This document shows positions 1 to 37,501 of a stretch of 37,501 bases of DNA, in pieces. The notes under the pieces were generated by a model. It saw only the letters and a program-made list of their open reading frames with translations. It was not told where the DNA came from and ran no database searches. The position numbers and the translations under genes were made by a program. Position 1 is the first letter of the stretch; the number at the start of each line of letters is the position of its first letter. This DNA comes from Promethearchaeota archaeon (GTDB taxonomy: Archaea > Asgardarchaeota > Lokiarchaeia > Sigyniarchaeales > SOKP01): contig RDOA01000021.1 of NCBI GenBank assembly GCA_011364925.1, forward strand, positions 1 to 37,501, written 5' to 3'.

Positions 1-141
1 ATCGATAATGAGTTTATAAATAAGTGGTATCGGATACTAGATGTTTCAAAATCAAAGGGAATTCTAAATAATAATAAAGATAATGAGAAGTTCGACAAAA
101 ATATGAATCTCTTAAAAGGTAAAGTATCTACCTATAATTAG
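1..141 (+). CDS. 3' end of a hypothetical protein (partial)
   Basis: Frame 1 is open from base 1 (IDNEFINKWYRILDVSK...STYN) to TAG at 139-141; it converges on the next gene. Confidence 0.55.
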   Translation: MDNEFINKWYRILDVSKSKGILNNNKDNEKFDKNMNLLKGKVSTYN

Positions 142-161
142 TAGTACCGAGTAATAGAACA

Positions 162-1517
162 TTATCTGAACATTTCCATAAAAGCTCCAAGACGAGTTTT
201 AACTTGTTCTACATTTTCTCCGATCTTGTTAAAAGTAATTGCGGTTGTTGGTATTTCAAGTTCTCGTCTTACTTTTTCTCTCAACATAGTGTAACAATTT
301 GATATTGAATGACAACCAAATAACTGGAAAAAGATTAAACCATCAGCATTTAAATCCCTTGCCATTCTTAAATAAGAATCTGTCAATTTATCGTTATCGC
401 AACCTATTCCTGTTTCTGTAGCGTTCATGAGAAAGCGAGCGTATTCTTCAGCTGGATTTGAATGACTTGAAGTAGGAATTTCCTCTAGCATTCTTAACAG
501 TTCCCAATCGGCATATAAAGCTCTTCCCCCTAACTCATAGATAATTTCATGACTTTTTGGCTCCCATCCTCCGAACATTGGTGTTACGAATATTCGAGGC
601 CTGTCAGCCACATCCATACCAATACCCTTTCTTATTCTTTCTCGCATTTCTCGTTCGAGAGCCATGATGTTGTCCCGGTACCTTGGCGCGTTCGAGTTAT
701 AATCTTGAAATGAAATGCTTAGCAAAGCCATGATTTCACTAAATGTTGCAGGATTACACGGGTAAAAGTCAGAAGCGCTAATTTCATAAATAATATTTTT
801 GTAGGCTCTTTTTACTTGATTCCCAATTTTGAAGTGATCTCGTATCTGGTTATCTGTAATCGTTTTACCTGTTAAGTTTTCAAATTCCTTGATTGCGTTG
901 CTAACATTATTAGTTAACAATTCTATTGCGTTTCCAATGTTTCGGGGAGGGATATCGACCCAGATTTGCTTAGGACCTTTGTTTATTGCTTTTAGAGACT
1001 CCAAATATTTATTGTAAGCACTACAACGAATTGTAACATTAAGGCAAGCGTCCACATTGCTTCCTTTAGTTACGTGCATTCCAACTAAACTTTTTAATCC
1101 ATAACAGAAATCGCTTGAGATTCCATTCTCAATTCCAATATCGTACATTTCGTTGTATTTTTTATTTATAACATCGATTACATCCTCAATAATATCGTCC
1201 ACAATTTTGCTTATTTCGTTGATTCCAAGATTCCTAATAAAGCCTAGAAAATTTGATACTGTGTTCCAACCAAAAATACTTGAGGCCGAACCTAAGTATG
1301 TAAGATATTGGCTAATCTCAAATTGATGCATTCTTATTGGAAAAACAGGGATCGTTCCAGCTGCAAAAGCTAAATCTGAAAATGGTAGGGTAACCGCTAC
1401 TAATTTTTCTTTTTCTCGGAATTTTTTCCTCTTTAAGTAGTTACGCCCAGTAAGCAAATTATAAGCCATGCGTAATACACTGCTGAATTGTATAATCTCG
1501 TCAGCAATTAAACTCAT
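162..1517 (-). CDS. 2-hydroxyacyl-CoA dehydratase family subunit (HgdA/HgdB/BcrB-like, [4Fe-4S])
   Basis: Cys positions DFC, IRC, FGCH; FENLTGKTITD segment; C-terminal EQVKTRLGAFMEM; operon with activase; ATGA overlap with upstream gene. Confidence 0.85.
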   Translation of the reverse strand: MSLIADEIIQFSSVLRMAYNLLTGRNYLKRKKFREKEKLVAVTLPFSDLAFAAGTIPVFPIRMHQFEISQYLTYLGSASSIFGWNTVSNFLGFIRNLGINEISKIVDDIIEDVIDVINKKYNEMYDIGIENGISSDFCYGLKSLVGMHVTKGSNVDACLNVTIRCSAYNKYLESLKAINKGPKQIWVDIPPRNIGNAIELLTNNVSNAIKEFENLTGKTITDNQIRDHFKIGNQVKRAYKNIIYEISASDFYPCNPATFSEIMALLSISFQDYNSNAPRYRDNIMALEREMRERIRKGIGMDVADRPRIFVTPMFGGWEPKSHEIIYELGGRALYADWELLRMLEEIPTSSHSNPAEEYARFLMNATETGIGCDNDKLTDSYLRMARDLNADGLIFFQLFGCHSISNCYTMLREKVRRELEIPTTAITFNKIGENVEQVKTRLGAFMEMFR

Positions 1518-2653
1518 TCCATCATCTCCAAATACGCTTCAATTCTAGTCAATAACTGACCACTATTTGCTCGTGAATAATCTCGCTCTAAATTTAGCAC
1601 TGATATTCCTTTTTCTTGCAGTCGTTCTTTCAAGAAAGAGGATAATAAAGAAATATGGTCACAAAATTTAATGATGTGGTTTATTACACCTAATTTTCGT
1701 CCTTTTGTTTTAGTATATTTTTGGTAATAATTCTCAATTAAAGCTACTTTCTGTTCGAGAAAATTAGGTACAGTGTGGTCCCCATAGATGTTATCCTTAA
1801 ATTTTAAAACTAACAAATCTAAAGGATCTTTTTCCGTTTGTATACTACTATCGTTTATAATCTGGGAAGAATAATGACTTCCGATCCAAGTATCGAAAAA
1901 AATAATATTTCCTCCTCCTTCCTCAATCAAATCGACCAGATTATCGTTAACAAAGATTGAGCAACCGGTAAATAATATATCTTTTGAAGTCTCTAATAAA
2001 GAGGATGGGTTTTCTCTAACATACTGAATAAACTTTTCTAAATCGGGTTGAAACTCAGGACCGTAAAGCATCGCTCTCTGTAAGACTTTTAGTTTTTCTG
2101 ATCCTAGTATCTCCAATTCATTTACTTTTAGCAGGACTCTTTTAAATTCATTATATTTGTTTATACTCTCAAAAAGCTTCTCGTTAGTTATTTCAGTTCC
2201 GGTAATCGCTTCAAGTCTTTTCTTTAGTTCTAATAGTTCTAATTTAAAATATTTCAAACTGCTATTATTTTTTGTATAGGGAACATAAAAATCCAATCGT
2301 GGAATATTAAAATGTTTGGATATAATTTCTGACACACATATGTCGGAAACACAATGATTAGATACAATGAAAAAATCTACTAAATCTAAAAAGCTAAAAA
2401 TGTTAGGTTTTGTTGAATACAATCCAATACAAGATTGAGCAAACGCACAAGTAGACGGAGGTAAAAAATTGTGGCTAGCATCCATCAGATCGTCGTTACC
2501 TCCAAACATCATCCTTAAAGGAAAAAAACCAGCAGCATCAAGCAATTCTTCGGGGATGTTATCGTGGGCTAAATAAGCAACAATTTTAACTCCGTTTGCT
2601 TTTTTTTCCTTAAGAAATAAGGAAAGATCCGATAGTAAACTTAGATCGTCCAT
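1514..2653 (-). CDS. 2-hydroxyacyl-CoA dehydratase family subunit (HgdB/BcrC-like)
   Basis: IPEELLDAAGFFPLR, STC, NHC, KFCD, LEAITGTEITNEKL, GQLLTRIEAYLEM. Confidence 0.88.
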   Translation of the reverse strand: MDDLSLLSDLSLFLKEKKANGVKIVAYLAHDNIPEELLDAAGFFPLRMMFGGNDDLMDASHNFLPPSTCAFAQSCIGLYSTKPNIFSFLDLVDFFIVSNHCVSDICVSEIISKHFNIPRLDFYVPYTKNNSSLKYFKLELLELKKRLEAITGTEITNEKLFESINKYNEFKRVLLKVNELEILGSEKLKVLQRAMLYGPEFQPDLEKFIQYVRENPSSLLETSKDILFTGCSIFVNDNLVDLIEEGGGNIIFFDTWIGSHYSSQIINDSSIQTEKDPLDLLVLKFKDNIYGDHTVPNFLEQKVALIENYYQKYTKTKGRKLGVINHIIKFCDHISLLSSFLKERLQEKGISVLNLERDYSRANSGQLLTRIEAYLEMME

Positions 2654-2766
2654 AATTTAAAATTCGATAATTCAAGCGTATTTATCAGAAAAAGGTTAAT
2701 TCTTTATAAAAGTTTACCGACTTAAAATATAGATAATAATATTAATTTAGATAAGTTTTATTAGTT

Positions 2767-3552
2767 TCAATTAGTGTTATTTTCCTGAGCAATTAATGCG
2801 GCGCCAATGGCTCCTGTTAATTGGGGAAATTCTGGGGTTTCGATTTCATACCCTAGTTCCTCTTCTAAATATTTTTTCACTGCTGGATTTTTAGCAACGC
2901 CTCCACAAAATACTAATTTTGGACCAACTCCAATGCGTTTTGCCATACCAGCAACTCTTCTTGCAATGGATCTATGAATTCCACTCGCAATTTCTTCTTT
3001 TGAGGCCCCTCGAGCAAATAAACTAATAACTTCACTTTCTGCAAAAACCGTGCATGTAGAACTAATTGACGCTGATTTATTAGATTTTAGAGCCAGATCC
3101 CCAAACTGATCAATAGGGACTTCTAAAGCGTGAGCCATGACTTCTAAGAACCTACCAGTCCCCGCTGCACATTTATCGTTCATCTGAAAATCGACTACAT
3201 TTCCTGTTTTCTTAGAGATTACGATTGCTTTACTGTCTTGACCTCCAATATCAATAACTGAATGAACATCTGGAAAGAAAAATTGTGTACCTTTTGCGTG
3301 AGCAGTTATTTCAGTTACCCGGTCATCTGCAATGTCAATTGTGTTTCTACCGTATCCTGTACTCATCAGGAATACTTCTTCTCTATTTAAATCATTCTTT
3401 TTAAGGAGATCATCGAATAAATTATGTCCAATTCTTTTAAAGTCGTATGTAGATCTTTCCGTTCTGTGATCGATTAATCTTCCCTCACTAATAAGAACAA
3501 TCTTAGTCGCTAAAGAGCCAATATCGATACCTATAAAAGCTTTCAATTTCAA
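2767..3552 (-). CDS. hgdC: Acyl-CoA dehydratase activase (HgdC/BcrA-D ASKHA ATPase, [4Fe-4S])
   Basis: GIDIGS, STGYGR, TEITAHAKG, DIGGQDSK, MNDKCAAGTGRFLE, SSTCTVFAESE, GGVAKN. Confidence 0.93.
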   Translation of the reverse strand: MKLKAFIGIDIGSLATKIVLISEGRLIDHRTERSTYDFKRIGHNLFDDLLKKNDLNREEVFLMSTGYGRNTIDIADDRVTEITAHAKGTQFFFPDVHSVIDIGGQDSKAIVISKKTGNVVDFQMNDKCAAGTGRFLEVMAHALEVPIDQFGDLALKSNKSASISSTCTVFAESEVISLFARGASKEEIASGIHRSIARRVAGMAKRIGVGPKLVFCGGVAKNPAVKKYLEEELGYEIETPEFPQLTGAIGAALIAQENNTN

Positions 3553-3628
3553 TCAGCTTCATAAACTGAGTTTTTGTAGAGAAATTGTTCTAAAAATTTT
3601 AATCTTTCGAAAGTAAATTTAAGCCGTT

Positions 3629-4345
3629 TCAGTTAAGAAGAAGAATTGATATAATCATAGTTATGCTAAAAGCAGCTAACATTTGGATGATATTTTTCGA
3701 TATTGATTCTTTTGAAATAAATCCTATAAAACTTCCGAGCATAACTATACAAATAAAGATGATTATGAAGGAAAAGATAAAAGTGTGAAAATTTGCCTTC
3801 TCCGTAAAGAAGAAAGGAAAAAGTGGGAATAAGCCTCCCAGAAAAGGTGCGCTACCATTTACAAGTGATACAACTATGGTTGCGAATCTTTCTGCTTTCT
3901 TCTGCAGCGTTCTTACTCTTTTTTGGTTCTTTTTCGGATTTCTTATTCTTCTTTTTCTTAAAAGTTTTTTATCTAAATTCATTGTTATCATTGCTTTTTC
4001 GATTTCTTTATATTCAAAATCAATTTCTTCTTCATTTTTTTTCTGTTCTTCAACGAAAACCATTGCTCTGTCTAACTCTAACTTTAATTTCCGTAGTTCT
4101 GCTCTTTCTGAGATGTAAGACCCACTCAACCCAGATACAAACATCGAGATCGAGGTGGCAAGTCCTGTTAAAAGAATTAGATAACTATCTATAGATAAAT
4201 GATTTCCTCTTATGATTGAAATAAAAAAACCAAGAATAATTCCTAAGATTGTTAACATCCCATCATAGAAATTATTCACAAAGTATCGACGAGCAATGGA
4301 AAAAAAATCAGTTATTTTTGCATACGTCCTTACTTTTTCAATCAT
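3629..4345 (-). CDS. VIT1/CCC1-like (TIGR00267-type) membrane transporter, paralog 1
   Basis: ARRYFVNNFYDGMLT (TM1 Asp), SISMFVSGLSGSYISERAE, APFLGGLFPLFPF; about 5 TM with a charged cytoplasmic insert. Confidence 0.8.
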   Translation of the reverse strand: MIEKVRTYAKITDFFSIARRYFVNNFYDGMLTILGIILGFFISIIRGNHLSIDSYLILLTGLATSISMFVSGLSGSYISERAELRKLKLELDRAMVFVEEQKKNEEEIDFEYKEIEKAMITMNLDKKLLRKRRIRNPKKNQKRVRTLQKKAERFATIVVSLVNGSAPFLGGLFPLFPFFFTEKANFHTFIFSFIIIFICIVMLGSFIGFISKESISKNIIQMLAAFSITMIISILLLN

Positions 4346-4497
4346 TTTACTTTAACTTAATTTTAGACCACAATAAATCTGGTGATCCTTATTACACAAA
4401 TAAGTTTTTTCAAAATATATCTTGATGTTTAACTGTTCTCAAATGTTATTTGGTTATCATCACTTTTATATATATTTGCTATTGGTTGTTGAAGCAT

Positions 4498-5280
4498 TCA
4501 AAGGGAGATTGCTAATTCTAATAAGAGAGAGACAATTAAAGTGGTAACCCCTGCTGTGACAAGGTGTAAAGCATATTTTATACGACCTCCTCCAGAGATA
4601 TTACCTAAAAAAACACCTAAGTAAACTAAAATGCCTACTAAAATGGCATAAGAAAAAATAAATTGGAATAACGATAATACAGTGCCGAAGAAAAATGGTA
4701 TTAAAGGAAGAACTGAACCTAAAACAGGAGCTCCTCCATCTACTATGGATGCAACTATAGTCGCAAACCTTTCTGATTGTTCTATTAAAGATCTTTTCCC
4801 ATTACCTTTATTTCGTTTGACGTCGATAGAATCCATATCAAGATTTTTATTATGCTTTATTTTTATGGGAGTTATCATCGCTTTTTGAATCTCTTTTTTT
4901 TCTAGCTCAAGTTCTTCATGGTTTTGTTTTCCATTTTTCGCATTGAATTCCTCTTCAATAATTACCATTTCTTTTTTTAAATCGATAATCTTCTTTTTTC
5001 GTTCAGCATCTTCAGAGAGGAATGCACCCCAGAGACCACTTATTCCAATAGCTAAAGCTGTAGAAAATCCTGTTATAACAATGATTGCAGAACTTAAATT
5101 TTGACTTGGATGAGATAAAAAGACAATGAAACTTGCACTAATAATACCAGCACAAGTAAGCGCTCCGTCAAAACAATTGTTAAAAAACTTTCTACGCGAG
5201 ATAATGCCTAAATCGGACATTTCAGAGAAACTACGCCATTTGTTCAATTTAGACTTGAAACCCATTTTGGGTAAAGACAC
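4498..5280 (-). CDS. VIT1/CCC1-like (TIGR00267-type) membrane transporter, paralog 2
   Basis: SRRKFFNNCFDGALT, AIGISGLWGAFLSEDAE, APVLGSVLPLIPF; clearly similar to the adjacent gene. Confidence 0.8.
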   Translation of the reverse strand: MSLPKMGFKSKLNKWRSFSEMSDLGIISRRKFFNNCFDGALTCAGIISASFIVFLSHPSQNLSSAIIVITGFSTALAIGISGLWGAFLSEDAERKKKIIDLKKEMVIIEEEFNAKNGKQNHEELELEKKEIQKAMITPIKIKHNKNLDMDSIDVKRNKGNGKRSLIEQSERFATIVASIVDGGAPVLGSVLPLIPFFFGTVLSLFQFIFSYAILVGILVYLGVFLGNISGGGRIKYALHLVTAGVTTLIVSLLLELAISL

Positions 5281-5479
5281 CTAATTCATGTACTAAGAAT
5301 TATAGTTAGAATAATTCAAAAGTTACTATAACTCTTATAAGGTATTAATACTATTAATCTTTTTTCAATGAATTTTCCAGATTTTTTATAGATTCGATAT
5401 TTATATTTAAAAACTGATGATTTTTATTTACTTAATCATATAATATGCATAGAAAAATTATCTTATACAGATTCTTAAA

Positions 5480-6124
5480 ATGTCATCAAATCGAAAGGTT
5501 AAAGAAGAAATCATTACGCTTCTTATAGAGCATTCTAGAATAATTTACGATGTTACTAGTGATATGGGCGTATATTACTCCAGTTGGGCAGAAGATTTTG
5601 AATCTAACAAAGAAAATCTAGAAAAGAAAAAAACTAAAATGCAAATATCGGAAGAAGAAGCTGACGAGTTAAAAATTAGGCTAATAAAAAACTTTTCAGA
5701 GGCAGAGGCTTTTAACATGGGGGCTTATGTGAACTTAGTTCTAAGAATGGATGTCATCCTTAATTATCCCCTTGAGTTTGTCGATATGTTGACTAATATA
5801 AAAATTAAAGGCAAAAACGCAAAGGAAATTAAGAAGAGGTATCACAAATTATTGAACCAAGTTTTAGAAATGGTTGACATTTTAAAGACTACTATAAAAA
5901 ACTTAAGAGATAATCCAGATGTCGTTTTTGAAAATACTACAACAATTCATGAACTGGAATCCGAGATCGACAAAACCTACAGGCAATTTCTCGAATTTAT
6001 TTACTCGAATGTTGAAGATATAAGAGTTTTATTAAGGATTAGAGATAGTATAGTTCTTTTAGAGCAGATGGCTGACCGTGTACATGATATTGCAGATGTT
6101 ATGAGAGTTTTATTGTATCAGTGA
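5480..6124 (+). CDS. DUF47 / PhoU-like phosphate transport regulator
   Basis: All-helical 214 aa with duplicated ExxxD motifs (EEEADELK; ELESEIDK) and LEQMADRVHDIAD. Confidence 0.8.
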   Translation: MSSNRKVKEEIITLLIEHSRIIYDVTSDMGVYYSSWAEDFESNKENLEKKKTKMQISEEEADELKIRLIKNFSEAEAFNMGAYVNLVLRMDVILNYPLEFVDMLTNIKIKGKNAKEIKKRYHKLLNQVLEMVDILKTTIKNLRDNPDVVFENTTTIHELESEIDKTYRQFLEFIYSNVEDIRVLLRIRDSIVLLEQMADRVHDIADVMRVLLYQ

Positions 6125-6134
6125 ACTTTACATC

Positions 6135-6155
6135 ATCCTAAACTAGGATCTTTTT
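6135..6155 (+). terminator. Possible terminator: hairpin ATCCTA-AAC-TAGGAT followed by CTTTTT
   Basis: Perfect 6-bp stem plus T-tract about 10 nt after the DUF47 stop. Confidence 0.35.
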
Positions 6156-6254
6156 GGAAATAAATCAACTTAATTAATTTTAACAGAATTACTAATTATT
6201 ATTATAAGTAGAAAGATTTATACACCTAAATTTATTATTCTATATTTAAAATAA

Positions 6255-6262
6255 TTTATATA
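6255..6262 (+). promoter_or_regulatory. Candidate TATA box for the ATPase operon
   Basis: TTTATATA about 26 nt upstream of the atpK ATG; the AT-rich context makes this weak. Confidence 0.3.
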
Positions 6263-6287
6263 ATAACAAGTAAAAGATGTAAATTCG

Positions 6288-6650
6288 ATGAATGGAAAAA
6301 AAAAATTTTATATATTACTCGGAGTTTTCCAGTTAGTACTTATAGCAATTGTATTTCTAAGCGTCGATGGCGTGGTTACATTTGTAGCAGCACAAACAAC
6401 CAGTTTTGATTATTTTGATTCTGGAACATCAGCAGCTCTGGCGATCGCAGCGTCAATAGCTCTTGCTGCGTCAGTAATAGGTAGTGGCATTGCTTTAAGA
6501 ACAGTTGGAACTGCAGCTATATCTTCCTTATCCGAGAGAGAAGAAAGTTTTTTCAAAGCATTCCTAGTTGTTGCATTATGTGAAGCTTTAGCTGTATACG
6601 GTTTGATTGTTGCAATCCTATTTTGGACAAAAATTCCTAACCCGATTTAA
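6288..6650 (+). CDS. atpK: A/V-type ATPase proteolipid subunit K/c with N-terminal signal-peptide-like extension
   Basis: GSGIALRTVGTAAIS...VALCEALAVYGLIVAIL with the carrier Glu; single hairpin plus an extra N-terminal hydrophobic helix. Confidence 0.92.
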   Translation: MNGKKKFYILLGVFQLVLIAIVFLSVDGVVTFVAAQTTSFDYFDSGTSAALAIAASIALAASVIGSGIALRTVGTAAISSLSEREESFFKAFLVVALCEALAVYGLIVAILFWTKIPNPI

Positions 6651-6691
6651 TATCGTTTATATCATAAATTCTGAAGTTAGGTGATTTTTGG

Positions 6692-7747
6692 ACGAGTATA
6701 ATTATTCCATCTTATGCGTATACATACATCAAAATAAATTTTTTAAAAAATTTAATAATTGATGATGCTACCTTAAGAAATCTTGAGACAATAAATGATA
6801 TCTATTTTTTTATAGAATCTATAAAGAGGTATTATCCTAATATAGAAATAAAAAATTACACAATAGAGGAACTAGAAGGAGCTTTAATTAATAATTATAT
6901 ACTCGTAGTGGGTAAAATTATCCTCTTTTCTCCCCTGAATATGAGAAGTTTTTTAAAGAAGTACTTAATGCAATTTGAAATTCAAAATCTCAAAACAATA
7001 ATTATTAGTTTAATAATAGGGCGGAATAAAGTTGAAACGAGAAAAGACATTAATTTTCTAGCAGAGGAATATTTAGACAACACAGAATTTATTGAAGATG
7101 CGCTTAAGGCTACTTCATTAGAGGAAATACAACTTTTAATGAAAAAAACACCATACAGAATACCAATAAGAGAAGGTCTTCTTTATTTAAAAGAAAAAAA
7201 GGAAGTTTTCGTCTTAGAAGCCTTTTTAGACCAATTATACTATAAGCAACTTCAATCGCAAACTCAAAATCTAACTAAAAAAGAAAAGATAATGATTTCA
7301 TTATTTGTAAGGTATAAAACAGAAATATACAATTTAAATGTGATTTATAGGGGGATCAGAAACAATATTGAGAGATCATTACTAAGACAATTTTTGGTCC
7401 ATAATTATTTATTCTTAGATGAAGGAAGAATTGAATATTTGTTAAACTTAACTAATCCAGATGATTTTGTTCTTACGATAGTAGCATTTCTTAAAGAGGC
7501 TAAAGACGCAAAACCACTTTTCTTACAACATAAAATCAATCAGGACCAAATAATAAGATCTATAGAGGAATTTTATATTACCTATTATTTTAAAAAATTT
7601 AAGATTGAAATTGGTGATATACCATACTACACTATTTCCAAAATATTGGAAGTATTGATTAAAAAAGAAAAAGAAATTAGATTTGAAATTTTACCAAATA
7701 TTATAAGAATCATTCATAAAAAGTTTAAAGTATTGGAAAAGTTGTAG
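6692..7747 (+). CDS. atpC: A/V-type ATPase subunit C/d (start uncertain; ORF track begins at 6908)
   Basis: LEAFLDQLYY and EIYNLNVIYRG motifs. The frame is open upstream to TAA 6665 and encodes SYAYTYIKINFLKNLII, typical of subunit C N-termini. SD AGGTGAT at 6679-6685. Confidence 0.8.
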   Translation, partial: TSIIIPSYAYTYIKINFLKNLIIDDATLRNLETINDIYFFIESIKRYYPNIEIKNYTIEELEGALINNYILVVGKIILFSPLNMRSFLKKYLMQFEIQNLKTIIISLIIGRNKVETRKDINFLAEEYLDNTEFIEDALKATSLEEIQLLMKKTPYRIPIREGLLYLKEKKEVFVLEAFLDQLYYKQLQSQTQNLTKKEKIMISLFVRYKTEIYNLNVIYRGIRNNIERSLLRQFLVHNYLFLDEGRIEYLLNLTNPDDFVLTIVAFLKEAKDAKPLFLQHKINQDQIIRSIEEFYITYYFKKFKIEIGDIPYYTISKILEVLIKKEKEIRFEILPNIIRIIHKKFKVLEKL

Positions 7748-7786
7748 ATTTAATAAAATTAGAAATAATAAGTCGGAGCTGTCTTA

Positions 7787-8098
7787 ATGAAAATTTTTGA
7801 ATGGGTTGAAGAGATAGAAGGAATTTATGAAGATCTAGTTGATAAAACTAGAAATGAAAGTTTAAAAGAGATACAAAAGGAAAGAAATATTCAAGATAAA
7901 TTGTTAGAAGAAACTACTCGGAAGAATCAAGAAATTATTAAAGAAGCCTTAAATACAGTCTCTAAAATACTTAGTGAAGAATCAGCTAAATTTGAAGAAT
8001 TATTAACGAATTTAAACAATAACATCGAGAAATATTATTACGATAATAGAAATGAATTAATTAATACAATGTTCAAGGAATTGGGATTTGATTTTTAA
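7787..8098 (+). CDS. atpH: Probable A/V-type ATPase peripheral stalk subunit H/G
   Basis: 103-aa charged helical protein inside the operon; the only subunit otherwise missing; TAATG coupling to F. Confidence 0.65.
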   Translation: MKIFEWVEEIEGIYEDLVDKTRNESLKEIQKERNIQDKLLEETTRKNQEIIKEALNTVSKILSEESAKFEELLTNLNNNIEKYYYDNRNELINTMFKELGFDF

Positions 8099-8415
8099 TG
8101 CCAGAAGAAAAGATACATATTATTGGTCAAGAAGAAATAGTTACTCTTTTTGGACTTTTAGGAATTGAAGGGACTATAGTTAAACATGATGAGGATTTCA
8201 TGAAAGTTTTTGAAGATTTAACAATGAAACCATCAATTGCGATGATCATTATTAATATGGATCTAACAGATGATCTCTTTGAATTTATATTAGATTTTAA
8301 AACAAATAATAAAATTCCGTTTGTATATGTATTGCCTGACATCTTCCAACAAGATATCGTAAAACATGATAAGATTTATGATATGATTTATGATCTAATA
8401 CAAGAACTTACCTAG
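8098..8415 (+). CDS. atpF: A/V-type ATPase subunit F
   Basis: KIHIIGQEEIVTLFGLLGIEG...IAMIII...PFVYVLPD. Confidence 0.88.
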   Translation: MPEEKIHIIGQEEIVTLFGLLGIEGTIVKHDEDFMKVFEDLTMKPSIAMIIINMDLTDDLFEFILDFKTNNKIPFVYVLPDIFQQDIVKHDKIYDMIYDLIQELT

Positions 8416-8428
8416 AATGAGATGATAA

Positions 8429-9154
8429 ATTATTAGCGAAGAAGATGAAGTTAAGAAGCGGTTTGGAGAATTAGGTTTATACTTAGTTAGACAAGCTGAT
8501 AAAGAGATAAAGAAGATTAACCAGCAGACTCTTTTTCAGTTGGCAGAAATTAAAAGAAAAAATAAAGAGAGAATTTCAGAAAGTTCTATAAAAATGAAAC
8601 AGAACTTTGATGAGACTTACAATAATTTATTGAATAATTTTCTTTCCTCATCTCTTTTGAAAATTAAAGAAGCTATATTAAAAACTAAAAATAAATTAAT
8701 ATCAGATTTCATCTCAGCATTAACAAATCTAATAAACGACAAAATCAAAAAGAATTATTCGGGTTATATTGATTTTTTATTAAAAATCTTAGAAAGTACT
8801 AAAAAGATTATTGATAAACCACCAGAAATTAGAATTACATTTAATTCAAAAGATTATGGCTACTTTAGTGAAAATATGAATAAGATAGAAAAAATCCTCA
8901 AGAACAAAGTAAAGTTGATCAAATCAGAAACTGAATTTACTGGAGGATTTTTATGTGTTGTAGCCACTGGAAATATTTCCTACAATTATACAATTGAAAA
9001 TCAATTAAAAAGAAATACTACTCTTATAGAAATTAGTTTTTCAAAAATATTTTCAGATTTTGAACCAGATGTGAAAAATCTTGAAAATAAATATATTCAT
9101 TTTATTCAGAATCAAAAATTAGCTATCGATGAATATTTAAAGCATTATGAATGA
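8429..9154 (+). CDS. atpE: A/V-type ATPase subunit E (start uncertain; ORF track begins at 8540)
   Basis: TGGFLCV...GNISYNYTIENQL C-terminal motif; frame open upstream to TAA 8426 (IISEEDEVKKRFGEL...); overlaps atpA by 8 nt. Confidence 0.82.
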   Translation: MISEEDEVKKRFGELGLYLVRQADKEIKKINQQTLFQLAEIKRKNKERISESSIKMKQNFDETYNNLLNNFLSSSLLKIKEAILKTKNKLISDFISALTNLINDKIKKNYSGYIDFLLKILESTKKIIDKPPEIRITFNSKDYGYFSENMNKIEKILKNKVKLIKSETEFTGGFLCVVATGNISYNYTIENQLKRNTTLIEISFSKIFSDFEPDVKNLENKYIHFIQNQKLAIDEYLKHYE

Positions 9155-10976
9155 AGTTCAAAGAAAAAAACAGTTTGGGTTCGTATCATCCATTAATGGT
9201 TCACTAATAGAGATAAAAGGGTTAGAAAATCAAGTTCGACTTAGCGATCTCGTTAGAGTGAATAATATATTAGGTGAAGTTATCCAAATTTATTCTGATC
9301 ATGTAATAGCTCAATTATTTGAGAATACTAATAATTTAAAATTAAATCAAAAAGTTACAAGTTTACAAGAACCATTATCTATGGAGCTTGGCCCTGGATT
9401 ATTGGGCACAATTTTCGATGGTATTCAAAGACCTTTAGAAGCAACTCTCTTACAATCAACAACGGGTGGATTTTTAGAAAGAGGGGCGGATTTACCCTCA
9501 TTATCGCGAACGAAAAAATGGTTGTTTAAACCATTAAAAAAGGTAGATGATTCTGTGAATACTGGTCATGTAATTGGTTTTGTCCAAGAAACTCCATTAA
9601 TTAAACATAAAATCTTGGTACCTGTCGGAGTTTCTGGAACACTAACCTATATCGCAGAAGAAGGGGAATATACTATTGTTGATGAACTTTATCGCGTAAA
9701 AAGTGGTTCAAACGAAAAAACTTTTAATATGTTTCAAAAGTGGCCAATAACTAAAAATAGACCTTACAAAAGTAGAAGTTATCCGCACGAACCTTTAATT
9801 ACAGGAATAAGGACAATAGATTTATTGTTTCCTATAGTGAAAGGCGGTACAGTTGCTGTTCCGGGGGGTTTTGGAACTGGGAAGACTGTAATTCAGCAAT
9901 CCTTAGCAAAATGGTGCGACGCGGATGTAATTGTTTTTGTAGGCTGCGGCGAGCGAGGAAATGAAATTGCTGATGTTTTAAAGCAATTTACTGAAATTAT
10001 CGATCCTAAAAGTGGGCGCCCATTACTGGAACGAATTGTTTTAATAGCAAACACTTCAAACATGCCGGTGTCTGCTCGTGAAGCTAGCATTTTTTCAGGA
10101 GTGACAATTGGAGAGTATTATAGAGATATGGGATATGATGTTGCAGTATTAGCTGACAGTACTTCACGATGGGCTGAATCCTTAAGAGAAATCTCTGGTT
10201 TATTGGAAGAAATGCCAGCAGAAGAAGGTTATCCTGCCTATTTACCGTCTAAGATTTCCAGTTTTTATGAGAGAGCGGGAGTTGTGAATATTTATAGTGA
10301 TGAAGATTCATCTAACTTTGGGTCTTTAACAATAATAGGTTCAGTTTCACCTCCCTCTGGAGATTTCAGTGAACCTGTCACTTCAACTACCAAACGCTTT
10401 GTCCAAGCTTTTTGGGCATTAGATGCAAATTTGGCTTATTCTAAGCATTATCCCGCAATAAATTGGCTCAAATCTTACTCTAAATATCCCGATTTCATAT
10501 CAGATTGGTGGTATGAAAGAGATGTTTATTGGCCGGAGATTGATATAGATTGGAATGAATGCAGAAAAGAAATCAACAATATTCTATCTCAAGAAAATGA
10601 ATTAAAAAATGTTACCCAATTAGTTGGAGAAGAAAACTTACCTGAAGATCAACAATTCATTCTTTTTATCTCAAAGTTGATTAGAAATAGTTTTTTAATC
10701 CAAAATGCGTTTGATCCAATTGATTGTTTTACAGATATTAAAAAATTAATAGAATTCACAAAAATAATTCTTTTATTATATCACGAAGGACAACAACTTA
10801 TAGCTCAAGGTTATTTGATAGATGATATTAAAGATATAAAGGTTGTTGATTACATACTGAGAATTGGACAATCTGTTCCTAACGATCAGTTAGCGGAAAT
10901 AGAACAATTAAGGAAGGATTTATCTTATGAAATTGAATCGCTAAAATTAATCCACGGTGCTTTAAAGAAAAAATGA
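9147..10976 (+). CDS. atpA: A/V-type ATPase catalytic subunit A
   Basis: P-loop [54 protein letters not shown]; no intein. Confidence 0.97.
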
Positions 10977-12364
10977 GTGTGATCTATAGAAAAATTAAGC
11001 AAATTATTGGACCGTTACTGTTTTTAGAAAACAAACACGATGTACAATACGGTGAAATCGTCAAAATTCGTTCTGTTGACGGTTCAGAACGCACAGGACA
11101 AGTAGTCAAGATGAATGAAGATATGATAACAATTGAGGTGTTTGAAGATACATCTGGACTCTCTTCAGAAAATGCCTCTATAACCTTTACTGAGGACTCA
11201 TTTAAAATCAAAATTTCTAGTGATATGTTTGGAAGGGTATTCAATTCTTTAGGAAAGCCAATTGATATTAATACAAAACAGGAATTAGACACAGAATTAT
11301 TAACAGAAGTAGATCGAGATATAAATGGTTTACCGATCAATCCCTTTGCACGAGATTATCCCTCTGAAGTTATCCAAACAGGAATTTCAGTGATCGATGG
11401 ACTTTTTACATTAATCAGGGGCCAAAAACTCCCTATTTTTAGCGGTCAAGGCCTACCTCATAATCTTTTAGCGGCTCAAATTGTTACTCAAGCAAAAGTA
11501 CTAACCGAAGAACCTTTCTTAATCATTTTTTGCGGCATAGGAATTATTCAAGATGAAGCTATTTTTTTCATGAAAAGGTTCCAAGAAAGTGGAAATATCC
11601 AAAATATTATATCTTTCATTAACTTCGCTGACGATCCAATTATGGAAAGATTAATCATTCCACGCGTAGCTCTTACAACTGCAGAATATTTTGCTTTTGA
11701 AAAAGACATGCATGTTCTTGTTATTCTGATTGATATGACAAATTATGCAGAAGCTCTTAGAGAATTAAGTTCAGCAAAGGAAGAAATTCCTAGTAGAAAA
11801 GGCTATCCAGGGTATTTATACACTGACTTTGCCTCTATCTATGAAAGAACAGGCAGAATTAAAGGTAAAAAGGGAACAATTACGCAAATACCAATTCTCA
11901 CAATGCCAAACGATGATATCTCTCATCCTATACCCGATACTACCGGATATATCACAGAGGGCCAACTAGTTCTTAATAGAAACTTAGATAAGACAGGTAT
12001 ATATCCTCCGTTCGAAGTATTAGCTTCAATTTCACGTCTTATGAAAGACGCCATAGGTAAAAACACTACAAGGGAAGATCATGCTGATGTTAGTTCACAA
12101 TTGCTTTCATCCTACTCGGCATCTCTTGAGACTAGAGATCTCATATCGATTGTAGGAGAAGATGGTTTAAATTATAATCAAAAAGCTTTATTAAGATTTG
12201 GAAATGAATTTGAAAGGAGTTTCTTAAATCAAGGAGATAAAGAAGAAAGAGATATTAATAAGACTTTAGATATTGCATGGAAAGCATTATCTTCCATACC
12301 TCGAAACCAGTTATTTAGAATACATCATGAATTTCTTGATAAATATTACATTGGAGGTGTGTAA
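10973..12364 (+). CDS. atpB: A/V-type ATPase subunit B
   Basis: [57 protein letters not shown] (Arg finger). Confidence 0.97.
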
Positions 12365-12370
12365 TTACCG

Positions 12371-13003
12371 ATTAGTTTTAGAGAGGTAAAACCTACCAAG
12401 ACCAACTTAATGAGCCTAACTAAGAAATTAAATTTTGCTGAAAAGGGTGAAAACTTTCTAAAATTTAAATTAGAGCAAATTATAATAGAAGTTAAACAAA
12501 ATTGGAAGAATTATGTTTCGCATCGCGAAAAATTTATTGAACTATATAAAGACACGATGATTAAACTAAATAATACATACAAAGATATGGGAAAAAGAAA
12601 TTACATATTAATAAGTAAGTTAAGTAGCATTCAATTTACGCCTAAAATAAATGTAAGGTACAGTAAGAAAATTGGCACCTTAATACCCGTTATAGACTAT
12701 GAATTGATAAGAGAGGAATTTCTTCCTGCTTATTCTTTTGAAAACACAAGTTATTATCTGGATGACCTAATAGTTGTTTTAATAGAATTTTTTGAGAAAC
12801 TCATTAATTTGGCTATGTACGAGGATATTATGCTGAATTTAGCTAAAAATTACAAAAAGATAAATCGCAGGATACTTGGTTTGAAGAATGTAATCATTCC
12901 ACAATTAGTTTATGACATTAAGAAAATTAAAGATATTTTGGAAGAAAATGAAAGAGAAAATTATGTTCGATTAAAAAATACAAAAGATTTGATTAATAGA
13001 TAA
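12371..13003 (+). CDS. atpD: A/V-type ATPase subunit D (start uncertain; ORF track begins at 12410)
   Basis: VKPTKTNL (upstream of the first ATG)...AEKGENFLKFK, KINRRILGLKNVIIP, LEENERENYVRLK; SD GGAGGTG at 12353-12359. Confidence 0.9.
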   Translation: MSFREVKPTKTNLMSLTKKLNFAEKGENFLKFKLEQIIIEVKQNWKNYVSHREKFIELYKDTMIKLNNTYKDMGKRNYILISKLSSIQFTPKINVRYSKKIGTLIPVIDYELIREEFLPAYSFENTSYYLDDLIVVLIEFFEKLINLAMYEDIMLNLAKNYKKINRRILGLKNVIIPQLVYDIKKIKDILEENERENYVRLKNTKDLINR

Positions 13004-13025
13004 AAGGAATGAGTAGTGATTATAA

Positions 13026-15326
13026 GTGGCTAAAAAAAATGTTATGGTACTTTTTAAAGTAAGTTTGAGTCTTAAATATAAGGATATGCTTCTACAGCAC
13101 CTTTCCCAATTAAAACAAGTACATATTAAGCCAAAGACAGAAAAAAGCGGTAGCTATGAAATGGATAAAGAGCTGTTTGAAAGAATTAAAAATTTAAGCC
13201 AAAATGTAGACAACTTATATAAAGACCTTAATATTACTGAATCTGATTTCCAAAAATTATCGTTTGCAGAAAATAACAGACCAAAATTTAAGGCAAAAGA
13301 TATAAACGACTTAATTAACCAATTATCAAGCGAAATTAATTATTTTTCAAATCGGATTAACGAATTAAAAAGATATAAATCTTTAATTGAAGTTGAATTA
13401 GATAAAATAAATAACATCCATGGTAGCTACTTATTTTTAGAGAAATACAATTTAACTCGAGACAAATTAATGAAATTCAAGCATTTAGAATTTAAAGCAT
13501 TCACTACTTTTTCAAAAAACTTAGAAAATATAGAAATAGTTTTTGATTTTTCAAACTTTCCTAATTTCTTATATTATGATTTTTTAAGTGACGATAGATT
13601 AGCATTTTTCATAATATTTCCAAAAGATTTAGAGGCGGAATTTAAAGAGAGAATACGCTTAATACACGCTGAAGAGGTACCAATTTTAAAAAAATACTTA
13701 CTTTCAGATGGAATTAATTTTCCACGTATTGCAAAAGAAATTAAATATATTATATCCTCCTTAAATAAGAATCAGAGGGAGTTTGAACGGTTAAGAGACG
13801 ATAACCTCCTCCTGTTTGCGGCAGCTCACGAGATTATTCAAAACTTAGAGGAATATAATTGGGCATCTTATCAATTTGAAGAGTTAACATCAAGTCAATT
13901 GAGTCTAAGTTTTTACGTTCTTAAACAGAATAGTAAAGCTGTCCATCAAGGTTTAATTGATGAATTTCAAGATAAGATAAATATTGAATCTGTTGAGGTT
14001 GTAAAAAATAAAGCGGTAAAATTAGATTCAGAAAAACTATCAACGCTTCCTGTTAAAGACTCAAAGAAAGCTAAATTAAAAGAAGAAATTGAAGATAAAA
14101 AAGAACTAAAAGATGATTTGAGAGCTTCCGCACCAACAATCATGAAGAATTTTATCTTATTTAGACCGTTTGAAACAATAACAAAAATGTATGGAATTCC
14201 TTCCTATTCTGAGATTGATCCTACCCCTATCATAGCATTTACGTTTCCACTTTTATTTGGGATAATGTTTGGAGATATTGGGCATGGTATTATTTTAATA
14301 ATATGTGGATTATTGGGGGTTGTTGTATACCGAAAAAAGAAAAGTAGAGACTTTATAAATTTTTGCTGGATTATTGCTTATTGTGGTGTCGTTGCAATTA
14401 TATTTGGAACTTTATATAGTGAATTTTTTGGAATGCATGAAATTAAATTATTTAATATAGTATTCCTAGAACTACCAACGATTAACATTAAGATAGTACT
14501 TCCGTTTTTTAATATTACGATAGTAAATATCACTTTACATAATCCTCTTGGAAATATTCTGTCAGTATTTAAGTTCACAGTTCTTATTGGAGTGTTTCAC
14601 CTTAATCTAGGTTGGTTTATCCAATTTATGAATTATTGGAAACAAAAAAAGAAATACTTAGGTTTCACTGATTCTATGATTAAAATATTATTATTAATAG
14701 GAGGGACGATTTTAATATTTGTTTATGGTTTTGATATAAATTCTTGGTTTGGACCGCCTTATCCTATTTTATTAGTTATAATACCAGGAATATTATTAAT
14801 CATTTTAAAACCTATTGGTAAAGCATTACATCTCTCTTATCTAAAGAAGGAATCAGTAGGGTCGCTTCTAGGTGAAGGAACAATGGAAACTTTTGAGACT
14901 TTCTTGTCGATTTTGAGTAATGTAGCTTCTTATATTAGGTTGTTAGCGTTAGCTTTAGCCCACATTTCATTACTATTAGCAATTACAGCTATGTCAAACC
15001 TTATTCAAGGTGAAAGCTTAGTAAACCAAATAGTGTCATATATCGGTTTAGTTTTTGGCAATATTATCGTAATTTTACTTGAAGGATTACTTGTGTTTAT
15101 CAATGCGATTAGGTTGCATTTTTACGAATTTTTCTTCAAATTTTATCAAGGAACCGGAGTGGACTACATCCCGTTTTATTTAAGCGATAAATATTCAAAT
15201 GTCATTTTTGAAGTTTCCAAAGCCAAGGATATTATATCCGAAGAGATAGATAAAGAAATCGAATCAAAGAAAGGCTATCAAGCTATTTTAGAAGCGCAAA
15301 AGTATATCTCTGGAAAATATTTGTAG
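13026..15326 (+). CDS. atpI: A/V-type ATPase subunit I/a
   Basis: PFETITKMYGIPSYSEIDPT, FGIMFGDIGHG, SYIRLLALALAH (essential Arg), RLHFYEFFFKFY. Confidence 0.96.
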   Translation: MAKKNVMVLFKVSLSLKYKDMLLQHLSQLKQVHIKPKTEKSGSYEMDKELFERIKNLSQNVDNLYKDLNITESDFQKLSFAENNRPKFKAKDINDLINQLSSEINYFSNRINELKRYKSLIEVELDKINNIHGSYLFLEKYNLTRDKLMKFKHLEFKAFTTFSKNLENIEIVFDFSNFPNFLYYDFLSDDRLAFFIIFPKDLEAEFKERIRLIHAEEVPILKKYLLSDGINFPRIAKEIKYIISSLNKNQREFERLRDDNLLLFAAAHEIIQNLEEYNWASYQFEELTSSQLSLSFYVLKQNSKAVHQGLIDEFQDKINIESVEVVKNKAVKLDSEKLSTLPVKDSKKAKLKEEIEDKKELKDDLRASAPTIMKNFILFRPFETITKMYGIPSYSEIDPTPIIAFTFPLLFGIMFGDIGHGIILIICGLLGVVVYRKKKSRDFINFCWIIAYCGVVAIIFGTLYSEFFGMHEIKLFNIVFLELPTINIKIVLPFFNITIVNITLHNPLGNILSVFKFTVLIGVFHLNLGWFIQFMNYWKQKKKYLGFTDSMIKILLLIGGTILIFVYGFDINSWFGPPYPILLVIIPGILLIILKPIGKALHLSYLKKESVGSLLGEGTMETFETFLSILSNVASYIRLLALALAHISLLLAITAMSNLIQGESLVNQIVSYIGLVFGNIIVILLEGLLVFINAIRLHFYEFFFKFYQGTGVDYIPFYLSDKYSNVIFEVSKAKDIISEEIDKEIESKKGYQAILEAQKYISGKYL

Positions 15327-15362
15327 ATTTATTCAGAAATATGTGAATCTAAGGATATAATC

Positions 15363-15887
15363 ATGAAAGACGAAGATGTTAAAGAAATTCCAATGGAAAA
15401 AAAGAAATTTAGGGTGCTCCCCCTTTTAATTGGTTTTATTATAGCTATACTTGTTCTCTTTATTATTATGCTAATTTTTGAAATCAACCCATTTATAATC
15501 GTTATAACACTTGTTTTTGTATCTTTATTATTTGTAGGATACATCTTAAGGCGTAGAAAACAGAAATCACTCTATTCGCAATTATATCCAGACAAAAACC
15601 AAGAGATGATTCAACGTCCACAGAGAAAATTTGAATTAACAATAAAGCCCGAAAAAGAACCTTTAGAAAAGCAATTTAGGGAAGTGAACTTAGATTACGA
15701 ATATCACAAATCTATTATCAACAAATGTGAAAATTGCGGGATGACTATAACAGGTTATCAAAAAACTTGTCCCATGTGTGGTAAAGCAATCGAGACGAAA
15801 GGAGTTATCACAAAATGCAAAAATTGTGGAATGACTATTCCCAGATCAGCAAGAAGGTGTCCTATTTGTGGAGCTCGTGTAACATAA
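15363..15887 (+). CDS. Membrane-anchored (2 TM) double zinc-ribbon protein
   Basis: Two hydrophobic helices, then CENC-x10-CPMC and CKNC-x10-CPIC. Confidence 0.8.
   Translation: MKDEDVKEIPMEKKKFRVLPLLIGFIIAILVLFIIMLIFEINPFIIVITLVFVSLLFVGYILRRRKQKSLYSQLYPDKNQEMIQRPQRKFELTIKPEKEPLEKQFREVNLDYEYHKSIINKCENCGMTITGYQKTCPMCGKAIETKGVITKCKNCGMTIPRSARRCPICGARVT
15714..15884 (+). repeat. Intragenic tandem duplication with 90-nt period, encoding the two Zn ribbons
   Basis: ATTATCAACAAATGTGAAAATTGCGGGATGACTATA (15714) vs GTTATCACAAAATGCAAAAATTGTGGAATGACTATT (15804). Confidence 0.75.
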
Positions 15888-15927
15888 AAATATAAGTATA
15901 TTGATATAATAAATAGATTTAGCAAAT

Positions 15928-17748
15928 ATGGTTATCAAGGAAAAAGAGTCAGTAGCAACAGGATTTATATCTGCAGTTAATGGTTCATTAATTGAAATTA
16001 AAGGTTTGGAAAACCGTGTTCGATTAGATGATTTATTAAAAATTAGTAACTATAATTTTTTATGCTCAGTAATCCAAATTTACTCAGATAGAATTATAGC
16101 CCAATGTTTTGAAAACACAGAGAGTATAAGACTAAAAGAAAGAGTTATTACACTTCATCAACCTTTGTCAATGGAATTAGCTCCTGGTTTATTAACAAAT
16201 GTATTTGATGGGATCCAAAGACCGTTAGATATAACCTTTGAATACTTTCAAGAAGGTAGGTTAAATAAAGGTCTTGAGTTTCCCTCCTTATCACGAACGA
16301 AAAAATGGCATTTTGTTCCAACAAGGAAAATTAAAGAATTTGTAGCCAGTGGAGATGAAATTGGAATCGTTCAAGAAACAACTTTTCTCGAACATAAAAT
16401 TATGGTCCCTCCCGGGGAATCTGGAATTCTTTCTCACCTCATTGAAGAAGGAGATTACACTATTACTGATGAGATTTATACGCTTCATAGTAATAATGAA
16501 GTAAAATCTTATTGTATGCTACAGAAATGGCCAATCACGAAAAGAAAGCCTTTTAGTGAAAAAGTGCAACCTCACGAACCATTAATAACTGGTATAAGGA
16601 TAATCGATTTATTATTTCCTGTTGCAAAGGGTGGTACTTTTGCGGTACCGGGTGGATTTGGAACTGGTAAAACGATTATACAACAAAACCTTGCTAAATA
16701 CTGCGATGCAGATTTAATCGTATTCATAGGTTGTGGAGAACCAGGCAACGAAATTGCGAATGCACTAAAGCAATTTAAAGAAACAATTGATCCGAATTCT
16801 GGACATTCTTTATTGGAGAGAATTGTCCTTATCGTAAATACTTCAAATATGCCTGTTTCAGCTCGAGAGTCCAGCCTTTTTTCGGGTATAACTATAGCAG
16901 AGTACTACAGAGACATGGGATATAATGTTGCAGTTATAGCAGACAGTATTTCACGATGGGCAGAATCTCTAAGAGAAATCTCAGGGCTTTTAGAGGAAAT
17001 GCCGGCTGAAGAAGGGTATCCTGCTTATTTACCATCAAAATTATCAAGTTTTTATGAACGTGCAGGAATCTTTACAACTTTTGGGCGCGATTCTAACGGT
17101 AAAAGAAGAACTGGGTCAATTACTATTATCGGTTCGATATCTCCTCCTGCAGGAGATTTTAGTGAGCCAGTCACATCAGCGACAAAACGGGTTGTTCAAG
17201 GAATTTGGGCTCTAGACCCTAAGTTAGCATATCTTAAGCATTATCCCGCTATTAGCTGGATAAACTCATATTCCAATTACCCTGAATCTTTGGCAGAATG
17301 GTGGGAGAAAGTAGATAATAATTGGCTTGATATAAAACTGAGTTGGGTGGAATGTAGGAAACAAGTGAATGAAATCTTAGCAAAAGAGAATGAACTTAAA
17401 TACATAACTCAATTACTCGGAGAAAAGAATTTAGCAGAAGATCAAAAATTAGAAATTTTCGCTGCTAATTTAATAAGAAATGCTTTCTTCGTCCAAAACG
17501 CTTTTAACGAGGTGGATACTTTTACATCCAGCAGAAAAATGCTGAGTCTCATTAAAGTGATTCTTCTGCTCTATAATAAAACTAAATCGCTTATTAAGCA
17601 AGGTTCTATAATAAGTGATAGAAACTGTGAGAAAGTCCTTAACGAAGTCATGCGCATTAGTCATTATGTTCCGAACGAGGATTTTAAACCAATTGAACTA
17701 CTTAAGAATAATATCAATAACGAATCCATAAGCTTAGTTTATAAGTGA
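15928..17748 (+). CDS. atpA: Second A/V-type ATPase subunit A paralog with degenerate catalytic motif (GEPGNE)
   Basis: Full-length and collinear with 9147..10976; GGFGTGKT intact, but GCGEPGNE (CCA at 16741) and DSISRW. Confidence 0.93.
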   Translation: MVIKEKESVATGFISAVNGSLIEIKGLENRVRLDDLLKISNYNFLCSVIQIYSDRIIAQCFENTESIRLKERVITLHQPLSMELAPGLLTNVFDGIQRPLDITFEYFQEGRLNKGLEFPSLSRTKKWHFVPTRKIKEFVASGDEIGIVQETTFLEHKIMVPPGESGILSHLIEEGDYTITDEIYTLHSNNEVKSYCMLQKWPITKRKPFSEKVQPHEPLITGIRIIDLLFPVAKGGTFAVPGGFGTGKTIIQQNLAKYCDADLIVFIGCGEPGNEIANALKQFKETIDPNSGHSLLERIVLIVNTSNMPVSARESSLFSGITIAEYYRDMGYNVAVIADSISRWAESLREISGLLEEMPAEEGYPAYLPSKLSSFYERAGIFTTFGRDSNGKRRTGSITIIGSISPPAGDFSEPVTSATKRVVQGIWALDPKLAYLKHYPAISWINSYSNYPESLAEWWEKVDNNWLDIKLSWVECRKQVNEILAKENELKYITQLLGEKNLAEDQKLEIFAANLIRNAFFVQNAFNEVDTFTSSRKMLSLIKVILLLYNKTKSLIKQGSIISDRNCEKVLNEVMRISHYVPNEDFKPIELLKNNINNESISLVYK

Positions 17749-17771
17749 AATGTATATTCATTTCTTAAAAA

Positions 17772-18374
17772 TTATGGTTTAAACCATTCAAAAAAGTAAT
17801 AACTTAATGTCAAAGGATTTGCAATTACGAACTTTTTCCTTACTGATGTAGCTAAACGACCTGCGCGAACCATGTCAATAGCACTTATTTTTGCGTCATG
17901 CGGTAACACATGAGCGATAAATGGGGAGTGCTCTAATCCTGGTCCTTTTCTATAAACTACAAAATCAGCTCCAAACTTTAGGCCAGGTCTAGGAACGTAC
18001 CCTTTTTCTCTCAAATCTTGATAAATTACGAATTTTTCTTCGAATTTATGGTGTATAGATTTACTTATCTCGTAGAATTCATCGTATGAGTAAAATTTAT
18101 CAAGCTTAGGGTCGTAAATAGTGATTTTATCGTTTTTTAATAAATATGATGCTTCAATTAACGATAATTCGGAGGGTTTCGAAAAATATTCTAATCGAGG
18201 TTTGCTTATCCCTAGAGGAGACCCAAAAAATTTCTGTTTAATGTAGAGATAAGACGCATAAATAGGATTAAAGACAATTACGCGATTATTAATAAATTTC
18301 GTTGGAATCTTTTCAGGGATATCCTTTTCTTCTATATCATCGATTGAAATTTGAGATCCTTTTTCTTCAGTCAT
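17772..18374 (-). CDS. endA: tRNA-intron endonuclease, catalytic subunit
   Basis: LSLIEASYL, YQDLREKGY, GLKFGADFVVY, GPGLEHS, RLATSVRKK (Y/H/K triad). Confidence 0.95.
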   Translation of the reverse strand: MTEEKGSQISIDDIEEKDIPEKIPTKFINNRVIVFNPIYASYLYIKQKFFGSPLGISKPRLEYFSKPSELSLIEASYLLKNDKITIYDPKLDKFYSYDEFYEISKSIHHKFEEKFVIYQDLREKGYVPRPGLKFGADFVVYRKGPGLEHSPFIAHVLPHDAKISAIDMVRAGRLATSVRKKFVIANPLTLSYYFFEWFKP

Positions 18375-18472
18375 CTAGAAAATGATATTAAAAGTAATTT
18401 AATAATTCTTTCAATTGAGTAAACAACAGATGAAAGTATAAATATTTCTCAATAAATGTTATTTATGATTAG

Positions 18473-19363
18473 GTGATAAATTTGGTGATAAGAAAAGCAT
18501 CACACGCGGGAAGTTGGTATCCCGGTAAAAGAGAAAGTTTAATAAAAGAAATAGAATCTTATTTCTTGGATGATAACTTCGGTCCTGGTAAACTACCTGA
18601 ATCTTTAAATCTAGAAACAAGGTCGATAATAGGAGCTACATCACCTCACGCAGGTTATTTCTTCTCTGGAAGATGTGCAGCATTCACCTATTTAAACTTA
18701 TTTAAAGAGAAAATTCCAGATACAGTTATCGTATTAGGAACAGATCATGTTGGGTATGGAGGTGTTGCACTCTTAGGAGATGGAGCGTGGGAAACTCCAC
18801 TTGGAAACTTAAATATTGATACCGAATTGTCTCAGAAGATTCTATCTACCAGCGATATAATTGTAGATGATTCCTCCGCTTTTACTGGATTCATGGAACA
18901 GGAGCATAATATCGAAATACAGCTTCCTTTCATTAAATATTGTGCTAAGGACAAAGAAGTAAAAATTGTAACTATAAAAATTAGCGGTACGAAGGACTAC
19001 TCTAAGTTCGAGGTATTAGCAAGCGATATAGCCGCTTCTATAAAAGCTCTGAATAAAGATGTTGTTATAGTAGCCTCATCTGATATGTCCCATAAAAATG
19101 TGTCCAATTCAGAGCAGTTAGATCAATTCAAAAAAATAGATCAAGCAGTAATAAATGCCTTTGTAGAATTCGATCCTAAGAAAACTCTATTAAATGCGTC
19201 CAAGACGACTGTATGTGGAGCACAAACAATAACAACCCTAATGTTAATTTGTAAGAACCTAGATTGTAATCAGGGGAAATTGTTGAAGTATTATACTAGC
19301 TCAGATATAAGAGGAGAATTTGGGTATTGTGTTGGTTATTTTTCTGGGATATTAATGAAATAA
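18473..19363 (+). CDS. amrB: MEMO1 family protein (AmmeMemoRadiSam protein B)
   Basis: AGSWYP, PHAGYFFSG, WETPLG, EHNIEIQLPF, ASSDMSH, TVCG. The true start is probably TTG 18482 or GTG 18485, since AGGTGAT 18471 looks like the SD. Confidence 0.93.
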   Translation: MINLVIRKASHAGSWYPGKRESLIKEIESYFLDDNFGPGKLPESLNLETRSIIGATSPHAGYFFSGRCAAFTYLNLFKEKIPDTVIVLGTDHVGYGGVALLGDGAWETPLGNLNIDTELSQKILSTSDIIVDDSSAFTGFMEQEHNIEIQLPFIKYCAKDKEVKIVTIKISGTKDYSKFEVLASDIAASIKALNKDVVIVASSDMSHKNVSNSEQLDQFKKIDQAVINAFVEFDPKKTLLNASKTTVCGAQTITTLMLICKNLDCNQGKLLKYYTSSDIRGEFGYCVGYFSGILMK

Positions 19364-19406
19364 TACAAATAAAAAAGCTAATATTAAAGAAAAGTTTTTG
19401 ATAAAC

Positions 19407-20486
19407 ATGTCAGAGGAAAATGATAAGGTTGAGGATTTTATAAGTTTATGGAAAAAGAAATTGTCTACTGAAAATACTCCTTCAGTAATTGGGGATTTAC
19501 AAAAAGAAAACGAATTATTAAGGAGTAAAATATCAGAAAACATTGAATTAATTGCAAGATCCGAGGAAATACTAAAAAAAGCTGTTGCAGAAAAAGAAAA
19601 ATTCAGAGTAGAAAAAGATGAGGCAGTGACTGAAATTAGTTTTAAATTAAACGAAGTATCCCAACAAAATGCTGAATTAGAAGGCAAAGTTAAGAGTATG
19701 ATAAGCCTCTTGCTCGAAAAAGACGAAGAAATTAAAGCTAAAGATAAATCGATATCTAACTTACAAGCTACGGTAAATTCTCAAACTCAAGCGAGTTCCA
19801 CATTAGATAATCCATTAGTAAACGAATTAAAATCGCAAATAATAGATAAGAATTCTATAATACAAGATCTAGAGGCTAAGAATTCCGACTTAACTAAGGA
19901 AATCGAGAAGCTAGATGAACAACTCATTGAAAAGTTAAGGGATAAACCTGCTGATTATGTTGTAGAAGTAAGCACTCCTGAAACTCCAGTTATTAAACCA
20001 CAACCACTTGAAGCATCTTCCACGCCACTTGAAATTTTATGCCAAGATTTACAATCAGATTTAACTAAATATAAGCGAATAATTGATAAATTAAAACAAG
20101 AAAAAACAGAGCTTAAAAACGCTTTAGAAGGAAAAGGAATTAAATTAAGTGATAATGATTTAGAGGAATTGAGAAAAGAAAACGAATCCTTAAAGAAAGA
20201 TCTAGATCAAATGCAAAAATCGCTAAGCGAAGGGAAAAAGGAAACCATATCAGCTGATACAAGTGAGTTAGAACAAGAAATTTCTAATCTCGAAAATAAA
20301 CTTAGAGAAAAAGATAGTTTAATAGCGGATTTAAAATTATCAGCGATTTCCCCAACAGAAGTTTCAGGTAATCCTATGGCAGATTTGGTTGAGAATTTGC
20401 AAGAAAATATTAACAAACTAAAAACTACGATAAACGAAAAAGACAAAAAGATTTTAGAGTTAAATAGAAGAATAGCTCAAATGTAG
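19407..20486 (+). CDS. Long segmented coiled-coil protein of unknown function
   Basis: E/K/L-rich heptads broken by P/S/T-rich linkers; ATG at 19407. Confidence 0.75.
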   Translation: MSEENDKVEDFISLWKKKLSTENTPSVIGDLQKENELLRSKISENIELIARSEEILKKAVAEKEKFRVEKDEAVTEISFKLNEVSQQNAELEGKVKSMISLLLEKDEEIKAKDKSISNLQATVNSQTQASSTLDNPLVNELKSQIIDKNSIIQDLEAKNSDLTKEIEKLDEQLIEKLRDKPADYVVEVSTPETPVIKPQPLEASSTPLEILCQDLQSDLTKYKRIIDKLKQEKTELKNALEGKGIKLSDNDLEELRKENESLKKDLDQMQKSLSEGKKETISADTSELEQEISNLENKLREKDSLIADLKLSAISPTEVSGNPMADLVENLQENINKLKTTINEKDKKILELNRRIAQM

Positions 20487-20614
20487 TATATTACATGGAC
20501 TCTTATTTTATTTCATCTATAATGTATTTTTTTCAAGCTTATTCTATAAATAGTAAAATCTAATAGAAACAATGAGTAAGTTTTTTCAATAATAGGTGAT
20601 TACCAGAAGAATAC

Positions 20615-21604
20615 ATGGCTATTCTAAGTAAAAATGTGACTCAGAACATAAATATCTGTTTTTTTGGTCATTTCGCAATTGATAGCATTGTTCGATTTAA
20701 GCAAAGAAGAAAGCCATCTTTAGGTGGGAGTGTTACTTTCGGCTCTCTCTCTTTAAAAAAATATGAGAAATCAGCAGAAATAGGAATCATTTCCAATATA
20801 GGGACTCTCAACTTTGATAAATCGCTTTTAAAGAGAATTAGACAAAATGCCATAGATCTTAGAGGTGTAATCCCGTTAGAAGTTGCTAATACTAATTTTT
20901 TATTGGATTATTCAAATCATACCAGAATCCTAACTCTAAAATCTAGGAGTCCTAATCTTAAATTTGAGGATATTCCTGATTTTTATTTCGAAAATCCACC
21001 TCAGATTGTCGTATTAGCTCCATTATGTAATGAAATTTCTTATACTTATGTTTCAAAAATATTAAATGCGTTCCCTAAAGCTTATATTGGAATAGACCTA
21101 CAAGGATTTATAAGACACATTGACAACTCTGGAAATGTGTCATATATAAGAGAAAATTCTACAATATCGAACATAACGAGAATTATAGAACTGATAGGTG
21201 ACAGGTTAATTCTTAAGGGCTCTGAAATTGAAATGAAAATACTTTCCAATGAAGAAGATCCAGAGAAAATAATGAACTCGTGCAGAGATTTCAATAATAA
21301 TGCAATATATATAATGACAATGGGAGAAGCAGGGTCAATGGTAATGAAATGTGGAGAAGATTTAATAAAAGTCCCCGCTTATAAACCCAGAAGAGTTGTT
21401 GATGAAACTGGGCCTGGGGATGTTTACCTCGCTATTTTTTTATACGAACTGATCAATTCGGATATGTCTTGGAGTAAGATAGAAGAAATAGCTCACATCG
21501 CATCAGCAGCAGCTTCTTTTTTAGTAGAAGAGAAAGGTCCCGATGGATTTGAAACTAAAAGAAAAATTATGAAAAGAGTCAGAAGTAAGAAATATATCCT
21601 TTAA
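20615..21604 (+). CDS. PfkB family carbohydrate kinase
   Basis: GHFAID, LGGS, IDLQG, TMGEAGS, VVDETGPGDVY. Confidence 0.88.
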   Translation: MAILSKNVTQNINICFFGHFAIDSIVRFKQRRKPSLGGSVTFGSLSLKKYEKSAEIGIISNIGTLNFDKSLLKRIRQNAIDLRGVIPLEVANTNFLLDYSNHTRILTLKSRSPNLKFEDIPDFYFENPPQIVVLAPLCNEISYTYVSKILNAFPKAYIGIDLQGFIRHIDNSGNVSYIRENSTISNITRIIELIGDRLILKGSEIEMKILSNEEDPEKIMNSCRDFNNNAIYIMTMGEAGSMVMKCGEDLIKVPAYKPRRVVDETGPGDVYLAIFLYELINSDMSWSKIEEIAHIASAAASFLVEEKGPDGFETKRKIMKRVRSKKYIL

Positions 21605-21624
21605 TTCATTTCTTGATTTATATT

Positions 21625-22218
21625 ATGCATATCAACAGTCATTTTGCTGTAGGAGTGATATTTGCTTCAATCTTGAATTACTTTTTCAGTTTCTCTTTAC
21701 TTGAGTTTTTAATTATTATCTTATTTTCATTTATTTGTGATTTTGATGTGTTTTTCGCTAAATTCGCAATAAATCATAATCATAGAATGTTGATCTCTCA
21801 TTCGATAATTCCTGCTCTTCTTGTAATTATAATTGGAATTGTAGTAAATTTACCCGTTCTAACCTTTAGTGGTATCGCATACGCCATCCATGTAATTATT
21901 GATACTTTTGACTGGGGAACCAACTTTTTTTATTTCAATAAAAAGGTTATAGGCTGGAGATTACTGATATCTAAAGAGGAAACAGAAAATCTCTCAAATT
22001 ACTTATCAAAGTACAAAAAGGCAGAATCTTTTTTCGATTCAAAATATTATAATAACAAAGTAAGTTTAGGAATCGAAGTATTATTATTCGTCCTTATGAT
22101 AATCTTTATTACTCTTTTTGCTCTCGAGTACGCTCTTGTATCGTTGGTTTATTTTTTGGGTTTGTATTTTCATTTATCTCGGCATTTTATGTTAAAGAAA
22201 ATCGAGTCTCAGCAGTAG
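21625..22218 (+). CDS. Membrane-bound metal-dependent hydrolase-like protein (YdjM/DUF457-like)
   Basis: HxxxH, CDFD, HRMLISHS and HVIIDTF motifs in a hydrophobic protein. Confidence 0.7.
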   Translation: MHINSHFAVGVIFASILNYFFSFSLLEFLIIILFSFICDFDVFFAKFAINHNHRMLISHSIIPALLVIIIGIVVNLPVLTFSGIAYAIHVIIDTFDWGTNFFYFNKKVIGWRLLISKEETENLSNYLSKYKKAESFFDSKYYNNKVSLGIEVLLFVLMIIFITLFALEYALVSLVYFLGLYFHLSRHFMLKKIESQQ

Positions 22219-22320
22219 ACACTTTTTAATTAGAAGGAAAAAGATTTAAGAGCACCTTTAATGTTTACCCCATATTACATCATATTTAATAATTATTAAA
22301 AGAAAAATGCGTGAAAAGTA

Positions 22321-22758
22321 ATGTCTGAAGAAATCAAACCGAAAGTGGGAATTACTCTCGAAAAAGAAATGATTTTTAGGTGTGATCTTGGAGATATGAA
22401 AGTTAAAGATTGTTATATTGATGATACTCATAAAGATGAGGTAGATATGCTTGGTCCTAACCCATCTAGGTTGCTGGGATTAGCTTTACTAGGTTGTTTG
22501 AGTGCTAGTTTTATCTTTTGTTTGCAAAAAAAAAATCTTAGTTTAGACGATTTAAATGCTACAGCAGAGTTGACTGTAGCTCGTAATGAAAAAGGATTTT
22601 GGAGAGTAAAGAAAGTAGATGTGGAAATAAATATAAATATTAGCGATCCAGCATCTCGTAAAAGAGCAGACCAATGCAAAAAGATGTTTGAGCAATACTG
22701 TGTAGTCACTCAAGCAGTACGGGAAGGTATCGATGTTGAAGTTAATCTTAATTACTAA
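22321..22758 (+). CDS. OsmC/Ohr family protein
   Basis: GPNPSRLLGLALLGC...QYCVVTQAV. Confidence 0.88.
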   Translation: MSEEIKPKVGITLEKEMIFRCDLGDMKVKDCYIDDTHKDEVDMLGPNPSRLLGLALLGCLSASFIFCLQKKNLSLDDLNATAELTVARNEKGFWRVKKVDVEININISDPASRKRADQCKKMFEQYCVVTQAVREGIDVEVNLNY

Positions 22759-22768
22759 TTTCTTTTAT

Positions 22769-23779
22769 CTAATCCTTTATTCCGTCGTCTGTTATCGAAA
22801 ATATTGCTTCTGCCTCTGCTAAGTGTGGAGCATCAATTATTTTCGCCACTCTTTGTTCACCTTTTCCTTTTCTCAGATAAACTCTTATTGTAGCTCCATG
22901 CGCAACAATATTACCTCCTGTAGCTACTGTTGGATTTCCGTAGAAAACATCCGGTTTTGAAGAGACTTGGTTGGTAAAAATTACTGCTAATTCGTCGTAT
23001 ATTTCTGTTAAACGTAATAAATCGTGAATATGGGAGTTAAGAATTTGCTGTCTATTTGCTAAAGTACCTCTTCCGACATATTCACTTCGAAAATGTCCAA
23101 TTATCGAATCGACAACTATTAATTTAATGTTTTTTTCATTAATTAGCTTCGATGCCTCTTGGATTAATAATACTTGATGATCGCTATTGTAAGCTCTACC
23201 TACGGTGATATTTTTTAACACTGTATTGTAATCCAAATCCTTTGCTTCTGCCATCTGAATTATTCTTTCTGGTCTAAAAGTAGCCTCTGTATCGATGTAT
23301 AATGCTTTCCCTTCTAGGCCTCCTTCTTCATATGGTAACTGAACATTAACGCAAAGTTGATGAGCAAGTTGAGTTTTTCCCGTTCTATATTCGCCATAAA
23401 ACTCCGTAAGAGAGCCAGGTTCTATACCACCAGCTAAAATTTCATCGAGCGTTGAACTACTTGTTGTTAAACGGTTCAGTTGTCTTCTCTTCTCCCATAT
23501 TATATCCGCGCTTTTAAAGCCCATATTTTCAATATCTTGAGCAGCTTTGATAATTTTCTGAGCAGTCTTTTCTCCAATCCCTGCCTCATCCATTAATTTA
23601 GTGATAGGATAAATAGCCAGAGTTCTAATTGACACAATGCCTGCTTCTTTTAACTTCTTTACAGTCGTATCTCCAACTCCGGGTAAATCCTTTAAATCGT
23701 AAACCACTTCAGTCTTTATCGTTCCTTTCTCTTCAGTTTCTTCAGATTCTTCATCTTTTTTTGCCATATTCTTCACCAT
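22769..23779 (-). CDS. radA: DNA repair and recombination protein RadA
   Basis: N-terminal HhH (DLPGVG), GEYRTGKTQ, YIDTEATFRPERI, LIVVDS, FRSEYVGRGTLANRQQ, GGNIVAH. Confidence 0.97.
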   Translation of the reverse strand: MVKNMAKKDEESEETEEKGTIKTEVVYDLKDLPGVGDTTVKKLKEAGIVSIRTLAIYPITKLMDEAGIGEKTAQKIIKAAQDIENMGFKSADIIWEKRRQLNRLTTSSSTLDEILAGGIEPGSLTEFYGEYRTGKTQLAHQLCVNVQLPYEEGGLEGKALYIDTEATFRPERIIQMAEAKDLDYNTVLKNITVGRAYNSDHQVLLIQEASKLINEKNIKLIVVDSIIGHFRSEYVGRGTLANRQQILNSHIHDLLRLTEIYDELAVIFTNQVSSKPDVFYGNPTVATGGNIVAHGATIRVYLRKGKGEQRVAKIIDAPHLAEAEAIFSITDDGIKD

Positions 23780-23879
23780 AATTGAACTGTAAGTATTATA
23801 ATAAATAAGTTAATTGTATTTCATTAGTTTATTATCCTTAATATTTAAAAATAATAACAAAAAAATAAAAATTAAAGGT

Positions 23880-24578
23880 TTATTTCTTTTTTTTCGGGAC
23901 TTCTTTGCCGCTTCGAGTGATAATTAACAGAATGATAAATAATATCACGCTCATTAGAAAAGTTAGCACTCCCATCGCTTCGGGTAACCATATGTAACTC
24001 AAGTAGAGAAAGGGTATGATAAATAGACCGATGATAATAATGAAAACGGGCAGAGGAACCTCTTCATCTCTGAGATCAATAAGAAGTGGCACAATTACCA
24101 AAGCAATTAAGATTGTCGCCAAAATTCTAAATGTTAATAAGATTATAGGGTTTGGGAACCACGCTGCTGTTCCAAGAGACATTCTATAAATGTCTGGGAA
24201 ATAGAAAAACCAGTAAGGGTACGTATTAGTCTGCATTGAAGGAATAGAAACAGGTAATATCGCTGAAAGGATAATCTGTATTATAATACCTAAAACTAAG
24301 TACAATACGATGTCGTTGATCTCTTTTGGATTAGTTTTCCGAGCAACACCAAATAGATCTCGTAATAAACAAAGGTTCCACAGAATAAACAAGACCATAT
24401 AAACCCCAAGAGCATCAAATTGGAGAAACCATAAGACATCTGTAGGTAAAAGAGCAACTATGTACGCTAAATAGCCATATCGTTCGTTTCTTTCGAAAAG
24501 ATCAAAAATTAAAAAGATTCCAAACACTACAAATAAAGTTGCAACGATAATAATGGAATTAATATCAAATAGAGCCAC
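23880..24578 (-). CDS. Hypothetical polytopic membrane protein (about 7 TM)
   Basis: Seven hydrophobic segments; basic C-terminal tail PKKKK. Confidence 0.75.
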   Translation of the reverse strand: MALFDINSIIIVATLFVVFGIFLIFDLFERNERYGYLAYIVALLPTDVLWFLQFDALGVYMVLFILWNLCLLRDLFGVARKTNPKEINDIVLYLVLGIIIQIILSAILPVSIPSMQTNTYPYWFFYFPDIYRMSLGTAAWFPNPIILLTFRILATILIALVIVPLLIDLRDEEVPLPVFIIIIGLFIIPFLYLSYIWLPEAMGVLTFLMSVILFIILLIITRSGKEVPKKKK

Positions 24579-24922
24579 TATAATAACTTCCTTTTAATTA
24601 TTATTTTTAACTTTGTTAATAATTATATAGTAAATCTTTTTAATAATATATTTTTTGTATTCATTTAGTATTATTTTGCGAAAGATCAGTTTTTTATAAC
24701 AGTTTTATAAGAGTAACTGAAGTTTTCCCCCCAGAATATCCTTTAGAATTGTCAAAGTGATGTCAATTAATAATATTCGGATTGACACCATAATTTATAC
24801 TGCAAATTAGTATTAGTACTATTATTAAAGACTAAATTAGTAAAAAATATTTGATTTTTTGCTACTTTTTCTATTAATGCCAAATCTATACCAATTTTAT
24901 AGTAAAGAGTTTGTTCCGAAAG

Positions 24923-26308
24923 CTATAAACCAGAAATTATTTTCGATAATTTTTCTATCATTTTCTCAGATTTACTCTTATCTTCTGATTCCGCAGATAA
25001 AGTTATCGCATTCCTATTTAAAGCAACTTTAATTATAACGTACACATCATCATCTATTATTTTTAATTCATTGATAATGTCTTGGTATTTCAAATCATGT
25101 TCATCTACAAACTCAATTAACCTATTATGCATGCCTTCTACTGCTTCAGCAGAGACTGGAATTGTTTTATTTACCTTTATACCTTTAGGGAAACCTTTTG
25201 TAAGAGAACTAATTAAATCTTTTTGAATCGCCATTATTTCCAATATTTTAAGTAGAATATAATTACCATCACTGAAAGGTGAATAACTTGGAAAGTAGAA
25301 TTTTAAAGAATCTGCAGCAGCAAAACACGCTCTTTCTTGCCTTATCTGTCTCGAGAGTTCGCCCGGATAATTCTCTACAAGTTTGATTGGATGACCACTT
25401 TCTTCAATAAACTTTATCACAACAGGAGATACTGAAGGCGTTGTAATAACGGGGCTATTTTTGGAATCTTTAATTTTTTGATCGTAAGCGACAAAGAGCA
25501 TTAATAGATCTTCAAAACTAATTTCTAGTCCATTTTCGTCTAACACTAAGATACGTGAGCCATCGACATCAAAACACACCCCTAGATGACTATTAGATGC
25601 TTTTACGATATCTGCAGTATTTTTAATTGTATTTACACTTGGTACAGGTATTTTAGATCTTTCTCGATAATGAGTATTAAGCGCGATTACTTCTACCCCC
25701 ACTTCATTTATGAGTAAAGGAGTTATTCTTCCAGTTGGACTGAATGAGCAATCGACAACAATCTTTAGATCAGCATCTCCGATTTGCTTTTTATTGACAA
25801 ACTGTTCTAATGATTTTATGTATACATCTTGAGTTTGAGGGATCGCAATAATGCGACCTATTCTTCTTGGATCAACGCGTCTAATTTGAGCTGGATACGT
25901 GTTAAAAGATTTAATGATTTTTTCTATTTCTATCGGGGCTAATTCAATTCCTCCCGCATCTGCGAATCGAACTCCAACATCTTCACTATATAAATGTCCT
26001 CCAGAAAAGTATGCTCCTCCACTTGCCCCAAATCTCCTAATCGTGAATTCTAATAATGGAAAGGTACATTCTGATAGATTTAAAACATTAATTCCAGTAC
26101 TCATTATTCCTGAAGTATATCCTCTTTTTAACATACGGCTATCGTTATGATAATCTCGTCCTATAACAACAGTTTCATCCAGCTTAAAAGAGCTTCCATG
26201 AATTGAACCGATTGAGCTTGCAATCTCGGGTGTAAAAATGTAGTTTGCCTTCCCTACGATTCGACCATTCTTGTTCAATTCTTCTAAATTTTGGATACGT
26301 GGAATCAA
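24923..26308 (-). CDS. Phosphomannomutase/phosphoglucomutase-fold protein, probably catalytically inactive
   Basis: GRDYHNDSRMLK and LKIVVDC present; phosphoserine loop reads SGGH instead of TASHNP; metal loop DVDGSR instead of DxDxDR. Confidence 0.82.
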   Translation of the reverse strand: MIPRIQNLEELNKNGRIVGKANYIFTPEIASSIGSIHGSSFKLDETVVIGRDYHNDSRMLKRGYTSGIMSTGINVLNLSECTFPLLEFTIRRFGASGGAYFSGGHLYSEDVGVRFADAGGIELAPIEIEKIIKSFNTYPAQIRRVDPRRIGRIIAIPQTQDVYIKSLEQFVNKKQIGDADLKIVVDCSFSPTGRITPLLINEVGVEVIALNTHYRERSKIPVPSVNTIKNTADIVKASNSHLGVCFDVDGSRILVLDENGLEISFEDLLMLFVAYDQKIKDSKNSPVITTPSVSPVVIKFIEESGHPIKLVENYPGELSRQIRQERACFAAADSLKFYFPSYSPFSDGNYILLKILEIMAIQKDLISSLTKGFPKGIKVNKTIPVSAEAVEGMHNRLIEFVDEHDLKYQDIINELKIIDDDVYVIIKVALNRNAITLSAESEDKSKSEKMIEKLSKIISGL

Positions 26309-26458
26309 TTTAAATCATTGATGTTTGGAATTTACGAATTATAAAACATAATTATTATAGCTCGTTTTACATTAATAATTTTCGTTATAAAGTCAATCAT
26401 GAAATAATAAATAGGGTATAATTAATTATAAGATTTAAAATTAATATGTGATTCTATT

Positions 26459-29400
26459 TTGAAAATTTCGAGGGACGCAAGAACTAGATACAGCTTAAAT
26501 GAATTCAAATTTACAGAAAGGGGTAATGTTGAATTTGAAGGTGATACTCATTTAGTTAGACTATTCGTTCAAAAATTAAATCAAAAAAGAGATTTAATAA
26601 ATTATCCAGAATTAGCTATTCGGATCGGTGAATTTAATGGAATAGCGTTAATATACGAAATTAATAAATTTTTACTAGATGAATACAAAAAAGAAACCAA
26701 GAATGAAAACCTAAACATCGAGCTTTTTGAACATCTTAAAAACAAAATTGGAGAATCAAAACTGAATGAGGCCTTTAATTCTTTAGTAGAAGAGTTTCCT
26801 CCAGAACAAGTATATCGAAAAGAAGTTAACGTAGAAGAATTTCTTAAAGAAAAAGTTAGAGGAGTTGAAATTAAACCTTCCTTTATTGATGAATTTATTA
26901 GTTTATGGCTTGGAAATAATAATCCTTCTTATTCACAGTTTATTGAGCTATTTGACGACGAAGTTCTCGAAAAACGGACTGCATATCGTTCAATTATTGA
27001 TGAGATTACAAATTTCTTCGATGATAAAGCAAAATTTGGCCCAAACAATCTAAACCTAATAGAAATGCTTAGTGAACCTTCTATTAAATATCCTCATTCT
27101 ATACGAGAACAGTTGGAATATATCCACGAGAATTGGGGGGATTTAGTTGGGAAATATTTGTACAGGATATTAATCGCTATTGATATAATTAGAGAAGAAG
27201 AGTTATTTAGAGGGTTAGGGCCAGGAAAATCAGAAGCTTACGATTATGACGCCCTCGAGTTTGAGAATTTTACTCTTGACAAAGAATGGATGCCCAAAGT
27301 TGTGATGATTGCTAAAAATGTGTATGTTTGGATGACTCAATTATCTAATAAGTATAACAGAAGCATATCCAAGCTGAATGAAATCCCCAACGAGGAATTG
27401 GAGCAATTAAAAGAGTGGGGTTTTACAGGGTTATGGCTTATCGGTTTATGGGAGAGAAGTCAAGCGTCTAAAACAATCAAACGATGGTGTGGTAATCCAG
27501 AAGCAGAAGCAAGTGCTTATTCAACGTACGATTATGAAATTGCTTATGATTTAGGAGGATTTGAAGCTTTTAAGAATTTAAAGGATAGAGCTATGGCAAG
27601 AGGACTTCGCCTTGCATGCGATATAGTTCCGAATCATACGGGAATAGTATCAAAATGGATAATGGAGCATCCTGATTGGTATATATCGCTCCCCTATCCT
27701 CCATTTCCCTCCTATTCATATTCCGGAGAAAATTTATCTGGTGATTCATCTATAGGTATTTATCTAGAAAATAAATATTTCAACAGAACTGATGCAGCTG
27801 TGACTTTTAAGTATGTAGATTTTCGGTCAGGACAAGAGAGATTTATTTATCATGGAAATGATGGAACTAGTTTCCCATGGAATGATACTGCTCAATTAAA
27901 CTTTTTAATTCCTGAAGTTCGAAAAGCAGTTATCGAAACTATATTACATGTATCAAGTTTATTTCCTATTATTAGGTTTGACGCAGCTATGACTCTAACA
28001 CGAAAACATTATCAACGTCTGTGGTTTCCTGTGCCTGGAACCGGGGGAGCTATTCCATCGAGAGCAGAACATGGCATTTCAAGGGAAGAATTTTATAACC
28101 TTATGCCAAAAGAATTTTGGCGTGAAGTTGTGGATACAATCAATGAGAAAAATCCTGACACTTTATTACTAGCAGAAGCTTTTTGGTTACTCGAAGGATA
28201 TTTTGTAAGGACTTTAGGAATGCACCGTGTATATAATTCTGCTTTTATGAATATGCTCCGAGACGAAGATAATGCGATGTATCGATTAGTTTTAAAAAAT
28301 ACGTTACAATTTGATCCAGAAATACTTAAAAGATTCGTTAATTTCATGAATAACCCAGACGAAGAAACTGCAATTAAGCAATTTGGAGACGGCGGTAAAT
28401 ATTTTGGAGTTTGCTTAATGATGGTTACTATGCCTGGGTTGCCTATGTTTGGACACGGTCAAATAGAGGGTTTTCACGAAAAGTATGGTATGGAATATAG
28501 ACGAGCTTATTGGGATGAAAAAGTCAATATAGGCTTGCTCAAACACCATGAAAAAATAATATTCCCAATATTAAAGAAACGGTATTTATTTGCAAATGTT
28601 GATAATTTTTTACTTTATGATTTTTGGAGTGGGAATAATGTTAACGAAGATGTGTTTGCGTATTCAAATCGAGTAAATAACGAACGCGCTTTGATAATCT
28701 ATCACAATAAGTATGCAGAAACAAAAGGTTTTATTAAAACTTCTGTTGGTTTTGTAATTAAACAAGAAGACGAAAAAGTTCAGGTCCAAAGTAGTATATC
28801 CGAAGGACTTAATTTACCTAAAGAAGGATATTGTATCTTCAAAGACTTTTTAACAGGTCTGGAATATATAAGGAGAAATCGAGATCTTTATGAGAACGGG
28901 TTGTATTTAGAGCTTCAAGCATTCCAATGCTTCGTGTTCATGGATTTCCGGATTGTTGACGATAATGAATTTTTCCATTACGCTCAGTTGTACGATCTTC
29001 TAGGAGGGAAAGGGGTATATAATCTTAACGAGACTCTTCATGAAATAATATACCAACCATTACTCGAATCATTTAAGAATATCGTTAATTTCACCAATTT
29101 TAGAGCTTTATTAGAATCCCAGGACACAGAATTGATTTTAAAGGGAATAATGCAAAAATTTAATCTATTTCTGCAAGAAGTAAAGAAATATTCTGCGAGT
29201 GATAAAAATCCAACGAAAATAGAAGAAGAAATTCGATCCAAGTTGATTTCATCTTTACAGTTATACAAAAACTCAAAGGAATTGCAGCTCTCCGATAAAT
29301 TGAGTAGTTATTTAGTAAAGCTTCTTCCTCAATCTGAATTTGAATGGGGGATATTAATTTCTTGGGTATTTATCCATCTCTTAGGAAAAGTGGTATCAGA

Positions 29401-29866
29401 AACAGATTTTGAACTTAAAAGCCGAAGTTGGTTTGATGAGTGGCGTTTATCGAAGTATATAAAAAATACATTAAATGAATTAAAAATAACTGGGGATGAG
29501 AATAAAAATGATGTTGGGTCTATAATTCAGTTAATGATTTCTCATCAAAACTGGTCAAATTCTGTAAATTTTCTCAAAAAAGATTTTCACGCCATCTTTC
29601 AAGCATTTTTTCAGGATCCTGAAACGCAAATGTTTTTAAAGGTAAACAGGTATCAAAACATTCTATGGTTTAGCGCTGAAGAGTTTGCGAGGTTTACAAG
29701 ATGGATTTGGATAATTGCTGTTATTAATAGTATTACATACAACAAAACCAATTCTAGCATGGAATTAAATGAATTAATGGTCTATTATCCAACAATTCAA
29801 AACGTCGCGAAAGCCTCAGGTTATCAAGTCAACAAGTTTTTAGAAGGTTTACAAAATTTCCCTTAA
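26459..29866 (+). CDS. Large GH13 alpha-amylase family glycoside hydrolase
   Basis: DIVPNH, IRFDAAM (nucleophile), LLAEAFW (acid/base), FMNNPDE; long helical N- and C-terminal extensions. Confidence 0.9.
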   Translation: MKISRDARTRYSLNEFKFTERGNVEFEGDTHLVRLFVQKLNQKRDLINYPELAIRIGEFNGIALIYEINKFLLDEYKKETKNENLNIELFEHLKNKIGESKLNEAFNSLVEEFPPEQVYRKEVNVEEFLKEKVRGVEIKPSFIDEFISLWLGNNNPSYSQFIELFDDEVLEKRTAYRSIIDEITNFFDDKAKFGPNNLNLIEMLSEPSIKYPHSIREQLEYIHENWGDLVGKYLYRILIAIDIIREEELFRGLGPGKSEAYDYDALEFENFTLDKEWMPKVVMIAKNVYVWMTQLSNKYNRSISKLNEIPNEELEQLKEWGFTGLWLIGLWERSQASKTIKRWCGNPEAEASAYSTYDYEIAYDLGGFEAFKNLKDRAMARGLRLACDIVPNHTGIVSKWIMEHPDWYISLPYPPFPSYSYSGENLSGDSSIGIYLENKYFNRTDAAVTFKYVDFRSGQERFIYHGNDGTSFPWNDTAQLNFLIPEVRKAVIETILHVSSLFPIIRFDAAMTLTRKHYQRLWFPVPGTGGAIPSRAEHGISREEFYNLMPKEFWREVVDTINEKNPDTLLLAEAFWLLEGYFVRTLGMHRVYNSAFMNMLRDEDNAMYRLVLKNTLQFDPEILKRFVNFMNNPDEETAIKQFGDGGKYFGVCLMMVTMPGLPMFGHGQIEGFHEKYGMEYRRAYWDEKVNIGLLKHHEKIIFPILKKRYLFANVDNFLLYDFWSGNNVNEDVFAYSNRVNNERALIIYHNKYAETKGFIKTSVGFVIKQEDEKVQVQSSISEGLNLPKEGYCIFKDFLTGLEYIRRNRDLYENGLYLELQAFQCFVFMDFRIVDDNEFFHYAQLYDLLGGKGVYNLNETLHEIIYQPLLESFKNIVNFTNFRALLESQDTELILKGIMQKFNLFLQEVKKYSASDKNPTKIEEEIRSKLISSLQLYKNSKELQLSDKLSSYLVKLLPQSEFEWGILISWVFIHLLGKVVSETDFELKSRSWFDEWRLSKYIKNTLNELKITGDENKNDVGSIIQLMISHQNWSNSVNFLKKDFHAIFQAFFQDPETQMFLKVNRYQNILWFSAEEFARFTRWIWIIAVINSITYNKTNSSMELNELMVYYPTIQNVAKASGYQVNKFLEGLQNFP

Positions 29867-29891
29867 AAAGTTATCAAACGGCGCCAGATTT

Positions 29892-31055
29892 TTATATGTT
29901 TGTCCCTAAATCCAGAGTAGTGTCTCGTATTTGAGTGTCACCACTAATTTTACTATTAGGTGCTACAATTGCATTATGTAAAACGACATTTTCCCCGATT
30001 TCGCAGTTATTACACACTATTGAACCATCGATATGGCACCCCGCTCCTATGTTTACATCATCCCAGATAACACTTTTCTCTATTATTGTATCTTCACCTA
30101 TTTTAACACGGTTTCCAATAGAGGTAAGTGGCTTTATACTAACTCTGTTAAAAAGGTCAACATTCTCTCCAAAACATGTAGGTTTTTCGATACTTACATT
30201 TTGACCCGAATTGATAATCCCCATAACAAATACTCCATCGTACTCTTCTCCATTTGGAGTAATTGGCCAAGAATATTTTCGTAGTAAATCCCAATTTGCC
30301 CATAAATAAGTTTGAGCGTTTCCACAATCAAGCCAATAGTAACTCTTGACAAATCCATATAAATTATAAAAATTTTCAAGGAGATAAGGAAAAACTTCAC
30401 TACCGAAATCCATTAAATTCGTCTCATGTAATATCTCGCCGATTTCCTTTTTAAAACAATAGATTCCTGTGTTAATAACATTTGTATGCAAAAATAAGTC
30501 AGTTCTTTGAGCCATACTGCTTAAGTAAAGTTCCATAGGTGCGGGTTTTTCTAAGAATAAATATATCTTTCTATTATTATCGAGAAGAACAACGCCATAT
30601 TCGCTTGTATGACTTTCACTCGTTTTCATTGAAATGGTGCTTATTCCTCCTTTTTCTTTGTGGAAATCCATAAAATCTCTCATTGGAAGATTTGTAACGA
30701 TATCTGCCATACTCACTACTATATTCTCAGAATCTATTCTATCTTGCAATAGTCTGTATGCATCTGCAGTACCGTGACTTTTTTGAACCATGCATTCTAA
30801 CTCAACATCACCCAGTTTGTCGGGGGTCCATGTTTTTTCTATGTATTCTTTTAATTCCTTACCCATGTAAGCCAAAGCAAGTATGATGTGTTTTATATCT
30901 GCGTAAATAAGATGAGCTATGGAATAATCTACCATAGGTTTGTTCGTAACCTTCACTAGCGGTTTGGGAATCAGTGAGGTTAGAGGTAGAAGTCGTGTAC
31001 CTCTACCTCCAGCGAGAATTATGGCAGACCATTCTTTCATATTGAGAACCTCCAA
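29892..31055 (-). CDS. NDP-sugar pyrophosphorylase (mannose-1-P guanylyltransferase/GlgC-like) with left-handed beta helix
   Basis: ILAGGRGTRLLPLT...PKPL, GTADA, FLEKP, INTGIY, DFGSEVFP, YWLDCG, hexapeptide repeats. Confidence 0.9.
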   Translation of the reverse strand: MEVLNMKEWSAIILAGGRGTRLLPLTSLIPKPLVKVTNKPMVDYSIAHLIYADIKHIILALAYMGKELKEYIEKTWTPDKLGDVELECMVQKSHGTADAYRLLQDRIDSENIVVSMADIVTNLPMRDFMDFHKEKGGISTISMKTSESHTSEYGVVLLDNNRKIYLFLEKPAPMELYLSSMAQRTDLFLHTNVINTGIYCFKKEIGEILHETNLMDFGSEVFPYLLENFYNLYGFVKSYYWLDCGNAQTYLWANWDLLRKYSWPITPNGEEYDGVFVMGIINSGQNVSIEKPTCFGENVDLFNRVSIKPLTSIGNRVKIGEDTIIEKSVIWDDVNIGAGCHIDGSIVCNNCEIGENVVLHNAIVAPNSKISGDTQIRDTTLDLGTNI

Positions 31056-31109
31056 AAAATTAACATTAAATATATCGTGAACAATCGATATAAATCTATT
31101 AACATTCCA

Positions 31110-32342
31110 TTACATTAGATATTTTTCAATTGATTTTCGAATTTCACTCGCAGCTATATGGGGCAATTTACGCGCAACTCTCATATCTTCCACCATCTCA
31201 GCTCCTCCAATAATCTCGTGAGGAATAATATCACCGAATAAGTGAAAATTTGCATCGTAGTGAAATGGACAACAGTTAAAAAGTATATTCCGATTCTTCT
31301 CAATTGAAATATCATCCATACCTTGGAAGATAACCTTTAAAGTTTTAGCAAGATCGATAATTTGGTTGATCTTTAATTGAGAGAACCTTCGTATATGTTC
31401 GTTTGGATGAAATCGTATGTGATAGTTTCTTACTGGGCTCCCTGTGGTGTAAAATGTCCAAAATTGAGTTTCAAGAATAACGCGATCGCTATTTCCGTGT
31501 GTAGTCTGACAAAGATGACATTTATCTCCCATTTCTTTAAAAGCTTCTAAGTGTCCTTCTAGTCTACTTCCATGACCATCCATATTTAAATCAATATAAA
31601 CCTGACTATGTATACGCGGCTGTGATCCTCCTACTTTTAATCCTATATTAAAAAATGGAGATACTGGAATATCATAGAAATCTCGTTCGATTGCCTCTTC
31701 AATACAATAAAGAATTGAAGCTTTCATAGACAAGAATATACTTGCTAATATATCCTCTGGAATCAAATTAAAACATAGTGAAGGATAGAATTTCCTTGAA
31801 ATTGTGACCAAATTTATGCCTTTTGAGAGCTTTATATGTGAGGGTAATTTTTCATTTATTAATTTTTCAATATCGGGATCAACAATTCGAGCCATTGAAG
31901 GATACCTGTTAATCAGAGTTAAAGCTTTACAATCATCTGACACTCTTCGGCTTTTGTGTGGCATCTCTAAAAAGGGATTGTCTTTCCTTTTCTCGTCCTC
32001 AGCAATTATAATCGTGTAACCATCACCTAACTGGATTCCCCAATCATTATATGTAGCTTTCCCTTCAGTTACCGATGTGAAGATATCTTTGTGCCTTAGA
32101 GCAATTTTCTTGGAGCAATCATAAAATTGTCTTTTTTCTTCAGCACTAGTAAAACCATGGGGCCTGGCGCCTCTAATTGGCGAGATGTATGCGAAATGTC
32201 CATAATATTTTTTATGTTCCTTTCTAAGCCCAAAATCTTCAGTTCTTATGGCTAATGTCGATAATGGATCCCATCGCTTAGTTGGAACATCGTACGTAGT
32301 TTTACCAACAAAATTTTCCTTGCTTATAATACCCCACTCCAT
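31110..32342 (-). CDS. GalT-like HIT-superfamily nucleotidyltransferase/phosphorylase, divergent
   Basis: RGARP, NRYPS, NIGLKVGGSQPRIHSQ, CHLC, second HIT-like half. Confidence 0.7.
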   Translation of the reverse strand: MEWGIISKENFVGKTTYDVPTKRWDPLSTLAIRTEDFGLRKEHKKYYGHFAYISPIRGARPHGFTSAEEKRQFYDCSKKIALRHKDIFTSVTEGKATYNDWGIQLGDGYTIIIAEDEKRKDNPFLEMPHKSRRVSDDCKALTLINRYPSMARIVDPDIEKLINEKLPSHIKLSKGINLVTISRKFYPSLCFNLIPEDILASIFLSMKASILYCIEEAIERDFYDIPVSPFFNIGLKVGGSQPRIHSQVYIDLNMDGHGSRLEGHLEAFKEMGDKCHLCQTTHGNSDRVILETQFWTFYTTGSPVRNYHIRFHPNEHIRRFSQLKINQIIDLAKTLKVIFQGMDDISIEKNRNILFNCCPFHYDANFHLFGDIIPHEIIGGAEMVEDMRVARKLPHIAASEIRKSIEKYLM

Positions 32343-32563
32343 AAAATCAGGAAAGGGTTGCTTAGTTGTGATTTTATTACACCCTTATGTTTGCGATATT
32401 AATTTAATAAGAACTGCCACTATTAAATATTTGACTTAAACTTTGTTAGTTAATGAGTATTCTTTCTACTCAATAAAACATTTTACAATACTTAAAAAAT
32501 CATCTAGACAAATTGAAAATTTTTAGGATAAATTACTTTTATAACAATAATTTGTTCAATTTT

Positions 32564-32590
32564 AAAAAAAAAAGAAAAAAGAAAAAGAAA
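32564..32590 (-). terminator. Oligo-U tract terminator downstream of the RHH gene
   Basis: 27-nt A/G run on +, i.e. a T-rich pyrimidine tract on -, about 55 nt after the stop. Confidence 0.5.
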
Positions 32591-32646
32591 CTCGTTGGTA
32601 CTACAAATTTTTCACAAAATATAATTAACTGCGTATTTAGATAATT

Positions 32647-32937
32647 CTAGTATTCTAACCTCTTTAAAATTTTGTAGGTTTTAAATTCTCGTACGGGTTC
32701 GGAGTTTTCATTCACTCCTTCTATTGGTACTCTTACAAAATTTTCATCGTCAAAATCTTCTATCTCGACTTCATTATATTTTGCCATATTATTAGCGAGT
32801 TTAAGTTCTTTTATAAGGAAATCTCGGACTGCACATCTAATTAGTTCTGATCGACTTGGGTACAATCCTTCTTGTCCTATTAATTTATTTATTGCATCTA
32901 CATAACTTTCAGGTACATTCACTGTTACTATTTTCAT
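32647..32937 (-). CDS. Ribbon-helix-helix (CopG/Arc/MetJ) transcriptional regulator
   Basis: MKIVTVNVPESYVDAINKLI...YPSRSELIRCAVRDFL. Confidence 0.9.
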   Translation of the reverse strand: MKIVTVNVPESYVDAINKLIGQEGLYPSRSELIRCAVRDFLIKELKLANNMAKYNEVEIEDFDDENFVRVPIEGVNENSEPVREFKTYKILKRLEY

Positions 32938-33304
32938 CCAATCGCCTTAACCATATTTTTTTCCGATTGTTCTGTATATAATTATTTATACCAAAATAAT
33001 ATATAAACATTATTTTTTAGTGGGTTAATATATTATAATAAAATAATTTTTACCAAAATCTATAATATGCATAATTATTCCTTTTTTTATTAATTTTGGT
33101 TTTATTTCTAAAAGTAAAGATTTGTCCCTCGTTTCTAATGTTATCCATGAAAATATTTTTGAAAAATTTTTAAATTAAATAAAATTATTCTAGAATTTTA
33201 GATTTCTAATTTACAAAAAATGTCGAACATTTAAATTTGGATCAAAAATTTATATGTCACATTTTTCACAAGAAAATTTTGAAATGAGCAAATAATGTAA
33301 AATA

Positions 33305-33363
33305 TTGGCGGACTCGACCAACTGAGCGAACTCCAATAAGAGATATCGCTCAGCGATTCAATC
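33305..33363. other. GC-rich intergenic stem-loop element (candidate structured RNA or terminator)
   Basis: Perfect 8-bp inverted repeat CTGAGCGA (33322-33329)/TCGCTCAG (33346-33353) with an inner CTC/GAG stem, in an extremely AT-rich spacer. Confidence 0.45.
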
Positions 33364-33485
33364 TTCTAGATATTATGATATAATATTTGGTATTCCAACT
33401 AATATTCGCAAAATCATTAATTAATTTACGATCTTAATGTTATAGAAGAAAATTAGATAAAATTATCGTTGAAACTCCTACTAAT

Positions 33486-34511
33486 TTAATATTCCCCATC
33501 AAGACTGACAACATTAATTAGATTTTCTTGTCCCATGGCTATACGAGAAATATTTTCGACTACTTCCTCCCACCTTAACAAATCATTGAAAGGTGAATAC
33601 CCCCTATGTGGTGATAAAACAATATTATCAAGAGTATGAAAAGGAAAGTTGTAAGGGTATTTTAGGCCATCTTTATCTGGTTCTGGGTGATAATCATACC
33701 AGACATCTATAGCTGCACCTTTAATTGTTTTGTTTTTCAGTGCGTTGTAAAGATCTTCTTGATTTATTATTTCTCCTCTTGCAACATTAACAATTAACCC
33801 CTCTTCTCCCAATAATTCAATTTCTTCCGTCTTAATTAAACCTTTGGTTAAGGAAGTTACTGGGAGAGCTACTATTAATATATCGATTACTTTTAAGAAG
33901 TCGATAAGTTGTGAAAAAACATACCTATTTACCGGCGTAGGCATATCACCTTTTTGTTTACTCCAGTCGTTCCTTAAGATATGGAATTCCACATTAAAAC
34001 CTGAAAGAAATCGATGAACTTTCTGATTAATAGCTCCATAGCCTAAAAGTCCAATATTTCTAAAACGTAATGGTATTGATTGTGCATCTTTATCACCAGT
34101 GCGCCATCTTCCTTCTTTCATCCAAATGTGGTGGGGTATGGTTTTACTCATAAGAGTTAAAAGGAGTGCTACAGCATGTTGAGCTACAAAGTATGAGTTT
34201 CCATGCCCATTGATTAGTGAAATCTTCCGTTCCTTGTTTATGAGCCTAAATAAATCCAATAAGTGATTAACACCTGCACCAGGGTTGATAAAGACTTTAA
34301 GGTTAATAGCATTTTGTAAAATTGTTTTAGAGGGTCTCCAACCAATTAATACATCAACTTTAGGGACAATTTTTAATAGATTTTCTTCAGAAGTATCTTC
34401 GGGAAAAATCATCTTTACATTTGGAACATCTTTAAGATTTACTGTCAAGTAATTCTGAACTTCCTTTGAAACAGGAGAAGTAAAACAGACTGTAGTTTCC
34501 TTTACACTCAT
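33486..34511 (-). CDS. D-isomer-specific 2-hydroxyacid dehydrogenase
   Basis: GAGVNHL, VAQHA, IGLLGYGAI, LPVTSLTKGLI, NVARG, AAIDVW, LSPHRG. Confidence 0.9.
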   Translation of the reverse strand: MSVKETTVCFTSPVSKEVQNYLTVNLKDVPNVKMIFPEDTSEENLLKIVPKVDVLIGWRPSKTILQNAINLKVFINPGAGVNHLLDLFRLINKERKISLINGHGNSYFVAQHAVALLLTLMSKTIPHHIWMKEGRWRTGDKDAQSIPLRFRNIGLLGYGAINQKVHRFLSGFNVEFHILRNDWSKQKGDMPTPVNRYVFSQLIDFLKVIDILIVALPVTSLTKGLIKTEEIELLGEEGLIVNVARGEIINQEDLYNALKNKTIKGAAIDVWYDYHPEPDKDGLKYPYNFPFHTLDNIVLSPHRGYSPFNDLLRWEEVVENISRIAMGQENLINVVSLDGEY

Positions 34512-34634
34512 TATATCTTCACAATAATCTTGAATATAAAAATATAATACCTACTATATTTTAAATAAATTTTTATATTCTTTTCGTTGCTATATTTATA
34601 AAAAGAAACTAACCGAAAGAGTAAGGTATAGAAA

Positions 34635-36023
34635 TTGTCAGAAGCGAAACTGTTTGAAATCTTTATAAATAGTCTAAATTTCGATGTAAGCGAATATCTA
34701 GTTGACGAGCTTACAGATCTTCAAAAAGATATCATAAACGATGCTACTTTCATTCTAAAAGATAATATTGTAGGAGAAGTAAAATCTTTTGGAGGATCCG
34801 TGAAAAAGAACGAGGAAAAGTTTAAAGAGTTTATGAAACAAGCCGAAGCAGAGCTTGAAGATGACAAGTATAAAGATATAAAAAAAAAGTTAAAAGAATA
34901 CCTTAAAAAACTTTCAGAATTAGTAATTAAAACTTGCGTAGCAATAATTCCCGTAAAAGAAATGCCATGGGTTGATGTAGTCTTTCGGACGATCCCCCGG
35001 ATTGTATATGATGATAAAGTAGAACTTTTAGATAATTCTATTGCCTACTACGGAGAGATTAAATGCTTTTTAGGGAGAACCACTTTATTCGGGAAGATCA
35101 AAGATCAAGATCCCTTATTTGCTCCTTTCACGGGAAATTTAGACCTTGGAGGCTACAAATTAGATACATCAAAAGAAGAACCTAAATCTCATATATTTCC
35201 TTATATCGGTGCTCTAATAAATTCGCTAGAATCTGTTATAGTAAAAAATCAACTGGCCAAATATCACGAAGAATTTCAAAGGCACGGGGATCCTATATGC
35301 GATTTTTTAATGAAAGACGATGAACTAATCAATTCAATGAAAAAAGTTTCCACTGCTTTAGATTCTGGAAGAATTTCATCAGACATAGCCGTGAGTAGTA
35401 TTGTCGTACCTTTACCATCTGATAAAAAAAGTATTGTAATAGTAATTGACGAAAATCCAGAAAATTCTCGATATGGAAATTGTTTTGAAGCTACACTAAG
35501 ATTATCCGCTTCGTGTTGCCAAGTCCCTTCACAAGGTCAACAAGAACAGTCTCAAGGCGCCCCTATTTCCACACCCTCTACAGGGGGCGTTAGAACCCCT
35601 GGAGGGCAAGAATTGAAAACTTGGACTGCAGAAGAACTCGCAAATGAGGCTCAGAAAAGATTAGCAGGTCAGCCAGATCTTCCAGCTTGGAGTGAAGAGG
35701 AATTAGTAAAATTCTCTGAAGAGCGAGGATCCGGTATACCTGAAGGGATGGAAGTTTGGAAAGAAGATGAACTTTTGGAGTTAGCAGAAAAGAGAAGAAG
35801 AGGAGGTTTAAATATTCCTGAATGGGAACCCGATCAGGATATGGCAGAATGTGCTAGTTGTGGATATAGTTTAAGGCCTGGTTGGACGACATGTCCCGTG
35901 TGTGACACTCCTGTTGGAGAAGTACCTTCTAAAGAGGAAAAAGAAGAACCAGAAGTTAATCCTGAAGAAGATCAAAAAGACGTTTCAGAAAAAGAAATTG
36001 ATGATGATGAGGATTTAGATTAA
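34635..36023 (+). CDS. Hypothetical protein with Trp repeats, C-terminal Zn ribbon and acidic tail
   Basis: Three WxxE/DEL repeats, CASC-x10-CPVC, D/E-rich C-terminus. Confidence 0.75.
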   Translation: MSEAKLFEIFINSLNFDVSEYLVDELTDLQKDIINDATFILKDNIVGEVKSFGGSVKKNEEKFKEFMKQAEAELEDDKYKDIKKKLKEYLKKLSELVIKTCVAIIPVKEMPWVDVVFRTIPRIVYDDKVELLDNSIAYYGEIKCFLGRTTLFGKIKDQDPLFAPFTGNLDLGGYKLDTSKEEPKSHIFPYIGALINSLESVIVKNQLAKYHEEFQRHGDPICDFLMKDDELINSMKKVSTALDSGRISSDIAVSSIVVPLPSDKKSIVIVIDENPENSRYGNCFEATLRLSASCCQVPSQGQQEQSQGAPISTPSTGGVRTPGGQELKTWTAEELANEAQKRLAGQPDLPAWSEEELVKFSEERGSGIPEGMEVWKEDELLELAEKRRRGGLNIPEWEPDQDMAECASCGYSLRPGWTTCPVCDTPVGEVPSKEEKEEPEVNPEEDQKDVSEKEIDDDEDLD

Positions 36024-36181
36024 TAGTTGTTTTTTATACTTCCACCCTCTTAATTTATAATACTTTTTTTATGCTTGTTTTTTAATGAATCAATAGCATA
36101 AACTTTATAAGAAGGTTTAATCTTCCAATTCCAAACTTTTTTTAAGCATTTTTTATTTACATCCTTAAGGGAATAAGTGAT

Positions 36182-37225
36182 TTGGAGAATTCTGTGTTAC
36201 AAAAAATATTTCTTTTAAAACGTAAAAATCCTCACGATCTAAACAATCTTGATATCTATAGTTATCCCGAAGACATAGTTACTAAAGAGAATAATGATAT
36301 TGTGTTAAAAATCATTAATGGACATGATCATGGATCCCAATCAACCAAATGTAAGGAAAATATAAGAAGCGATAGAACTTCAGAAAGAAATACTAATCCT
36401 TTCGTAATCAGCAGCCCTATTTCGCAAGTTATTGGAAATCAAAACATTTTTACAATCTGCGTCAATTCTGAAATGCTTATTGGACTAATGTTTGAAAAAG
36501 ATGATAACCCCTTCGATTACAAAGAAATTTTTGAAGATTTGACAAATGAACTCCTTAATTCAGAACGATGTTGTTATTTTAAAGATGAGGTAGAAATTGA
36601 AAACTTCTTAATAACCTTATTTATTGATATAAAGCGTTTTGGTGACGAAATTCTTGAAGAAGCTTTAGATGTTTCATTCCAACCCTCAGGATTATTCACA
36701 AAAGTGTTTCTTTTTGGAATTGATAATGTTGGAAAGACATCATTAACTCGAAGACTAAAAACGGGTCAATATAACGACAATTTTTTTACACCAAATAAAA
36801 ACTTTAACATTGAATATATCCAAAGAGAAGACGGGCTTTTATCTATATGGGATAGCCCTGGACAGAGTACATTTAGAGAACGATGGTTATTAGGACTTCA
36901 AGATTCAAACATAATTATTTATATGATAGATGTCGCTAACCAATTGCGGTTCGAAGAATCAAAAAGCGAATTCTGGAAAATAATAAATCAGAATGAATTT
37001 AAAGACATCCCTCTTCTAATTTTGGGAAATAAAATCGATTTACTTAATCATAGCAATAATAATGATAATAGCGAATCTTTTGAAAGAACGAGAAAAGAAA
37101 TTATCCAATACTTTGATTTTGATAAATTAGAAAATAGTAATTGGAAGTTCATATTCACATCTGTTAAAACGAGTTATAATATTGAAGGGGTATTGAACAT
37201 GATCTTCAAACTAGTCTCTGAGTGA
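36182..37225 (+). CDS. Arf/Rag-like small GTPase fused to an N-terminal longin-like domain
   Basis: G1 GIDNVGKTS, G3 WDSPGQ, FRERW, G4 NKID, G5 TSVK; about 170-aa N-terminal alpha/beta domain. Confidence 0.85.
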   Translation: MENSVLQKIFLLKRKNPHDLNNLDIYSYPEDIVTKENNDIVLKIINGHDHGSQSTKCKENIRSDRTSERNTNPFVISSPISQVIGNQNIFTICVNSEMLIGLMFEKDDNPFDYKEIFEDLTNELLNSERCCYFKDEVEIENFLITLFIDIKRFGDEILEEALDVSFQPSGLFTKVFLFGIDNVGKTSLTRRLKTGQYNDNFFTPNKNFNIEYIQREDGLLSIWDSPGQSTFRERWLLGLQDSNIIIYMIDVANQLRFEESKSEFWKIINQNEFKDIPLLILGNKIDLLNHSNNNDNSESFERTRKEIIQYFDFDKLENSNWKFIFTSVKTSYNIEGVLNMIFKLVSE

Positions 37226-37345
37226 GCTTTACGATTATACTTTCTTATATCCATAAATTTATATAGCTAGCCATTTAAATTTCTATTATATTACTTTAAA
37301 AATATGATTAAGTAAGATTCCCGATTACTCGACAAGGTAAATATC

Positions 37346-37501
37346 ATGTTCAAAAGATTAAAAAAAGAACTCCAGATAAATATTGAAGAAAAGGAAGGAC
37401 AACTCTTCTTAGGCGATAAGAATAAAGATATGAGGCTTGTAATGCTTCGCCCTAACGAAATTATGGAATTTTGCGAATTTGCTGGAACAAACGCCGAAGA
37501 T
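37346..37501 (+). CDS. 5' end of a protein, possibly V4R/XylR-N-like (partial)
   Basis: ATG 37346 after AAGGT; open to the window end: MFKRLKKELQINIEEKEGQLFLGDKNKDMRLVMLRPNEIMEFCEF. Confidence 0.55.
   Translation, partial: MFKRLKKELQINIEEKEGQLFLGDKNKDMRLVMLRPNEIMEFCEFAGTNAED

Follow-up and report, generated by a model that had tools for sequence, protein, structure and literature searches.

A second A-type ATPase subunit A with proline at the phosphate-binding arginine position in a family of Lokiarchaeia

The A-type ATPase operon of a Promethearchaeota archaeon belonging to the Lokiarchaeia carries, in addition to its canonical catalytic subunit A gene (A1), a second subunit A gene (A2) in which proline replaces the phosphate-binding arginine that follows the catalytic glutamate, a residue treated as indispensable in rotary ATPases. 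Judged by comparison with its orthologues, A2 is a real and selected gene under constraint like that of A1. It occupies positions 15928–17748 of the window, that is, the whole 37,501-nucleotide stretch of contig RDOA01000021.1 that was analysed; coordinates below refer to the window and to its forward strand unless stated otherwise.

The source genome (3.9 Mb in 112 contigs, 100% complete) contains a single detectable rotary ATPase. Profile matches place its operon, with genes for subunits K, C, H, F, E, A1, B, D and I, at 6288–15326; a search of the genome beyond this operon found no further A (other than A2), B, D, I or K gene and no sign of a hidden second operon. A1 (9147–10976) has the motif GCGERGNE with the arginine in place, and subunit B (10973–12364, identified by profile), the only B in the genome, has its arginine-finger motif. 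Directly 5′ of A2 stands a gene for a two-helix membrane protein with a double zinc ribbon (15363–15887), A2 starting 40 bases 3′ of this preceding operon gene, and a convergent tRNA intron endonuclease gene (17772–18374, reverse strand) closes the operon. No B gene adjoins A2, in keeping with the first-pass annotation, which had described A2 as having no partner B. A2 apparently belongs to the operon. The spacers before A2 across the family, mostly 16–59 bases long, contain no family-wide promoter-like motif, and a bacterial-type promoter scan yielded nothing above chance; a separate promoter for A2 was thus not found.

Two features of the surrounding operon were noted in passing. Subunits C, E and D each have open coding sequence 5′ of their first ATG, GTG or TTG (6668–6907, 8429–8539 and 12365–12409; 80, 37 and 15 codons, respectively); the stretch upstream of D is kept across the family, where many relatives also have no standard start at that place, and together these stretches suggest ATT or other non-standard start codons. 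At 3629–6124 lie a pair of VIT1-family genes, oriented divergently to the operon, and, just before subunit K, a gene for a helical protein of 214 amino acids with no Pfam match, an arrangement that recurs in this Lokiarchaeia family and its sister family.

A2 is one uninterrupted reading frame of 606 amino acids, 61% identical to A1. It scores 693 bits against the NCBIfam subfamily profile NF003220 (V-type ATP synthase subunit A; cut-off 470) and 130 bits against the subunit B profile, below the cut-off of 349. The Walker A motif (residues 242–249; 16651–16674) and the reading frame are intact, and Walker A and Trp-rich segments are common to A1 and A2, all as the first-pass annotation had it. 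The catalytic Glu271 is kept and is followed by Pro272 (16738–16743), just before a helix formed by residues 273–285; the motif reads GCGEPGNE, with CCA as codon 272 (16741–16743), and the equivalent residue is arginine in A1, R262 in Enterococcus hirae and βR182 in E. coli. The Walker B Asp339 and Arg343, the second phosphate-site arginine, are encoded at 16942–16956. Between them, the Thr-to-Ile change that had been remarked on (Ile341) is present in A2, but it is not diagnostic: about 54% of A2 orthologues keep threonine, and with isoleucine in only about half of A2 sequences, Thr341Ile was dismissed as a second lesion.

Of the features that identify a catalytic subunit A, A2 has the Walker A Lys and Thr, the Walker B Asp and the catalytic Glu; the post-Glu arginine, the acidic rotor-loop residue and a B gene of its own are missing. 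Nor does A2 resemble the non-catalytic subunit B, which is recognized by loss of Walker A, an arginine finger and the absence of the non-homologous region, for A2 retains both Walker A and the non-homologous region of subunit A. Like a pseudoenzyme, it has lost an essential residue while purifying selection persists. With its profile match, four-domain fold and non-homologous region, A2 is by homology a member of the subunit A family that lacks the full catalytic signature. An AlphaFold model of A2 (pLDDT 91.6, superseding a prior model from 58 close sequences with a core pLDDT of 69) superimposes on E. hirae subunit A with a TM score of 0.93–0.94; in this model Pro272, at the start of helix 273–285, is predicted to be tolerated with the fold undisturbed.

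That A2 is a full-length subunit A with Pro for Arg is borne out by reading frame, codon and profile score alike. The codon was also looked for in public sequence data, the first-pass annotation having recommended a check in reads: a contig from a public sediment run spans 15673–16823 with a single mismatch, at 16575, and reproduces CCA. The run is possibly from the source sample itself, and orthologues are the stronger proof. Residue 272 is proline in all 68 full-length A2 orthologues (codons CCT 38, CCA 23, CCG 4 and CCC 3) and arginine in all 55 A1 sequences of the family; the best 53 protein matches to A2 have proline in every case. The public-run contig and the use of four codons by 68 orthologues rule out sequencing error.

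In the genomes searched, the substitution is confined to a narrow group. Sought as an exact DNA pattern, the Pro motif turned up in 75 of the 135 genomes of the source genome's Lokiarchaeia family and in none of the 265 other Asgard genomes searched; four further family genomes have a slightly varied motif, with proline still present. A few genomes of the family bear other Asgard labels, their operon being the same. A scan of all GTDB species, which requires the exact motif, returned at least 119 stretches; among the matches listed, 74 lie within a subunit A frame, all in the A2 gene context, and the remainder are chance. By comparison, 148 diverse representatives of subunit A from all life, aligned at this site, comprise 138 with arginine and none with proline.

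Proline is accompanied by further changes that distinguish A2 from A1: I317L, S436L, D278N, F422 to Val, Leu or Ile, and E500 to mostly Lys or Arg. Leu317 (16876–16878) is found in 68 of 68 A2 sequences, where A1 has Ile in 55 of 55; Leu436 (17233–17235), which adjoins the adenine-pocket motif, is found in 66 of 68 and never in A1. Position 500 (Lys in the source A2; 17425–17427) corresponds in the alignment to D480 of E. hirae, part of the loop that touches rotor subunit D: it is Glu in all 55 A1 and Asp or Glu in most diverse A representatives, whereas in A2 it is Lys or Arg in 54 of 68, Asp in one and Glu in none. The net charge of this loop is mostly −4 or −3 in A1 and mostly −1 or −2 in A2, and the C-terminal rotor-facing domain has 21 near-invariant columns in A2 versus 32 in A1. 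None of the fixed A2 differences adds a basic residue near the phosphate site. Lys248, Glu271, Asp339 and Arg343 are invariant in all 68 A2 (residue 249 is Thr in 66 and Ser in two). Nearly invariant, too, are the adenine-pocket aromatics and segments 356–365 and 407–413, which, going by F1 and V1 structures, we take to line the ring and rotor bearing. The fixed I317L and S436L, the loss of E500 and the clean absence of A2 from many sister genomes go beyond the first-pass annotation.

Pairwise dN/dS (Nei–Gojobori) for A2 is 0.055–0.30 over 12 genome pairs and 0.096 between the source genome and its closest relative, compared with 0.066–0.156 for A1; the ratio, about 0.1 and not near 1, rules out decay. 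Of the four refuting conditions named in the first-pass annotation, three were decided in its favor, by the reproduced codon, the Pro-bearing orthologues and this ratio. Phylogenetic analysis places the A2 sequences inside the A1 diversity of the family, as anticipated from the suggestion of a lineage-internal duplication, and supports A2 as the product of a duplication within this lineage. A single origin is likely, though its support value is low (48); one A2 clade is not rejected by the AU test (p = 0.11), with two A1 sequences falling inside the A2 group in a tree built without the diagnostic columns. In one pair of genomes (G174 and G175) A1 and A2 are 81% identical (dS 0.43) and group together at 99 support once the diagnostic columns are removed, while still differing at 272, 317, 422, 436 and 500; five of nine diagnostic sites differ versus a background of 19% (p = 0.015, the two genomes counting as one event). 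Our reading of this likeness is gene conversion. Residue 204 of subunit B (11582–11584) is Gln in 16 of 22 A2-bearing operons versus one of 24 without A2, a co-variation that is a lead only, for just two to three independent pairs differ (p = 0.25) and the site was picked post hoc.

The distribution of A2 among operons bears on its role. Across 82 distinct A2 loci the zinc-ribbon gene is the upstream neighbor in all 68 with that flank present, and in none of the 82 is there a B gene beside A2. Each complete operon carrying A2 also carries an Arg-type A1; in none of the complete operons examined does A2 stand as the only A. Within the same family, the zinc-ribbon gene is the last gene of many complete operons, which show no remnant of A2, and in several A2-less genomes the stop of the zinc-ribbon gene overlaps that of the endonuclease gene. 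A2, being cleanly absent from many complete operons, is accessory. On a tree of B, D and I its presence requires at least five changes, which indicates that A2 has been lost, and perhaps also moved, repeatedly; as that tree departs from the genus codes, exchange of the operon itself may have taken place. In the sister family, the complete single-contig genomes carry a single A, of the Arg type. Nearly all family genomes examined, and one sister-family genome, close their ATPase operon with the zinc-ribbon gene. It persists without A2, and its product was rejected as a dedicated A2 partner; the membrane protein, which belongs to no named family beyond zinc ribbons, is a candidate extra subunit. 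Two further peculiarities were seen. Three operons (L229, L230 and L231, in G211, G278 and G186), all without A2, encode an A1 of 1151–1157 amino acids with a P-loop insertion of intein-like size and place. In a complete genome of the same genus (G008, locus L047) the sole matched A is distant (47% identity) and the operon order differs, which suggests that the ATPase has been replaced.

The role ascribed to the missing arginine, a ligand of the gamma-phosphate or Pi, agrees with the literature on E. coli F1 and E. hirae V1. R262 is a ligand of ATP at the tight site of E. hirae V1 (PMC9336149). In E. coli, βR182Q lowers ATPase activity from 42 to 0.020 µmol/min/mg, a loss of about 2000-fold, and abolishes synthesis, Pi binding and transition-state formation while Mg-ADP binding is kept (PMC3268026). 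We found no Arg-to-Pro mutant of an A or β subunit in the literature, and the predicted effect of Pro272 is a transfer from Gln and Lys mutants of F1. Since no fixed A2 change restores charge, the R182Q defects lead us to infer a site that binds nucleotide and does not turn over. The first-pass annotation had offered altered directionality as one outcome; this is not supported, as the equivalent E. coli mutants lose hydrolysis and synthesis alike.

What might such a subunit do? We see an even chance that A2 is a pseudo-catalytic subunit that enters the A3B3 head as a brake acting in both directions. On this proposal A2 would fold like A, bind the sole B subunit and occupy an A position in the head; the single B of the genome and the conserved ring-forming segments imply that it competes with A1 for B. 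It would still bind Mg-ADP or ATP, and without the arginine it could not hold Pi or stabilize the transition state. A head containing A2 would then stall or turn very slowly in either direction, as F1 hybrid work, in which one dead site reportedly stops the whole head, would predict, and would brake the only rotary ATPase of the cell, for example stopping ATP loss at low energy. Loss of the acidic rotor-loop residue suggests that the grip of A2 on the rotor is also re-tuned; as F1 can generate torque without the corresponding acids (PMC3879392), the change may affect regulation. Expression of A2, its co-assembly with B, the stalling and its purpose are all inferred. To a narrower version, in which subunit exchange brings the crippled copy into the hexamer, where it holds the rotor locked with ADP bound, we give less than an even chance; if true, A2 would be a natural dominant-negative switch of a kind not known from any F-, V- or A-type enzyme. 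Constant co-expression would poison heads (with 10% A2, 27% of heads would contain it), so some control must exist, and none was found in the spacers. A point against a brake is that the catalytic Glu and all other catalytic residues never vary in A2. This would be unexpected of a dead site; F1 α and V1 B have lost their catalytic residues.

That same invariance is an argument for supposing that A2 is a slow but working isoform, its site re-tuned and not dead. Proline would fix the loop, and a low turnover would be sustained by Lys248 and Arg343 together with the arginine finger of B; the outcome would be a low-gear head whose ADP inhibition or coupling differs. The exclusive use of proline at 272 points to a positive role rather than mere loss, the overall constraint on A2 equals that on A1, and E. 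coli R182K and R182Q retain trace activity; the equivalent F1 mutations nevertheless cost 170- to 2000-fold (PMC3268026). Given also that no new basic residue stands by the phosphate site and that A2 is never the sole A of a complete operon examined, we regard a slow isoform as unlikely. We think it less likely still that A2 acts outside the working head, through sequestration of B, as an assembly intermediate or as a membrane nucleotide sensor held by the zinc-ribbon protein. The more relaxed rotor-facing domain, the lost acidic rotor-loop residue and the constant position 3′ of the zinc-ribbon gene would suit such a role; against it, the zinc-ribbon gene is also kept without A2, the rotor-bearing segments are invariant, and an assembly factor should not be lost repeatedly. 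Finally, that A2 is a sequencing error, an incipient pseudogene or a neutral passenger is scarcely tenable, for its patchy presence and clean absence from many complete operons are outweighed by the use of four proline codons, intact frames in 68 orthologues with identities as low as about 60%, low dN/dS, a conserved position and the codon reproduced in the public run.

The proposed brake can be set against known systems. With the catalytic A of A/V-type ATPases (P. horikoshii 3M4Y/1VDZ, E. hirae 3VR4/3VR6, T. thermophilus 6QUM) A2 shares the full domain set, the fold, Walker A and B, the catalytic Glu and the adenine pocket; it differs from E. hirae A in the replacement of R262 by Pro and the loss of the first rotor-loop acid, D480, and from catalytic A generally in being an extra, dispensable gene without its own B. 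Rotary ATPases are inhibited by IF1, the ε C-terminus, ζ, subunit H of V1 and Mg-ADP, all small proteins or ligands that wedge the head. Their job, preventing wasteful ATP hydrolysis, is the one proposed for A2, and we know of no rotary ATPase inhibitor that is a crippled copy of the catalytic subunit. The non-catalytic B (A/V) and α (F) are, like A2, paralogues of the catalytic subunit in which catalysis has presumably been lost (PMC10656485), but they are ancient and obligatory and supply the arginine finger, and B is without Walker A. Being a young copy of A, A2 still has both Walker A and the Glu, and the place it would compete for is that of A. The E. coli βR182Q and R182K mutants, at the same position as Pro272, predict a subunit that no longer binds Pi or supports synthesis yet still binds ADP (PMC3268026), but these are engineered Gln and Lys substitutions in an F-type enzyme, whereas A2 is natural, apparently selected and has proline.

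As a selected Arg-to-Pro subunit A, A2 is apparently undescribed. A literature search, with subscription papers mostly outside its reach, found no description of it; it goes unmentioned in a survey of Asgard transporters (PMC7997004), and a tree-of-life survey of ATP synthase subunits examined Walker A alone, which A2 retains (PMC10656485). A2 arose inside one Lokiarchaeia family and so has no direct bearing on the origin of the eukaryotic V-ATPase; it does show Asgard archaea diversifying their rotary ATPase by paralogy. An Arg-bearing A1 beside a selected, Pro-bearing A2 offers a natural means of asking how many sites in a V/A head must work. Little is known of how archaeal A-type enzymes are turned off, and A2 may reveal regulation of the motor by subunit swapping.

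Other Asgard genomes, for example those of family f13, likewise have two A-type motifs, but among the matches listed both copies have arginine and lie on different contigs; in one such genome (G031) each of the two A genes has its own B, unlike A2. Degenerate subunits A without the Glu and/or the Arg were also encountered, at L240:490–2253 (P0180), L242:3251–4762 (P0182, the only A of a reduced operon) and L241:6001–7959 (P0219, also without the P-loop Lys, from eukaryotic assembly GCA_000165425.1, presumably Paramecium). These isolated degenerate subunits carry changes other than those of A2. The source genome also encodes two membrane pyrophosphatases (G000:C27:109449–111449 and C70:4–1875), which would offer an alternative means of energizing the membrane if the ATPase is braked.
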